A DNA stretch of 64,000 nucleotides from an uncultured bacterium. GTDB lineage: Bacteria > SAR324 > NAC60-12. The DNA is taken from positions 1 through 64,000 of the forward strand of contig CAXGMD010000003.1 in assembly GCA_964010765.1 (NCBI GenBank). Direction: 5' to 3'. Made by a program: the position numbers and the translations under genes. Positions 1 to 64,000 of this stretch are shown piece by piece (the first letter of the stretch is position 1; every line of letters starts with the position of its first letter). The notes beneath the pieces are model-generated. The model had not been told where the DNA came from. It ran no database searches and saw only the letters and a program-made list of their open reading frames with translations.

Positions 1-13
1 CTGACAAAGTCAG

Positions 14-1087
14 ATGCTCGCAGTAGCTGAAGCAGAACGGTATAGACAAACCCTGCAGCAGCTACAGGCAACACAGCAAAGACTGGGTTATCACAGCGAT
101 TGGTTGATTAGAGAAGGTGACTTCCCAAGTCTCCGTCTGGGTTTAGTACTCTCGACCTACCGCTGGAAAGCTTCTGAAGAGGCTTTGCTTCAGTACCTGA
201 GTCTGGGTGGAAATCTACTGATGCTAGATGCAACTACTGTCACGACGATTTCCAATCACCTTGGAGAGCTGCTCAACACACAAAACGTTCGTCGAGAGCA
301 TTGCTGGATCATTCTTCGGAGCACTAAGGATTCTGCTGAAAAACTAGCTCATGAACTTGGTGTCGGCTGGTGGGATATGGTTCTTGACAGCGGTGCAAAA
401 CCTAGCGGCAAGACAAACAGGGTACTTCCACAAAATCTCACTTGGCAAACACTGAAAAATGGTAATATTTCAAGCTGGTCTTCAGATCTACTCCTTGAAT
501 GCTTACAAGGCTGGCCTGATGCTCCGTTCGTCACAACTGCCACCTACAAACTTTTTAAAGAGAATCAGCAGAACCTGCGTGATTACCTCCAAGAGCTGTT
601 ACTATGTGAACTCAGAATTAATCTGCTTCAGCAACAAGTCGGTAGCACCTCGCGCTTCAGCCTGACCAATCCTTTGCAGAAGGCAATGCAGATTATTCAG
701 ACTCTCGCCGAATGGAATGATTACTTGGTCCACAGTTGGTATCCTGTTTTTCAGCATCAAACTCGGAAATTACAGCAACAGAGCCCTCAATCGCTCGAAC
801 AATCGAAAAGATTATTCAACCATTTTGAACGTGAACTGATGGGCTTGATGGGCCTTTTTGAAGAGACGCTACGTCAACGACATGCCTTGCTTCTGGCTAA
901 TTTTCTAGAAAAACAACAACAAAAACTGGCCGAAGATTTACCACCAGACTCACAGTTTATCCGCTGGCTACTGCGACAAGATCATGTTCAACGTCTCTGG
1001 CTTCCTGTGGGGCATTTGGATCAATTAACGGCAAGACTTGGATTGATGCGCCAACCTCTGCATGTTCCGCTTGCAGCACCCGTCTGA
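14..1087 (+). CDS. Hypothetical protein; alpha/beta N-terminus and helical, possibly degenerate hemerythrin-like C-terminus
   Basis: 357-aa ORF; in-frame TGA at 2-4 bounds the start; HFERE...RH...WLLRQDH pattern near the C-terminus. Confidence 0.6.
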   Translation: MLAVAEAERYRQTLQQLQATQQRLGYHSDWLIREGDFPSLRLGLVLSTYRWKASEEALLQYLSLGGNLLMLDATTVTTISNHLGELLNTQNVRREHCWIILRSTKDSAEKLAHELGVGWWDMVLDSGAKPSGKTNRVLPQNLTWQTLKNGNISSWSSDLLLECLQGWPDAPFVTTATYKLFKENQQNLRDYLQELLLCELRINLLQQQVGSTSRFSLTNPLQKAMQIIQTLAEWNDYLVHSWYPVFQHQTRKLQQQSPQSLEQSKRLFNHFERELMGLMGLFEETLRQRHALLLANFLEKQQQKLAEDLPPDSQFIRWLLRQDHVQRLWLPVGHLDQLTARLGLMRQPLHVPLAAPV

Positions 1088-1153
1088 TTGTGAGAATCTT
1101 CTCCTCTTGATAAAAAGTTTTAGAATCATTTCGATTTCATAGATCTATAGATC

Positions 1154-3133
1154 ATGGTTGACTCCCGACTGTTCTATCCACAGGGCACAGACAAATTACA
1201 TCAGGAATTTCTTGCAGATCCACTGCAACGAGTATCCTCCGTTGCCTACGCTTCGCTGGAAGAATTACCTCATACAACTGAGGGAACAACCTGTCTGATT
1301 GTTATGCGTAGCCGTGATCTTTTCCAGTGGCAATCCCATCTGACTCTTTATCTTCAGTCTGGTGGAGGAATCGTTGTTTTGGAGGAGGGACCAACCTTGG
1401 CTGCAGAACCGCCAGAACATCCTTCGATCGAATGGTACCCCCTAGCTTATTTGACACCCACGCGTTGGAATTTTCTACTACGTCAGTTTTTCAACCGCCT
1501 ACACGATAGAACTCGAACACATTCAAATGTCAGCAAATCGGATGAAATTCTCTCCGAGTTGAACGAACTTGGGATCGCTCTATCCAGCGAAAAAGATCTG
1601 GACAAGTTACTGCGTATGATCGCCGCGAAAGCGATGAAACTTACCAACGCAGATGGATGCAGCATCTACCTGATCGAACAGATTCCAGACACTCCTCACG
1701 AACAGAGCAACTATCTCGCTAACAAACAAATGCGTTTCCACAGCGCACTTAATCTTTCACGAGACACATCCCAACTGCAGGAGAAAGTTCTTCCTCTCGA
1801 CTTCAGCACGATCAATGCCTATGTGGCACGCACCAGCCAGTCGATTCGGATCGATGATGTGTACGAACTACATGATTCTAATCTGGTCTGGGGTGGTCGT
1901 GAATTCGATGAGCAGCAGTTCTATAAGACTCGCTCAATGCTTGCCGTTCCAATGTGCAATGAGCGTGGTGAGGTTCTTGGTGTGATCCAACTCATCAATT
2001 GCAAGATCGACGGAGATGCCGTTTTAAATACTGAAGAAGATGTTGACCAAATAGTCGTTCCGTTCAGTGATTACCACATGCGCTTAATGGAATCTCTGGC
2101 ATCTCAGGCAACGGTTGCGGTAAGAAATGCATCCTTATTAGAGTCTATCCAAATTCTATTCGACGGTTTCATCAATGCGAGCGTGAAAGCCATCGAATCT
2201 AGAGACCCAACGACTTCCGGACATTCAAGCCGAGTTGCTACGCTCACCGTAGCTCTAGCAGAGACGGTAAGTTCACTGTCCGAGGGACGTTTTGCTGATA
2301 TCAGCTACAACCCTGATCAATTCAACACGATTCGCTATGCCTCTCTCCTTCATGATTTTGGCAAAATTGGCGTACGTGAGAAAGTTCTGGTCAAATCTAA
2401 GAAACTTTATCCTGAAGAACAGCAAGCGGTCATGGATCGTTTCCGTTTGATCCGGATGGCGACCGAACTTCAATATACCCGTAAGCAACTGAATTACTTG
2501 CTGGAAGAATCTCAAGAAAACTCACTTCAACAAGTAGAGTTGACTCAACAAGAGATGAATGAACGACTTTTGCAATTGGATGATCAGCTAAAGTTCATCA
2601 TTCGATGCAACGAACCAACTGTTCTGGACCAGGGAGGATTTGATCAGTTGCAAGTCATAGCAGCACAAACCTTCCCACATCCTTCGACTGGCTTACCGGT
2701 TTCGTATCTTTCAGCAGATGAAGCAGCCTCGCTTTCTGTACCCAAAGGGTCCTTGAACCAACGGGATCGTGATGAAATCGAGTCACACGTCACGCACACT
2801 TATAATTTTCTAAGAATCATTCCTTGGTCAGAACACCTAGAGGATGTTCCAGACATTGCCTACGCACATCACGAAAAAATGAACGGCAAAGGCTACCCAC
2901 GCAAACTGTCTGGTGATGAAATTCCACTGCAATCAAAGATGATGACCATCGCTGACATCTACGATGCGCTAACTGCTTGGGATCGCCCGTACAAGAAAGC
3001 GATGCCTGCTGAACGGGCACTAAAAATTTTGGGCTTTGAAGCAAAAGACAATCATATTGATCCTGAATTACTTGAAATCTTCATCGGTGCTAGACTGTAT
3101 GATCTGGTGAAAAGACCGGAAGTCCAACACTGA
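1154..3133 (+). CDS. GAF + HD-GYP domain c-di-GMP phosphodiesterase
   Basis: GAF features (SMLAVPM...GVIQLIN); RDPTTSGHS, LLHDFGKIG, HHEKMNGKGYP, ADIYDALT...RPYK. Confidence 0.92.
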   Translation: MVDSRLFYPQGTDKLHQEFLADPLQRVSSVAYASLEELPHTTEGTTCLIVMRSRDLFQWQSHLTLYLQSGGGIVVLEEGPTLAAEPPEHPSIEWYPLAYLTPTRWNFLLRQFFNRLHDRTRTHSNVSKSDEILSELNELGIALSSEKDLDKLLRMIAAKAMKLTNADGCSIYLIEQIPDTPHEQSNYLANKQMRFHSALNLSRDTSQLQEKVLPLDFSTINAYVARTSQSIRIDDVYELHDSNLVWGGREFDEQQFYKTRSMLAVPMCNERGEVLGVIQLINCKIDGDAVLNTEEDVDQIVVPFSDYHMRLMESLASQATVAVRNASLLESIQILFDGFINASVKAIESRDPTTSGHSSRVATLTVALAETVSSLSEGRFADISYNPDQFNTIRYASLLHDFGKIGVREKVLVKSKKLYPEEQQAVMDRFRLIRMATELQYTRKQLNYLLEESQENSLQQVELTQQEMNERLLQLDDQLKFIIRCNEPTVLDQGGFDQLQVIAAQTFPHPSTGLPVSYLSADEAASLSVPKGSLNQRDRDEIESHVTHTYNFLRIIPWSEHLEDVPDIAYAHHEKMNGKGYPRKLSGDEIPLQSKMMTIADIYDALTAWDRPYKKAMPAERALKILGFEAKDNHIDPELLEIFIGARLYDLVKRPEVQH

Positions 3134-3155
3134 TTGCTCGAGCAACTATCTTTTT

Positions 3156-4493
3156 TTGAGTTTTCGAATGCCGCATTTATCGATCCTGCTGCTTCGGCAC
3201 AATGGAACAGGCATCACACACTTCCCTTTACGTCCTGTACCACTGGTCACCGCAGCCCTACTTGCATTAGGCTTATTCCTGTTTTTGGGTGGGATGGTTA
3301 TTTGGCAAAGTATTCAGTTGCATGAACAACAGCAATGGAATGCCCAACGCCAATTACAACAGATTCACATTCATGAAAGAATGGAGATTGCCGCCAGCCA
3401 AGCTGAGCGCGTTGAAGTCTTGGAAAACAGGGTTCAGGAACTGCGTGATCAACTGGCTACTTTGGAAACGCACTCCCAGAAGAAAAGTGCCACTCAGCAA
3501 AATCTTCTGTACCACATCCAACAGATCCATTCCCTAGCTTGTCAGCAGGGATCTTATCAATGTAGAGCGGTTCTGCTGGACACCAAAGTCCTTGAAGCAG
3601 ATCCTCTCAACTGGCTGAATATGATCAGCAAAGATTTTCACCACCTGACGCTGTCACAGAAAGCAAATCTGACTGTTCCGGTCAACTCAGAGTTGGTTCA
3701 AGAAGAGATTTGGGACTTAAAACAAAATTTGAATGCTGCTGAGCAGGAGCTAGCTGAATACGCCGTACTGATGCAGGCCCGTGAACAAGAGGTACGGCAA
3801 CTTACAGAAAAAATTCAAGAGATCACAGGTATTCGTTTGTTGGCAGAAGTCCCTGTGACTCCTGTCGAAAACGAGGGTGGCAAAGGTGGTCCCTTTCTCG
3901 AAGAATCTTTACTCCCAGTAGAAGAACCACAATTGGGTGCAGAGCCTCTGGATCCACGTGTGATTTTAGAACAAGAGTTAAGCTCCTATCATTCGACTCA
4001 TCATTCCTTAGAGCGACTCTATGAAGAAATCAGTGGTAATGAAATTCTCTGGCGGAGTACTCCGACGATTGCTCCAGTTGAAGACTCTTCAGTCAGTTCA
4101 CACTACGGCAGAAGACGTGACCCGTTCACTAATCTTCCAGCTTTCCATAGCGGCATAGATTTTTCAGGACCTGCTGGAACTCCAATCTATGCTCCAGCTG
4201 ATGGAATTGTCCGAAAAGCTGGACCCGCAGCCGGATATGGGCTGTTGGTAGAGCTTGATCATGGGTCTGGTATTTCGATAAAAAATTTCAAACCCACTGA
4301 TTACATGACACGCTACGGTCACTTGTCCCGTCTAGCGGTACAAGCAAACCAATTCATTCAGCGTGGAGAACTACTCGGCTACACTGGTAATACAGGGCGT
4401 AGCACAAGTTCACACCTACATTATGAAATCCACGCGAACAAACGACCGATTAATCCTTGGCGAAATCTGTCGCACTTCTCGATTTCTCGCTAA
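3156..4493 (+). CDS. M23 family metallopeptidase with N-terminal TM anchor and coiled coil (start may be ATG 3168)
   Basis: HSGID (HxxxD), YGHL, GNTGRST..HLHYE (HxH) zinc motifs. Confidence 0.9.
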   Translation: MSFRMPHLSILLLRHNGTGITHFPLRPVPLVTAALLALGLFLFLGGMVIWQSIQLHEQQQWNAQRQLQQIHIHERMEIAASQAERVEVLENRVQELRDQLATLETHSQKKSATQQNLLYHIQQIHSLACQQGSYQCRAVLLDTKVLEADPLNWLNMISKDFHHLTLSQKANLTVPVNSELVQEEIWDLKQNLNAAEQELAEYAVLMQAREQEVRQLTEKIQEITGIRLLAEVPVTPVENEGGKGGPFLEESLLPVEEPQLGAEPLDPRVILEQELSSYHSTHHSLERLYEEISGNEILWRSTPTIAPVEDSSVSSHYGRRRDPFTNLPAFHSGIDFSGPAGTPIYAPADGIVRKAGPAAGYGLLVELDHGSGISIKNFKPTDYMTRYGHLSRLAVQANQFIQRGELLGYTGNTGRSTSSHLHYEIHANKRPINPWRNLSHFSISR

Positions 4494-4748
4494 CTTTTGG
4501 ATCCAAATTGGCTTTTTCTTCTCCCTCTCTAGTAAACGATGACTCGCCTAGAAAAATCAGATTGTTTTCATATTCTGGCAGAACAGCGAATCCTTCCATA
4601 CCCATCACCGAAAAATATTAAACTAAGGTCTTGCAGCTAAGCCAAAAAAATGTTTTTCAGTGTGGCAGTCCTTTAGAACTAAATTGAATCTTCCTCAAAC
4701 GGTGTGGTTTTGATTTCACTTCCGTACTTAATCGATAACTGGAGTATC

Positions 4749-5516
4749 ATGCGATCCTATCCGATCTCACTGCGACTAGGTATTAGCACTCTCGTGCTGG
4801 GAACCTTATTCTTATTACTTTCTCCACTGAACTCTTTTGCGATCTTCCCGATCTCTACTGAACCAAAAGAACAGCCCATCGCCTTCAGCCACAAACTACA
4901 TGTTGGCCAGAATGGCATTGCTTGCCAATACTGCCATCTTTATGCTCGGCGATCACATTCTTCCGGAATACCACCTGTAAGTACCTGCGTTGGTTGTCAT
5001 GGTCCTCATGGACAAGAGTTGGTACAAGCTGAGCACCCAGAAGTAGACAAAATGCGTGATCTCTGGGCAAAAGGAGAATCCATTCCCTGGGTAAAGCTTC
5101 ATGACATCCCAGACTTTGTCCGCTTTCCTCACAAACAACACATCAATGCAGATGCTGCCCGCTTCATAGATGGTGCGGGCAACGGCTGTGACCTGAATGC
5201 AGATCCTCGCTCCTTATCCTGTAGGGTGATGCTATTTCGAAATGGAGGGGACCAGCGCTGTCAGTCCTGTCATGGAAGTGTGCAGGAGATGGAAGTTGCC
5301 CATGTGGTAGATCAGAATTTTGGTGGGATGGGGTGGTGCATGCAGTGCCACTTACAAGTGGAAGGGGCCATTGAGCGTAAGCGCGCTATGAGCACAATGG
5401 CAGGATGGAACAATGCCAAAGATAACGATGCCCGAAGAGAAGCTCAAGCATACCTAGTCAATGAGCGAAACCACCATAACCCCAACATGCTCGACTGCTA
5501 CACATGCCACTATTGA
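4749..5516 (+). CDS. actA: Alternative complex III pentaheme cytochrome c subunit ActA
   Basis: QPIAFSHKLH and five CxxCH motifs (CQYCH, CVGCH, CQSCH, CMQCH, CYTCH); GGAG at 4741-4744 favours ATG 4749 over the track start 4704. Confidence 0.92.
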   Translation: MRSYPISLRLGISTLVLGTLFLLLSPLNSFAIFPISTEPKEQPIAFSHKLHVGQNGIACQYCHLYARRSHSSGIPPVSTCVGCHGPHGQELVQAEHPEVDKMRDLWAKGESIPWVKLHDIPDFVRFPHKQHINADAARFIDGAGNGCDLNADPRSLSCRVMLFRNGGDQRCQSCHGSVQEMEVAHVVDQNFGGMGWCMQCHLQVEGAIERKRAMSTMAGWNNAKDNDARREAQAYLVNERNHHNPNMLDCYTCHY

Positions 5517-5537
5517 TTGACCTATAGGAGTTGATAT

Positions 5538-8525
5538 ATGAAAAAAGGCCTAAGTCGACGTAATCTCTTCAAATTCATGGCAATAGGTGGAACAACTGCT
5601 GTAGCAGCTGGTTGTGAACAAAAACCAGAAAAGATCATTCCAGCTTTGATTCCACCTGTCGACTTCGAATACATGCCAAATACTGGCTATCAGTATATGA
5701 CTACCTGTCGAGAGTGTGATGCTGCTTGTGGGATGATGATCACTGCTCGCGAATACAGAGCTCAAAAAGCGGAAGGGAACCCAAACCACCCTCATAACCA
5801 AGGGGCGCTCTGTGCAAGAGGCCAAGCCTCCCTACAGACTCTGTACAATCCAGAACGACATGCTCGGCCCACTTCTGGGGGTAACAACGTTTCTTGGGAA
5901 GATGCTCAGAGTGAATTTGTAAATCTGGTACAACAATCTGCAGGTCAGATTGTCTACCTTGGTAGACCTGCTGTTGGTAGCGAAGGTAACTTTATCGACA
6001 ATTGGCTAAATGAAGTCGGTGGTGGAAAGCGTATTGCCTTCAATCTCATCAGTCGCGCCTCAGAGCAACGTGCTTGCGAGATTGCCTTTGGAAGAAGTGA
6101 TCTTCCAGACTACGCTTTTGAAAATGCTGAATTACTAGTCAACTTCGGTGCAGATTTCATCGAAACTTGGGGCAATACTGTGCAAAATGCTCGGCGCTTT
6201 GCCGACATGCACGCCTACAATGATGGAAAGAAAAACCGATATGTCCACGTTGGCCCTCATCAGTCACTAAGTGGAGCAAGAGCTGACGAATGGTTGTCAG
6301 CCAACCCCGGCACAGAAGCGATGATTGCTCTGGCCATGGCCCACGCTATTCATCAGCGTGATCCCCGTCATGACTTTCTGAGTGATTACCTATCTCCCTA
6401 CTCACCGGAACTTGTTGCTGGTGAGACTGGTATCTCAGCAGAAAAAATCCAAACTCTCGCCGAAGAATTCCATCAGGCTTCCTCTCTTGCGGTAGCTGGA
6501 GGTACCTGGAATAGCAGTGAGCAGGCAACAGCTACACATATTGCTGTGTTCATCCTGAACGCAGCAGCGGGTAATCTTGGCAAAACTCTAAGATTTCATG
6601 AATCTGAACAACCGAGCGAAGACACCTCTCACAGTCAAATCTTACAATTATTGTCGGATCTCAATGCTGGGAAAGTCAAATTACTAATCGTTGATGATTC
6701 AAATCCCCTGCATACCTTGCCAGCAAGTCTTGGATTCGCACAAGCAATGAAAAAGACTAAGGTCGTTGCTCTTGCTGCAGGTAAAAATGAAACTAACCAG
6801 CAGGCAACCTTAGTGCTCCCGGCCCTCACTGCTTACGAAAGCTGGGGAGATGCCATACCAAGTCCTGGCATATTCAGCATTCAGCAACCGGTGATGGCTC
6901 CTGTCAACACGTTTGATGCACGAGCCCGTGAAGATGTGATGATCGCTGCAGCAAAGCAGATCAATCCACAGGCTTTTGCCGAAATCACGAATTATCGTGA
7001 TTATATCTATGAACGCTGGGCTCAAGTTCATCAAAGTCGTTACTTTGGTCCATTTGAGAACTTTTGGATCAAGACTCTGGAAAATGGAGGAGTTTTTGAG
7101 GCACCACGCTGGAGCAGCGCAATCAGCCTACAAAATGAGGTAACCGGTGTTGCTTATCAGGTACCATCTCTTGGAGGAAGCGGTTTAGCACTCATTCCAG
7201 CACCTTCTGTCTTCCACTTCGACGGTAGCGGAGCAAACAAGCCTTGGTTGCAGGAAACACCGCATCCAATCAGCCAAATAGTTTGGGACTCTTGGGCTGA
7301 ACTCCATCCTGACACAGCCAAACAACTAGGCATTAAGGAGCGAAGTGTTGTTGAAATTCGTACACCACAAGGCAGCCTGAACGCTACTGTATACCTTAGC
7401 TACGGAATTCACCGAGAAGCTGTTGCCATTCCGATTGGCCAAGGACATACATCAAGTGGCATTGTAGCGGACGGTTTTGGCATCAACGTAATGAACCTGT
7501 TGCCTGCTAAGACTGATACCCAAACCGGCAATCTAGCATTCGTCAGCACGAAGGCAGAAGTAGTGCCGACCGCTATCAAGTCTTATACTGTCAATCTGGA
7601 CGGTAACCCACGTCAGTTGGGTCGCGACATTGCTGCAGCTACAACGGTAGCAGCTCTGACTAGTGACAAAGCAGGCCACGGAGGGGGACATCATCGTCCG
7701 AAGGAAATTGTTGAATTCTATCCGGATCGTTCTGAGACTGCGACCTACTATAAGCCCTACCGCTGGGGGATGACAGTCGACTTGGATCGCTGTAACGGCT
7801 GTAGTGCCTGTGTTGTAGCTTGCTACGCAGAAAACAACATCCCTGTAGTCGGTAAAGAGCGCGCTGCAGTTGGCCGCGAAATGTCCTGGATTCGAATGGA
7901 GCGCTACCTTGAAGGCTATCAGGATGAAACCGAAACACGCTTTGCACCAGTTATGTGCCAACAGTGTAGCAACGCTGGTTGTGAACCTGTCTGCCCGGTC
8001 TATGCGACCTATCATAATCCAGAGGGACTCAACGCAATGATCTACAATCGTTGTGTCGGAACACGCTATTGCTCGAATAACTGCATTTATAAGGCTCGAA
8101 GATACAACTGGTTTGACTATGAGTTCCCGGCTCCACTAGATCAGCAACTGAACTCGAGCATCACTACTCGAGCAGTGGGAGTAATGGAAAAATGCAATTT
8201 CTGCGTACATCGTTTGACAGAGGCTAAGTATGCAGCACGCGATCTAGATAGAGATGTACAAGATGGTGAAGTCGTAACTGCCTGCCAGCAGACCTGCCCA
8301 ACCAAAGCCATTACATTTGGCAACCTAGCTGACCCAAACAGCAAAGTATCACAACTAGCCAAGAGAAAGCCGGATCTACTCGCTGATCCCGACAAAGAAA
8401 ATCGTGATCGCCAGTATGAGATTTTCCCAGAAATGAACTACAAGCCTGCGGTGACCTATTTGCGCAAGGTCAACCACAAAGAGGTCGCAGGCTTGTATGG
8501 TAACGAACACGGCGCGGCTCACTGA
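5538..8525 (+). CDS. actB: Alternative complex III subunit ActB (molybdopterin-oxidoreductase-like domain fused to Fe-S domain), Tat lipoprotein
   Basis: SRRNLFK Tat motif, VAAGC lipobox, DGSGANKPWLQE, Fe-S motifs CNGCSACVVAC, CQQC..CEPVCP, CVGTRYCSNNC, CNFC..CQQTCP; AGGAG SD. Confidence 0.95.
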   Translation: MKKGLSRRNLFKFMAIGGTTAVAAGCEQKPEKIIPALIPPVDFEYMPNTGYQYMTTCRECDAACGMMITAREYRAQKAEGNPNHPHNQGALCARGQASLQTLYNPERHARPTSGGNNVSWEDAQSEFVNLVQQSAGQIVYLGRPAVGSEGNFIDNWLNEVGGGKRIAFNLISRASEQRACEIAFGRSDLPDYAFENAELLVNFGADFIETWGNTVQNARRFADMHAYNDGKKNRYVHVGPHQSLSGARADEWLSANPGTEAMIALAMAHAIHQRDPRHDFLSDYLSPYSPELVAGETGISAEKIQTLAEEFHQASSLAVAGGTWNSSEQATATHIAVFILNAAAGNLGKTLRFHESEQPSEDTSHSQILQLLSDLNAGKVKLLIVDDSNPLHTLPASLGFAQAMKKTKVVALAAGKNETNQQATLVLPALTAYESWGDAIPSPGIFSIQQPVMAPVNTFDARAREDVMIAAAKQINPQAFAEITNYRDYIYERWAQVHQSRYFGPFENFWIKTLENGGVFEAPRWSSAISLQNEVTGVAYQVPSLGGSGLALIPAPSVFHFDGSGANKPWLQETPHPISQIVWDSWAELHPDTAKQLGIKERSVVEIRTPQGSLNATVYLSYGIHREAVAIPIGQGHTSSGIVADGFGINVMNLLPAKTDTQTGNLAFVSTKAEVVPTAIKSYTVNLDGNPRQLGRDIAAATTVAALTSDKAGHGGGHHRPKEIVEFYPDRSETATYYKPYRWGMTVDLDRCNGCSACVVACYAENNIPVVGKERAAVGREMSWIRMERYLEGYQDETETRFAPVMCQQCSNAGCEPVCPVYATYHNPEGLNAMIYNRCVGTRYCSNNCIYKARRYNWFDYEFPAPLDQQLNSSITTRAVGVMEKCNFCVHRLTEAKYAARDLDRDVQDGEVVTACQQTCPTKAITFGNLADPNSKVSQLAKRKPDLLADPDKENRDRQYEIFPEMNYKPAVTYLRKVNHKEVAGLYGNEHGAAH

Positions 8526-8557
8526 GCCACAGCTTACTCTCAAAACAGGAGATATTA

Positions 8558-10036
8558 ATGGCTTCCACAACGATTGGGGGAACGGTAACGGAAACCTCAA
8601 GTAATCGTCCTTTTCGCGAAGAAATCGACGAGCACAAGGGGCACCCCGGTATTCGGGCAACCACCTTCAATTATGCCCGGATCAATGATGATATGGTAGA
8701 GATGCTCGAAAAACCGCATCCTTCCTACTTCCTACTTGTTTTGGGTTTCCTCTCCGCTCTGCTACTTGGTGCAGTCAGCCTAGCGATACAAGTTGATGTT
8801 GGAATTGGGAATAGCGGGATCAGCCACCCCATCGCCTGGGGCTTCTACATCACTGATTTCGTTTTTTGGATTGGCATCGGCCACGCAGGAACCCTGATCT
8901 CGGCTGTCTTCTACTTGACTCGAGCACCATGGAGAACTGCAATTTATCGTAGTGCTGAGGCAATGACTGTCTTTGCTGTAATGACAGCGGGGTTGTTCCC
9001 ACTCCTTCACACTGGTCGCCCTTGGTTAGCATATTGGCTGATTCCTTATCCGAATGAGCGCTACCTCTGGGTGAACTTCAAATCTCCCCTAGCTTGGGAT
9101 GTTTTCGCGGTTACGACCTACATGTCTGTTTCTATAATGTTCTTCCTGCTGGGACTAGTTCCTGATATGGCAATCATGCGAGATGAAGCCAAAAGGAGAG
9201 GCAAGATGCTGCAGGCTAAAATCTATGCTATCTTTGCAATGAGTTGGCGTGGAACGAATCACCAGTGGGTCCACTTTATGCGGGGCTACTTGATTTTTGC
9301 AGCTTTGGCGACACCCTTGGTTTTCTCAGTCCACTCTATCGTGTCTTGGGACTTTGCAATGGCATCGATTCCTGGCTGGCACACCACAATCTTTGCACCC
9401 TACTTTGTTGCAGGGGCAATTTTCTCTGGACTGGCAATGGTAATGACTGTGCTCATTCCAGTAAGGGTGGTGTTCCGATTGGAGGACTACATCAGCTACC
9501 ACGTAGTCAACAAAGTTTGTCAGGTGATCCTGTTCACCTCGATGATTGTAGGGTATGCCTATGCGACCGAGTTCTTCATCGCTTGGTACAGTGGTAGTCC
9601 CTATGAACGTGCCGTCTTCTACTTCAGGCCATTTGGACACATGGCCACTTGGTCACTCACCGGTGATCAACCCGTCTCTTTTCCACTTTTAGCCTTCTAC
9701 TTGATGGTCTTCTGTAACGTCATCGCCCCCATTCCTCTGTGGCGTAAAAAAGTTCGCAATAACTTGGTCGCAGTTTGGATCATTTGTGGTCTGATCAACG
9801 TCGGTATGTGGTTTGAGCGATTCAATATAGTTGGTAGCTCACTGCAGCGTGATTTTCATCCATACAACTGGGGAGAATACTGGCCAACTTTGGTGGAAGT
9901 CGGTATCACAATCGGAAGCTTCGGCTTCTTCTTCATGCTGTTTAGTCTATTCGTAAAAGCTTTACCGCCGATGGCAATCATGGAATTGAAAGAGGCAGCT
10001 GAGCCTCCAATGAGAAAGGAACATCATGAGCACTAA
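8558..10036 (+). CDS. actC: Alternative complex III quinol-binding membrane subunit ActC (NrfD/PsrC family)
   Basis: FVFWIGIGHAGTLISA, HTGRPW, SPLAWD, SVHSIVSWDFA, GWHTTIF, GMWFERF. Confidence 0.95.
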   Translation: MASTTIGGTVTETSSNRPFREEIDEHKGHPGIRATTFNYARINDDMVEMLEKPHPSYFLLVLGFLSALLLGAVSLAIQVDVGIGNSGISHPIAWGFYITDFVFWIGIGHAGTLISAVFYLTRAPWRTAIYRSAEAMTVFAVMTAGLFPLLHTGRPWLAYWLIPYPNERYLWVNFKSPLAWDVFAVTTYMSVSIMFFLLGLVPDMAIMRDEAKRRGKMLQAKIYAIFAMSWRGTNHQWVHFMRGYLIFAALATPLVFSVHSIVSWDFAMASIPGWHTTIFAPYFVAGAIFSGLAMVMTVLIPVRVVFRLEDYISYHVVNKVCQVILFTSMIVGYAYATEFFIAWYSGSPYERAVFYFRPFGHMATWSLTGDQPVSFPLLAFYLMVFCNVIAPIPLWRKKVRNNLVAVWIICGLINVGMWFERFNIVGSSLQRDFHPYNWGEYWPTLVEVGITIGSFGFFFMLFSLFVKALPPMAIMELKEAAEPPMRKEHHEH

Positions 10037-10550
10037 GTTCTCAGGAGTCTGGGGAACTTTTGAATACCTAGATGACACTACAGAAGCAATTGAAGAATTG
10101 AGAAAAAAAGGTGTTGAGCCGACCGTACTTTCACCCTGTCCTCGTCATGAAATCGATCATGCGTTGGGTGAACCGCAGAGTCCCGTTCCGTTTATCTCTC
10201 TCTTTTTCGGAGCGCTAGGCTGCCTGATTGGCTACAGCCTACCAGCTTGGACCGCTTCGGATTGGGTACTTCCTGTGGGAGGAAAGCCGATTGTGGCGAT
10301 TGCACCATTCACTGTCATCGGGTTTGAGATGACAATTCTTCATGCCGCCATTTTTACACTGCTTGGGTTGACGATTTTGATCATTATCGACTCACTAAAA
10401 AATCCAATTCCTAAAGCAGCTCAAGAGTACTTACGCTTCCAGCGAGATCGCTTCGGAATCGTCGTGCGCTGTGAAGCTTCGCAATACACACTCTACGAAG
10501 ATTTGTTAAAAAAATATCAAGCAGAGGAGGTTTATGTTGAGAAAGGCTAA
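10026..10550 (+). CDS. actD: Alternative complex III subunit ActD (DUF3341)
   Basis: SPCP, two TM helices, VGGKP...F..FE.TIL; position in the operon. Confidence 0.9.
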   Translation: MSTKFSGVWGTFEYLDDTTEAIEELRKKGVEPTVLSPCPRHEIDHALGEPQSPVPFISLFFGALGCLIGYSLPAWTASDWVLPVGGKPIVAIAPFTVIGFEMTILHAAIFTLLGLTILIIIDSLKNPIPKAAQEYLRFQRDRFGIVVRCEASQYTLYEDLLKKYQAEEVYVEKG

Positions 10551-11211
10551 GGTACGCCTGATTACTACGACCTTTGCGATGTTGGCTCTGGGTGGAGTAG
10601 TCTTGGCTGTTGACAACTATCCCTACTTCGATCCGAAGGATACGGGTTATGGAATCACCAATGATGACAAGCCTTGGTTTGATGGAAAGGACTACCCATT
10701 CTATCGAGACATGTACGATGGGAAGAGCCTAAAACCAATGGAAGAGGGAAGCTACGAACAGTTTCCACAAGATTCGGTACCCGTCAAAATTTCCCTAAAC
10801 AAGATTCAGCGCATTTACGATCCGTTCATCCCTGCAATTGCAGGAGATGGCGCAGGAAAAGCAGGACATCCGCGAGAATACTTTCCAAAAAATCCAGGAC
10901 AACCTACCGCAATGTCTGTTGCTAGAGGGCAAGTCCTCTACGACACCTACTGCGCTGCCTGTCATGGTACAGACGGATTGGCCAAGACCGTTGTAGTTGA
11001 AAAAGGAGTCCCCGCACCAGCAATTGATCAGATGGTAAAGAATCCTGAGTGGGGCCCTCACCTCTATAACAAGATCAAGTACGGCAGTTTCTTTCAGGAA
11101 CCTCGTGGCTACATGCCTGCCTATGGAGCCCAGACTTCAGTGCAAGACCGTTGGGATATGGTCAATTACATGATGAGCGACGCGTTTGGAAAAGGAGCCA
11201 TGGTGCAATGA
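10534..11211 (+). CDS. actE: Alternative complex III monoheme cytochrome c ActE
   Basis: RGQVLYDTYCAACHG, MPAY, DRW..VNY; N-terminal signal peptide. Confidence 0.88.
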   Translation: MLRKAKVRLITTTFAMLALGGVVLAVDNYPYFDPKDTGYGITNDDKPWFDGKDYPFYRDMYDGKSLKPMEEGSYEQFPQDSVPVKISLNKIQRIYDPFIPAIAGDGAGKAGHPREYFPKNPGQPTAMSVARGQVLYDTYCAACHGTDGLAKTVVVEKGVPAPAIDQMVKNPEWGPHLYNKIKYGSFFQEPRGYMPAYGAQTSVQDRWDMVNYMMSDAFGKGAMVQ

Positions 11212-12488
11212 AAGAGATTATCGAACACTCTCAGATTGAACTGCCCAAGAGTTTGAAGACGGTACTCTGGGCCTTTGTACTGCTCGGTGCAGGCATGTTT
11301 GTGATTGGCCTAGCAACTGGTAATGAGGAAGGAATCACACGTACTTGGCAGACTCTGCTAATCAACGTGATGTTTTGGGGAGGGATTGCACAAGCTGGCG
11401 TGATTCTCTCCGTAATCTGGCAGATTACAGATGCCAAATGGGGACGTCCTTTCAAACGACTTGCAGAAGCCTGTGCTGCTTTCCTGCCTGTTGCCTTCGT
11501 GATGTTTATTCTAGTGTTCTTCGGGAGCACTGTTCTTTACGAATGGACACACACCCCATTCATGCACCACGGAGTAGCTGTCAAAGCTGGTTGGTTGAAT
11601 ATTGAATTCTTTGTCATCCGCAATATTTTCTGGCTACTCTTGCTTTATGGAATCTCATATTGGTTCGTTGTGACGTCGATCAAGCCAGATTTGGGACTTG
11701 CCCGACGGATTATGGGCTCTCGCTGGGGTGGAGCACTGGCTGACAGATTATTAGACGGATACGGAGATCAGGAAGACGAAGTCACTCGACTGAACCAACT
11801 ATCCTCACGCCTTGCACCCGCACTGGCTTTGCTCTATGCAATCGCTGGTTCGTTTTTGGTATGGGATTTCGTGATGACACTTGATCAAGAATGGTTCAGT
11901 ACACTTTTTGGTGTATTCTTCTTGATTGGGAGTTTACAAGCAACAATGGGCATTCTGATCGCCATAGCTGTAACCGTTCGAAATCACTCAAAAGTCCTTG
12001 CAGAATACATCACCATCAACAGATTGCATGATCTGACAAAATTGGTCTTTGCATTCTCGTTGCTTTGGACGTACATGGCCTTTTCACAATACATTGTGAT
12101 TTGGTATGCAGATCTTCCCGAAGAAACACCATACTTGGTAATTCGGTCACAAACAGAACCTTGGTCAACTCTATTTTTGGTTCTGTTCTTATGGCTCTTT
12201 GTGTCTGTTTTCCTGGGATTGATGCCTAAAACTTTGTGTCGCACTCCCAATTATATCAGATTCATGGGAATCTACGTCGCGATTGGACAATGGTTGGCTG
12301 TTTACATGATGGTCGTTCCTTCACTGCAACACTTCGGGCACTATCACATTCTGCTCGGATTCCATGAGTTACTAATCACTCTGGGCTTCGGCGGAGCTTT
12401 CTTCCTCTGCTACGTTGCTTTCTTGGAGCAGGTACCACTGCTGCCCATTTCAGACAAGCATCTGTGCAAGTCTTGGCACGGTCACTGA
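11208..12488 (+). CDS. actF: Alternative complex III membrane subunit ActF
   Basis: DFVMTLDQEWFSTLFG, HDLTKL, LWTYMAFSQYIVIWYADLPEET; ATGA overlap with the actE stop gives start 11208. Confidence 0.92.
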   Translation: MKEIIEHSQIELPKSLKTVLWAFVLLGAGMFVIGLATGNEEGITRTWQTLLINVMFWGGIAQAGVILSVIWQITDAKWGRPFKRLAEACAAFLPVAFVMFILVFFGSTVLYEWTHTPFMHHGVAVKAGWLNIEFFVIRNIFWLLLLYGISYWFVVTSIKPDLGLARRIMGSRWGGALADRLLDGYGDQEDEVTRLNQLSSRLAPALALLYAIAGSFLVWDFVMTLDQEWFSTLFGVFFLIGSLQATMGILIAIAVTVRNHSKVLAEYITINRLHDLTKLVFAFSLLWTYMAFSQYIVIWYADLPEETPYLVIRSQTEPWSTLFLVLFLWLFVSVFLGLMPKTLCRTPNYIRFMGIYVAIGQWLAVYMMVVPSLQHFGHYHILLGFHELLITLGFGGAFFLCYVAFLEQVPLLPISDKHLCKSWHGH

Positions 12489-12494
12489 TTCACC

Positions 12495-12527
12495 AAAAAA
12501 AGGCTTTCAGGATCCACTGGAAGCCTT
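12495..12527 (-). terminator. Intrinsic terminator between convergent actF and the TerB-like gene
   Basis: AAGGCTTTCAG-6nt-CTGGAAGCCTT stem; A-run at 12495-12501 reads as a U-tract on the minus strand. Confidence 0.7.
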
Positions 12528-12529
12528 CC

Positions 12530-13243
12530 TCACTTTCCTTTCTCCCTAGTTGAAATTCCGAGTAACTGCAGCAATCCATGATCATCCCGCAGTGTCTGGG
12601 TGAACTCAAACCGTAGCAGAAAGCTTTTGGAATCCTTCACATGCTGGTGTGTACTAATCACCCGACCACTCAGAGAAGAGTACCAATCTTTTTCAATATC
12701 TGGATCTGCATCTGGGAACTGCTGCAGGCTCAATGAACCGTGTGCACCCTTAACCACGGGACGATGATAACGAAATGTTGCTCGTTCCAAGTTGATCTGC
12801 TGGAGAGCAACAATCCGTGCTTCCTCACCCAGCCTTGCAACGGCTCGAGGACAGCGATCCTCCATCTCACGCCGTGCAGTTTTCCAGAGTTTCTCAAGGG
12901 CCTTATCTGGTAAGCCAAGTCGATGGCCGACCTCATAAAAGAAATTTATTTCACTCGGAAGTAGACGACCGTCTACAATCATGATGCCGGCCAGTAGCTT
13001 CAGTATCTCAAACGCCAGTTCTCCATCCAACTGAATTGAATGGACTCGAACTTTCCTTTCCAACCTAGCCACCGAAAGTAATTTCTCTTTGAGTTCCTGG
13101 CTCTCAGCCAACTCCATTGCCTTCTGCAGGTAGGGAAGTTCTGCATCATCTACTTTACCGTCAATCGTGATAATGCCGACCATTACTTCTGCCAGCCAGT
13201 TTCTCTGCTTTGAGTCCAAATCTTGGACTACGGCAAAATTCAT
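12530..13243 (-). CDS. TerB-like domain protein with a degenerate PilZ-like C-terminal domain
   Basis: Two DG-x-x-x-x-E motifs (IDGKVDDAE, VDGRLLPSE) typical of TerB-like folds; beta-rich C-terminus; paralogue at 54354-55874. Confidence 0.7.
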   Translation of the reverse strand: MNFAVVQDLDSKQRNWLAEVMVGIITIDGKVDDAELPYLQKAMELAESQELKEKLLSVARLERKVRVHSIQLDGELAFEILKLLAGIMIVDGRLLPSEINFFYEVGHRLGLPDKALEKLWKTARREMEDRCPRAVARLGEEARIVALQQINLERATFRYHRPVVKGAHGSLSLQQFPDADPDIEKDWYSSLSGRVISTHQHVKDSKSFLLRFEFTQTLRDDHGLLQLLGISTREKGK

Positions 13244-13571
13244 TGCTTCCTCCGAAAACCATCTGATTTCGCACTTCTAGTTCCCCTCAATTCGTTGCAA
13301 GGGGTATGGCATGTCAGACGATTACATTCAGGATTTCTGACACGTGGGTGATGATTCGTCTTAGCTCTGCCAGTTCATGCTCTTCTCAGAATTTAACGAA
13401 AACATGCGGCATCTTTGAAAGAAAATTGCACCTGACATGAATTGACCAACTTGCTCATCAGCCAACCGCACAGTATCTTTCAAAAGTTCTATCACTCCAT
13501 TACTTCCATAAATTGACCTAGGACCATTCAAGATCAAAATCTCATTTCATTGCCCTGTTTGTAACTCACTC

Positions 13572-14999
13572 ATGATCCACAAGCAAACCTCTCTCAACCA
13601 CATTCACTTCAGTGGAATTTGCGGCACTGCCATGGGTTCTCTCGCAGTGCTACTCCAAAAACGTGGACACCACATCACTGGCGCAGACCAAAATGTTTAT
13701 CCACCGATGAGTGATTTCCTGATAGAGCATGGTATTCCAGTGCATGAAGGCTTTTCTCTCGCGAATCTGGAGCCGCAACCAGACTTGGTTGTGCTGGGCA
13801 ATGCGCTCTCTCGTGGCAACCCAGAAGTTGAAGCGGCCTTGGCCCAACGTATTCCTTACATTTCAATGGCAGAATTGCTGAAGGAATTCTTCATTCGTGG
13901 TCGAACTTCTTTGGTCGTCACTGGTACACATGGCAAAACCACCACAACTTCACTACTTGCTTGGACCTTTGCCAACGCTGGTATGAATCCAGGGTTTCTG
14001 ATTGGTGGAATTGCTGAAAATTTGAAGACTAGTTGTGCCGATGGTAGCGGAGACTTCTTTATCACCGAAGGCGATGAATACGACACAGCCTTTTTTGATA
14101 AACGCTCCAAATTTTTCCACTACCTGCCTGATCAGTTGGTACTAAACAACTTGGAATTTGATCATGCTGATATTTTTGCGTCCCTCGAACAAATACAGCA
14201 AAGCTTCCGCTGGCTTCTACGTCTGGTTCCAGGCAATGGACTCGTGGTTGCGAACGGTGACGATGACAACCTCAAACCTGTACTGGAACAAATTTACAGT
14301 CCCTTGTTAACGTTTGGGCTAGGGCCGGATTGTAATGTCCGCATTGAGGATATTCAAATCTGTGAGACAGGTTCTCAGTTTCGGCTGGAAGGCGCTGGTC
14401 AAAATTCTCAACAAATCTGGAATTTGCCGATGGCAGGCATTCACAACATTCGTAACGCCACGGCTGTCATTTTACTGGCTCAGCACAACCATCTTAGTAC
14501 CGAACAAATTCAGCAGGGCTTTTCAAGCTTTCAAGGTGTAAAACGACGTCAGGAATTGCGGGGAACCATCAATGACATCTGGGTGTATGATGATTTTGCT
14601 CACCATCCCACGGCAGTTGCAGAAACCATTCGGGCTCTTCGACAGAAGCATCCTGGGAAACGCCTTTGTGCGGTCTTTGAACCGAGAAGCAATACCAGCG
14701 TCCTGCGGATACACCAAGAACAATTGATCAGCGCCTTAGCTCAGGCAGACGAAGTTCTCTTGGCACCACCACATAGAGCAGAGAGAATCCCTACAAATGA
14801 TCGATTAGACGTCCAGGCAATAGTGCACGCCCTGAACAGCCAGATTCCAGCCCAGGCATTGGAAACCTCAGCTATCTTAGAACATTTAGAAGCTACCGCT
14901 GCTAGTGGTGATGTGATTCTCATCATGAGCAATGGAAAGTTTGATAATCTGCATGAACGCTTATTGAAAGTCCTGAACTCTGAGGCAGGTTTAGCATGA
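13572..14999 (+). CDS. mpl: UDP-N-acetylmuramate:L-Ala-gamma-D-Glu-meso-DAP ligase (murein peptide ligase)
   Basis: GICGTAMGSLA, GTHGKTTT, EGDEYDTAFFDKRSKF, LEFDHADIF, DDFAHHPTA, FEPRSNT. Confidence 0.95.
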   Translation: MIHKQTSLNHIHFSGICGTAMGSLAVLLQKRGHHITGADQNVYPPMSDFLIEHGIPVHEGFSLANLEPQPDLVVLGNALSRGNPEVEAALAQRIPYISMAELLKEFFIRGRTSLVVTGTHGKTTTTSLLAWTFANAGMNPGFLIGGIAENLKTSCADGSGDFFITEGDEYDTAFFDKRSKFFHYLPDQLVLNNLEFDHADIFASLEQIQQSFRWLLRLVPGNGLVVANGDDDNLKPVLEQIYSPLLTFGLGPDCNVRIEDIQICETGSQFRLEGAGQNSQQIWNLPMAGIHNIRNATAVILLAQHNHLSTEQIQQGFSSFQGVKRRQELRGTINDIWVYDDFAHHPTAVAETIRALRQKHPGKRLCAVFEPRSNTSVLRIHQEQLISALAQADEVLLAPPHRAERIPTNDRLDVQAIVHALNSQIPAQALETSAILEHLEATAASGDVILIMSNGKFDNLHERLLKVLNSEAGLA

Positions 15000-15802
15000 A
15001 GCCCTTGAACTGGCTGATCTTGTTCGTGGTTGGTCTACTGCCGATTGCTGGGCTGGTTTGGACCTTCCAAACTGATCCTCATTTGGCGGTTCCTGAAGAC
15101 TCTAAAAATTCTTGGATTGACCCACTGACAGCCATCATCTTTGTTTATGTCAATCCAAGTTGTGAAGCTGATCAGGATCCCTGTCCTCCTCCTCTCTGGA
15201 TGGGAAGACATGAAATCACCAATCAGCAATTTCAGAGATTCCGGCAGTCGCATTCGAGTCGGAATTACCGGAATCAGCCCTTAGACACTCCATTGCAGCC
15301 AGTCTCTTATGTCAGTTGGGAAGAAGCTCATGCATTTGGTCAGTGGTTAACCCAGCAACACAGTGGTCGATATCGCTTTCGATTACCAACATCAGAAGAA
15401 TGGCAACAGGTTTGTGAAACCAGAGAAACTCAACCCTGGAAAACTACTGAGCAAGCTTGCCAGTGGGCTTCAGTGAGTGATGAAGTCGCAGCTGCAAGTT
15501 TTGGTTGGAATCACCCCACTCATCCTTGCAATGACAATTTCACAGTCAGTGCTCCAGTCGGTTCTTTTCCTGTCAATGACCATAACCTTTATGATGTACT
15601 GGGTAATCTTGCGGAATGGACTAGCGAAAAAGCCGAACTTCCAAATTCGGCAGAGCAAGGATATATCACCCGTGGAGGAAGTTGGTTCAGCCCTCCAGAT
15701 CAGATTTCCTGTAAATTTCAGGAAACTTTTTCTGCGCTCACTTCAGATCCTCGTATTGGCTTTCGGCTAGTTGCTGAAGGACTTCCAACCCCAGAGCAAT
15801 GA
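14996..15802 (+). CDS. Formylglycine-generating-enzyme (SUMF1/EgtB/PvdO-like) domain protein
   Basis: EITNQQF, PVSYVSWEEA, RLPTSEEW, LYDVLGNLAEW, RGGSW, GFRLV; N-terminal TM. Confidence 0.88.
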   Translation: MKPLNWLILFVVGLLPIAGLVWTFQTDPHLAVPEDSKNSWIDPLTAIIFVYVNPSCEADQDPCPPPLWMGRHEITNQQFQRFRQSHSSRNYRNQPLDTPLQPVSYVSWEEAHAFGQWLTQQHSGRYRFRLPTSEEWQQVCETRETQPWKTTEQACQWASVSDEVAAASFGWNHPTHPCNDNFTVSAPVGSFPVNDHNLYDVLGNLAEWTSEKAELPNSAEQGYITRGGSWFSPPDQISCKFQETFSALTSDPRIGFRLVAEGLPTPEQ

Positions 15803-17718
15803 AAGGGAATCATCCACTGTTCTGGTGGTTATTCTACCCACTGCTGCTCATCGGGCTAGGGACACCACTAGCTGCAGAGACACTGGCACCACAAACTTTA
15901 CTTCAATCCGCTACAACCAAAAAAATTGCTCAACATTCTTATTGGTTGCGGCTGCTTCACTATCGTTCCACTGCTCCAACCAGCAAAAGCGAGATCGTCA
16001 GTCAGGATTTTTTCCTGGATCCCGACGGCGCGCAGAACCCCCAAGCTGAGCTGAACGCTACATTGCGAGCGTTTTATGAACCAGTTGGTGAGAATCCTGA
16101 TCAACATGCACAGTGCCGTTTCATTGCACGCTTTCACTGGTTGCAGCAAAAACTCGAGTTTTCCCCAGCACCCCCACTCGTCGAATGTACACGCTTTCAA
16201 CGCTGGGCCGGACTATCCAAGCTTGATTCGCTAAGCGTAGTCTTTGTTTCGGCTTATTTGGACAATCCTGCTTCTTTTTTTGGTCATCTTTTGGTCAAAA
16301 TCAACTTGAAGGAGGGGCTCTTTGCGCATCCTCTGCTCAGTCCAACACTTAACTTTGGTGCTAGCCCGGATCCAGCTGATAACGCTTTAGTTTATGCAGT
16401 GAAGGGAATTTTTGGTGGCTATAGCGGCCGCTTCTCTGACGAAAGATTCTATAACTTTCAGCATATTTATGGAGAAAACGAATTACGAGACCTGTGGGAA
16501 TACCCCCTGAAGCTAACGGAAGCTCAGCAGCACCGTGTACTTTTCCACACCTGGGAACTGCTGCAGGATATTCACTTTGAATACTATTTCTTCTTGGAAA
16601 ACTGCGCTTATCGTATGGCAGAACTGGTAGCCATGGCTTGGGAAGAAGAGATTAATCTTTATTCTCCATCTGAGTTCTGGGCCATTCCCGTCGATGTTTT
16701 CTTTCGATTACAACGTCTGCGAACTCCTGATGGACAGTCAGTGCTGGGCAAACCAATCCTTGTCCCTTCCCGACAACGCAGACTGCAGTGGAAAACCCTA
16801 GACCTGAATGAATCCCAGCAAGATTGGGTGATCCGAATCCAACGCCAACCAGAACAACTGAATAAATTAGAACAATCTGGACTATCTCCAGAAGCCCAAG
16901 CTCAGGTGCTTGATGCGCTCACAGACTTACTACAGTACCAAAAAGCACGAGAAGAGATGCTCTCAGAGTCTCTTCAGAATCTGCGTCAACAAGTTCTGCT
17001 GAGACGTAGTGAACTACCGATACTTGTCAAGAAACCACAACCACTCACACCCGATCCTTTAAAGGGACACCCTCCTTTGAGAACTCAGTTCGGTGGGTTT
17101 CAAAGAAATGACACAGAGCCAGGGATAGAATTGGGAATTCGTGCAGCCTATCATGATCTGTTGGATCCAGTTCATGGGCATCTCCCCTATGCTGAGTTAC
17201 AAGCGCTGGATTTGAAAATCCGTTTCGACGAAGCACGCTGGTGGATTCATCAACTGAAATTTTTTGAGATTCAAAATCTTTCTGTTTCCCCAACACGATT
17301 GGACACGGTTTCAGGAGTTTCTTGGCGAACAAGCGGTGAGTGGCAAGAGGAAGCCCTTGATGAATCTCAGCATAAAGTCATGCGACTTGTTGGGGGCATC
17401 GGACAGAGTATAGCGCTACACCCTGATCTAGTTGGATTTACTTTTGCCGATACAATTCTGCAATCACGCACAGGTTCAATGCCAGAAACCAGCTTTCAAT
17501 TGCAGCCTGCTTTAGGTGTACTCTGGCAAACTGGCGATCAATGGTCCATGCTAGCTCAATCCAGTTATCGCCAACCATTATTGGGGGAAAGCGCAATCGG
17601 CCTTAGTACCGAATGGGAGGGTCGTTGGCAGGTAAATTCAAAATGGGGACTTCGTTTTACTTGGCAACAGCAAGGGACTGTACAAGAAGCCAAAGTGCTA
17701 ATTCATCACTTTTGGTGA
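15799..17718 (+). CDS. DUF4105 / Lnb-like protein with C-terminal beta-barrel
   Basis: Signal peptide; WLRLLHY, QCRFIAR, PASFFGH, ELRDLWEY, YYFFLENCA; amphipathic strands ending in FW. Confidence 0.8.
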   Translation: MKGNHPLFWWLFYPLLLIGLGTPLAAETLAPQTLLQSATTKKIAQHSYWLRLLHYRSTAPTSKSEIVSQDFFLDPDGAQNPQAELNATLRAFYEPVGENPDQHAQCRFIARFHWLQQKLEFSPAPPLVECTRFQRWAGLSKLDSLSVVFVSAYLDNPASFFGHLLVKINLKEGLFAHPLLSPTLNFGASPDPADNALVYAVKGIFGGYSGRFSDERFYNFQHIYGENELRDLWEYPLKLTEAQQHRVLFHTWELLQDIHFEYYFFLENCAYRMAELVAMAWEEEINLYSPSEFWAIPVDVFFRLQRLRTPDGQSVLGKPILVPSRQRRLQWKTLDLNESQQDWVIRIQRQPEQLNKLEQSGLSPEAQAQVLDALTDLLQYQKAREEMLSESLQNLRQQVLLRRSELPILVKKPQPLTPDPLKGHPPLRTQFGGFQRNDTEPGIELGIRAAYHDLLDPVHGHLPYAELQALDLKIRFDEARWWIHQLKFFEIQNLSVSPTRLDTVSGVSWRTSGEWQEEALDESQHKVMRLVGGIGQSIALHPDLVGFTFADTILQSRTGSMPETSFQLQPALGVLWQTGDQWSMLAQSSYRQPLLGESAIGLSTEWEGRWQVNSKWGLRFTWQQQGTVQEAKVLIHHFW

Positions 17719-17721
17719 AAC

Positions 17722-18126
17722 ATGCACGAGCTGCTCAGCCCCACTCTGTTGCCCTTGGTGGCACTGCTCCTTGGTTTATTGGCTTTTGCTATTTGGAAGC
17801 AGGATCAAAAGCGACGGCAGTGGGCTGCTTGGCTCTGCAGCATTATCCTCTTGCTGATCTGGTTGCTGAGCGAAGTATGGATCCTGTCGCCATCAAGCGA
17901 TACCAACTTGGCTGGTCTGCTTACCAAGCATCAACTGTATTCGAACCTGGCATGGTATCTGACCCTTTGTAGTACAGTTTTATTGTGGCTTTCTCTGCGG
18001 TCGACTGCTCCCGTGATTAGAATTGTTCTAGATACCCTTATACTGCTCTTCTTGGTTTTTGGTTTTCTCACCATCTGGGGGATGGTTTGGATGGGTCAAT
18101 TGCTCAGTAATCCCTACGCTTTTTGA
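17722..18126 (+). CDS. Hypothetical 4-TM membrane protein
   Basis: 134 aa, four hydrophobic segments, 3 nt after the upstream stop. Confidence 0.7.
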   Translation: MHELLSPTLLPLVALLLGLLAFAIWKQDQKRRQWAAWLCSIILLLIWLLSEVWILSPSSDTNLAGLLTKHQLYSNLAWYLTLCSTVLLWLSLRSTAPVIRIVLDTLILLFLVFGFLTIWGMVWMGQLLSNPYAF

Positions 18127-18145
18127 TGTCTCCAAGCGGCTTTTC

Positions 18146-18174
18146 TTGCAGCACAAAAACCAACCTGTTAATCT
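18146..18174 (+). promoter_or_regulatory. Putative sigma70 promoter for the cytochrome/CopG cluster
   Basis: TTGCAG (18146-18151), 17 nt, TAATCT (18169-18174) with an extended -10 TG. Confidence 0.5.
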
Positions 18175-18206
18175 TAAGGTTCAAATTTTTACTCTCCTAA
18201 GAGCAT

Positions 18207-18644
18207 ATGAAAAAATGTATTATTTCAGCTCTGGTTCTAACTATTTTTGGGTTACCAACCTTTAGCTTTGCTGATTCACGACAATCGGTTGAGTTTCCTA
18301 AAATGGTGCGAGATCACATGCTGGAAAACATGCGGGACCACCTACTAGCTCTGACTGAAATTCAGCAGTATCTCGCGCTGGAAGAATACGAAAAAGCCTC
18401 CACTGTCGCGGAAAACCGACTAGGTATGTCTTCTTTGGGCGGTCACGGTGCATCGCATATGGCCCGTTTCATGCCCGCCGCTATGCAGCAAATTGGCATA
18501 CAGATGCATAAGTCAGCTAGCCGATTTGCGACTATTGTACAAGAGAGTGGTTTGGAAGGAAGTACACCAAAAATCGCAGAAGGCCTGGCAGGTGTCATGC
18601 AGCAGTGTGTTGCTTGTCACAGTTCGTATCGAGTACATCCATGA
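18207..18644 (+). CDS. Periplasmic helical-bundle (class II / c'-like) cytochrome c, Met/His-rich
   Basis: Signal peptide (SFA-D); single C-terminal CVACH. Confidence 0.8.
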   Translation: MKKCIISALVLTIFGLPTFSFADSRQSVEFPKMVRDHMLENMRDHLLALTEIQQYLALEEYEKASTVAENRLGMSSLGGHGASHMARFMPAAMQQIGIQMHKSASRFATIVQESGLEGSTPKIAEGLAGVMQQCVACHSSYRVHP

Positions 18645-19018
18645 CCAAAAGATATCGATGGAGATACTTCCTGTACTGTCTAATTAGCCTTCTTCTTATC
18701 TCTTCAACAACCTGGGCCGCAACTTGTCACTCACCGACTCTAACGTCCCAAGACCTGTCAATCCTTTCACCAACTGGTTTCGGTTGCCATTCGCAAGCCG
18801 ACAGTAGGATTCATGGAATTCAGTGCGTTCACGACAACCAAGAAGCCTGCCTTCTTCGTAGAAAAGTAACATTACCCGACCCAAACACCTTTGCTAGTTT
18901 TACCTCTCAGTTTACTATAATCTCAACAGCCTGCCCCATAGCCAACACCTGTTTTTCAGACTCAATCCAGCCAGTTTTTGAACATATCTTTCTTCGAAAT
19001 AGTGTCTTCCGAATCTAG
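18641..19018 (+). CDS. Small exported Cys/His-containing protein (DUF2946-like layout)
   Basis: ATGA overlap gives start 18641; signal peptide ending TWA; CH, CH, CVH..C motifs; ends LRNSVFRI. Confidence 0.5.
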   Translation: MTKRYRWRYFLYCLISLLLISSTTWAATCHSPTLTSQDLSILSPTGFGCHSQADSRIHGIQCVHDNQEACLLRRKVTLPDPNTFASFTSQFTIISTACPIANTCFSDSIQPVFEHIFLRNSVFRI

Positions 19019-19080
19019 GCTATCTAGCTCTACCCAAATTTTATGTGATTTGACAGAAACTTTTGGTTGTGAGTAGCGAC

Positions 19081-19548
19081 ATGATGGAGAATCAGCTCGT
19101 TCTGAGGAGAAGGCAACTGACTGCCCTTTTGCTAGCAATGATTGTCGGACTATTTTTGTTTGAACCATGGTCATTATTCTCCAAGCCAATTTGGGAACAG
19201 GAACCCAGCAGTGAGAGTATTGCCAAAGGGGAACAAATATTCGCAGCAAATTGTGCGGTATGCCATGGAGAGAAGGCTGTAGGAGAAAACCTTCAACGTC
19301 CGCTGGGAGGTATGAAAGATCAAGGAGGTTACCTAGCTCCAGCTCTCAACGGAACTGGTCACGCATGGCATCACCCTGATGAAGTACTGTTTAGGATCAT
19401 TCATGAAGGTTCGATTGCGGAAGATTCACCAATGCGGGGCTTTGCTGGAAAACTAAGTGATTCCGAGATTGTTGCTAGCATCCATTACTTCAAATCACTC
19501 TGGCCAAAAGAAATTCTGAATCGACACACAGAAATGGTACAACACTGA
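19081..19548 (+). CDS. Monoheme class I cytochrome c
   Basis: GEQIFAANCAVCHG, APALNGTGHAWHH, SPMRGF; N-terminal hydrophobic segment; exact start uncertain (19063-19084). Confidence 0.88.
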   Translation: MMENQLVLRRRQLTALLLAMIVGLFLFEPWSLFSKPIWEQEPSSESIAKGEQIFAANCAVCHGEKAVGENLQRPLGGMKDQGGYLAPALNGTGHAWHHPDEVLFRIIHEGSIAEDSPMRGFAGKLSDSEIVASIHYFKSLWPKEILNRHTEMVQH

Positions 19549-19592
19549 TTCATTCTGAGTTTCATTCCATACTCTCTTACTACGGAATTCCA

Positions 19593-20033
19593 ATGAAAAC
19601 ACTGATAAGTAAACTTCTATTCTTACTATCACTAACAGTGGCATCTGCTGTTTGGGCCTCCGATATCACGATGTACAAGCACCCACAATGTGGCTGCTGT
19701 GAAAAGTGGGCGAATATCCTGCGTGATGAGGGACACCAGGTTACCAGTAAAGGCACCTACAACATTGAACAACTCAAAAATCAGATGGGATTACCCAACT
19801 CTCTGCGCAGTTGCCACACTGCCATCATTGGAGATTTCATCATTGAAGGACATGTACCTGAAAAGACACTCGCTCGCTTTCTTGCTGACCCACCAGTTGG
19901 TGCCCAAGGGCTAGCTGTACCGGGGATGCCCATCGGTTCACCGGGGATGGAACATCCAACCCGAAAAGACGCATATGATGTGCTTTGGTTTGACCAGCAA
20001 GGCAAGGCACAGGTCTTCGAACACATTGACTAA
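19593..20033 (+). CDS. DUF411 / CopG-like periplasmic metal-binding protein
   Basis: CGCC, SCHT, EGHVP, PGMPIGSPGME; signal peptide. Confidence 0.9.
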   Translation: MKTLISKLLFLLSLTVASAVWASDITMYKHPQCGCCEKWANILRDEGHQVTSKGTYNIEQLKNQMGLPNSLRSCHTAIIGDFIIEGHVPEKTLARFLADPPVGAQGLAVPGMPIGSPGMEHPTRKDAYDVLWFDQQGKAQVFEHID

Positions 20034-20134
20034 AGCTCTTGTCGCAAAGCAAATCTCAAAAGCGTTGTGGGGGCTCTACCCCGCGCTAATTTACTGAAGA
20101 TAATTTCATACGCTAAACACCAACGGAGTTAGAG

Positions 20135-22129
20135 ATGTCCGATCTCGGCACGATCGCCTTGATGATTGCTCTTGCTGCTTGTCTATACGGCACAGTTGTA
20201 CCCCATCTGGGTGTTAGAACAAACAACTGGAACCTGATTCGTTCTGCACAAAATGCGAGCATCATCAGCTTCTTTCTGATTGCCATCGCCTCTGGAGTGC
20301 TCATCCACGCTCTTGTAATAAGCGACTTCAGCATCTTCTATGTCTGGCGCAACTCCAGCGTTGACATGCCCATGTTTTTCAAAGTGACGGCATTCTGGGG
20401 AGGTCTGGAAGGTTCGCTGCTATTTTGGATTTTGGTTCAGAGCTTCTTCGCAATGGTCGTTGCCTTTCGCTACCAGTATAGCAATCGAGAAATCATTCCC
20501 TATGTAATCGCCACTCTGAATGGAATCCTCTGTTTTCTACTAGTTTTACTTCTCGGATGGTCCAACCCTTTAGATCTGCAAGCAACCATTCCTGCAGAAG
20601 GACGAGGACTGAATCCTTTGCTACAGCACATTGCCATGGTGGTTCATCCACCTTCGTTGTATCTGGGCTTCATCGGTTTTAGTGTTCCCTTTGCGTTCGC
20701 GATTGCCGGGATGATTCGAGGCAAATTAGACAATGAGTGGGTACTGACCACTCGCCGCTGGACTCTGGTCTCTTGGTATTTCCTCTCAATGGGGTTGATC
20801 CTCGGTGGGCAGTGGGCGTATGAAGAATTAGGGTGGGGTGGTTTCTGGGCTTGGGATCCTGTTGAAAACGCTGCCTTCATGCCTTGGTTGACAGGTACCG
20901 CTTTCCTACACTCTGTGATGATCCAGGAAAAGCGCAACATGCTCAAAATCTGGAATGTTGTGTTGATCATCATCACATATGGGCTGACCATCATCGGAAC
21001 ATTTCTAACCCGCTCAGGAGTAGTTAACTCGGTTCATTCCTTCACTCAATCTGAAATTGGCCCCGCCTTTCTGGTCTTCCTCGCTGTTGTTTTGGTTGTT
21101 GGTTTTGCGCTGCTCTTTCGGCGCATTCAAATGCTGGAATCCGAACACAAGATGGAAGCCGTACTCTGCCGTGAAAATGCCTTTCTTGTTCAGAACGTAA
21201 TCTTTGTAGGCATGGCATTCACTGTTTTGCTAGGAACCACATTCCCACTACTAGCAGAAGCAATTCGTGGCACAAAATTGTCCATTCAAGCACCGTTTTT
21301 CAACACGATCATGGCACCGATGGGCTATGTTCTATTTTTCTTAATGGGTACTGGGACCGTGCTTGCCTGGAGGAAATCAAGTAAAGAAAGCCTGCGCAGA
21401 AACTTTCAGAACCCAATGATTACAGCAACTGTTGGAACTATCATCCTGGCTGTTTTCATACCCTTTCATTTGGAAGCGTTTACAATTTTTTGGATCGCTA
21501 TCTTTGTCACGGTCACCATCCTGATTGAAGTTGGTAAGGCGGCCCATGTGAAAGGCAAACAGTTACAGGCTGGACCTCTAGTAGGAATGATTCACGTTTT
21601 TCAGCGCAACCAACGTCGGTACGGTGGATTAGTGATTCACTTGGGAGTGGTACTGATGTTCCTTGGCTTTGCTGGCACTTTCTTCAGCGAGGAGCGCGAT
21701 CTAACACTGGAACGCGAAGAAATGGTGCCACTCAACGCCTACTATCTAAAGTTCACTGGTGTTGAACAATTTCAGGTACGCAACGCAACACACCGAGCTG
21801 CGGTCATTGAAGTTTATGATCAGGACAAACAGTTGCTGGAAGTGATGAAGCCTGCCAAAAGCTTCTATCCAACCCAACCACAACCCCTGACTGAAATTGC
21901 ACTACGCAGAGAATTCCTGAAAGACCTCTACCTGATATTTTCCAGCGAATCTGGTGCTGACAGCGAATTAGTGACAATCAAGACCTATGTCAATCCACTC
22001 GTTGGTTGGGCCTGGATGGCTCTTCCCGTATTCACTCTGGGTATCGGTATCTGTTTAACTTATCGACCACGCAGTTTGACCTCGCGCCAGAAAGTATTGC
22101 GTCAACAGTATATTGCTGCTGAAGGCTGA
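20135..22129 (+). CDS. ccmF: Cytochrome c heme lyase CcmF
   Basis: WGGFWAWDPVEN, HPP.LY.G, TAFLHS, FLTRSGVVNSVHSF, IHLG. Confidence 0.96.
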   Translation: MSDLGTIALMIALAACLYGTVVPHLGVRTNNWNLIRSAQNASIISFFLIAIASGVLIHALVISDFSIFYVWRNSSVDMPMFFKVTAFWGGLEGSLLFWILVQSFFAMVVAFRYQYSNREIIPYVIATLNGILCFLLVLLLGWSNPLDLQATIPAEGRGLNPLLQHIAMVVHPPSLYLGFIGFSVPFAFAIAGMIRGKLDNEWVLTTRRWTLVSWYFLSMGLILGGQWAYEELGWGGFWAWDPVENAAFMPWLTGTAFLHSVMIQEKRNMLKIWNVVLIIITYGLTIIGTFLTRSGVVNSVHSFTQSEIGPAFLVFLAVVLVVGFALLFRRIQMLESEHKMEAVLCRENAFLVQNVIFVGMAFTVLLGTTFPLLAEAIRGTKLSIQAPFFNTIMAPMGYVLFFLMGTGTVLAWRKSSKESLRRNFQNPMITATVGTIILAVFIPFHLEAFTIFWIAIFVTVTILIEVGKAAHVKGKQLQAGPLVGMIHVFQRNQRRYGGLVIHLGVVLMFLGFAGTFFSEERDLTLEREEMVPLNAYYLKFTGVEQFQVRNATHRAAVIEVYDQDKQLLEVMKPAKSFYPTQPQPLTEIALRREFLKDLYLIFSSESGADSELVTIKTYVNPLVGWAWMALPVFTLGIGICLTYRPRSLTSRQKVLRQQYIAAEG

Positions 22130-22131
22130 GT

Positions 22132-22674
22132 ATGTGGAAGTCATGGAAATTCTGGACAGTTTGGGCCACCTTGGGTGGATTGATTGGTCTGTTCGCTTTT
22201 GGTTTCACCACAGACCCCAAGAAAGTTCCTTCTCCACTGATTGGTCACGAAGCTCCAAATTTTCAACTCGTCAATCTCTGGAACGGGGAATCTGTTGAAC
22301 TAAGCGCTCTACGCGGTAAGCCTGTAGTTTTGAACTTCTGGGCTTCCTGGTGCGTTGAATGCCAACAAGAAGCTCACATTCTGGAAGCTTTTCACAAGCG
22401 TTACGGTGAAACAGTTTCTCCCCAGGTTCACGTAATTGGTGTAGCCATTCAGGATAAATCTGAGCAAGCACAGGCTTTTGCACGACAGTTTAATAAGACA
22501 TACTTCCTTGGCCTCGATAACACCAATGGTGACATCGCTTTGGAGTATGGTATCTATGGGGTGCCAGAAACGTTTTTTATCGATCCTCAAGGAAAGATTC
22601 GTTTCAAGCAAATTGGGGGGGTCAGCGCAGAATTGATGCAGGAACAAGTCGACGAAATGCTTGGTCAAGGGTAG
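22132..22674 (+). CDS. ccmG: Membrane-anchored thiol:disulfide oxidoreductase CcmG/DsbE
   Basis: NFWASWCVEC, YGVPETFFID; PSPLIG; adjacent to ccmF. Confidence 0.88.
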   Translation: MWKSWKFWTVWATLGGLIGLFAFGFTTDPKKVPSPLIGHEAPNFQLVNLWNGESVELSALRGKPVVLNFWASWCVECQQEAHILEAFHKRYGETVSPQVHVIGVAIQDKSEQAQAFARQFNKTYFLGLDNTNGDIALEYGIYGVPETFFIDPQGKIRFKQIGGVSAELMQEQVDEMLGQG

Positions 22675-22719
22675 TCTTAATCAGATTAGAAAACTTAGTT
22701 TTTTGAGACAGGAGGCCTC

Positions 22720-23268
22720 ATGAAGTTCATTATTACTTTTCTGCTAAGTTTCGCTGTTGGCTGGAGTGGTCTGCAGGCTGACCAACGTAATCCAGAATTG
22801 CCTGATCTTTTTAGTCAGCTAGCGCAGGCGGAAACCTCCTATACGGCAAGTCCGATTGTTCAAAACATTTGGACGATCTGGTTAAAGCATCCGGACTCAC
22901 AGCTTACACAAGCCATGAAAGCAGCTTCCGAGATCATGCAAAACGGTGATTTGAAGCAAGCTGAGTTATTATTTACGCAATTGATCGAAAAAGCTCCTGG
23001 CTGGGCAGAGGCCTGGAACAAGCGAGCCACCGTTCGCTACTATAGAGACAACCTGATCGGCTCGATTGCTGACATCAAGGAAACTCTTGTCTTGGAACCT
23101 CGCCATTTTGGCGCACTCTCTGGTCTAGGAATGATTCAAATGCGTCTTCAGGATTATTCAGAGGCCTTATCAACCTATGAGTCTCTGCAAAAAATCCATC
23201 CAAACTCACAGGATGTTGGCAGAATACTTCCAGCACTACGTCAGCAGATTTCTCAACAGTACCTCTAA
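22720..23268 (+). CDS. Exported tetratricopeptide-repeat protein
   Basis: AEAWNKRAT, LEPRHFGALSGLG; signal peptide; GGAGG SD. Confidence 0.85.
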   Translation: MKFIITFLLSFAVGWSGLQADQRNPELPDLFSQLAQAETSYTASPIVQNIWTIWLKHPDSQLTQAMKAASEIMQNGDLKQAELLFTQLIEKAPGWAEAWNKRATVRYYRDNLIGSIADIKETLVLEPRHFGALSGLGMIQMRLQDYSEALSTYESLQKIHPNSQDVGRILPALRQQISQQYL

Positions 23269-23292
23269 ACCTTCCTCTTCAAACTACCATCC

Positions 23293-23550
23293 ATGAAATT
23301 CCAGCAAGTCCAGGAACTCTGGGAAATCAATCCAAATCAGTTCCTTGGATTGTTCAGTCCACCGGGTCAGAAGGAGCATCAATTATTTGCTGCACTCTGT
23401 GGAGCAGCAGTAAGGGGAAAAACTGATCTTGTTCAGATTAGTTCACAGGAACTTGAGAGAGAATCTGGATTAAAGAGTGATGAACTCAGCGCAATGCTTA
23501 TACAACTGGAAGAAAAGGGAGTAGCTCGTAGAATCAAGGAATCCAAATGA
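23293..23550 (+). CDS. Small hypothetical protein, possible winged-helix C-terminus
   Basis: ISSQELERESGL...LIQLEEKGVARR; ATGA overlap with the next gene. Confidence 0.6.
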   Translation: MKFQQVQELWEINPNQFLGLFSPPGQKEHQLFAALCGAAVRGKTDLVQISSQELERESGLKSDELSAMLIQLEEKGVARRIKESK

Positions 23551-24074
23551 CTCTATCTACGCTAGGTGAGAGCTATCCACAATTACATGCCAGCGCTTAT
23601 GTTGCAGAGAGCGCACAGATCATTGGCAATGTTCGGCTAGCGGCCAAGAGCTCTGTTTGGTTTCAAAGTGTGCTGAGGGGAGATTCGGATCTAATCATAA
23701 TTGGTGAAGAAACAAACGTACAAGATGCGACCATCTGTCACGTTGATCCAGGCTTTCCTTTAGAGATTGGTACTCGAGTCACAGTCGGTCATCGCTGCAT
23801 TTTGCATGGCTGCACGATTGGAGATGACTGCCTGATCGGGATGGGAGCTATTCTGATGAACGGTGTGCGAATCGGAGAGGGAAGTATCGTTGGAGCAGGA
23901 AGTTTATTGCTGGAAGGAACCGAAATTCCTCCTTTTTCGCTGGTAGCCGGTTCACCGGCCAAAGTGAAGAAAACTTATGGGCCCGAGGTTCTTGAACAGA
24001 TTCGTCAGGCAAGTGCCCATTATGTCAGTAGAGCAGAACACTACCGCAGCAACTGGCGGAAACTCGAATCCTAG
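23547..24074 (+). CDS. Gamma-carbonic-anhydrase family protein (YrdA/CaiE-like)
   Basis: LRGD, TNVQD...CH, TVGH..ILHGC hexapeptide repeats. Confidence 0.92.
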   Translation: MTLSTLGESYPQLHASAYVAESAQIIGNVRLAAKSSVWFQSVLRGDSDLIIIGEETNVQDATICHVDPGFPLEIGTRVTVGHRCILHGCTIGDDCLIGMGAILMNGVRIGEGSIVGAGSLLLEGTEIPPFSLVAGSPAKVKKTYGPEVLEQIRQASAHYVSRAEHYRSNWRKLES

Positions 24075-24472
24075 GCGCTTTGTGCAAGAGCGTCGTAGTT
24101 CATGGGGGAGGCGTTGTATCGGTGAATTTCCGCAAACACCTGGCGCAATTCCTGTGGACTCAGGTCTGAAAGAACCTTGTGATTGCTCCCTAGCAGACGG
24201 TTCAGAAAAAGCATCTGTTGCTCTTCAGATCGATAACCAAAAATCTTCAGTTGTTGTCGCAAAACATCGAAGACTCGTTGACTAATCTGAGGTTGGCTTT
24301 CTTCCTCGACTACTTGAAAATTTTCCTTGGACAGAGAACGCAACTCTTGGCGCAGTTCTACTTCTTCAGAAAGCTTTGAAAATCTTTTGCGCTCTCGGAG
24401 GACTTCCACCACAACGATCAATCCTGTGATCATCAGGGAAATCAAACAAAAACCGAGTAGTATGGTCTCCAT
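24071..24472 (-). CDS. Hypothetical single-TM protein
   Basis: N-terminal hydrophobic helix, then coiled coil; GGAG SD 7 nt before ATG 24472. Confidence 0.7.
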   Translation of the reverse strand: METILLGFCLISLMITGLIVVVEVLRERKRFSKLSEEVELRQELRSLSKENFQVVEEESQPQISQRVFDVLRQQLKIFGYRSEEQQMLFLNRLLGSNHKVLSDLSPQELRQVFAEIHRYNASPMNYDALAQSA

Positions 24473-24632
24473 GAACAAACTCCGTTGGCATGCGGAAAAA
24501 AAATTGCTAAGGCATCCGGCCTAAGGCATTGACGCACACAAGATCCACAAAAGCACAAAGCAGACCAACCCTTCCTGTCTATATTTCTCATCAAAACAAC
24601 CCAACAAACACTCTTTGTAGCGCAAGCAACTC

Positions 24633-26057
24633 TTGAAGAACAGCACCATTTACGCTTCTCCAGCACCACCTCAACTTGATCCCCGACCTCATGCGGACCT
24701 GCGGGCACAGACCCGCCAATTGGCTGGTGAACACCTGCGAAACGTGGAGCTCGCACCGGCAATTCGTCGCAGTCAGGAATTACAAAATTCTCTACTCACT
24801 GAATATGCGGGTGACTCACCAGAAAATATCGAACTTCTGAAAAAATGTCTTCAAGAAGTCAGCATCATGGGAATCAATTTTGTGATTCCCAAACGGCGTG
24901 TGCTCCTCAGTGTTCATGAGATTTTGCGTCTATCAAACCTTGGGTTTCGCTTTGGCAAACTGGACCCAGACTTTGAGATTCACTTACAGCAAGGTCGTCG
25001 TATTCCTTTTTTTCAGGGAGAACCACTTCCCAAGCAAAACTGGGAACAAAAATTTGCCTGTGTACTCAAACACAAAATTTGCCTGGAACTTCTACAAGAA
25101 TATCGTTCCGCTTTGGAAACTATTAATCAGCAACGTCAACAAACTCTTGAAAGCAAGAATAAGAATTCAAGCCTGAACAAGGAACTACGGCAGCACGCAG
25201 AAGAGAACATGTTCGAGTTTAAGGTTCCAACCAAGTTCGATTTACTCGATCCCCCACTAATTCCAATGGAGGAAAGCCTATTTGCTCATGATCAGCAAGT
25301 AATGGAAGCAACCCTGTCGGATGTTGCCAAGAAAGTACTGGAGATGCAAAACCAGGGAGAGCTTCCTTCTTTATTTCAGGAAACCACACTTCCCGAGATT
25401 CAGAGTGTACCGCACCATGTGATGATTCTGTTGGACATGAGTGCTTCGACCTTCGAGAAAGAAATCTTTAAGCTCTCCAATCTGGTTTGTGCAGAGTTAT
25501 TGAGAACTTTGCCGACCTATTTGCCTGACGCTACGTTGAGTATTTTACCCTATAGCGACGGTGCTCAGGGGATAATGAATAATTTTCAGAATTTCATTGC
25601 ACCAGGCGGCACAACTGCCTACGATGCCATCTTTTCATTTTCTCAGCAGTTGCTTGGGAAAACAGAAGGGCATCGAGTGGTGATTCATCTCTCTGATGGA
25701 TTACCCAACAGCTTGGAAGACGCTTGCCAACAGGCCAAACAATTTCCGACGCTCAATATTCACTATGGACAAATCATTTTTGGCCATACTAAAAGAGTTG
25801 GTGACTTAGCAGATTATCTGTTTGTAGATGAAGCTACTACTTCCGGACAAGATCGAGATTCCACCCGTTTTGAAAAATATGTGTCTCACTTCACTGATGT
25901 TGCCTTGGCTTCACAAGGGGAACAAATCATACTCTGGGTCATGCAACATCTTGATGAAGCGGTGATCGCCATGCTGGATCTATTTATCGGGCAATATTTC
26001 CTGCAGCAAGCTTCACCTGAGACTACTCATTCTGAAGACACACCCACGTCCCTCTAG
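24633..26057 (+). CDS. vWA (MIDAS) domain protein; start uncertain
   Basis: ILLDMSAS (DxSxS), GGTT, IHLSDGLPN. Confidence 0.75.
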   Translation: MKNSTIYASPAPPQLDPRPHADLRAQTRQLAGEHLRNVELAPAIRRSQELQNSLLTEYAGDSPENIELLKKCLQEVSIMGINFVIPKRRVLLSVHEILRLSNLGFRFGKLDPDFEIHLQQGRRIPFFQGEPLPKQNWEQKFACVLKHKICLELLQEYRSALETINQQRQQTLESKNKNSSLNKELRQHAEENMFEFKVPTKFDLLDPPLIPMEESLFAHDQQVMEATLSDVAKKVLEMQNQGELPSLFQETTLPEIQSVPHHVMILLDMSASTFEKEIFKLSNLVCAELLRTLPTYLPDATLSILPYSDGAQGIMNNFQNFIAPGGTTAYDAIFSFSQQLLGKTEGHRVVIHLSDGLPNSLEDACQQAKQFPTLNIHYGQIIFGHTKRVGDLADYLFVDEATTSGQDRDSTRFEKYVSHFTDVALASQGEQIILWVMQHLDEAVIAMLDLFIGQYFLQQASPETTHSEDTPTSL

Positions 26058-26081
26058 ACCCCTTACTATTCGTTACCTGTT

Positions 26082-28415
26082 ATGCGAACACCGGTTGCTG
26101 CTCTCCCGGACGCAGTGTGTGAAGAGTTGGACTTATTACAACAAGTTCAACAGGGAGCCTTGCGTGATCAAGCTGATGAAGCTGACCCCAATTATTATGA
26201 TGACATTCTCGAGTTGCGTGATTCTCTGAGTGAAGCGCATCCAGAGGATTTACCGGCGCTGACTACCCAAATTGAGCAACTGGTTCTGCTTGCTCAACGT
26301 CAACAAGAGAGGACACCACGGAATCGAAGTTTTCACTGGCACTCCCCATATTTTGCCCACATGCGCTTGCAGGAGCAGGGGAAAACTCGAGACCTACTGC
26401 TTGGCAACCAGAATTTCTTCTCAGGCCATCTCTCCTGCTCCATAGTCGATTGGAAGAAGGCTCCGGTTAGTCAAATTTTCTATCGTTACCAGGAAGAGGA
26501 AGAATATATTGAAGAACTGGGAGGGCGTGAAGTTGAAGGACGGCTTTTACTGAGAAGACTAGTCCGTATCGAAGATGGGGTTCTCCGCAGTGTCAGTTGC
26601 CCACAAGGAACGTGGTTTTTTGAAGACGGTCAGTGGTTTCAGTGGGAACAGACAAGGATTGAGTTGAGTGGTGGAAGTGGTAGTGCTACCCGACCAGTCC
26701 ATGAAGTTGGACCATACCGACTGGATAAGCACCTACCTCAAATCACAGCCCTGATTGATGAACGGCAGTTTGAAATCATTAGTCAGCCAGAAGCTGGAGT
26801 GATTCTTATTCAGGGTGGGGCTGGTTCGGGCAAAACAACAGTGGCTTTACATCGACTCGCCTACCTGATGACGCAAAAGCCAAACTACTTCAACAGCAAT
26901 GGCATCCTACCAATTGTTTTCAATCGGGCCCTTGCCCAGTACATTAGCAAGCTGCTACCTTCACTTGGAGTTGATGGGGTAGAAGCAAGAGTCTTTCAGG
27001 AATGGGTTGCTCAGTTGCGTCAACGTTTTTTCCCAGACCTGCCTTCTCGTTATGCTGAGAATACTCCCGTAAGAGTGATCGAGTTCAAGCGAAGCCCTGT
27101 CATTCTTGCTTGGTGTGCTAAGGAACTAGAGCATCGGCTGGAACGATTTCAGGCTACCCTGATGGAATTGTTTAGCTCATTGACCAACGGGGGTGATGTA
27201 ATCACTGTGTGGAACAGTTCTGCTAACTCTCCAGTGACCGAGCGGTTATCTCGCCTGTTGAAATGGACCCAGGGGCAAGAAGCCTTTACACATCTACCAC
27301 CTATGCCCGATTCCTCGATCCGGCAGCGAATAGACCGCCTGGTGGAAGATTGGTTCCCTGATGTCCTCAAGAATCCTCAAGCATTAGCTCTTCAACTCTG
27401 GAATGACGCACTGATTCAACGTAGAGCCTTGCAGGAAGCAATCACTGATTTTGCTCCAGGTTCGTTCAGTGAAAGTCAACTCGACGAAATTTGGAGTTGG
27501 AACGTACGTTGTTACCAGCGGCGTCAGGTCATCGTCGGAGAACGAGTCGAAGAAGATGGAGAAACACCCGAAGGCTGGCTAGAAAATCAGAGTCTCAGCG
27601 ATGAATTGCCAACCCTAGATGAAGAAGACGACACTCTACTATTGCTGCTTTACCAACTGACTACGGGACCTCTCCGTGGTCGGAAGAATAAATTACTGCA
27701 GTATCGTCATTTACTAGTGGATGAGGTCCAGGATTTCAGTATTCCAGAGCTTCAGTTACTACTCTCCATGACGCCTTCAGAGCGTAGAAGCGTAACGTTG
27801 GCTGGAGATATGGATCAACGTATTTTGGCAGGAAATCGCTATCAGGACTGGGATACCATGTTACAGGCCCTGAGTGTGGAAGTTACCGCAATGGAACCGC
27901 TAACGATTGGCTACCGGTCTACCTACGAAATTATGGAGGTTGCCAGGCATGTCATTGGCCACCTAAGCGTAAATACCGTATGGGAAGCCACAAGACATGG
28001 TGCGCCTGTGGAACGGTTTGGCTTTCAGCATCCAGGAGTACTGATTGCGTTTCTAGTAGACAGTCTCGGCAGTTTACTGAGAAGAGAACCTTCTGCGAGT
28101 GTGGTTGTACTTACCCGTGAGCTACCGGAGGCTAGAAAAATTGCAGAGCAGTTAGAGCGAGCCGAAATACCAGGATTACGATTGGTTGCCGATCAGGATT
28201 TTTCTTTCAGGGCCGGAGTTGAAGTGACTGATATTTCACAAACCAAGGGACTTGAATTTGACTATGTACTCTTAGTCGACGCAGATGCTTCCACTTATGG
28301 CCCAGATGATCTATCTCGGCACTTGCTCTACGTCGGGATCACTCGTGCTGCTCATCAACTGTGGCTGCTTCATTGCGGTAACCCATCTTCTCTCCTTCCA
28401 GACACCCTCCGCTGA
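26082..28415 (+). CDS. UvrD/HelD-like superfamily 1 helicase/ATPase
   Basis: SPYFAH, IVDWKKAP (HelD-like N-terminus), QGGAGSGKTTVALHR, VDEVQD, GDMDQ, YRST, KGLEFD, YVGITRA. Confidence 0.9.
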   Translation: MRTPVAALPDAVCEELDLLQQVQQGALRDQADEADPNYYDDILELRDSLSEAHPEDLPALTTQIEQLVLLAQRQQERTPRNRSFHWHSPYFAHMRLQEQGKTRDLLLGNQNFFSGHLSCSIVDWKKAPVSQIFYRYQEEEEYIEELGGREVEGRLLLRRLVRIEDGVLRSVSCPQGTWFFEDGQWFQWEQTRIELSGGSGSATRPVHEVGPYRLDKHLPQITALIDERQFEIISQPEAGVILIQGGAGSGKTTVALHRLAYLMTQKPNYFNSNGILPIVFNRALAQYISKLLPSLGVDGVEARVFQEWVAQLRQRFFPDLPSRYAENTPVRVIEFKRSPVILAWCAKELEHRLERFQATLMELFSSLTNGGDVITVWNSSANSPVTERLSRLLKWTQGQEAFTHLPPMPDSSIRQRIDRLVEDWFPDVLKNPQALALQLWNDALIQRRALQEAITDFAPGSFSESQLDEIWSWNVRCYQRRQVIVGERVEEDGETPEGWLENQSLSDELPTLDEEDDTLLLLLYQLTTGPLRGRKNKLLQYRHLLVDEVQDFSIPELQLLLSMTPSERRSVTLAGDMDQRILAGNRYQDWDTMLQALSVEVTAMEPLTIGYRSTYEIMEVARHVIGHLSVNTVWEATRHGAPVERFGFQHPGVLIAFLVDSLGSLLRREPSASVVVLTRELPEARKIAEQLERAEIPGLRLVADQDFSFRAGVEVTDISQTKGLEFDYVLLVDADASTYGPDDLSRHLLYVGITRAAHQLWLLHCGNPSSLLPDTLR

Positions 28416-31400
28416 AGTCTGTGATCGCCCTTCCAGCAAGCGAGAAAACAGTGGAATTTCTCGGGGTAATTTGGAGTCAGGTAGTGGTAAGAAGACTTCT
28501 GCGTTGCGCTCCGTGACCTCTCCCTCTAGCAAGCCATTTTTATCATTTATATTGAGTGGAGGAGACGTCGCATAGCTTAGAAGTAGCTTTCCTTCGAGCG
28601 ACTTGAGATTGGGATGATAGATTCGTAGGCGTTCTTGGTACTCACGAGTCTGAATCAAGTAGTAGGCGATACGCGACCAAACTGGCAGAGCTCCACTGGA
28701 ACCTGTCAGGCGGAACCGGTTTGCAGTTGCTTCGGCTTCCCCAGGTCGATCTGAGCCAACATAGACGGCGATTGTGTAACCTCCTTGAGTTTGCATTCCC
28801 TGTCGTGTTGGAACTGGCAGATGACCAACAAAGGTCGCATTTGAATAATTGTTGGCAGTTCCCGTTTTGCCCAGAGCAGGGATTTGTACTGTCACCTGTC
28901 TTCCATCTTCACGCACATACTCTGTTTGTAGAAAGCGTTTTGCTCTTCGACCTGTTCCATACTCAACTACTGAACGCATGATTTCTTGCAAAGCTCGATT
29001 GACACCGGGATCTAGAACGTTACGAGATTGATGATTCGCTGCGTAAATAGTTCTGCCCCCGGTATCCTCAATCCGTTGAATCAATGACCAATGATTTTTG
29101 GGTGATGTGGAATCTCCAAAAACTTGACCCGTGGCCAGTGACTGATAGAGCATTGCAAGATCTTGTAGCGTTACGTCATTCGCACCAAGCGGAAACGAAA
29201 GCACCGGCTGAAGTGAGCTCTCGACACCTAGGAGGGCTGCTACTTCCACCACTGTCTGTAGGGAAAGCAGCATCCTGAAGTCATGATTCCAATAAAGACG
29301 TGCCGTTGAATAGGGCTCCTGGCGCAATAAATCCTGCTGACGTTGTTGCATCAAGTCTTCAAGTCCCTGAAAAATCGTGGAACGGATCTTTCCGTGTAAC
29401 CAAATATTAGCTGGCGAAAAGAAGCGCTCTCGCTGATTCGAAGTCCAGACCTGATTGTACAAGCGGAAGCGATAGGGAGTTATGGGAACCCAGCCTTTTG
29501 TAAGATCACGAGGGTTCTCTGCGTAAGCTAATCGTGGGGGTATTGGGGTTTTATAAGGATCTGTCCGCAGCGCACTCTCATGAACATAAAAGTTTTGGAT
29601 CCACTCTCCTGCCACCTGATCATCAGTTTTAAAACTACCGTTGAGGAAAGCATCTTCTGTTTGTACCAGTTGCTGTCGCAATCGTTCTTGCACCTCCTGA
29701 AGGCGCAAAAAGTTATGTTCCAATAACTCTCTTTCGCGGCTTACACGCGCAGAACCCGAACGCAAGCGTGAGCGCACCTCAGCACGCCAGTTCCGACCAT
29801 GATAAAGATTGCGTAGCGCCTGCTCTTCTTCAGGTGGTTCAAAGGCAGTGTTGCGTAAAAGTTCCTGCCGAGCCGCCTCCATCAAGTACGGCTGCATTCG
29901 ATACTGAGTGTCAATAATTCCATAAGTATCTCGCAACCGGACAACGTAATCTGCACGGCTCTCATTCTCTTCTCGTGCAAAGCGGGCAAATTCCATTAGT
30001 CGTTCGAACTGCTCTAGGTCCAAGTAATCAAGCAGGTGTTCCAGCAAGTAGATACTGGCTAGATTCTCTGAAAGCGCGCCAGCCCAGACCATCGAACTTT
30101 GATTATCTGGTGGATTATGATCGGGCTTGGGAATGTAGATTTCACCCTGCCATTGATAAACCCGATACTCATTGGACAAGGCCTCCAACGGATTCCAACC
30201 CAACTCCATTGCCACCATGTACAGTAGCAACTTAAAGGTTGATCCAGGTTGACGATAGGCCTGCATGGCCCTGTTGAATCCACGAGGGTCAAATCCACCT
30301 GCAAAAGCCCGAACCGCACCATCTTGCAAAACCATCACACCACCGTCGAGGGTTGGCTGCTGTTCAATGCTTGCCTGCCAAATAGATCCGTCGTTATCAC
30401 GTTGATGCAAGGCCACTAGAATTGAGCCACCAGTTTTCAGGTTCTCAAGCGCTTGCTGAAAATCTTTTTTTCGAAGTTTGTTGGGTGCTTGTGGATTTAT
30501 TCGACGGACGAACTCTTCCAACAATAAACCCCGCACTTCTGCCCGATCAGTTCCCACTTGAACCTTTACGCTCGGGTTATCTCCCAGCAACACCTCTTCA
30601 ATTCGGCCAGTGTAGAAATTTCCTGATTCAGGTTGTAATGAGGATGGCTCTGGATTCGTGACTGGAGCAGCATAGCCATTGCGCTGAAATTCTAAGCGAG
30701 AGAGATGTCGCCGCAACTCAAACTGCGCAAGATATTGAAGATTGGGGTCAAGTGTCGTCTGAATGCGGAGTTCTCCCTTCTCCACACCCTCAGCACCATA
30801 GTCCTGTAAAATGGAGTGAAATGGCTCCTCGTTCATCTGCTGGCGGACCACCTCAATCTGGTGATTGTCTTGATAACGGAAAGACCCTTGTCGAAAAGCT
30901 ACCAAATCCTGGGAAGCATCAAGGAAACGCTCCTCAGAGATGAGTTCCATTTCCAGCATATTCCGTAAGACATAGTCTCGACGCTCCGTTGCTCTCTCAA
31001 CAATACGCTGTATTTCCTCTGGATTCTGGGTTCGGAATGGATTGTAGTTTGCCGGCCCCTTAACCGAACCGGCAATGAAGGCGATCTCAGAAAGATTCAG
31101 GTCTGAGACATTTTTGTTGAAATAGTAACGGGCCGCTATCGCCAATCCCTGTCCTGTTCCATGCACGTGGAAGAGATTGGTATAGAATTCTAGAATATCT
31201 CTTTTGCTGTAGCGAGCTTCCAGCCGCAGAGCATCCAGTGTCTCTAGGGCCTTGTTTGCCCAACGATCCTCTCCGTGTTCTGGCCGGTGTTCAAACAAAA
31301 GTTCTGAAGTCTGCTGGGTGAGAGTACTACCTCCCTGAATAACACGCCCTGCAAGCAAATTAGCCCAAGACGCTCGAAGGATTCCAATAGGATCGACGCC

Positions 31401-31739
31401 GATATGCTGGTAAAAAGATTGGTCTTCACTGGCAATGATTGCGTCAAAGAATGCTTCTGGAATCACCGCATCCAGATCAGAATCAATCCGAGTTGGCTGG
31501 TTAGCCTGCAGGTAAAGAAGATGGACTTGATCGTAGAAGGCGCCTAATTTCGTGCGTTGATCACGATAGTAGACAGTTGTTTCGGTAAGCAGACGCTGCT
31601 GGATCGCTTTACGATCAAGATGAGGGGCAGGAGCTAGAAACACAAGATAGCCCAGTACTGCTGTACCAGTCAGCAGTACTAGATTGATCAGCGTGAAGAG
31701 CCCGAAGCAGGCTTTGGCGACATATCGTGGAACTGACAA
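28311..31739 (-). CDS. Class A penicillin-binding protein (PBP1A-like transglycosylase/transpeptidase) with a large insertion
   Basis: N-terminal TM; EDQSFYQHIG, GGSTLTQQ; RQPGSTFK (SxxK), SEN (SxN), KTGT. Confidence 0.9.
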   Translation of the reverse strand: MSVPRYVAKACFGLFTLINLVLLTGTAVLGYLVFLAPAPHLDRKAIQQRLLTETTVYYRDQRTKLGAFYDQVHLLYLQANQPTRIDSDLDAVIPEAFFDAIIASEDQSFYQHIGVDPIGILRASWANLLAGRVIQGGSTLTQQTSELLFEHRPEHGEDRWANKALETLDALRLEARYSKRDILEFYTNLFHVHGTGQGLAIAARYYFNKNVSDLNLSEIAFIAGSVKGPANYNPFRTQNPEEIQRIVERATERRDYVLRNMLEMELISEERFLDASQDLVAFRQGSFRYQDNHQIEVVRQQMNEEPFHSILQDYGAEGVEKGELRIQTTLDPNLQYLAQFELRRHLSRLEFQRNGYAAPVTNPEPSSLQPESGNFYTGRIEEVLLGDNPSVKVQVGTDRAEVRGLLLEEFVRRINPQAPNKLRKKDFQQALENLKTGGSILVALHQRDNDGSIWQASIEQQPTLDGGVMVLQDGAVRAFAGGFDPRGFNRAMQAYRQPGSTFKLLLYMVAMELGWNPLEALSNEYRVYQWQGEIYIPKPDHNPPDNQSSMVWAGALSENLASIYLLEHLLDYLDLEQFERLMEFARFAREENESRADYVVRLRDTYGIIDTQYRMQPYLMEAARQELLRNTAFEPPEEEQALRNLYHGRNWRAEVRSRLRSGSARVSRERELLEHNFLRLQEVQERLRQQLVQTEDAFLNGSFKTDDQVAGEWIQNFYVHESALRTDPYKTPIPPRLAYAENPRDLTKGWVPITPYRFRLYNQVWTSNQRERFFSPANIWLHGKIRSTIFQGLEDLMQQRQQDLLRQEPYSTARLYWNHDFRMLLSLQTVVEVAALLGVESSLQPVLSFPLGANDVTLQDLAMLYQSLATGQVFGDSTSPKNHWSLIQRIEDTGGRTIYAANHQSRNVLDPGVNRALQEIMRSVVEYGTGRRAKRFLQTEYVREDGRQVTVQIPALGKTGTANNYSNATFVGHLPVPTRQGMQTQGGYTIAVYVGSDRPGEAEATANRFRLTGSSGALPVWSRIAYYLIQTREYQERLRIYHPNLKSLEGKLLLSYATSPPLNINDKNGLLEGEVTERNAEVFLPLPDSKLPREIPLFSRLLEGRSQTSAEGVWKERRWVTAMKQPQLMSSTSDPDVEQVPR

Positions 31740-31748
31740 GATCTCACA

Positions 31749-32096
31749 TCAGGTAGCAGGAAATTCATTTGCGTGAATCGGGTCACTCTTGGCAGCCATG
31801 ATGAAATCACTCTCCACCAAGCCATCAATCTTGTGTGTCCAATAGCTCACACGTACGTTGCGGAAGGATAGTATCAACTCAGGGTGATGACCTTCTGATT
31901 CTGCTAGATTCGCAATTAAATTCGTGAAACGAAGAGCTTCTTGGTAAGAGGGAAAGACATAATCTTTCTGAAGATGATGCTCGTTGATCATCTTCCAGCC
32001 ATTTTGCAATTCTTGGAGTAGCACTTCTAGCGCATCTCCTTTAAGCGGTGGAACACCTCCACGGCAAGGCGCACACTGCCTTTGGGACAACTCCAT
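31749..32096 (-). CDS. phhB: Pterin-4-alpha-carbinolamine dehydratase
   Basis: CAPCRGG, AESEGHHP, WTHKIDGL..DFIMAAK. Confidence 0.9.
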   Translation of the reverse strand: MELSQRQCAPCRGGVPPLKGDALEVLLQELQNGWKMINEHHLQKDYVFPSYQEALRFTNLIANLAESEGHHPELILSFRNVRVSYWTHKIDGLVESDFIMAAKSDPIHANEFPAT

Positions 32097-32216
32097 TATT
32101 CTCTTCTCCTTGAATTCGCTTGCTGCAAAATAAAGCCCACTGCAAACTATTGAAACACTTGTATTTTGCCTGGGCTAACCAGTATTTCGCAAATCAATTC
32201 CCCTGCATTCAGAAAT

Positions 32217-33074
32217 ATGACAACTCCTCAATCTCACTATGTGTTGTGCTGTGAACGAGAACTCCATGTAGAAGTTTGGAATCCTGCTGCGAGTGAAACT
32301 CTGGTCCTTTGGCACGGATTGACACGTACAGGAAGAGACTTTCGCACACTGGCAACCCATCTCCCTCCACACTATCGCCTGCTAATTCCTGATACTCTTG
32401 GACGAGGTCATTCGCAGTGGGCACAAGATCCAATAGTGGAATATACCGTCCCATTCTACATGAAACAGGCAGTTGCTTTGTTAGACCATTTTCAGGTCGA
32501 GCGTTGTGGCTGGATCGGAACTTCGATGGGTGGGATCATGGGCATGCTGCTTGGAGCCACCAGTTTACATAAGCTCTTGGTGGGACTAGTGATCAACGAT
32601 ATCGGTCCAGAGTTACCCACCGGAGCGATTCAGAGGATTGCGAGCTACGTTTCCAGGCCCCCAACTCTCAACAATTTTCAGGAACTGAAGCAGTACTTTC
32701 AGCAGGTCTACCAACCGTTTGGGTGGCTTAGTGATCAGGAATGGCAGGAATTAGCAATTTCCTCAGCTAGGAGGAAAGATGATGGGAGATGGACCGTTCA
32801 CTACGATGTACGTTTATCAGAACCCTTTGCCCAAGCGTCCCAAGGAAGAGATCTGTGGGAGATCTACGAGCAGATTTGTTGTCCAGTGATGATTCTTCGA
32901 GGTGAATTTTCCGATATACTGACTCCCAGTGTTGCAGAACAAATGACAACTAGGGGGCCAATGGGAAAGTTGTTTACCCTCCCGAACTGTGGACATGCAC
33001 CCTATCTGAACACTCCCGAACAAATCGGTCTTCTAAAGAAATTTTTGCAGGAGATTTTCCACCAAGCTTCCTAA
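32217..33074 (+). CDS. Alpha/beta hydrolase
   Basis: HGLTRTGRDF, GTSMGG nucleophile elbow, NDIGP, CGHAP; ATG 32217 preferred to TTG 32166. Confidence 0.9.
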   Translation: MTTPQSHYVLCCERELHVEVWNPAASETLVLWHGLTRTGRDFRTLATHLPPHYRLLIPDTLGRGHSQWAQDPIVEYTVPFYMKQAVALLDHFQVERCGWIGTSMGGIMGMLLGATSLHKLLVGLVINDIGPELPTGAIQRIASYVSRPPTLNNFQELKQYFQQVYQPFGWLSDQEWQELAISSARRKDDGRWTVHYDVRLSEPFAQASQGRDLWEIYEQICCPVMILRGEFSDILTPSVAEQMTTRGPMGKLFTLPNCGHAPYLNTPEQIGLLKKFLQEIFHQAS

Positions 33075-34873
33075 GCAGCTGCCTGTAACCGCTGCGACCA
33101 GTTACAAGCTTGCTGGAGATACTCTTTCTCCCCGTCTTCATTGAGGAGTGGTGAAATCTCTTCCCAAACTCGCTTGTGATAGTGCTGCAACCAATTCCAT
33201 TCGTCTTCTGTAAGCAGTTCTTCGCAGACTAGCTTACGCTCAAAGGGGATCAGGGTCAGTGTGTCAAAGCAAAGCCACTTTTTGCCATCTGGATGCCTAG
33301 GATGCTGGGTAGCTGACTGCACAACATAGAGATTTTCCAAGCGAACTCCTCCCCAACCCGTGCGATAGTACCCAGGCTCATTGGAAATGATCATTCCAGA
33401 CCGAAAACCAACATCTCCAGCAAAGGCCGATATGCGTTGTGGCCCTTCATGCACTCCAAGGAAGGCTCCTACGCCGTGACCCGTTCCATGTCCAAAATCA
33501 AGTCCTTCATTCCATAACAAAGATCGAGTCACACCATCCAGCACCGCACCATTCGTACCCTCAGGAAAAACCTGGCGAGCCAGTCGAATATGTGCTTGCA
33601 GCACCCTCGTATAGCATCGTTGTTGCTCAGCATCAGGCTCTCCCCAGATCATCGTACGAGTCGCATCGGTTGTTCCTCCTCCACACTGAATTCCAGAGTC
33701 GACCAATAGGAATTCGCCATCTGTCAGAATTTTCTCTGCACTCGGATTGCTGTAATGAACAATCGCTGCGTTAGCACCAGCTCCAGCAATTGTTTCAAAG
33801 CTCAAATCTGCAAAATCTGGTCGTTTCTCATAGTAGCTACGTAGCCATCCAGCATATTGTTGTTCACTTACCTTTTCACTATTCCGCTCAGCTTGCTTCA
33901 ATCTAGCAAGACTCTGAACTTTTCCAACTGCTGCCTGTCGGTGAGCGTAGCGAATACGCTGCAATTCGACTTCATTCTTCAGAGCACGTGGCATGATAAC
34001 TGGACTTTCTGCTTCCAATACCTGGGCAGATTGATCTTGTAATAATAGCAAGGTGCCCATTGTAACCCCCTGTGGGTCCAACCAAACATACGCAGAATCA
34101 TCCGCTGCTAAATGCTTCAAGGTGGGAGCGTAGTCCTCATATGGATAGAACGTCCAATCCGTTAGTGATTTTAGTTCTGTGCTAGTAGGAAAATGACAAA
34201 AGCAGATTGCTTCTGTCTTGGAAATCAGCGCATAGGATTCGAAGACTGGATTACAAGGAACGTCCTTTCCCCGCAAATTAGTCAACCAGGCAATCTCATC
34301 TAGCTGGGTCAACAATAAATGTGTAGCCTGATGTTTATCTAGTTGGTCACGCAATTCTGTCAATTTTTCTAAGGTGGAACGACCCGTCCAAGAAAGTGGC
34401 AACAAATTAGGTTCTACCCGTTCAGGCATCGCAATTGATCCGGTCTGATCAACTAAGTTACCAAGCACTGGTACCAACTCCGACTGGCAGTTCATCAACG
34501 CCTGCGACCAACGTCGCCAACTCCGTGGGCTAACTGTAAACGGATCTACTCCGAAACGACATCCAATCGATTGCCCTGCGAGCCATTCCACGACGTCTGG
34601 AACTCCGGCGAGCCCTAGTTTTCGGATTTCAAAATGATCTCCGCTTTGCGCATCTGCTTGAATATAGTAGCGAGAGTCTACAAAAAGCTGCGATCGTCCT
34701 TCCCGCAGAACAATCGCAATGCCAGCAGATCCATTGAATCCGCTCAATGCTTCCAAACGACGATGGTGCAGAGGCACATACTCGTTCAGGTGCTCATCTG
34801 TCGTTGGTACTAAATAGCCATCTAATTCAGATTCCTGAATCAACTTCTGTAGCTGAGACAGACGACTGGACAT
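33071..34873 (-). CDS. Xaa-Pro aminopeptidase (M24B)
   Basis: DEHLNEY, IVHY, DSG...GTTDATRT, HGTGHGVG..VHEGP, NEPGYY, RLEN. Confidence 0.93.
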   Translation of the reverse strand: MSSRLSQLQKLIQESELDGYLVPTTDEHLNEYVPLHHRRLEALSGFNGSAGIAIVLREGRSQLFVDSRYYIQADAQSGDHFEIRKLGLAGVPDVVEWLAGQSIGCRFGVDPFTVSPRSWRRWSQALMNCQSELVPVLGNLVDQTGSIAMPERVEPNLLPLSWTGRSTLEKLTELRDQLDKHQATHLLLTQLDEIAWLTNLRGKDVPCNPVFESYALISKTEAICFCHFPTSTELKSLTDWTFYPYEDYAPTLKHLAADDSAYVWLDPQGVTMGTLLLLQDQSAQVLEAESPVIMPRALKNEVELQRIRYAHRQAAVGKVQSLARLKQAERNSEKVSEQQYAGWLRSYYEKRPDFADLSFETIAGAGANAAIVHYSNPSAEKILTDGEFLLVDSGIQCGGGTTDATRTMIWGEPDAEQQRCYTRVLQAHIRLARQVFPEGTNGAVLDGVTRSLLWNEGLDFGHGTGHGVGAFLGVHEGPQRISAFAGDVGFRSGMIISNEPGYYRTGWGGVRLENLYVVQSATQHPRHPDGKKWLCFDTLTLIPFERKLVCEELLTEDEWNWLQHYHKRVWEEISPLLNEDGEKEYLQQACNWSQRLQAAA

Positions 34874-34904
34874 TTATAAATCTCTTTTGATTTGCGATTA
34901 GTTT

Positions 34905-34932
34905 GTGTTGGCCTTCAAGGCCAACACTTTTT
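34905..34932 (+). terminator. Perfect inverted repeat followed by T5 on the plus strand
   Basis: GTGTTGGCCTT-C-AAGGCCAACAC-TTTTT. Confidence 0.55.
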
Positions 34933-34950
34933 GGGGAATGTAGGGAACAA

Positions 34951-35379
34951 TCAGAATAGTTTGATCGGTGATTTAACACCTTCGGTAGGATAACGCGGGC
35001 GTGGGCGACTAGATGGACGTGTCCCGTATTCAGGCTTTACTCTGAATGGATTGAAGTTCCGGCGTTGCGTATCATCATCTTCCAACACAGATCGTCGGAG
35101 CGAACCGTAGTTCAGTGGATAAACCGGCGGACTTCCCGTATTGCTCTCCAACATGCTGTTCACTGAACGGCCCCTACGAACCTCAGCTTGGTATGCTTGA
35201 TCATAGTAGCCACTTTGATAACCAGCACGAGACTGTGTTCGATGCTGCTGAAGTTGCTCATAGTTAATGCCTGGGCTTCGCGGCGCCATTGGCTTTCCAC
35301 CGGTGATTCTTCGAGCTTCAGCTTCCTGTACTCCAAGATAGAGCAACACAAAGCACATCCATACAATCCATGGTTTCAT
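34951..35379 (-). CDS. Hypothetical secreted low-complexity (R/P/S/Y-rich) protein
   Basis: MKPWIVW...QEAEA signal peptide from ATG 35379 with AGGA upstream. Confidence 0.6.
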   Translation of the reverse strand: MKPWIVWMCFVLLYLGVQEAEARRITGGKPMAPRSPGINYEQLQQHRTQSRAGYQSGYYDQAYQAEVRRGRSVNSMLESNTGSPPVYPLNYGSLRRSVLEDDDTQRRNFNPFRVKPEYGTRPSSRPRPRYPTEGVKSPIKLF

Positions 35380-35469
35380 AATCCTATCTCTCTTCTTGGA
35401 TTTCGATTTATGATAAAAGATGTGCAAATACCAAACAAATATTTTACCACCTTCTTCTATCGAAGATCT

Positions 35470-36066
35470 TTAGGTTAGACTACGAATCAAATCAATAGCC
35501 CATTCTTCTTCCTGATAAGCAGAAGAATCTGCAGCCACACCACCTTGTGAAATCAGAATTTCAGGGGCTTGGTCCAATGGCGGCTGTGTGGGCTTAGTAC
35601 GCTTCGCGGCTGTACGAGGAACTATCATCCGGACTTCTTCTTCGCGCAGCGTCTGGATCATCTCACGCATCTTATAGCTGCGCATCAATTGACCCAGTAT
35701 GCGTTTGGTGTAAAGATCCAGAAGATTAGGCCCCTCACGATGGAAAAGAGCAAACCATTGTAACGGTTCTTGTGTATGGATCATCGCTGTACCATTGAAA
35801 AGCGGAAGAAAGGTCGCTGGCACCTCATCATTCCAAGCAATCAATGTACAGTCGCCAAAAGCCTGTTCCGGCGTTGCATGGTCATCTAAAAGCGTTTGAA
35901 GCAACTGCGGCGCAATATTGGGATAGGGCGTCAACAGGTTTCGCAGATGATCTCGGCGATTTCCTTGTTGCCAGGCTTCTACGCAATGCGCCTCACACTC
36001 TCCCTCAACATGGCAGATTGGACAAACGAGATCTATTCGACTGGTGATCTGACGTTGATTGATCAT
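35470..36066 (-). CDS. Hypothetical protein with an N-terminal Cys cluster
   Basis: CPICHVEGECEAHC; ATGA overlap with the miaB stop. Confidence 0.65.
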   Translation of the reverse strand: MINQRQITSRIDLVCPICHVEGECEAHCVEAWQQGNRRDHLRNLLTPYPNIAPQLLQTLLDDHATPEQAFGDCTLIAWNDEVPATFLPLFNGTAMIHTQEPLQWFALFHREGPNLLDLYTKRILGQLMRSYKMREMIQTLREEEVRMIVPRTAAKRTKPTQPPLDQAPEILISQGGVAADSSAYQEEEWAIDLIRSLT

Positions 36067-37403
36067 TTTGACAGTGGTTCTGCTTCCAGCAGGTAGGTTT
36101 TGGCTCCAGTGATCTGAACTGGCACTAATTCTCCTGGTTCAGCGGCACAGTTTGCAATCGCAACCGAATGGTAACCTCGACTCCTTCCGTTGAGTCGATT
36201 TGGGTCCTTCAAATAAGGGCCTTCGACCAAGACCTCCTGCGAACTACCGATCAAAGCCTTGTTTTTGGCTTTTACAATCGGTTCCTGTAATTCCAATAGC
36301 CGGCGCAATCTCTCGATCTTGACCTCTTCTGGCAACTGTCCCGAATATGCCGCCGCAGGTGTATCTGGCCGTGGGGAATACTTAAATGCGAAGATCTGGT
36401 CATAATGGACGGTTTGGATCGCTTGCAAAGTCTGTTCGAAATCCTCTTCTGTTTCACCAGGAAAGCCAACAATCATATCAGTTGATAACGTTCCCTGTGG
36501 TACGTAGCGGCGATACAAGGCTACTTTTTCCAGATATTTTTCCAAGGTATACCAGCGACGCATTCGACGCAGCACACGATCTGAACCCGACTGCAGAGGT
36601 AGATGGAGTTGTTCACATAAACTGGGCAACTCAGCAAATCCTTCCGCAAGTTCTTCTCGAAAATCTTTAGGATGTGGTGAAGTAAATCTTATGCGTTGCA
36701 ATCCTTCAATCTTATCCATTCGCCTTAGCAATTCGACAAAATCGACACCATCTGCCTTGTACGAATTGACGTTCTGCCCAAGTAAACAAATTTCACGAAC
36801 TCCCTGAGCAACCAGATTTCTAGCTTCCTGCAAAATATTTTTTGGTTCCCGACTCACTTCCAAACCCCGTGTCACTGGGACAATACAAAAAGAGCAAAAA
36901 TTATTACACCCTTTGGTAATCGCAAGATGAGCTTTCAGGCTAGCTCCTTTTGATAAAGAAACTTCCTCTGGGATAAAATTTCTGACTTTTTGACGAGGAG
37001 CTACACGATTCGTCCTTGCGATACGCTCTCCCTGAGCAACTTCTGCTAAAAGTTCAGGGAGTTCGAATAAATTATCTGTACCAAAGACCAAATCGACACT
37101 GCGTTCTCTTACAAGAATTTGCTGACCTTCCTGTTGTGCAACACACCCACCAACTCCAATTTTCAGCTTAGGATTAGCTTGTTTCAGTTTCCGCAGCCTG
37201 CCTAGCAAGCTATAAACTTTTTGTTCTGCCTTATCTCGAACAGAACAGGTATTCAGCAGAATCAAGTCAGCTTCTCCAGCCTCATCTGTGTACTGATAAT
37301 TTTCCTGATTCAAGATTTCGAGCATCTTATCGCTATCGTACTCGTTCATCTGACAACCAAAGGTTGCTATGTGCACCTTACGTTGAGGCAAAGTCGATTT
37401 CAT
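36063..37403 (-). CDS. miaB: tRNA-2-methylthio-N6-dimethylallyladenosine synthase
   Basis: TFGCQMNEYDS, NTCSVR, GGCVAQ, radical SAM CNNFCSFC, LGQNVNSY, C-terminal TRAM. Confidence 0.96.
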   Translation of the reverse strand: MKSTLPQRKVHIATFGCQMNEYDSDKMLEILNQENYQYTDEAGEADLILLNTCSVRDKAEQKVYSLLGRLRKLKQANPKLKIGVGGCVAQQEGQQILVRERSVDLVFGTDNLFELPELLAEVAQGERIARTNRVAPRQKVRNFIPEEVSLSKGASLKAHLAITKGCNNFCSFCIVPVTRGLEVSREPKNILQEARNLVAQGVREICLLGQNVNSYKADGVDFVELLRRMDKIEGLQRIRFTSPHPKDFREELAEGFAELPSLCEQLHLPLQSGSDRVLRRMRRWYTLEKYLEKVALYRRYVPQGTLSTDMIVGFPGETEEDFEQTLQAIQTVHYDQIFAFKYSPRPDTPAAAYSGQLPEEVKIERLRRLLELQEPIVKAKNKALIGSSQEVLVEGPYLKDPNRLNGRSRGYHSVAIANCAAEPGELVPVQITGAKTYLLEAEPLSK

Positions 37404-37426
37404 GAAATGGTCAAATTGGTTAAGTA

Positions 37427-37822
37427 TTAGGCTAATTCAACAGACTGCAACGGACTTAGACCCATTTCTGCGGCACAGATAGAGCATGCGACATCCTGTA
37501 GATCCTGAGGATATTCCACATAGTGAGACTTACCATTATTTTGCCAGAGTGTCTCCTCGAGTTGTAAGCCGTGGGCTGTTGGACGAACAAACTCGTACCA
37601 TTCTGTGCGATACAAGTTCTGCAAGCTTTTCAGCACAAAGTATTGGCCACTCTCATCCCTGAATCCACGATCAGGCTGAGCCATTGCTTTCGACTCCTCA
37701 GTACGTTCTAAGATCGCTCTAAAGTCAAATTTACCCCATAAGAAATGAACCGAAGGCGTAACAGGATCGCGATCAACTTGAAAAACAAAATAGTTTTGAC
37801 GTCGGAATGTATAAGAATTCAA
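37427..37822 (-). CDS. Hypothetical protein
   Basis: 131 aa; TTG start with AGAGG SD; directly upstream of miaB. Confidence 0.6.
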   Translation of the reverse strand: MNSYTFRRQNYFVFQVDRDPVTPSVHFLWGKFDFRAILERTEESKAMAQPDRGFRDESGQYFVLKSLQNLYRTEWYEFVRPTAHGLQLEETLWQNNGKSHYVEYPQDLQDVACSICAAEMGLSPLQSVELA

Positions 37823-38031
37823 TGTAGCCTCTTTTACTCAGTACCAGTGGACTCAAATTTGATTAAATTGACCTAATGGATCTCTTTTTTGCAAGAAAAA
37901 CTTTAGTCTACAAGCTGAATTAAAGCGAAAAACTCTTTTCTCTTTTGTGTCATTTATCTTGCAAGAAATCAGGTATATAGGAATGATTTTTTGATTAATC
38001 CATTCACAAAAATGCTCTCTTCAAAGAGACA

Positions 38032-39909
38032 ATGACGCTTCGCTCACTGCAATTCCTCATTCTGCTAGTAATCTTTTGCTGGGGTTCTCCACTAACCGGT
38101 TTCGGAGAATCCTCGAACCAGATCAGCACAGGCAAAGGGAAACCTTCGCTCCAGGCCATTGCAGATCAAAGATACTACGACATTCCCATCAAGCTCAATG
38201 AGCGAGTGCAACAGATGCTACGCTACTACACCGAGCGTAAGCATTCCATTCTTAACCGTGGACTTGCTCGTTCTGGGCGATACATGGATATGTTCCGCAG
38301 AGAACTACGAGCTTGGGGCCTTCCACAGGACTTAGTCTTCGTTGTTGCGGTGGAAAGTAACTTCAATGAACGCTCTGTCTCCGTCAAGCAGGCCGTCGGG
38401 CTCTGGCAGTTCATGTCAACCACAGCACAGCAATATCAGCTTAGGGTAGATCCTTGGATTGATCAACGCAGAGATCCTCTCAAAGCTACACGCGCTGCCG
38501 CACAGCACTTCAAATACCTTTACGAAATTTTTGGTGATTGGGAACTTGTGCTGGCAGCCTATAATGCTGGTGAAGGAAGAGTTCAGCGTGCGATGGAACG
38601 AGCCAAGCAGCGAAAAAAACCAACTGACTTCTGGTCGCTATCTTTACCTCGGGAAACGCGGAGCTACGTTCCAGCAATCATGGCTACCGCAATCATCTAC
38701 AAGAACTTAGATTATTTCGGAATCACTGGTGTTGCACTAGAACCTCCAATGGAACAGTCACAGTTCCAAGTACCTGTCGACTTTTCCTTCCAAGAAGTCG
38801 CTCAGCGTGCGGGAATGCCACTAGACGAATTGCTCACCTACAATATGGCATATCTCCGAGAGATGCCGCCCATTGATCAGAAACATTACACTATCTACCT
38901 TCCACAGAAATATCAGCCTGCACTGTGGCAATCTCTTCGCCAGTATGGTGAGCCTTCTTCCCACTGGCTCCAGCACTACAATAGCATGTTGCAAGACACT
39001 CCAGAAAATCTACAAACTCTTGAGCGCCATGGTGACTTGAAATATGTGCGTGTGCAACGAGGAGAGAATCTATCGACAATTTCGCGCAAGTACAACACAA
39101 CCATCACAAGACTATTGCGCTGGAACCGAATCCCTAAAAATCAGCTTCTGCAAGTTGGACAACGCCTCAAGATGTATGTTGTCAATCGCAAGGTCTTGGA
39201 AGACGTTCGAGAAAAAAATCAAAACCTGGAAGAGCGTATCCGTGGGACACAGTTTGTCATCCGGGTTCCCAAAGGAGCAACCCTCTCTGAACTGGCAGAG
39301 CGATACCACACAAACATCAAAGAGCTAATGACGATCAATCGCTTACGCTCACCAATGGATCTGCAAGCTGGCCAATCTCTAAAGATTTATGCTCGCCCCA
39401 AAACGATTCAAGTTCCCCAAGGAGCAACGCTATCCAACTTAGCACAACGCTATGATGTTTCTGTAAAGGAGTTGATGGCTTGGAATAATCTTGCTGCTCC
39501 TAATGCTTTGCAGGCGAACCAGACACTAATCATTGCTCCACCACCCGAACCAACCTCTCAACAACTGGTTCAGGAAAAACAGGTCAGAATAAGGGTTCCC
39601 CAAGGAGCAACCCTCTCTGAACTGGCAGAGCGCTATAATGTGACTGTCAGTAAATTGATGGAATGGAACAATCTGAAAAGTTCTGATTCACTACTTGCGG
39701 GACAACAACTCACCGTATTTAGAGAGATCACACAAAACAACAAAGCAACCCACAGAATTATCCAGGTGCGTATGGGTGATACTCTCTGGGATATTGCTAG
39801 AGAACACAGGACTTCTGTTGAGCAACTCTTGGTTCTTAATGATCTTGAAGGAAACGAACCATTACGACTTAACCAAAAGTTAAAGGTACCCGTCCGACCA
39901 GATATTTGA
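38032..39909 (+). CDS. MltD-like lytic transglycosylase with five or more LysM domains
   Basis: VESNF, AVGLWQFM, LAAYNAGEG, LPRETRSYV; five clear LysM repeats. Confidence 0.92.
   Translation: MTLRSLQFLILLVIFCWGSPLTGFGESSNQISTGKGKPSLQAIADQRYYDIPIKLNERVQQMLRYYTERKHSILNRGLARSGRYMDMFRRELRAWGLPQDLVFVVAVESNFNERSVSVKQAVGLWQFMSTTAQQYQLRVDPWIDQRRDPLKATRAAAQHFKYLYEIFGDWELVLAAYNAGEGRVQRAMERAKQRKKPTDFWSLSLPRETRSYVPAIMATAIIYKNLDYFGITGVALEPPMEQSQFQVPVDFSFQEVAQRAGMPLDELLTYNMAYLREMPPIDQKHYTIYLPQKYQPALWQSLRQYGEPSSHWLQHYNSMLQDTPENLQTLERHGDLKYVRVQRGENLSTISRKYNTTITRLLRWNRIPKNQLLQVGQRLKMYVVNRKVLEDVREKNQNLEERIRGTQFVIRVPKGATLSELAERYHTNIKELMTINRLRSPMDLQAGQSLKIYARPKTIQVPQGATLSNLAQRYDVSVKELMAWNNLAAPNALQANQTLIIAPPPEPTSQQLVQEKQVRIRVPQGATLSELAERYNVTVSKLMEWNNLKSSDSLLAGQQLTVFREITQNNKATHRIIQVRMGDTLWDIAREHRTSVEQLLVLNDLEGNEPLRLNQKLKVPVRPDI
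39263..39632 (+). repeat. Intragenic 40-bp direct repeat (39263-39302 and 39593-39632)
   Basis: GGGTTCCC[A/C]AAGGAGCAACCCTCTCTGAACTGGCAGAGCG, 39/40 identical, 330 bp apart. Confidence 0.9.
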
Positions 39910-39957
39910 GCAACATACCCATCAGCCTTCCTTTTCTCGTCTCATTCGAAATCCCCA

Positions 39958-40821
39958 ATGAAAATCAGCCCTCAGGACAAGAAAGATCTACTGATCGAGG
40001 CTCTATCTTACATTCAGCGCTTCCGTAACCAGATCATCGTTATCAAGTACGGAGGAGCCGCAATGATCGAGGAAGCCCTGAAAACCAGCTTTGCCCAAGA
40101 CATTGTGCTGCTGCAATCCTTAGGAATGCGACCAGTCGTTGTCCATGGTGGTGGTCCAGAAGTATCGAAGGTGATCCAGAGCCTAGGCCAGGAAGTGACC
40201 TTCGTTGATGGACTAAGGGTAACGACTGCAGAGAATCTGAAGGTCGCTGAGATGGTACTCTCAGGAAACCTCAATAAAGAGATTATCGCTCATTTACAGA
40301 CTTTCGGGGGGAAAGCAGTCGGACTTAGCGGGAAGGATGGAAATCTGATTCAAGCTGACAAGAAAAAGCACGCCAGTGGCATCGACCTCGGCTATGTAGG
40401 CACTATCAGACAGATCAATCCCGAACTGTTGCACCTACTAATTCGAGAGCAGTTCATTCCAGTTGTCTCGCCAATAGGGATGGGGAGTAGTGGTGGGACC
40501 TACAACATCAATGCCGACACTGTCGCGGCTGCAATTGCAGTTGCTTTAGAAGCACGCAAGGTGATTTTCATGACTGATGTTGATGGGGTACTATCAGATG
40601 GGAAAGAGTTGATTTCTTATCTGGACACGGCTACTGCAGAAAACTTGATCGCCAACAAGGTGATTTCAGGTGGGATGGTCCCTAAAATTCAGGCTGCGTT
40701 GGATTGCGTTAAAACCAACGTTCGTTCGGCTCACATCATTAACGGAACCGATCCGCACTCTGTGATTGCTGAACTATTTACGGATCAAGGGATTGGAACA
40801 CAGATAGTGAGGGCTGAATGA
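39958..40821 (+). CDS. argB: Acetylglutamate kinase
   Basis: VIKYGGAAM, VHGGGPE, DGLRVT, GLSGKDG, YNINADT, GGMVPK. Confidence 0.96.
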   Translation: MKISPQDKKDLLIEALSYIQRFRNQIIVIKYGGAAMIEEALKTSFAQDIVLLQSLGMRPVVVHGGGPEVSKVIQSLGQEVTFVDGLRVTTAENLKVAEMVLSGNLNKEIIAHLQTFGGKAVGLSGKDGNLIQADKKKHASGIDLGYVGTIRQINPELLHLLIREQFIPVVSPIGMGSSGGTYNINADTVAAAIAVALEARKVIFMTDVDGVLSDGKELISYLDTATAENLIANKVISGGMVPKIQAALDCVKTNVRSAHIINGTDPHSVIAELFTDQGIGTQIVRAE

Positions 40822-40828
40822 AGGGGGC

Positions 40829-41806
40829 TTAGATTTCATCAGTTTCAGATTTGGAGGTATCAGCTGTTTTTGGAATAGTAGCTAGATTTTCATATGGTTC
40901 CCAATTTTCGCTGATAATTCGAAAATCCTGTACGTCTTCCTGAAACTCCAAGTACAAGGTCTTCCAACCTAAATCACTAAAATCTGAAGAACGGTATTTT
41001 TGGAGAAAATGGACGAAGTAAGTATCTTTGCTATATAGAAAGGTTAGATTCGAAGCTTGTATTTCCCGACTTTTATTCCGCAGATTAATTCGCTTCTTGT
41101 AGTGTAGCCATCTCTTCTTATCGAAATTTTCGTTTGTAAACTTACTTGAATAGTAATTTATATAGTCTTCCACATTTGGATTTTCCCAAGCATCTATCCA
41201 GGTGACAACAAAATTTCTCAGCCTCTCTATTTCAGCTAGATGCTGATGTTCCTCCAATTTTTCTACTGATTCATCAATCAGGATCATAGTGTTTGGCAGT
41301 TGTATATACTGCGCAATCTCTAGAAAATTTTCATTGCTGACTGAAACACATCCCTCTGTTGGAATGGGCTGATCGCCCTCTGTTCCGTGCAACCAAATTC
41401 CATAACCAGTCTTATTGTGGAAGAGACGATCCATCAAGTTTGGATAGTTTAGAGGAAATGCCCCTGCACCATAGGGTTTTGCTTCCTTAGGGCCATACAT
41501 TCCTATCAAATCTTTCTCTGACCAAACATCCGTAAACCAGTAAATCCCCGTTGGTGTCTTCAGATCTCCTTCTTTGAACTTGTCACCTGGCACTTTTCCG
41601 GTCGTACACGGGTAGGTAGCGATCATCTCCCACTTCGGATAGCCTCGATAGACTGCGATTTGGCAGTCTTTTTTATCAACAAGTAAAAATGTAAGGTCTG
41701 GATTTTCGGAAAGGAGAAGGTTGCGGGGTAGAGCGAGTGCTAAGCTTGTTATTGAAACAAAGAACAAAAGCGCAGGGATTGCCAAAAGATGGCGAGGAGG
41801 CAACAT
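40829..41806 (-). CDS. L,D-transpeptidase (YkuD) with an NTF2-like C-terminal domain
   Basis: GDLKTPTGIY, LNYPN, GIWLHG...TEGCV catalytic His/Cys; W..AW...Y..YY C-terminal domain. Confidence 0.85.
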   Translation of the reverse strand: MLPPRHLLAIPALLFFVSITSLALALPRNLLLSENPDLTFLLVDKKDCQIAVYRGYPKWEMIATYPCTTGKVPGDKFKEGDLKTPTGIYWFTDVWSEKDLIGMYGPKEAKPYGAGAFPLNYPNLMDRLFHNKTGYGIWLHGTEGDQPIPTEGCVSVSNENFLEIAQYIQLPNTMILIDESVEKLEEHQHLAEIERLRNFVVTWIDAWENPNVEDYINYYSSKFTNENFDKKRWLHYKKRINLRNKSREIQASNLTFLYSKDTYFVHFLQKYRSSDFSDLGWKTLYLEFQEDVQDFRIISENWEPYENLATIPKTADTSKSETDEI

Positions 41807-41830
41807 GTACTCGTCCTGACGGAATGAAGC

Positions 41831-42052
41831 TTAACTTTGATCAACCGCATCATGCTTCTGCTGCAGCTTCCGTACCCAGTAGAATCCACCAATCAGCATT
41901 ACTACTGGCAGTACCGTCAAGAAAGCTGTCGTCAGGTAAAATGCGGCTCTTGTATTCTCTGAGGAAGAGAAGCAAACCGCACAGGCGTGTACATCGAAAT
42001 GCAGGAATAAACTAGCTAAGCCAGTAATCGCAATAGCAGGAACAGCTTTCAC
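41831..42052 (-). CDS. Small membrane protein with a CAVC motif, last gene of the oxidase operon
   Basis: GTG at 42052 with GAGG SD; signal-like N-terminus, ACAVCF, C-terminal TM. Confidence 0.7.
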   Translation of the reverse strand: MKAVPAIAITGLASLFLHFDVHACAVCFSSSENTRAAFYLTTAFLTVLPVVMLIGGFYWVRKLQQKHDAVDQS

Positions 42053-42057
42053 AATCC

Positions 42058-42657
42058 TCAAAGCAAGTAGACAAGTGTATATAAAACTGGCCAAACTCCA
42101 ACCACAAAATACCAGAAGATTTGGGCTGCACGGAGGTTGTCAATTGTCAGTTGCTGGGAAGTGGAGTTGAGCCTCCTCAAACAAGCAAGCAAAGCGAGTA
42201 GTCCCCCAATCACATGAAGCCCGTGAGCTCCGATGATCAGATAGAAGACACCTCCATAGGTACTGGAAGTGATGGTCAACCCAAAACTGATCAACTGGAC
42301 CCACTCGTATCCCTGCACACTGACAAAGACCGTCCCCAGAGCAATCGTAAGAGCAAGCAACTGCTTGGACTGTGAGGCCTGAGAAGAGAACACCTTTACA
42401 GACCGATGCAGACAGAAGGCACTCGCCAAGAGAGTCAAGGAATTTAGTGCTGTTGCAAACACAGGAAGCCGAGGCTGCCCCCATGGAGGCCACTCTTCCG
42501 CACCAGAGCGGATGATCATGTAGGCACTGATTAATGCTGCAAAGAACATCACCTCTGTCATGATCAGAATGACAGTCGCAAAAATGCTGCTTGAAACTAG
42601 TTGTCTACGTTCAGCATTCGAATTTGCTGGAATCTCAGGAGCTACGAGTAAAATCAC
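42058..42657 (-). CDS. Heme-copper oxidase subunit III (second copy)
   Basis: TEVMFFAALISAY, QGYEW, FYLIIGAHGLHV, FWYFV..VW. Confidence 0.88.
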   Translation of the reverse strand: MILLVAPEIPANSNAERRQLVSSSIFATVILIMTEVMFFAALISAYMIIRSGAEEWPPWGQPRLPVFATALNSLTLLASAFCLHRSVKVFSSQASQSKQLLALTIALGTVFVSVQGYEWVQLISFGLTITSSTYGGVFYLIIGAHGLHVIGGLLALLACLRRLNSTSQQLTIDNLRAAQIFWYFVVGVWPVLYTLVYLL

Positions 42658-42660
42658 GAA

Positions 42661-43011
42661 TCACCGAAGTTGACCATCGACATACCTTTGTTGCTCCGCA
42701 CAGGTATTGTTAGAGATACAGTCTTGCCAGTTTTGGCCATCAGCCTTCATCACGTCACCGGCAACACCAAAAAAGAATACTCCGAGCAAAACAGTAGAAA
42801 TTAGCAGTAAGAACCAGACGTATTTTTTCTCAAAATTGAGATGCATGAAGTAAGCGGCGACGTAATAGGTCTTTACGAGCGCAATTCCGAAAGCAGTCAA
42901 TAGCGTGAGCCACGGAATTCCTAGCTCTGGTCCAATGATACTGACCACCAAGAGTACTAAGAGAAGTACCCAAATCTTTACATAATTTGGATGTGCGTGT
43001 GCTCCAGCCAT
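42661..43011 (-). CDS. Heme-copper oxidase subunit IV (CtaF/CyoD-like)
   Basis: YVKIW, ALVK...VAAYFMHL; start at ATG 43011. Confidence 0.88.
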   Translation of the reverse strand: MAGAHAHPNYVKIWVLLLVLLVVSIIGPELGIPWLTLLTAFGIALVKTYYVAAYFMHLNFEKKYVWFLLLISTVLLGVFFFGVAGDVMKADGQNWQDCISNNTCAEQQRYVDGQLR

Positions 43012-43013
43012 AT

Positions 43014-43607
43014 TCACTTTGCGATGTAGAGGAGTGGGAAAAGGAAAATCCAGACGATATCGACAAAATGCCAATACAGCCCGATCAATTCAACCCTGTG
43101 TGGGTTGAAGCCTTTCCTGAGATCAAAGGAGATCAAAGCCATAATGACCATACCTCCGATCACATGCAGGGCATGTAGTCCTGTTGCCGTATAGTAAAAA
43201 GACCAATAAGTATTGGTCAAAGGCGTCTTCAGCAGCTCTGGATCATCAGTGAAAAGTTTTGAGGAATATTCATAATATTTGACCAGCAAGAAGACGAGGC
43301 CTCCACCAATTGTGTACCAGATAAATTTAAATGCCCGGTCAAAATCCTTCTTCTCTGCAGCGTCGTGTGCCAATACGATGAAAAGGCTGGAAGTCAGCAG
43401 GACGAATGTATTAAACGCACCTGCTGGAACTTTCGTAAAAACAGCTTCTCCGCCCCACCAAGGATTATTTAGTCGGTAAAGAATGTAGCAAGCAATCAAT
43501 CCACCAAAAATGAAAATCTCTGAGGCTAGTAGCCACCATACCGCGAGTCGTCCGGTTGGGATTCCAGTTGCTGAACGGCTGGTTGCCAAAGGTCCTTGCA
43601 TAGACAT
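43014..43607 (-). CDS. ctaE: Heme-copper oxidase subunit III
   Basis: LASEIFIFGGL, NTFVLLTSS, K..EY, FYYTATGLHALHV, GLYWHFVDIVW. Confidence 0.92.
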   Translation of the reverse strand: MSMQGPLATSRSATGIPTGRLAVWWLLASEIFIFGGLIACYILYRLNNPWWGGEAVFTKVPAGAFNTFVLLTSSLFIVLAHDAAEKKDFDRAFKFIWYTIGGGLVFLLVKYYEYSSKLFTDDPELLKTPLTNTYWSFYYTATGLHALHVIGGMVIMALISFDLRKGFNPHRVELIGLYWHFVDIVWIFLFPLLYIAK

Positions 43608-43629
43608 AATGATTTCTCAGAAGGTCATT

Positions 43630-43655
43630 CAGGGGAGAAACAAAGTTCTCCCTTG
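43630..43655. other. Intercistronic hairpin between the subunit I and III genes
   Basis: CAGGGGAGAA-ACAAAG-TTCTCCCTTG; no U-tract on the coding strand. Confidence 0.45.
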
Positions 43656-43662
43656 TTTATAA

Positions 43663-45378
43663 TCAGTTGCGATCGGGCATATTTTGAGGCCAGTAGTCTT
43701 CCTTATTACCAGGGACACTGTATTCATAGGGCCCACGATACACAGTAGGAAGTTCTGCAAAGTTGCCGTGGGGAGGAGGCGATGGAACTGTCCATTCTAG
43801 TGTATTAGATTTCCAAGGATTCGCTGGAGCCTTCTCTCCTTTGAACATGCTTACGAAAAAATTGTATGCGAAGACGAATTGAAATAACAGCATGGTCACC
43901 ATGGAAACCGTTGCAAAGACACGGATTCCTTGTAGATCAGCTGTAGCCAAGTCTGGAAAGTGCTGAAAATTATAAATTCGTCGATGCTGTCCAGCCATTC
44001 CAACTAGGAAGAGAGGTAAGAATATACCATTGAAAGGAATGATTGTACCCCAGAAGTGGATCTTACCCAGCGTTTCATCCATCATTCTTCCAAACATTTT
44101 TGGATACCAGTAGTACAAGCCTGCGAACATCCCAATGATCGCAATGGGGAAAAAGGTATAGTGGAAGTGTGCGATTACGAAATAACTGTCATGAAAATAG
44201 ATATCCAAGGCACTAGAACCAAGGTAGATTCCTGTGACACCACCAAGCAGAAAGGTAATTAAGAAACCCAGTGCCCACAGCATCGGGGTTCGGAATTCAA
44301 TTGACCCTCCGTAAAGCGTAGCTATGTAACTGAATAAAATTTCGGCGATAGGAATTGAAATCAGCAGGGTTGTAACGAGGAAGATGTTTGCCATGCGAGG
44401 GTCAATTCCAGCAATAAACTGGTGGTGGGCCCAAACAACAAATGCCAGTCCACCTGTTGCGAAGGTAGTGTAGAGAATTGTCTTGTAGCCAAAGAGTTTC
44501 TTGCGAGCAAAGGTTGTCATGATCTCAGCGACGATACCTAGGGCTGGAAGCAAGACCACATATACCTCTGGGTGACCAAAAAACCAGAATAAGTGCTGCC
44601 AAAGTATTGGATCACCACCCCCAGAAGGCACAAAGAAGGTGGTACCAATTCGCTGGTCCATCAGAAGCATGATCGATCCAGCTATCAATGGACCAACTGA
44701 AGCCATGAACATGATCGAAGCCAATACAATCATCCAGACTACCATGGGAATGTCGGTCATCCGCATTCCTGGCGCACGAGCGTTCATCGAAGTAGTTACA
44801 AAATTAATCCCTCCGATCAGGAACGCCACAAACTCAAGGGCGACAGCAATCAACCAAAGTGAGGCTCCCCAATCCGTCAGGTTGTATTCGGCGACTGCTG
44901 ATAAGGGGGGATAAGAAGTCCAGGCTCCGCCAAATCCTCCACCTTGTACGAAGAAGGACATGAACAGGACCACTACACTGAGTAGAAAGATTTGGAAGGA
45001 TAAACGATTCAGTCTTGGAAAGACCATATCGTCGCAGCCGATCATCAGTGGGATCAGGATGTTTCCGAAAGCGGCGATGAGTACAGGCATCGCTACCCAG
45101 AAAATCATGATTGAACCATGGTTGGTGATCAGCATGTTGTATTCTCCCGGTCCGACCGTGCCATAGAGCGGGACTTCCATGCCTGGGAAGGCTAACTGCA
45201 TACGGAAGGCATAAGCGAAATACCCTCCGACAATTGCCATGAACATTCCCGTAAACATGTACTGCAACCCAATGATCTTGTGATCAGTAGAGAAGAAGTA
45301 CTTCATCATGAAGCTTTGTTCGTGATGGTCATGTCCGTGAGCGGCATGACTATCATGGGTGACCGTCGTCTGTCCCAT
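43663..45378 (-). CDS. ctaD: Heme-copper oxidase subunit I, A1-type motif, atypical proton channels
   Basis: TDHK, TNHG, DMVFPRLN, WFFGHPEVY, WAHH, HDSYFVIAHFHY, HRR. Confidence 0.96.
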   Translation of the reverse strand: MGQTTVTHDSHAAHGHDHHEQSFMMKYFFSTDHKIIGLQYMFTGMFMAIVGGYFAYAFRMQLAFPGMEVPLYGTVGPGEYNMLITNHGSIMIFWVAMPVLIAAFGNILIPLMIGCDDMVFPRLNRLSFQIFLLSVVVLFMSFFVQGGGFGGAWTSYPPLSAVAEYNLTDWGASLWLIAVALEFVAFLIGGINFVTTSMNARAPGMRMTDIPMVVWMIVLASIMFMASVGPLIAGSIMLLMDQRIGTTFFVPSGGGDPILWQHLFWFFGHPEVYVVLLPALGIVAEIMTTFARKKLFGYKTILYTTFATGGLAFVVWAHHQFIAGIDPRMANIFLVTTLLISIPIAEILFSYIATLYGGSIEFRTPMLWALGFLITFLLGGVTGIYLGSSALDIYFHDSYFVIAHFHYTFFPIAIIGMFAGLYYWYPKMFGRMMDETLGKIHFWGTIIPFNGIFLPLFLVGMAGQHRRIYNFQHFPDLATADLQGIRVFATVSMVTMLLFQFVFAYNFFVSMFKGEKAPANPWKSNTLEWTVPSPPPHGNFAELPTVYRGPYEYSVPGNKEDYWPQNMPDRN

Positions 45379-45403
45379 ACTTTCTCCTAAAACACTTCTT
45401 GGT

Positions 45404-46171
45404 TTAGAAGCTGCTGAGCAGCTTATCTGTGAAGGATTCGCTATTCGATGCCGTGCTGACTGTCATCTTCTGAAGTCGTTTTTGATAATCACTTTCGTAA
45501 GTTCGGTTGCGGATCGATTCCATAGCAGCATCATAGGACTGCTGGTCCTCATGAACTACGATTGTTGCACCCATAATTCCGTGACCATATCCACAAATTT
45601 CTGCGCATTGGATATCATATATGCCTGTCTTATTGGGCTCAAACCAGCCCGTGATTGTACGGCCAGGAATCGTGTCCTGCCGCAATCGGAAGGCCGGAAC
45701 AGAGAAATTATGCAGCACATCACGAGATTCTAGTTCGAAGTGATAGACTGTGTCTTTCTTCACATGCAGATCATTGACGGTAGATATATCATCTTCGGTA
45801 TCCAGCTTACCATCAGGGCCTGAGTGGATAAAGAACCAACTCCACTGCTGCCCCACTACTCGAATCTTATCCTCTGCCTGAGGCAAGGTTTGCTTCACAT
45901 CCACCCAAACCATTACCGTAAAAACGATAATAACTACGTCAAGTGCGATCACGGAGTAGTGTGGATAGTGCGTCCATTTCTTCTGAGAATGTGGATCACC
46001 TGAGATGTAAGCGGCTCGCACACCTTCTTTTCGTCGGAAACGAACCATGAAATAGGTCATCACTGCCAATACCATCACGAACCAAAAGCCCACAATGACC
46101 GTGATCATATCGAACAGGAAATCTATGTCGCCAGCATACGTTGAAGCACCAGGCACAAAATATTCAATCAT
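45404..46171 (-). CDS. ctaC: Cytochrome c oxidase subunit II (CuA), no fused cytochrome c
   Basis: Two TM helices, GQQWSW, DVLHNF, CAEICGYGHGIM. Confidence 0.94.
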   Translation of the reverse strand: MIEYFVPGASTYAGDIDFLFDMITVIVGFWFVMVLAVMTYFMVRFRRKEGVRAAYISGDPHSQKKWTHYPHYSVIALDVVIIVFTVMVWVDVKQTLPQAEDKIRVVGQQWSWFFIHSGPDGKLDTEDDISTVNDLHVKKDTVYHFELESRDVLHNFSVPAFRLRQDTIPGRTITGWFEPNKTGIYDIQCAEICGYGHGIMGATIVVHEDQQSYDAAMESIRNRTYESDYQKRLQKMTVSTASNSESFTDKLLSSF

Positions 46172-46180
46172 TTTAACTCC

Positions 46181-46297
46181 CTACAGCACATACAAGATAA
46201 CGGCTATGATGAATAGCGCACACCCCGCAGCCACGAGTCTGAAGGCTTTACTGGCCAACTCGTCGCTATCGAGTTTTTTCATGATATGATCTTCCAT
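46181..46297 (-). CDS. 38-aa single-TM protein between ctaB and subunit II (below the ORF-track cutoff)
   Basis: Read by hand: MEDHIMKKLDSDELASKAFRLVAAGCALFIIAVILYVL*; alternative ATG at 46282; fills the gap almost exactly. Confidence 0.7.
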   Translation of the reverse strand: MEDHIMKKLDSDELASKAFRLVAAGCALFIIAVILYVL

Positions 46298-46303
46298 CCT
46301 ACC

Positions 46304-47206
46304 TCATAGAAATATTCGATCCAATGTCAACACCACACACCAGGCAGGCAAATAAATGATTGATGCGAAAAACACCTTTCTCGCATTCTGCTCATTGCGG
46401 TGCAGCCAGAATTGAAGAGTTGGCATCAAGAAACCGACTCCCAAGAGTGTAGCAACAACAAGAAAGAAAGGTCCTGCCTGTTCAAACCAGAATACGGAAG
46501 CACTGGCTAGAATCAGTAGGGCGGTATGCAGTACCATGTGTACTGCAGTCAAGCGCCCATCTTCATCAACACTAGAGAGCATCCGGAATCCACCTTTACG
46601 GTATTCGTCCTGATACATCCAAGCGATGGCGAAAAAATGTGGCATCTGCCACAGGTAAAGTACTGCAAAAATTGGGAGTGCTCCCCACTCTAAAGCTCCG
46701 GTTGCTGCGCTCCAGCCCATCAGTGGAGGCAGAGCTCCGGTTATGGCACCAACCCAAGTGTTGGCAACCGTTTTTTGCTTCAATGGAGTGTAGAGCAAAA
46801 GGTATGTCAGGTGCGTCGCAGCACCCAAAAATGCCGTAAGCCAGCCGGTGAATGCGAAAAGATAGCTAAAACCAACGATGCTTAGCGTAGCTCCTAATAG
46901 GATGGCTTCTTCTTCGCTGACTCGCCCCGTTGGGATCGGACGCTGACAAGTCCTGCGCATGCGGCCGTCCTGCTCACGCTCAAACCACTGATTGAGTACA
47001 TGCGCACCGCCACCAATCAGAAGTGTACCAAGAATCAAGTGAAAGATTTTAGTGGGATCGCTGGTAACTCCGGGCAGGTAGTATCCCATCATCGCACTCA
47101 ATACCACCATGCCCAATAAACGTGGCTTGCAGAGGGTCCAGTAGTCACCCAGGCGACTACGCCACTGATCAATGGGGGAGAGGAAGGTGATTGACTTAGT
47201 TCTCAT
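46304..47206 (-). CDS. ctaB: Protoheme IX farnesyltransferase (heme O synthase)
   Basis: LCKPR, NQWFEREQDGRMRRT..RP, YTPLK, GALPPLMGW, WQMPHFFAI, EYRKGG. Confidence 0.95.
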   Translation of the reverse strand: MRTKSITFLSPIDQWRSRLGDYWTLCKPRLLGMVVLSAMMGYYLPGVTSDPTKIFHLILGTLLIGGGAHVLNQWFEREQDGRMRRTCQRPIPTGRVSEEEAILLGATLSIVGFSYLFAFTGWLTAFLGAATHLTYLLLYTPLKQKTVANTWVGAITGALPPLMGWSAATGALEWGALPIFAVLYLWQMPHFFAIAWMYQDEYRKGGFRMLSSVDEDGRLTAVHMVLHTALLILASASVFWFEQAGPFFLVVATLLGVGFLMPTLQFWLHRNEQNARKVFFASIIYLPAWCVVLTLDRIFL

Positions 47207-47542
47207 AAAATCCCTAGAGGTTTTTCAGAAATTGGATTACACAAAACCGGTGCGCTTCTCGCAAGATAAAAAACCAACTCTTTCTACTTTTCATAGAATC
47301 AAATATTCTAATTTCACTTTTTTAATTTTAGCAGCGGTTAGCAAATTCGCAGTTTTTTGGCGATGCCCAATTTTTATCTGGAACTTCCGACCGCAAGCTG
47401 GAGAAATAAAGGAAGCTTTTTCCATAGACAGATTTTCCAAATCATTCTCGATCCTTTATCTTCTGCGGCATCTGTACCGAAACTGATTTACTCCCAGTCA
47501 GAAATATGAGGATTATCAAGTGAGCAACAAGGAAAGGTAATC

Positions 47543-48259
47543 ATGAAATTCAAGGTTGTTTCGGCTGATGCAACAGATTCATCACAATCCAGTGACGATC
47601 CAAGAGTTCGTATTGAAGGATTGATTGAGACTAGCCCAGTTTTTCTATTCATGAAAGGCACCCCTGAAGCCCCACAATGCGGATTTTCCTATCGCGTCTG
47701 TGAAGTCCTACGAGGATGGAACGTGCCATTTCGTTCCTTCAATGTTTTAGCAGATCCTGATATTCGACAAGGCATCAAAGAGTTCACAAACTGGCCTACC
47801 ATCCCTCAACTCTATGTAAATCAAGAATTTGTTGGTGGGTGTGACATAATAGAGGAACTCTCACAATCAGGTGAACTACGAGAATTACTGGAAGAAGCGT
47901 ATCCTGAGCAAAACTTTGAGCCTCCTCCTCCTCCTGCCCAAGTTCAGGCCATTTCGCCTACACAAGCCAAGCAAATGCTGAAAGAAAACCCCGAGCTAAC
48001 GGTACTGGACATTCGTGAGCCTGACGAGCGAGAATATGCAAAGCTGGAACGGTCTCAAGTACTAGATCACAAGCTCGCTGATGAAATTCTGAACCAATGG
48101 GATGCGAACACTCCCCTGCTGCTGATGTGCCACCGCGGTATCCGGAGTATGGAAGCTGCACAATTTTTTATTTCCCGTGGTTTTCAACAGGTTTTCAATA
48201 TTGATGGTGGCATTGACCGTTGGTCTGACGAAGTCGATTCCAGTATTCCACGCTACTAA
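47543..48259 (+). CDS. grxD: Monothiol glutaredoxin (Grx4) fused to a rhodanese domain
   Basis: FMKGTPEAPQCGFS, WPTIPQLY, GGCD; poly-Pro linker; LDIREPDE, CHRGIRS, GGIDRW. Confidence 0.9.
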   Translation: MKFKVVSADATDSSQSSDDPRVRIEGLIETSPVFLFMKGTPEAPQCGFSYRVCEVLRGWNVPFRSFNVLADPDIRQGIKEFTNWPTIPQLYVNQEFVGGCDIIEELSQSGELRELLEEAYPEQNFEPPPPPAQVQAISPTQAKQMLKENPELTVLDIREPDEREYAKLERSQVLDHKLADEILNQWDANTPLLLMCHRGIRSMEAAQFFISRGFQQVFNIDGGIDRWSDEVDSSIPRY

Positions 48260-48277
48260 GTATCTTCTGAAAACAAA

Positions 48278-48655
48278 ATGAACTCACCTACAATCGAACT
48301 GACACCGAGAGCAGCTGAGATTTTTCGAGAAGCTTGTTCAGCAGAACAGAAAAGCCTAGCAGAATCCCGTCTGCGCATTGGAGCCAAGCCCGGGGGTTGC
48401 TCCGGCTATAAATACGAATTGGAATGGAACGCCGCTACAGATCAACTGGAGAGCGATCTTCTGCTTGAATCACAGGGAGTCCAAATTCTGGTTGATCAGC
48501 TCTGCCTAGAAGAGGTTCTCGGTCCTCTAAAGATTGACTACAGTGACGCCAACCTTGTTGAGCAGGGATTCGTATTCATTCAGCTCAGTAGCGGGCGCCA
48601 ATGTGGCTGTGGAGAGTCATTCACTCCAGTTCGTGACCTCCCCGCTTATGCCTGA
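48278..48655 (+). CDS. A-type Fe-S carrier (HesB/IscA/ErpA family)
   Basis: GGCSGYKY, IDY, CGCGESF. Confidence 0.92.
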   Translation: MNSPTIELTPRAAEIFREACSAEQKSLAESRLRIGAKPGGCSGYKYELEWNAATDQLESDLLLESQGVQILVDQLCLEEVLGPLKIDYSDANLVEQGFVFIQLSSGRQCGCGESFTPVRDLPAYA

Positions 48656-49274
48656 TTTACTTGAACTGATCGCCAGCGGGACCTGCTTTGGTCTTTTTGT
48701 CTACAAGTGGATCATCATTATTGCCGTTGTCCTAACATGGGTCAGTGCAGATCCCTACAACCCCTTCGTGTCATGGATCAACCGAGTCACTCGGCCTTTC
48801 TGGTATTGGTGCGAAAGATGGTTACCGCTCACCATGAGGCATTTCAGCGCCTACTTTTCTCTGCTACTGGTAATTTTTGGACAGGCGCTCATTCCAGCGT
48901 CTGTCCGTTCGATCAATCTTTTTCTGCAGGGAATCATTGAAGTCGATGCTTTGGCACTTCAGTTTGGTGGGCATATCATCCAGTCTACTAGTATCATTGC
49001 CCAAAGTGTTTTCTTCTTCTTCATGCTGATCTTAGGTTTTTGGTTCTTCCTGACCCTGATCAATCCTGCTTACAACAATCCTATTGTTCAGGTCCTCCAT
49101 ACTTTGGCAGATCCGCTGCTCTCTCCACTACAACGTTATCTTCCTCGAATGCGCTTCGACATCTCTCCCCTAATTGGTGTGGCGCTCTTCTATCTACTCA
49201 ATGCCTATCTTGTACATCCTATCGCCTTCTACGGTGGGATGCTCTCCCAACCCGTCCAACTCTGTGTCTACTGA
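48648..49274 (+). CDS. yggT: YggT family membrane protein (tandem YggT domains)
   Basis: TWVSADPYNP...TRP and NPAYNNPIVQ...ADPLL...DISP; start ATG 48648 overlaps the IscA-like stop. Confidence 0.85.
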   Translation: MPDLLELIASGTCFGLFVYKWIIIIAVVLTWVSADPYNPFVSWINRVTRPFWYWCERWLPLTMRHFSAYFSLLLVIFGQALIPASVRSINLFLQGIIEVDALALQFGGHIIQSTSIIAQSVFFFFMLILGFWFFLTLINPAYNNPIVQVLHTLADPLLSPLQRYLPRMRFDISPLIGVALFYLLNAYLVHPIAFYGGMLSQPVQLCVY

Positions 49275-49340
49275 CTCTCCAGAAAAATGGTCGAATTTTT
49301 GAAAGGATTATAGCAGACGTCAACCCAAACTGACTGAGCT

Positions 49341-52097
49341 ATGAACCTTTCCCAACGCCTGCTTTCTACCCTACTGATCTGCCTTGGTATCAACCTCCCT
49401 TTCTCGACAGTATTGGGACAAGAAAGTTCACTTACACAGTGCTCTGTGGAAAAACGTCGTGAATTGCGACTGCAGGGTTTACTGGACGATGTCATTGCCT
49501 GGCGTTGTGGTGATTTTCCAAAAGCTCGCATTCTAGCTCACTTGGAGAAATCATCCGTGCTGGAGGGAGATGAGGGAACCAACATCACAATTCAGCTAAA
49601 CCGCCAACCTGCCTCCTCCGTCCGAATCAGCTTACGTAGCGCGCTGGATGATGAAGTAATTCTGGATGCAGACGAACTAACCTTCACTACAAGTGACTGG
49701 AATCACCCACGACACATTTCTGTCAAAAGTATTGATGACGATATTGCAGATGGTGATCGTGCAGTAACCTTACAACTTGCTGTAGCTGCTACCGAAGATA
49801 CTCGCTTCCGACAGGCTGCCCCTGTTGGTCTTGTCCTACAAAGTTTGGATAACGATCTAGTTGATTGGTCCGTAACTCGCCAACCTGGTCGACTACAAGA
49901 GGGAGGGGCTCCAGTCATATATGAAATCTCCCTACTCAGTCGCCCTATGCAGCCTATCACTTTACGGGTCGACAACAAGCATCCTGACTTCATCCGGGTT
50001 GCTCCAGATGAAATTCAAATTACTCCTGACAGCTGGCCTAAACCTGAATTACTTCGGGTCCAGGCAGTTGATGATCCCTTTGATAATCCAGATCGTCCTG
50101 TAGAAATTCTTGCTTCAGTTAAATCAACCACAGATCAAAGCTACCTCAAGCTTCCTCCACTTCGCTTACAACTGCTGGTTGAAGATGACGAAAATCCAGG
50201 AATTGTGATCAATCCAGAAAGAGGGGTAACAACTGAGGCAGGAGCCCAAGCCAACTTTGACTTGAGATTGCGAAGCCAGCCGCGCAGTCCAGTCCAGTTG
50301 AAAATTGAGTCTTCAGACGATACGGAAGGAAAAGTCTCTTCTCAGGAAATGCGCTTCACAGCTGCCGACTGGGATCGTACTCAGCAAGTAGTCGTAGAGG
50401 GACTTGACGACCTGCAGCGCGATGGTGACCAATCCTACGAGTTATCAATTACAATAGATTCAACGGATGAGGCCTATCAGCAGCTATCCGCCCTTCAAAT
50501 TCCCTTGATCAACAGTGACGATGACATCGCTGCGTTGGAGTTGGAGAGCAGCTCAGACCAGATCAGTGAAGAGGGTGAAAGTTCTGAGATATCCATTCGA
50601 CTACTTAGTGAACCAAAGGGAGAAGTAATTGTACAACTCTCTCTGGATAAAGCCGATGAAGCTACACTATTTCCAAACTCACTCACCTTTGACAAAAGTA
50701 ACTGGAACGTCCGTCAACGGCTGCTGATCGTTGGCAAAGATGATAATTTGGCAGATGGTGACCAAACCGTGACTGTTTTTGTGAGAGTACTTGGGAACAG
50801 TCCAGAGTACGTTGCACTGGCATCCCAACAACTCACTCTAACTAACCGTGATGATGATATCGCAAGCATTCTGATCCGAGCACCCGAACGGCTCAGTACC
50901 AGTGAATCTGGAACTATTGACCACTTTGAAGTGCTATTGCAGAGTAGACCCGAGGCTTCGGTACGTATTCCTCTGCGCACCTCTCAGCCAAACGAAGTCA
51001 GCATCAATCCAGAGGCAATCGTCATCCAACCCGAAGACTGGGACCAACCTCAGCGAGTAACCATCCAAGGTTTAGACGATGAACGATTGGATAGTTCTCA
51101 ATTTTTCTTGATAAATATTCTACCTGCTGAAAGTAACGATCAGCTTTACCAAGGTTTGGACGCAACAGATTTGGTTGGCACTAATGAAGACAATGACCAA
51201 CCAGGCATACTCACTTCAACAGGAAACCTACGAGTAAGCGAAAGTTTCGGTGAAGACCAACTAAAGATCCGCCTGAATAGCCGTCCTAATGAAGCAGTAC
51301 GTATCCAACTAAAGTCATCTGCTCCAGATGAATTCTCTGTGCTACCAGAACAACTGATTTTCACCCCGGAAGACTGGAATCTTGAACAGAGCGTGACTGT
51401 TCGTGGCCTACCAGATGAGGTTGCAGAAGCTAGTTCAACCTACCAGCTGTTGGTTTCCGTTACGCAGGGTGAAGAAAACTACAAAGGGTTGGACACTATT
51501 GAGGTCATTGTTGCTGTTGAAGACCAAACTCCTGAACTACCACCAACGATGATCAGAGCCATGAGTGGCCTACAATATGTTGCTCTTGCGAGTCGAATGC
51601 AACGTGGTGAGTACTCAGAAACAGGAACAGATTTGAATCTCAGTGGACAAAGCCAAGGACTATACTACAACCATCATTGGGCCTCTCACCTAACGGCTGG
51701 GGTTGCCCTAGAAAGAGCAGAATTGACTGGGAAGAATCACACCCAGAATCGTAGTGTTGCAATTGAATTAGAAGAATACAGGCTGCAGGCGTCCGGAGGC
51801 TACGCTTGGTATTTTTCGCCCGAATGGAGACTACAACCAGAACTACGCCTCTCCTACAATTTTCTATCTGCTAAACGGACAGAGGAAGACTCCAACCAAC
51901 GCCTTGAAGAAACATTGGATGGTGGAATTTTTACAGGTCAGTTTGGTTCCGGCCTGCACTATTTGGCAAATGAAACCTTCTTTGTTGGTGCAGGTATCTA
52001 CCTTGAACCTAATAAGGTTTCTCTGGGATTCGCTGATGCAAATGGAAATTATAACATTATCTGGAGCAGTGAGTTCATGGTTGGGCTCCAATTCTGA
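49341..52097 (+). CDS. Surface protein with six Calx-beta-like repeats and a C-terminal outer-membrane beta-barrel
   Basis: Signal peptide; six ~110-aa repeats (E..L.S.P...FT..DW...Q.V.V..DD); amphipathic strands ending VGLQF. Confidence 0.8.
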   Translation: MNLSQRLLSTLLICLGINLPFSTVLGQESSLTQCSVEKRRELRLQGLLDDVIAWRCGDFPKARILAHLEKSSVLEGDEGTNITIQLNRQPASSVRISLRSALDDEVILDADELTFTTSDWNHPRHISVKSIDDDIADGDRAVTLQLAVAATEDTRFRQAAPVGLVLQSLDNDLVDWSVTRQPGRLQEGGAPVIYEISLLSRPMQPITLRVDNKHPDFIRVAPDEIQITPDSWPKPELLRVQAVDDPFDNPDRPVEILASVKSTTDQSYLKLPPLRLQLLVEDDENPGIVINPERGVTTEAGAQANFDLRLRSQPRSPVQLKIESSDDTEGKVSSQEMRFTAADWDRTQQVVVEGLDDLQRDGDQSYELSITIDSTDEAYQQLSALQIPLINSDDDIAALELESSSDQISEEGESSEISIRLLSEPKGEVIVQLSLDKADEATLFPNSLTFDKSNWNVRQRLLIVGKDDNLADGDQTVTVFVRVLGNSPEYVALASQQLTLTNRDDDIASILIRAPERLSTSESGTIDHFEVLLQSRPEASVRIPLRTSQPNEVSINPEAIVIQPEDWDQPQRVTIQGLDDERLDSSQFFLINILPAESNDQLYQGLDATDLVGTNEDNDQPGILTSTGNLRVSESFGEDQLKIRLNSRPNEAVRIQLKSSAPDEFSVLPEQLIFTPEDWNLEQSVTVRGLPDEVAEASSTYQLLVSVTQGEENYKGLDTIEVIVAVEDQTPELPPTMIRAMSGLQYVALASRMQRGEYSETGTDLNLSGQSQGLYYNHHWASHLTAGVALERAELTGKNHTQNRSVAIELEEYRLQASGGYAWYFSPEWRLQPELRLSYNFLSAKRTEEDSNQRLEETLDGGIFTGQFGSGLHYLANETFFVGAGIYLEPNKVSLGFADANGNYNIIWSSEFMVGLQF

Positions 52098-52262
52098 ACA
52101 AAACAAACCCCGTGAAAAAACCTACTCGCTTCATTCACAGATTTTACATACGTCTGTCTGAGCACAAAAATATCGTGTAAACCCTACCTTAGCTGACTCC
52201 CTTCGAGCAAATCATCTTATTCTTCGGCAATACCCAGGTAGCTTCTCAATATAGCGCATCAA

Positions 52263-52311
52263 TTTGTCAAAAGATTGACTTTGTCAACTTCTTTGGCAAA
52301 TCCTTTGACAC
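52263..52311. promoter_or_regulatory. Cluster of TTTG[T/G/A]CA repeats upstream of the ROK gene, including a TTGAC-N3-GTCAA palindrome and a TTGACA hexamer
   Basis: TTTGTCAA 52263 and 52280, TTTGGCAA 52292, TTTGACAC 52304. Confidence 0.4.
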
Positions 52312-52341
52312 CAGCCATTTTTTCTAACAATTAGAGCCCGC

Positions 52342-53503
52342 ATGGAATATTCGCAAAACGCAAGATTGGTTCTACAGTGCCTACGACGCCACGGAGAACT
52401 GTCTCGTGCAGAAATCTCCAGGATGACAGGTTTGAGTGCACAAACCGCATCCGTGCCCATGAACAAACTATTGAAGGACGAACTGGTTGTTGAAACACAC
52501 AAACGCTATGGGTCCATCAGCAAACCCGCAACCCAGATCCAACTTAATCCTCAAGGCGCTTACTCCCTGGGGATCGAGTTAGGACGTAGGATATCACCAT
52601 TGTATTAGTCGATTTCGCAGGAGTCGTGATTGATCGTGTTTTTCTACAGCAAGACCTCTCACAACCTGAGGCTGAGATGGAACTCATTCTCCAGCAAAGC
52701 AACCAATTATTTTCAAATAATCCAGGCAGTGCTCTTCGACTAGCAGGTATTGGATTGGCAGTCCCGTTTCAGTTGGAAGCATGGCACAATGAGTTAGGAC
52801 TGGACCAGGAAACATCAAACCGTCTCGCTGCTTGGGCAGGTTTGATGTTGTTGATGCGCTGGAACAGAGTTTTGGCTGCGATGTATTCATGGAAAATGAT
52901 GGAACAGCCGCTGCGATAGCAGAGATGCTTTTTGGGGTTGGCAAACGAGTGAATGATTTCGTCTACCTGTTCTTGGATGTAGTGATTGGGGGAGGAGTCG
53001 TTTGTGATGGAGACATCCTACGAGGAACCAACAGCAACGCAGGAGACTTAGCTCTGATGCGGATTGGTTCTCCAGGCCAGAGTGGCTTGCTGTTAGAGCA
53101 CGCCTCCTTATTTCTACTGCTCAACAGACTAAGCAAAGCCGGAATCGAAAAACCCAAAATTACTCAACTTATTGAAGACAGTAGCGCACAGCGTCAAATT
53201 TTTGACCAGTGGGTCGAACAGGCAGTACAAGCTCTCTCCTTGGCTGTTATCAATATCCATAGTCTATTGGATACTGAAGCAGTGGAACTCGCCAGTCGGC
53301 TACCTCGTGAACTCATGCAGTATTTTATTCAGCGGATGGAGGTCATAATGGAACAAGAGCACCAACTAGATCCGGGTCAGGATCTTCCTAAGTTGCTGGA
53401 GGGAGAAAATCGGAGTGATGTTCATGCGCTCGGTGCAGCCATGGTCCCCTACTATCATCGATATGCGACTACTTCTTCAATTCTGCCGAGGCAAACTTTC
53501 TAA
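52342..53503 (+). pseudogene. ROK family transcriptional regulator split by two frameshifts
   Basis: HTH LSRAEISRMTGLS; GIELGRR continues as ITIVLVDFAG in another frame (~52590); GIGLAVP; a third frame carries FDVVDALE...MENDGTAAAIAE (~52835). Confidence 0.8.
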
Positions 53504-53638
53504 ATACCGACTCATCTCTCTACTTTTTGAATTTCATATATCTAATCAAAAAGAATAGGCCAGTGCCAAATAATTTAACAAATCTGCCAGCAGACCACAC
53601 TAAAGACTAACTGGGCCAGGCCTCTCTTTCCAAAGCTT

Positions 53639-54322
53639 TCACAAAGCTGTTCCCCAGCGATAGCGTAGACCCACCCCAAGTATGTTAGAGCTAGTGTTGC
53701 GAACACCGTACAGACCATACCCAGCAGAGCGATGATGAATCCGGAATGACAACTCTGCTTCTGGAAGTTGTGGCGGAGCTAAAGTGATATCCAGCGTCAG
53801 CAAATTCATAAAGTGTTTGGAGGATCTGCCTTCGGTTCGCTCTTGATCTGGGATCTTGGAAGCGTAAGAGACTCCCTCAGCAAAGCCAATTGTGGTCTTC
53901 ACATAGCGATCCCATCGAAAGTTCTTCCATCGGAATATTACAGAAGGGCCAATCTCGTTGATCACCTTCGTTTGACTTTCTCGATAGTTGATGCTCAGGG
54001 CAGCTTCTAATTCCGTAACGTAAGGTTCCAAATAATGGAACCACCAAAGCTTCCTTGATATTCGACGTGCGACTTCCACTCCATAAACTAGCTCATCTGT
54101 GTTTGGGTACGCCAAATCCAGAGCTTTGGAAGGATCATGTGAGTCCGTATAGTTGATCAAGCCGATATCATCTAGGTTGCTTTGAGCTGTCTGTCCCTTG
54201 AACAGCAACAACCCCCAGGCATCTTCGAAGACTTGAGCACAAACTGGTTGGACAGGCAGTAGGAAAAAGCCCAGGCCTCCCACTAGCAAAAGCAGAAGGC
54301 GAAGCTTTCGGGAGAAATACAT
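53639..54322 (-). CDS. Small outer-membrane beta-barrel, PagL/acyloxyacyl-hydrolase-like
   Basis: Signal peptide; AEGVSY, FRIHHRS, SNILGVGLRYRW. Confidence 0.6.
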   Translation of the reverse strand: MYFSRKLRLLLLLVGGLGFFLLPVQPVCAQVFEDAWGLLLFKGQTAQSNLDDIGLINYTDSHDPSKALDLAYPNTDELVYGVEVARRISRKLWWFHYLEPYVTELEAALSINYRESQTKVINEIGPSVIFRWKNFRWDRYVKTTIGFAEGVSYASKIPDQERTEGRSSKHFMNLLTLDITLAPPQLPEAELSFRIHHRSAGYGLYGVRNTSSNILGVGLRYRWGTAL

Positions 54323-54353
54323 GTAAGAAGAGAAGTGTCTTCGTAGGTAGGAC

Positions 54354-55874
54354 TTACTCAGGCAAATGGAAAGTTTTCAGTTTTTCTTCGGAGTACTCTT
54401 CACGATCATCATAGCACTTCTTTAACGCCTGCTGCGATACAGAAAGCACCTTAAACTCTTCAGATTCCTGATCCAATTTTCCTTCGGTGTCATAGTTATC
54501 CATGAACTTCATCAGTCCTCCAGCCCCCTGGAAGTCTTTGAAATACACTTTGAGCCTAAAGAGCAGTAGACAAGCCTTGATGATCTCGACCTTATCCAGT
54601 TGTTCAAAAATTGGTTCGAGCCATTCAATGACTTTCTTCAGTGCTGACTTGGCTTCATCGATTCGACCTGCCTCCGAGAGCATTTCAGCTTTCACCATAT
54701 TCAGTGAGGCCATTTTACGCACGTTGGCATACGGTGTGTCTGCAACCTCCGACAATCGTTTATGGGTCTCTATCGCTAAATCATAGCTGAGCAATGCCAT
54801 CTCAAGATCTCGTTCTTCACTGATGAATGCTGCTGGATCTTTAATTTTCTCTCGCAAGCTCTGCATTCGATCTTCCCATCCTTCCTGAAACTGTTCTACG
54901 TTGAAGGGAGCGTTCCGGTTAGACTGTGAGCGGAAATTCTCCAAAATATTGGTAGAGAATCCGCAGCTAGTACAACTCGTCACGTCCAGCAAATTAAAAT
55001 CGCAGAAATCCATCGATCCGGAAGGGCTTAGGTACTTTGGAATCCCAAAAATATTCTGCTTGGTAATCATGCTCCTGGCACGCAAAGACCAAAAATGAAC
55101 AGCATCATTGCCGCAAGCAAAACAGTTAACGATACGTCCAGTCAGTGAGGATTTCTTCGGTGTGAGCCGATCATTAACTGTTGTGACCTCATAACGATCT
55201 GGGAAGAGGATTTGAAGAATACCGTGTTGGTCCCCCAGTCGCTGGACGATGTCCACACGAATCGAGACGCTCTTCTCATCCCACTTTTCCTGGCGTTGTC
55301 CGGTCACCCTGCCTTCAACACGATCATAGAATTCTTCCTCTGAACCTGATTTAGAAATCTGGATATAGACCGGCATATTGGGAACCATCGCCCGAGGGTT
55401 CCGGAAAGTACAACGGGACTCTGAGAGCGAAGTGAGTCGTACTAGAGAGGCATTCTTACCAGCAGAGATTTTTGCCAGTGGTTTGGTTGCTTCCAGCATT
55501 GACCTTGCTGTCTTCCATAGCTTTGTGAGGATATTGCTGGTGAAGCCCAACAGACCGCCCGCATAGACGAAAAAGGTGATCTCTGTCTCTGACATTTTCC
55601 CATCTACAACCATCAACTCCGCAAGATACTTGAGGATAATGAATGATTGCTTAGGATCAATTTTTCGCGCTTCCAGCGATGGAGTCTTGCCTTGGCGCAC
55701 AACAGCCATGATGCCGTTTACCTGATCACGATCTTCTAGAAAAGAAATAGCCTCCTTGAGAAATTCGAGTTCTGAGTCATCAACTCGACCATCGGCCACA
55801 ATCATGCCGGCAATAGCCCGTGCAAACCAAATTTTCTCCTCGATGGACATGGCTTCGGTGTTAGGCAATTCCAT
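54354..55874 (-). CDS. TerB-like + PilZ-like + DUF2225-like (Zn-ribbon/helical) fusion protein
   Basis: ADGRVDDSE, VDGKMSETE; CFACG...CTSCGFS; ERDLEMALLSYDLA; TPR-like tail. Confidence 0.7.
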   Translation of the reverse strand: MELPNTEAMSIEEKIWFARAIAGMIVADGRVDDSELEFLKEAISFLEDRDQVNGIMAVVRQGKTPSLEARKIDPKQSFIILKYLAELMVVDGKMSETEITFFVYAGGLLGFTSNILTKLWKTARSMLEATKPLAKISAGKNASLVRLTSLSESRCTFRNPRAMVPNMPVYIQISKSGSEEEFYDRVEGRVTGQRQEKWDEKSVSIRVDIVQRLGDQHGILQILFPDRYEVTTVNDRLTPKKSSLTGRIVNCFACGNDAVHFWSLRARSMITKQNIFGIPKYLSPSGSMDFCDFNLLDVTSCTSCGFSTNILENFRSQSNRNAPFNVEQFQEGWEDRMQSLREKIKDPAAFISEERDLEMALLSYDLAIETHKRLSEVADTPYANVRKMASLNMVKAEMLSEAGRIDEAKSALKKVIEWLEPIFEQLDKVEIIKACLLLFRLKVYFKDFQGAGGLMKFMDNYDTEGKLDQESEEFKVLSVSQQALKKCYDDREEYSEEKLKTFHLPE

Positions 55875-56005
55875 GGGATTTCTCTCCTTTCGTGATTACA
55901 GAATAAGCATCTATGAGCCGCAAAGCTCATAGCAAACAACAATTTTTTAAGTTGAGCAAGAGTAACCCCATCTTTGGGGAGACGCAAAGAAAAAGCTGTA
56001 TAACC

Positions 56006-56890
56006 TTAGAACTTGCCAGCTTCCCGGAAAGCAAAGGCGCTCCAACCTTCTGCCTCTGTCGAAGCACAAATACACAGTCCATATTTCGCTAAGGCAGTTG
56101 CGAGCGGTACCTCCTGCTCTATCAGAAGACCGCTACAAATCAGGGTTCCACCAGCAGCTGTCAATCTTGCCAAATCTACCACCGCAGATTTTAGTTCCTC
56201 TAACAACATATTGCTGATTACCAGTGGCCCCGGTTCGTCAATAACGTTGGCCGTACCAACGACACCCCAAAAACATTGCTCCTGCTGATTCAATTCAAAA
56301 TTGTGAAGGGCCTCTGGCAGGACTACCGGATCATTGTCACAAGCTACAATTTTTGAAATTCCAAGACGAGTCGCAGCCAAACCAAGAATGCCCGACCCTG
56401 TACCCACATCAACAAGACTGGCCGGCACCTGAGCTTCCTGCAAAATAACCAGTTCGAGCATCTCTAGTGCCAAGCGAGTGGAGACGTGGGTTCCTGTTCC
56501 AAACGCTTGTCCTGGCTCCAGCCAGATTACCTGACGATTCTCAGGCAGGTCTTTTTCGTACCAGACAGGTGCAATCAATAGAGTTCGACCGATTTCTACA
56601 GGCTGAAAATGATCATGCCAACCTAAACGCCAATTTTCATTTGGGCAGAGTCGATGCTCCACTAACTCTAGTTTTCCAACTGCTTTTGGATACTCGTTCC
56701 GAAAACGAGAAATCCACTCATCAAGTTTTTGTGGTTCGGTCAGGTAGCATTTCAGTCTTTGTTCGCCATCAGCTTCTTGAAGAATCTCACAGCCTGCTGC
56801 CCCCTGTTCAAAGCAAAAGCCTGTCCAGAGATCTGCTAGTTCTTCTGCCATGCTGAATACACCTTCCTGGTAGTTCTCCAAACTAGTCAC
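56006..56890 (-). CDS. prmA: Ribosomal protein L11 methyltransferase
   Basis: W...W...FQP, LEPGQAFGTGTH.ST, DVGTGSGIL, LICSGL. Confidence 0.93.
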   Translation of the reverse strand: MTSLENYQEGVFSMAEELADLWTGFCFEQGAAGCEILQEADGEQRLKCYLTEPQKLDEWISRFRNEYPKAVGKLELVEHRLCPNENWRLGWHDHFQPVEIGRTLLIAPVWYEKDLPENRQVIWLEPGQAFGTGTHVSTRLALEMLELVILQEAQVPASLVDVGTGSGILGLAATRLGISKIVACDNDPVVLPEALHNFELNQQEQCFWGVVGTANVIDEPGPLVISNMLLEELKSAVVDLARLTAAGGTLICSGLLIEQEVPLATALAKYGLCICASTEAEGWSAFAFREAGKF

Positions 56891-57156
56891 TCGCGCGTCT
56901 TGTCAAGATAGACTTTAAAACCATCCTCCAAGAGTCCTCGTAAACGCGGATCTTTTTTTTCCTCTGCCGACTTGCATTGCTGACAGCGGCAGCTTACATG
57001 ATGTGTCTTTTGGAATCGTTTGATACGCACCCGAGTCAGGTCTTTTCCCTCCGTTTGCATCTGACGCAGCACCTTCTCCACTTGTTCCATGACCTTGTGC
57101 AGAACAATTTCCTCGTGCTTTGGGAAACCACGTTCTGTGGATTTACGGCCGAACAT
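56887..57156 (-). CDS. Small basic hypothetical protein with an HHxxCxCxxC motif
   Basis: 89 aa; overlaps both neighbours; GAGG SD; HHVSCRCQQC. Confidence 0.65.
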   Translation of the reverse strand: MFGRKSTERGFPKHEEIVLHKVMEQVEKVLRQMQTEGKDLTRVRIKRFQKTHHVSCRCQQCKSAEEKKDPRLRGLLEDGFKVYLDKTRE

Positions 57157-58330
57157 TTGCCTCTCCTGTTACCAGTTGGGACTGTAAGTGTTGCCAGCTT
57201 TGCTCGTAAACTGACAATGTCTGCTCTAGCAATTTATTCGGATCAAAACGTTCCAAAGACTGCTGACGGGCATTCTTACCGAACTCTGAAATGCGTTCTG
57301 GACTTTCTAGCATCCACTCCAGAATTTCGGCCAGGGCTTCAGCACTCTTGTCTTTCGCGATCCGGCCTGTGACACCATCCTGAATGATCTCAGGTAGAGC
57401 TCCGGTAGGAAAAGCAATCACAGGCTTCCCTACAGAGAAAAATTCAACAGCCACACGACAAATCACTTCAGAATCAACAGAGCTTACTACACCAATGTCA
57501 GTGTGACGCATAATTTCCAGAACATCCTCGCGATAACCATACAAGTAGACGCTCTGCTGGAGATTCGATTCAACCAAATCTTGCAAAAGCCCTTGCCATT
57601 CTGCCTCCGTCTCATTCGTGTCTCGATAGAGCATCAGCAGCACTATGTCTGGGAAACGCTTTCTTAGTGTAGCAAAACTTTTTAGAAGAATCCTTTGCCC
57701 CTTGACTGGCCGAATACGCCCGACAATACCAATGACTCGACATTGCCTTGGGATACCTAATCGATCAAGACACTCTAATCGAGATTGTTGAGCTTCACTT
57801 TCTCCCTGTGAATCAATCGAACTTGGGTTAACAGGATAGTAGATGACCTGCAGACGCTCTGATGGAAGATTGAGGATCTGGCGAAGTTGGGAAGCGATCA
57901 CCTGTGCAGGCACAATCACGGACTCAATCCAATCCTCATGTAACTTACGATTTAGCCAATGATCACGAAGTGGTCGAGTTGTACCGCGAGTACGGATTAA
58001 CGCAAAACTTTTCAGCCGTTGCCGAAGCAACACGAGCAGGGGGAATCCCTCAGATCGGTGAGCATTGACAATCTGAATCTGCTGTTCCTCAATCAGGGAT
58101 TGCAACCGTCGGTAGGCCCGCCAAAGTTGCCAGGGATTTGAAGAACTAAGTGGGATATCCGTAATGATTGGCAGGTTCCAATTACGCAGCTTGGTCTCAT
58201 TCAAGGAATTGGGGAGGGTCAGTACCCAAACTTTATGCCCAGCATTCAGTAGTTCTCTTGCAAGGGTAGCTGCATAGGCGGCCTCCGCATTCCACCAGCG
58301 AACGTTGCTGGTGATCAGGATCCGCATCAA
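57143..58330 (-). CDS. Glycosyltransferase family 4 (GT-B)
   Basis: IVNAH, VGRIRPVKGQ, GYREDV, SEVICRVAVE, GKPVI..GALPEII. Confidence 0.9.
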   Translation of the reverse strand: MMRILITSNVRWWNAEAAYAATLARELLNAGHKVWVLTLPNSLNETKLRNWNLPIITDIPLSSSNPWQLWRAYRRLQSLIEEQQIQIVNAHRSEGFPLLVLLRQRLKSFALIRTRGTTRPLRDHWLNRKLHEDWIESVIVPAQVIASQLRQILNLPSERLQVIYYPVNPSSIDSQGESEAQQSRLECLDRLGIPRQCRVIGIVGRIRPVKGQRILLKSFATLRKRFPDIVLLMLYRDTNETEAEWQGLLQDLVESNLQQSVYLYGYREDVLEIMRHTDIGVVSSVDSEVICRVAVEFFSVGKPVIAFPTGALPEIIQDGVTGRIAKDKSAEALAEILEWMLESPERISEFGKNARQQSLERFDPNKLLEQTLSVYEQSWQHLQSQLVTGEANVRP

Positions 58331-58333
58331 TCC

Positions 58334-59725
58334 CTAGAAATCGGCATGGCCAGGCACTCGTGGGAAGGGGATCACGTCACGGATGTTCTTCATACCTGTC
58401 ACGAATTGAACAATCCGCTCAAAGCCAAGACCAAAACCGGAGTGAGGCACAGAACCGTAGCGACGCAGATCTAGATACCAACCATATTCTTCCTCCGGCA
58501 AATCTAACTCGCGGAGACGCTTTTGTAATTGTTCAAGGTTGTCTTCACGCTGGGAACCTCCGATGATCTCCCCAATTCTTGGAAACAAGACATCCATTGC
58601 CGCCACTGTGCGATCATCTGGATTCTGCTTCATATAGAATGCTTTGATGTCACGTGGGTAGTCTGTCAAAACGACGGGGCAGCCATAGTGCTGCTCTGTC
58701 AGATAACGTTCATGTTCTGACTGTAGGTCTGCACCCCATTCTACTGGAAACTCGAAGGGCTGTTTTGATTGCTGGAGGATCTCAACCGCTTCCGTATAAG
58801 ACACGGTCTGGAATTCGGATGAAACGATGTGCTCCAACGTTGCACAAAGCTCTGAATCATACATCTTCTGCAGGAATGCCAAGTCTTCTGAGTGGCGTTC
58901 GAGGCAATTGCTGAGCAGGAATTTTAGGAAGTCAGTAGCTAGTTGAACCAGATCTGGCAACTCGCAGAAAGCCACCTCTGGCTCAATCATCCAAAACTCT
59001 GCAAGATGCCGGGATGTATTGGAATTTTCTGCACGAAACGTTGGTCCAAAGGTGTAGACATCGCCAAACGAGCACGCGAATGCCTCTACATTCAACTGGC
59101 CTGACACTGTCAAGAATACAGGACGACCAAAGAAGTCAGCGCTGTAGCCGGGCTTACTCTGAGAAGTTAGGGGTAGTCGTTGATCTAGTGGCAGAGTCGT
59201 AACTTGAAACAATGCCCCTGCCCCTTCTGTGTCGCTGGCAGTGATGATTGGTGTGTGAATGTAAAGAAATCCACGTTCCTGAAAGAAACGATGGACCGCA
59301 TCAGCAAGTGTATTCCTGATTCTGAAGACAGCACCAAAAGTATTGGTTCGTGGTCGGAGGTGGGCAATTTCGCGCAGGAATTCGAGGGTGTGACCTTTTT
59401 TTTGGAGTGGGTAGTCCTCTCCCGGTGACCTGCCGTAGATTCGGATTTGCTGAGCTTGTATTTCGAAAGTTTGTCCCTTGCCAGGAGACTCAACCAGTTG
59501 GCCAATCACTTCAACCGCGGAGCCCGTTGTTAATTTGGCGATCTCTTCGTAACCGGGCAACTCTGCATCAGCAATAATTTGGATTCCTGACTGTGTCGAG
59601 CCATCATTCAAATTGAGGAAAGAAAATTTCTTTGAATTTCTTACTGTTCGTAGCCAACCTCGTAGACAAATCTCCTGACCAACCAAATCTGAAGACAGCG
59701 CTGCCAGACGAGTCCGTTGACTCAT
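58334..59725 (-). CDS. asnS: Asparagine--tRNA ligase
   Basis: [60 protein letters not shown]. Confidence 0.97.
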
Positions 59726-61074
59726 AGCATGCCCCGCAGTTTCTTAGACACATCAATCTCAATACTCTCGACCAGGCCCGACAATTCTTTGACGTCCATC
59801 AACATGCTCTTGCGATCCGGCATGATTGCGTAAAGGTACTTGACGTACTCGGGCAGCATCTTCAAATAGACCTGATTTCGGTCAAAGCGAATTTGCTTAC
59901 TCAGGAAAAGCTCCAGTTGTCCTCTGGACATGTGCTTAAAGACATCAATGAAACCTGTTGAGCAGGTCTCTAACTCCTTACTGACATCTTTTGGATAGAA
60001 GTCCGAAAACCGCTTACGAGAAGTCATGATTCTAGAAAACAGAAGCATCGTGATACAGACCACTGTACCGTTCACCCAATCAATCCCGTACATCCCCAAA
60101 TATCCGATTAAGAAATAGCATGCACCGATGATTGAACCCGTCAACTGAAGAGCAAGACGCACTCTTTCCACAGCCAAGAACTTGAAATTATATTTGCGCT
60201 CTTTGACGAAAAACCCGAGGCCGTCTGTGAAACTGTCAACCCCCATCACCAACTCTTCTGCTGAAGCCAGTCGATTCTGGAGTTCTGTCTCAAGTTGTTT
60301 CTTTTTCTCGGCTGCGCGCGCATTAAGAATTTCCTGGGAGACATAACGCTTCGTAGCCTTCAGTTTCTCGACCAGCACTCCAAGGAATTCGAATGGGTTC
60401 TCCGAACTCATCTGGTTTTGCTTGAACTGTGACTTAGCCTGTAGATAGTTGATGACCTCATCATAAAGGCGCAGGCGTTTCTTGCGTGCCTTCTTAGAAC
60501 CTGTACGGCCACTGCGAGCCTCATACTCCGCATCTTCCTGAGCTTCAATGACCATTTCCTTGCGAATCAGAAGCGTAAAGATTTCGGAACAGACGTCACC
60601 ATGATTTTTGTTCATGTCGAACATCTTGGAGAAGATCTCACATATCACATAACTGGTTCCCGAAAATTTGCGATCACCAATCTCTACGTCTGACTTCTCC
60701 ATGTTGTAGAAAGACTCCAACAGGTAGTCGAGCATGTCCTGTACGTAGCCAACGTAGTCCTCCGTGTTGACACTTTCATTGATGAGAGCCACCCAACTGA
60801 GAGCTGCAAAACGCTGTGTCTGCTCGTTGTCGAGCAGCATCTCGAGGGCATCAATGAAGTAGGGAAGCTTCTTGAGTGTATTCGTACTGGTGTAAACAAA
60901 GTCAGAGACCGTGACAGCTGCCGCTTTTGGATCTACCTCTTTCTCAAAAAGAACGACCATTCGGGTCGCTAGATCTTTGGCAAAACTCTCCGGAATCGCA
61001 TCCTCGTCAGGCCCTCCGGCCCCTTCACCTTCTTCATCCAGAAGATCATCATCAAAATCAGTATCTTCTCGCAT
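59722..61074 (-). CDS. Hypothetical protein: acidic N-terminus, helical body, two TM helices near the C-terminus
   Basis: 450 aa; GAGG SD; ATGA overlap with asnS. Confidence 0.75.
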   Translation of the reverse strand: MREDTDFDDDLLDEEGEGAGGPDEDAIPESFAKDLATRMVVLFEKEVDPKAAAVTVSDFVYTSTNTLKKLPYFIDALEMLLDNEQTQRFAALSWVALINESVNTEDYVGYVQDMLDYLLESFYNMEKSDVEIGDRKFSGTSYVICEIFSKMFDMNKNHGDVCSEIFTLLIRKEMVIEAQEDAEYEARSGRTGSKKARKKRLRLYDEVINYLQAKSQFKQNQMSSENPFEFLGVLVEKLKATKRYVSQEILNARAAEKKKQLETELQNRLASAEELVMGVDSFTDGLGFFVKERKYNFKFLAVERVRLALQLTGSIIGACYFLIGYLGMYGIDWVNGTVVCITMLLFSRIMTSRKRFSDFYPKDVSKELETCSTGFIDVFKHMSRGQLELFLSKQIRFDRNQVYLKMLPEYVKYLYAIMPDRKSMLMDVKELSGLVESIEIDVSKKLRGML

Positions 61075-61109
61075 ACTTCCTCATGTTCAGCACATGTATG
61101 GAATTGGCT

Positions 61110-63053
61110 TTATCGCAAAGCTGGTGGTGTCGATTCCGCTTGCAATTGAACTAAAAAATCTTCGAAGAGTAACGTCTGTTGCTCTTTAGAACCTAGTCGC
61201 CGAACCGTCACAGTTTTTTCTTCGGCCTCTCGTCTTCCTAGTGCTAGTAGTACCGGCACTTTCTGTAGGCTGTGTTCTCGAACTTTGTAGCTAATTTTCT
61301 CATTGCGCAAATCAACCTCAGCGCGCAGGCCCGCAGCCAATAGTTGGTTTTGCAAATCCAGTGCATAGTCATTGGCTTCTGTGACGATCGTTGCCAAGAC
61401 AGCCTGTGTCGGAGCCAGCCACAGTGGGAAGCGTCCGGCAAACTGTTCAACCAAAATACCCAAAAACCTCTCAAAGGAACCAAGAATCGCACGGTGCAGC
61501 ATCACAGGTCGATAACGCTGTCCATCTTCTGCGACATAGCTTGCATCCAGGCGTTCTGGCAAAACAAAATCCACTTGCAGAGTTCCACATTGCCAATCCC
61601 GACCGATTGCATCACGCAACACGAACTCTAGTTTTGGCCCATAGAAGGCACCTTCTCCTGGATTCAGAGTGTAATCCTGACCAGCAGTTCTTGTTGCTGC
61701 TAGCAGCGCTGATTCTGCACGATCCCAAATCTCATCAGAACCAGCACGAACCTCAGGTCGGTCTGAAAATTTTACGTGGAAACTTTCGAAGCCAAAGTCC
61801 TGGTAGATTGTCGAGAGCAATTCAATAAAAGCCTTGGTTTCTCCTTCAATCTGGCTCTCTGTGCAGAAGATGTGCGCATCATCCTGAGTAAAAGCACGTA
61901 CGCGCATCAACCCGTGTAGCGCTCCATGTGGTTCATAACGATGGCAAGAACCAAACTCGGCAAGACGTAACGGCAGGTCACGGTAGCTCTTGATCCCCTG
62001 GCGGAAGATCTGCACATGCCCTGGACAGTTCATAGGTTTGAGAGCCAAAGAGCGCTGATCCTCGCTATGTCCTTTGCCACCTTCATCCACTTCGGCAATG
62101 AACATATGCTCCCGAAATTTTTCCCAATGGCCTGATTTCTCCCAGAGCAATCGGTCCACTAACTGTGGGGTCTTAACCTCTACATAGCCTGCTTTTTCCA
62201 ACCGCTGACGCATGTACTGCTCACAAATTCTGTACAACGTCCAGCCCTTTGGATGCCAGAATACAGATCCCAAAGCCTCGTCTTGGAAATGAAACAACCC
62301 CATCTCACGACCAAGTCGTCGATGATCTCGCCGCTCTGCTTCCTCCAGTTGATGCAGATAGCCATTGAGTTCTTTCTCATTGGACCAAGCGGTGCCATAG
62401 ATGCGTTGAAGCATCGCGTTCTCAGACTTCCCACGCCAATAGGCTCCTGCCAGTTTCATTAACTTAAAGCCCTGCCCCAAACGGCCTGTTGAAGGTAGGT
62501 GGGGCCCTCGACATAAGTCGATGAACTCTCCCTGGCGATAGAGGGAGATCACCTCATCTTCTGGGAGATCACGAATGATTTGTGCCTTGTAAGTCTCTCC
62601 TTGCTCTTCAAAAAAAGTGATCGCTACGTCCCGCTCCCAGACCTCTCTTTGAATAGAGATATCTTCTTTCACTAACTCTCGCATCCGGTCTTCAATCCGT
62701 TCCAAATCATCAGGAGTGAAAGACTCTTCACGAGCAAAATCATAATAGAACCCATTCTCAATCACCGGACCAATAGTGACCTGAGTTTCTGGGTAGAGTT
62801 CTTTAACAGCCTGGGCCATCACATGTGCCGCATCATGGCGCAGCAACTCTACGCCATCGGGCTGAGTTCGTGTTACAATTTCGATCTGTGCCTGATTGGG
62901 CAATTCTAGATAAATATCACTAAGCTGTTCATTGATACGAACAGCCACTGCATCTTGTGCTAAGCGGCGACCGATGCTGTTAGCCAGGTCCAATCCTGTA
63001 GCACCTTCAGGCAATTGACGGGATGAACCATCGGGCAAGAAAACTTCAATCAT
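61110..63053 (-). CDS. thrS: Threonine--tRNA ligase
   Basis: TGS domain, [50 protein letters not shown]. Confidence 0.97.
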
Positions 63054-63101
63054 GGAAAAATATTATTGCGGGCTATTGGGGAAAATATCGTTGTGATCTG
63101 G

Positions 63102-64000
63102 TCAGGCAACCGTTTCAGTACCATCTGTCGGAAGTTCTTCTCCGGCAGTGGTTGGTACCTCAAGCAAGGCTGGGTGATGTTCCAAGGCAATGTTAAGGGC
63201 GTCATTCACGTTATATACCGCTCGAATCCGCAGTCCATCTGTAATTTCAGCTGGAATTTCAGCCAGATCTTTCTCATTTTCCACAGGGATTACAACCGTT
63301 GAAAACATGCCCCGACGAGCAGCTAGTAGTTTCTCCTTCAACCCACCTATTTCTGTGACATGTCCCCGGAGAGTGATCTCACCCGTCATCGCTACTTCGT
63401 TGCGAACTGGGATCTGGGTAAAAGCACTAACAATTGCTGTAATCAACGGCAACCCAGCAGACGGACCATCTTTGGGAGTCGCTCCTTCCGGCAAGTGAAT
63501 ATGTAGATCTCGCTTTTTGAAGAGCTTATGATCGATGCGAAGTGACTCCGCATTGCTGCGTACCCATGAATATGCAGCTTTGGCAGACTCCTGCATCACA
63601 TCACCCAATTTACCAGTCAGGGACAATTTACCACCTCCCGGCATCAGTCCAACTTCCACCAGCATGGTTTCTCCGCCCAGTGAAGTGACACCTAAGCCCA
63701 TTGCTACGCCCACCTCGTTGTGATCATTCTTGCGATCCCTCGGTGGGTGTGGCACTCCCAAGCACTTGTGTACCAATTTCGGCGTCACCATCATGTTCTT
63801 CTTCTCTTCAGAACGAACCAACTGGGTGACTACTTTCCGACAAATCTTGCCAAGTTCCCGCTCCAGATTACGCACACCGGCCTCACGAGTATAGCTTCGG
63901 ATCACTTCTTCCACCGCAGCCTTGCGGAAACGTAACTGTTCGGCTATCAAACCGTGCAGTTTTCGTTGTCTTGGAATGATAAAATCTTCTGCGATTCGAA
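63102..64000 (-). CDS. lon: Lon protease, C-terminal part (frame stays open to the window edge)
   Basis: YTREAGVRNLER, HIHLPEGATPKDGPSAG, AMTGEITLRG, IGGLKEKLLAA. Confidence 0.96.
   Translation of the reverse strand, partial: RIAEDFIIPRQRKLHGLIAEQLRFRKAAVEEVIRSYTREAGVRNLERELGKICRKVVTQLVRSEEKKNMMVTPKLVHKCLGVPHPPRDRKNDHNEVGVAMGLGVTSLGGETMLVEVGLMPGGGKLSLTGKLGDVMQESAKAAYSWVRSNAESLRIDHKLFKKRDLHIHLPEGATPKDGPSAGLPLITAIVSAFTQIPVRNEVAMTGEITLRGHVTEIGGLKEKLLAARRGMFSTVVIPVENEKDLAEIPAEITDGLRIRAVYNVNDALNIALEHHPALLEVPTTAGEELPTDGTETVA

Follow-up and report, generated by a model that had tools for sequence, protein, structure and literature searches.

We found that the only terminal oxidase detected in the genome of an uncultured marine SAR324 bacterium has lost the K-channel lysine of A-family cytochrome c oxidases and carries new, conserved buried acidic and His residues in two of its subunits. 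Its operon lies on the minus strand of the window, the whole 64,000-nucleotide stretch of DNA that was analysed (Table 1). We propose that a route of acid, His and Ser residues replaces the Lys channel and that the D-channel is kept but rebuilt near Glu286, with pumping perhaps lowered; we put the probability of this reading, whose geometry we infer from sequence, at about 45%. A bolder version, which we hold more tentatively, is that the main respiratory oxidase in marine SAR324, as well as in many Myxococcota and Gemmatimonadota, would use a third kind of A-family proton input, with an inter-subunit Glu346-His71(II)-Asp78(II) relay standing in for the Lys channel and a two-carboxylate gate (Glu182/Glu286) atop the D-channel. 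If true, these enzymes would have another pumping stoichiometry or, at the extreme, Na+ coupling, and would combine, in a viable natural form, the equivalents of two changes either of which disables the textbook enzyme when made in the laboratory.

Table 1. Features of the oxidase operon, with positions in the window. (II) marks residues of subunit II.
Feature	Position	Strand	Evidence
Subunit I (571 aa) with A1 motif GHPEVY and a dismantled K-channel	43663..45378	(-)	ORF without internal stops
Glu182 in helix IV, at R. sphaeroides S197 (bovine 153); upper D-channel, close to Glu286	44833..44835	(-)	codon GAG
Ala185-Phe186 in place of D-channel Ser200-Ser201	44821..44826	(-)	Phe186 in 121/121
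Ala284 in place of K-channel Ser299	44527..44529	(-)	Ala in 120/121; Ser in 78/78 Lys-bearing neighbours
Thr304 and Thr308, helix VII polar stripe gained in core clade	44455..44469	(-)	Thr in 66/70 and 64/70
Gln320, next residue after the CuB His pair (Met elsewhere)	44419..44421	(-)	120/121
Ser341 (at R. sphaeroides A356), a helix turn away from the lost Thr	44356..44358	(-)	121/121
Ile344-Ala345-Glu346-Ile347: Ile in place of Thr359 and Lys362, Glu in place of Ile361	44338..44349	(-)	alignment
cyoE/ctaB heme O synthase, upstream, co-directional	46304..47206	(-)	TIGR01473 above cut-off
Subunit II, CuA, no heme c domain; TM2 with clade-specific His71 and Asp78	45404..46171	(-)	PF00116, TIGR02866
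Gln63(II), where R. sphaeroides has the K-channel entry Glu (E101)	45983..45985	(-)	alignment
His71(II) (Pro-His in TM2), co-occurs with subunit I Glu346	45959..45961	(-)	167 pairs
Asp78(II), mid-TM2	45938..45940	(-)	acid in 89/90 Lys-less and 0/77 Lys-bearing pairs
Subunit III, first paralogue	43014..43607	(-)	PF00510
Subunit IV (caa3_sub_IV / COX4_pro)	42661..43011	(-)	TIGR02229, PF03626 above cut-off
Subunit III, second paralogue (a-III-type doublet)	42058..42657	(-)	PF00510
Conserved small membrane ORF at the end of the cluster, possible accessory subunit	41831..42052	(-)	weak homology

Subunit I aligns to its Rhodobacter sphaeroides counterpart (1m56) with an E value of 4e-130 and with no gap across helix IV or from helix VI to helix IX. 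In helix IV, Glu182 pairs with S197, Ala185/Phe186 with S200/S201 and Asn192 with N207; in helices VI to VIII, Ala284 pairs with S299, Glu285 with H300, Gln320 with M335 and Ser341 with A356; and around the Lys, Ile344 pairs with T359, Glu346 (codon GAA, 44341-44343) with I361, Ile347 with K362 and Ser350 with S365. The predicted monomer (AlphaFold pLDDT 87.4) matches 1m56 with a TM-score of 0.85. Because the aligned blocks are gapless and helix VIII is continuous in the model, a Lys or Thr hidden by misalignment is ruled out. The alignment upheld what the initial annotation had read in the gene: the helix VIII Thr and Lys are both Ile, a Glu sits one residue before the Lys position, the S255 position is Ala, and helix IV has lost its Ser-Ser pair and gained a Glu. 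The catalytic core it had listed was recovered as well, namely six His ligands (H87, H269, H318, H319, H404 and H406), the cross-link Tyr273, Glu271, the His396/Asp397 and Arg466/467 pairs, and the D-channel residues Asp117 and Asn106/124/192; Tyr40 and Ser127 are present too.

The six His and the cross-linked Tyr place the protein among the heme-copper O2 reductases. GHPEVY/Glu286, the D-channel residues D132/N121/N139/N207/Y33 (numbered as in Table 2 of PMC12901375) and a CuA-containing subunit II place it in the A1 family. It departs from the canonical two-channel A1 enzyme at K362, T359, S299 and subunit II E101, which are Ile, Ile, Ala and Gln. Nor is it a C-family (cbb3) enzyme, as its Tyr lies in helix VI, position 312 is Ala/Ser and subunit II carries CuA. 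At the C-family channel positions, Glu285, Thr304 and Thr308 are present, Ser312 of the clade is Ala in the query and the Lys is absent. NCBI names many clade members as C family (cbb3), and databases file clade proteins as ordinary A-family or mislabel them 'cbb3-type'.

How well are the substitutions conserved? Glu182, Glu346 and Ser341 are kept in 121/121 sequences (the query and its best 120 matches, 73-98% identity), a check that the initial annotation had proposed for the new Glu residues. No Lys is among the residues listed at position 347 in this set, and the whole D-channel entry is strictly conserved in it. A second search, seeded with a Gemmatimonadota member, returned Glu346 in 120/120, Lys in 0/120 and Glu182 in 119/120, with one sequence not parsed. 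Both Glu codons occur at site 182 and at site 346. Sequence error is ruled out by the homologues of both searches (121/121 and 120/120), which lack the Lys and carry Glu346. The Lys position is Met in 52 of 70 core members. Among the named matches we found no cultured isolate with the full motif; the one non-MAG record title among them, Puniceicoccaceae K14 (L006), belongs to a sequence without Glu346.

Other positions in subunit I have changed too. Ser or Thr occupies position 341 in 53 of 69 Lys-less versus 1 of 131 Lys-bearing A-family sequences, and positions 304 and 308 have Ala/Ile in Lys-bearing neighbours. The clade enzyme additionally carries S201F, F109W and W144Q. Judged by its distribution, the Glu of GIVAE (Glu285) is no novelty of the clade, an acid being found there also in 42 of 78 Lys-bearing relatives and in E. 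coli CyoB.

Subunit II keeps its CuA ligands (H154, C189, E191, C193, H197 and M200) invariant in 19/19 sequences. The gain of a mid-membrane Asp and a His in subunit II, in a clade whose subunit I is Lys-less, is a new observation; read from the sequence, Asp78(II) is nearer the periplasm than His71(II) within TM2. Glu346 and His71(II) agree in 163 of 167 pairs (67 with both, 96 with neither, 4 discordant). Phylogenetically independent tests of all covariations gave no significant result: there is one independent Glu346/His71(II) pair (p 1), and three of four Lys losses come with acid78(II) (p 0.25). Asp78(II) as a general compensation for Lys loss is unsupported, since a mid-TM2 acid was seen by eye in 0 of 7 interpretable Lys-less plasmid loci (nine were fetched, one Lys-bearing and one without an identifiable subunit II). 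By unconditional count, the subunit II entry Glu is retained in 24/30 own-phylum and 7/40 other core members, which rules out its uniform loss; the position is relaxed, not lost.

The small ORF that closes the cluster has weak matches (E 7e-10 to 4e-4) at 19 of the 38 non-self loci listed, all of them Lys-less, and falls with Atlas clusters of unnamed 75-81 aa proteins (scores 0.91-0.95); it matched no Pfam or NCBIfam family. The operon is covered by RNA-library contigs, a presence that is no proof of transcription. A promoter scan performed at chance level (10 found, 8.2 expected), and a phage search returned nothing but distant canonical genes.

The Lys-less clade is well supported and includes SAR324, Myxococcota, Gemmatimonadota and others. 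With trait columns removed, it sits inside the a-III/CoxMNOP-like radiation (support 100/99), within which this tree does not settle the branching order. A sister relationship to the SIPSV Lys-less group, at 0.936 with all columns, lost its resolution without the trait columns. Lys, Glu346 and His71 are all missing from sister branches (15-17 loci), and Glu346 is missing from three Verrucomicrobia-like members; therefore, Glu346 is not what permits Lys loss. Because of these sister branches, and because it points about 100 degrees away on the helix, Glu346 is no in-place substitute for Lys either.

The genome, which is 92% complete, has one COX1-family gene and a heme A synthase, and cytochrome bd was not found in it. 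The gene is present at ≥71% identity in 38 of 44 other family genomes. In 18 of the 39 carriers (this genome and 17 family relatives) it is the sole COX1-family match, and bd was found in 0/18 of these. As the sole heme-copper oxidase in genomes without detected bd, the enzyme very probably reduces O2, and because it is the only terminal oxidase found in many genomes, a dead or spare copy is unlikely. We are highly confident in its identity as a functional aa3-type (CuA) cytochrome c oxidase, reducing O2 to water, and as the one terminal oxidase that this genome was found to encode.

In characterised enzymes, K319M (bovine numbering) blocks heme a3 reduction (PMC12901375); therefore, a working sole oxidase needs some substitute. 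In our preferred reading, the D-channel would be the main proton input because its entry, Asn gate and Glu286 are intact, and its upper part would be rebuilt, with Glu182 placing another carboxylate close to Glu286 and with the loss of the Ser pair. One or two reductive-phase protons, normally delivered via the Lys channel, would travel to the cross-linked Tyr along a polar path shifted from the usual one, through helix VI Glu285, helix VII Thr304/Thr308, helix VIII Ser341 and Glu346, and subunit II His71/Asp78. The polar gains cluster in helices VII and VIII and in subunit II TM2, the K-side of the enzyme. An acid paired with a His would hold the proton in place of the Lys, and the pumping stoichiometry might fall below 1 H+/e-. 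We infer the spatial contact between Glu346 and His71(II), like any proton route and any stoichiometry, from what was seen directly: the residues, their conservation, the cross-subunit co-occurrence, the operon, the tree position and the sole-oxidase status.

An alternative that we consider unlikely, though far from negligible, is that all eight protons use the D-channel, with Glu182 enabling active-site protonation in the reductive phase and Glu346-His71(II) acting as a structural or charge-compensating buried pair. An acid at 182 arises, in one change, on the branch where Lys is lost (86/90 Lys-less versus 0/77 Lys-bearing pairs), and it is present in sister branches without Glu346. Helix IV of a separate lineage without the Lys carries Glu at positions 183 and 192, and two further Lys-less sequences have an acid at 182. 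Moreover, decoupling D-channel mutations partly rescue the Lys mutant (PMC12901375). However, the helix IV acid is absent from 28 of 69 Lys-less sequences, its association with Lys loss has a median p of 1 in an independent-pair test, and the invariant Asp78(II) and Ser341 would be left unexplained.

Could the enzyme be partly uncoupled? Some chemical protons would then come from the periplasm via Asp78(II)/His71(II)/Glu346 or Glu182, with little or no pumping, and energy yield would be traded for turnover or O2 affinity. In R. sphaeroides, a Ser-to-Asp change at the Glu182 position abolished pumping and drew protons from the periplasmic side (Namslauer 2007, as cited in PMC7341133), which makes the altered pumping suggested in the initial annotation plausible; the periplasmic placement of Asp78(II) points the same way. 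We nevertheless judge substantial uncoupling improbable. The whole D-channel entry is strictly conserved, the sole oxidase of an oligotroph should be selected for energy conservation, and one mutant in a foreign background need not foretell the behaviour of a co-evolved enzyme in which S201F, F109W and W144Q are also present.

The other two suggestions of the initial annotation, Na+ coupling and NO chemistry, fared less well. A Na+-coupled or Na+/H+-promiscuous A-family oxidase, with a cation site at Glu182/Glu271 or Glu346/Asp78(II), would suit a marine host and several new buried carboxylates, and the host c-subunit retains the Gln, Glu, Ser and Tyr of the presumed Na+ motif (28/28 parsed of 31 loci). 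However, the Thr of that presumed motif is missing from these c-subunits (ESLxxY), and NqrA passed the cut-off in 3 of 45 family genomes, this one not among them. The clade also occurs in soil-derived Gemmatimonadota and Myxococcota bins, by their record titles, and the known Na+-pumping oxidase is of the C family. The genomic context weighs weakly against Na+ translocation, and we regard Na+ coupling as very unlikely. We give still less credence to an ordinary pump with structural substitutions and a water-filled K-side path that needs no Lys: Lys was lost at least 10 times among 200 A-family sequences and 14 of 69 Lys-less sequences gained an acid in neither helix IV nor VIII, but the buried charges are invariant in two subunits and several phyla, and Lys mutants of characterised enzymes are blocked (PMC12901375). 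NO reduction or other altered active-site chemistry, which the invariant Gln after the CuB His pair and a helix X remodelled beside heme a3 (Thr408, Pro411) might suggest, is scarcely credible given that all three CuB His are intact, that the cross-link Tyr273, whose loss defines NORs (PMC11214002), is kept in 121/121 (query and best 120 matches), and that the genome yielded no second O2 reductase.

Why does the clade matter? It is a long-standing question why A-family oxidases require a Lys channel of their own, and another how the D-channel is coupled to pumping; both have been approached almost only through point mutants. The clade, a widespread and apparently unstudied branch of the cytochrome c oxidases, points to particular residues of two subunits that could be mutated or transplanted. 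If pumping is reduced, estimates of aerobic energy yield for an abundant marine lineage would change.

The enzyme shares with the A1 aa3 oxidases of R. sphaeroides and P. denitrificans (1M56, 1AR1, 7ATE) its fold (TM-score 0.85-0.86, about 39% identity), the six His, cross-link Tyr, Glu286, D132/N121/N139/N207, Mg site, Arg pair and CuA subunit II. It differs from them in the replacement of K362, T359 and S299, in S197E, S200A and S201F, in Glu346, Ser341 and Gln320, in subunit II His71/Asp78, and in having two subunit III genes. Closer relatives are the a-III/CoxMNOP-like oxidases (42-44% identity to references comprising ctaD of Paraburkholderia and Skermanella plasmids; Ralstonia matches are annotated coxN). 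Subtype a-III is defined by a subunit III gene doublet (Degli Esposti 2019, PMC6431628), which the query operon has, together with subunit IV and a placement with CoxN-type proteins. However, a-III is tabulated as K-channel 'yes' (PMC8239418 Table_1), and the references retain PTAxK and the subunit II Glu, unlike the query, whose gene order III-IV-III also differs.

Loss of the K-channel by itself has been reported before from other lineages of the A-family. Whether this subfamily was among them had been left open in the initial annotation; Lys-less A-family enzymes are indeed tabulated, but we did not find this residue set in print. The A1 'KC channel' subclade of Elusimicrobia, bacterium HR19/Calescamantes and Methylacidiphilum likewise lacks Lys (Degli Esposti 2021, PMC8239418 Table_3, Table_1), and its HR19 row (S291F, K354T, T351F) matches the Calescibacterium locus L026, a distant sister in the Glu182 clade. 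No row combines Thr-to-Ile with Lys-to-Ile/Met, the query pattern; the table scores neither 182, 346, 341 nor the subunit II mid-helix positions and holds no biochemistry, and SAR324 and Myxococc* had zero matches in five supplements. The Lys-less A2 enzymes known from iron-oxidising acidophiles (Acidithiobacillus rus operon, Thioclava), originally interpreted as an adaptation to acid (bioRxiv 2020.03.01.968255), similarly have a hydrophobic residue for Lys, no subunit II Glu and an intact D-channel, but they keep the Thr and have extra N-terminal helices. The lineage with Glu183 and Glu192 is a separate branch, distinct from the query with its Glu182, Asn192 and Ile347. Finally, the R. sphaeroides S197D and K362M mutants resemble the clade in their helix IV acid at the same position and in Met or Ile at the Lys site. 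These mutants are uncoupled or blocked (PMC7341133, PMC12901375), whereas both changes are strictly conserved in the natural enzyme. The clade holds natural equivalents of K362M/I, T359I, S299A and S197E combined, and offers a natural test of proton uptake and pumping.

The subunit I gene of this SAR324 genome encodes an A-family heme-copper oxidase that has lost the K-channel lysine. The closest solved structure by sequence is R. sphaeroides aa3 oxidase (1m56), and the alignment is gapless over helix IV and helices VI-IX. In it, R. sphaeroides K362, T359 and S299 become Ile347, Ile344 and Ala284, as the initial annotation had claimed. Two acids are new: Glu182 replaces S197 and Glu346 replaces I361. 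Ala-Phe takes the place of the S200-S201 pair. The remaining features named by that annotation are indeed retained: every metal ligand, the cross-link Tyr273, Glu271, the Mg ligands, the Arg pair and D-channel residues D132, N121, N139 and N207. Y33 and S142 are kept as well. The best NCBIfam match, CtaD_CoxA, scores 577.7, under its cut-off of 670.75. An AlphaFold model (pLDDT 87.4, pTM 0.89), built from the clade alignment and confirming the fold only, has residues 182 and 346 within long helices and a TM-score of ~0.85 to A1 enzymes.

Features in the window and in related records
Feature	Location	Strand	Remarks
Subunit I	43663-45378	-	571 aa; PF00115, E 1e-129
Operon		-	Order cyoE, subunit II (CuA), subunit I, subunit III, subunit IV, second subunit III, small membrane ORF
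Small membrane ORF	41831-42052	-	Candidate extra subunit; beside Lys-less members only, among loci listed
Multiheme cytochrome c	4683-5513	+	Stop-to-stop ORF, 277 aa, five CxxCH motifs
ATP synthase c-subunit, host family	G000:C113:7277-7468		As in L198-L225, common intermediate ion-site motif; ion selectivity uncertain
COX1-family match, family genome	G071:C69:16-1389	-	8 in-frame TGA; suggests mitochondrial or code-4 contaminant contig
Altered subunit I, homologous locus	L033:5941-7695	+	CuB His to Gln, Mg-site Asp to Ser; also P0143, P0245

Among the query and its best 120 homologues of 8,000 scored, Glu182, Phe186, Ser341 and Glu346 are invariant (121/121 each) and Gln320 is found in 120/121. 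A search seeded with a Gemmatimonadota member returned Glu346 in 120/120, Glu182 in 119/120 and the Lys in 0/120. The two membrane glutamates proposed earlier (PIAE and LEF) are thus conserved, and homologues with the same changes in both searches rule out a sequence error. Both GAA and GAG encode each Glu across homologues, an identical protein is found on 102 contigs, and near homologues carry SAR324 names in source records. Judged by these sequences, the Lys-less variant is real, conserved and widespread. The core clade, to which Glu346 maps, also gained Thr304 and Thr308 in helix VII, F109W and W144Q in D-channel helices, and Thr408 and Pro411 in helix X, and lost a helix XI His. A helix IX Glu is present in 33 of 70 members; the query has Thr there.

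In what order did these changes arise? FastTree on 203 of 237 aligned sequences (excluding those under 88% coverage or without the helix VI His, and one frameshifted locus) gave a nested series. IQ-TREE on 44 rows chosen by hand, after the trait columns (among them those of helices IV, VII and VIII) had been dropped, supported the core clade and the wider clade with an acid at 182 at 100/100 each; the a-III/CoxN/Gemmatimonadota radiation received 100/99, its internal branch order not being settled. The core clade spans the host family, Myxococcota, Gemmatimonadota, Bdellovibrionota, Verrucomicrobiota and Eisenbacteria. Its sisters (Fibrobacterota, Oligoflexia, Calescibacterium; 52-61% identity) have the acid at 182 and Ser341, and lack both Lys and Glu346. 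Lys loss and the acid at 182 would therefore have preceded Glu346, since a tree with a single outgroup as its root puts the first two at the base of the wider clade and the third at the core. One core-clade operon (L015, 69% identity) sits in a MAG titled Klebsiella pneumoniae, probably a mislabelled bin. Two host-family genomes carry the gene in two copies (G060:C62 and G038:C25/C27), those of G060 ~4 kb apart and 80% and 72% identical to the query.

The signature extends to subunit II. Subunit I was matched in 192 loci and subunit II in 171, giving 167 pairs complete at the scored helices, query included. An acid in mid-TM2 (Asp78 of subunit II in the query) is present in 89 of 90 Lys-less pairs and 0 of 77 Lys-bearing pairs; the sole exception is L033, in which CuB His ligands are missing. 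Glu346 and His71 of subunit II occur together in 67 pairs and are both absent from 96, with His only in three and Glu only in one. On the tree, the acid/Lys pattern amounts to four changes (independent-pair p 0.25) and the Glu346/His71 pattern to two (p 1). The K-channel entry Glu (E101 in R. sphaeroides, Gln in the query) is at or adjoining its position in 77/77 Lys-bearing pairs. It holds that position in 24/30 core members from the host's phylum, in 7/40 of the remaining core members and in 3/16 sister members. Seven unrelated Lys-less enzymes, with subunit II read by eye, lack the mid-TM2 acid. Three Lys-less enzymes of the a-III radiation, from Acidobacteriota (L076, L081) and Thermodesulfobacteriota (L046), have Glu in mid-TM2, and at least one is an independent Lys loss. 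The II-I-III-IV-III gene order recurs in core and sister loci reaching far enough; two subunit III genes in the operon are the mark of subtype a-III (PMC6431628), and annotated CoxMNOP-like plasmid loci likewise pair such a doublet with subunit IV.

Of 237 A-family sequences, 200 with intact metal sites (individual loci, representatives of 50% clusters and three named references) record at least 10 losses of the Lys. A helix IV or VIII acid occurs in 55/69 Lys-less and 3/131 Lys-bearing sequences, and Ser/Thr at 341 (R. sphaeroides A356) in 53/69 and 1/131. Since independent-pair p is 0.125-0.25, these associations are suggestive only. Ser/Thr at 341 goes with a hydrophobic replacement of the Lys in 49 of 53 sequences from several lineages, versus 1 of 131 that bear the Lys; Ser/Thr341 is a candidate convergent substitute for Thr359, its independent pairs not being significant. 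A Lys-less branch with Glu at 183 and 192 appears to be a lineage different from the query's. The altered proteins of L033, P0143 and P0245, which still adjoin subunit II, are possibly non-O2-reducing or degenerate heme-copper proteins.

Does the host depend on this enzyme? A single COX1-family gene and a heme A synthase are present in its genome, which is 92% complete, and cytochrome bd was not found there. The gene is present at ≥71% identity in 38 of 44 other host-family genomes, with both Glu in all 29 of these 38 loci inspected. Eighteen of the 39 carriers have no further COX1-family match (seven of them ≥90% complete); bd-like matches occur in 3/45 family genomes and in none of these 18, although a gene missing from an incomplete genome need not be truly absent. 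Murali 2024 (PMC11214002) gives one plain 'A' enzyme for 11/11 SAR324 NAC60-12 genomes among those listed, eight of them without another HCO. Between 64 and 78% of the operon's words occur in each of 14 RNA-labelled runs, and four of these, mapped along the operon, cover 25-30 of its 30 bins, which indicates presence in RNA libraries, not level or strand of transcription.

In characterised oxidases, the K-channel runs from a subunit II Glu through Ser, Lys and Thr to Tyr (PMC8361435). During the reductive phase it delivers about two protons (PMC6934443), and changing the Lys to Met stops the reduction of heme a3 (PMC12901375). We therefore infer that a conserved sole oxidase must have a substitute. 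Our favoured reading, with a probability of about 0.45, is that an acid/His/Ser route, displaced but still on the K side, would replace the Lys channel, with the D-channel retuned alongside it. An ideal helical wheel puts Glu346 ~100 degrees away from the Lys position and hence outside the Lys site. It presumably faces TM2 of subunit II, given the packing in the bovine and Rhodobacter structures and its co-occurrence with His71. The 'rewired ion path' of the initial annotation is supported for the residue changes and the lost K-channel; the route itself is tentative.

Position 182 equals bovine 153, by offset from Table 2 of PMC12901375, and lies ~10 Å from bovine Glu242, in the D-channel (PMC7341133). 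Proton uptake through the D-channel only is possible though unlikely. Partial uncoupling, with protons from the periplasmic side, is less likely again; its support is that Ser-to-Asp at the 182 position abolished pumping in R. sphaeroides, protons then coming from that side (PMC7341133, citing Namslauer 2007). These two readings and the displaced route are not fully exclusive. The Na+ coupling raised initially is improbable: NqrA is above cut-off in 3/45 family genomes and was not found in this one (92% complete), and the c-subunit ion site (28 parsed of 31 loci) has Gln, Glu, Ser and Tyr with Leu for the Thr of the Na+ motif (Gln, Glu, Ser, Thr, Tyr). Purely structural changes seem slightly less probable still, and the altered O2/NO chemistry once suggested finds little room with Tyr273 and all metal ligands retained, NO chemistry being the least credible reading.

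Lys-less A-family enzymes have been described in Thioclava and in iron-oxidising acidophiles (bioRxiv 2020.03.01.968255). Several Lys-less subclades of A1, A2 and archaeal type have also been tabulated (PMC8239418), including an A1 member, bacterium HR19, that matches sister locus L026. K-channel loss as such is recurrent and partly catalogued already. The core pattern, the helix IV/VIII glutamates and the subunit II His/Asp are absent from the tables covered of PMC8239418; SAR324 and Myxococc* have no matches in its five supplements. The portions covered of two SAR324 genome papers (PMC4782131, PMC9031357) mention the oxidase without residue analysis. Full-text literature, with subscription journals mostly outside, yielded no description or assay of the clade, and an earlier description is possible. 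NCBI auto-names many clade proteins 'cbb3-type cytochrome c oxidase subunit I', though they are A-family; this naming might be part of the reason why SAR324 was published as possessing a 'high-affinity' oxidase only (PMC9031357). The weight of the finding lies in the enzyme's standing as sole oxidase, in a signature that spans two subunits and in the ease with which it can be put to a direct test. By its sequence, the enzyme would resemble an A1 aa3 oxidase of the a-III radiation in its working; compared with the canonical two-channel A1 oxidase, however, it lacks the K-channel.
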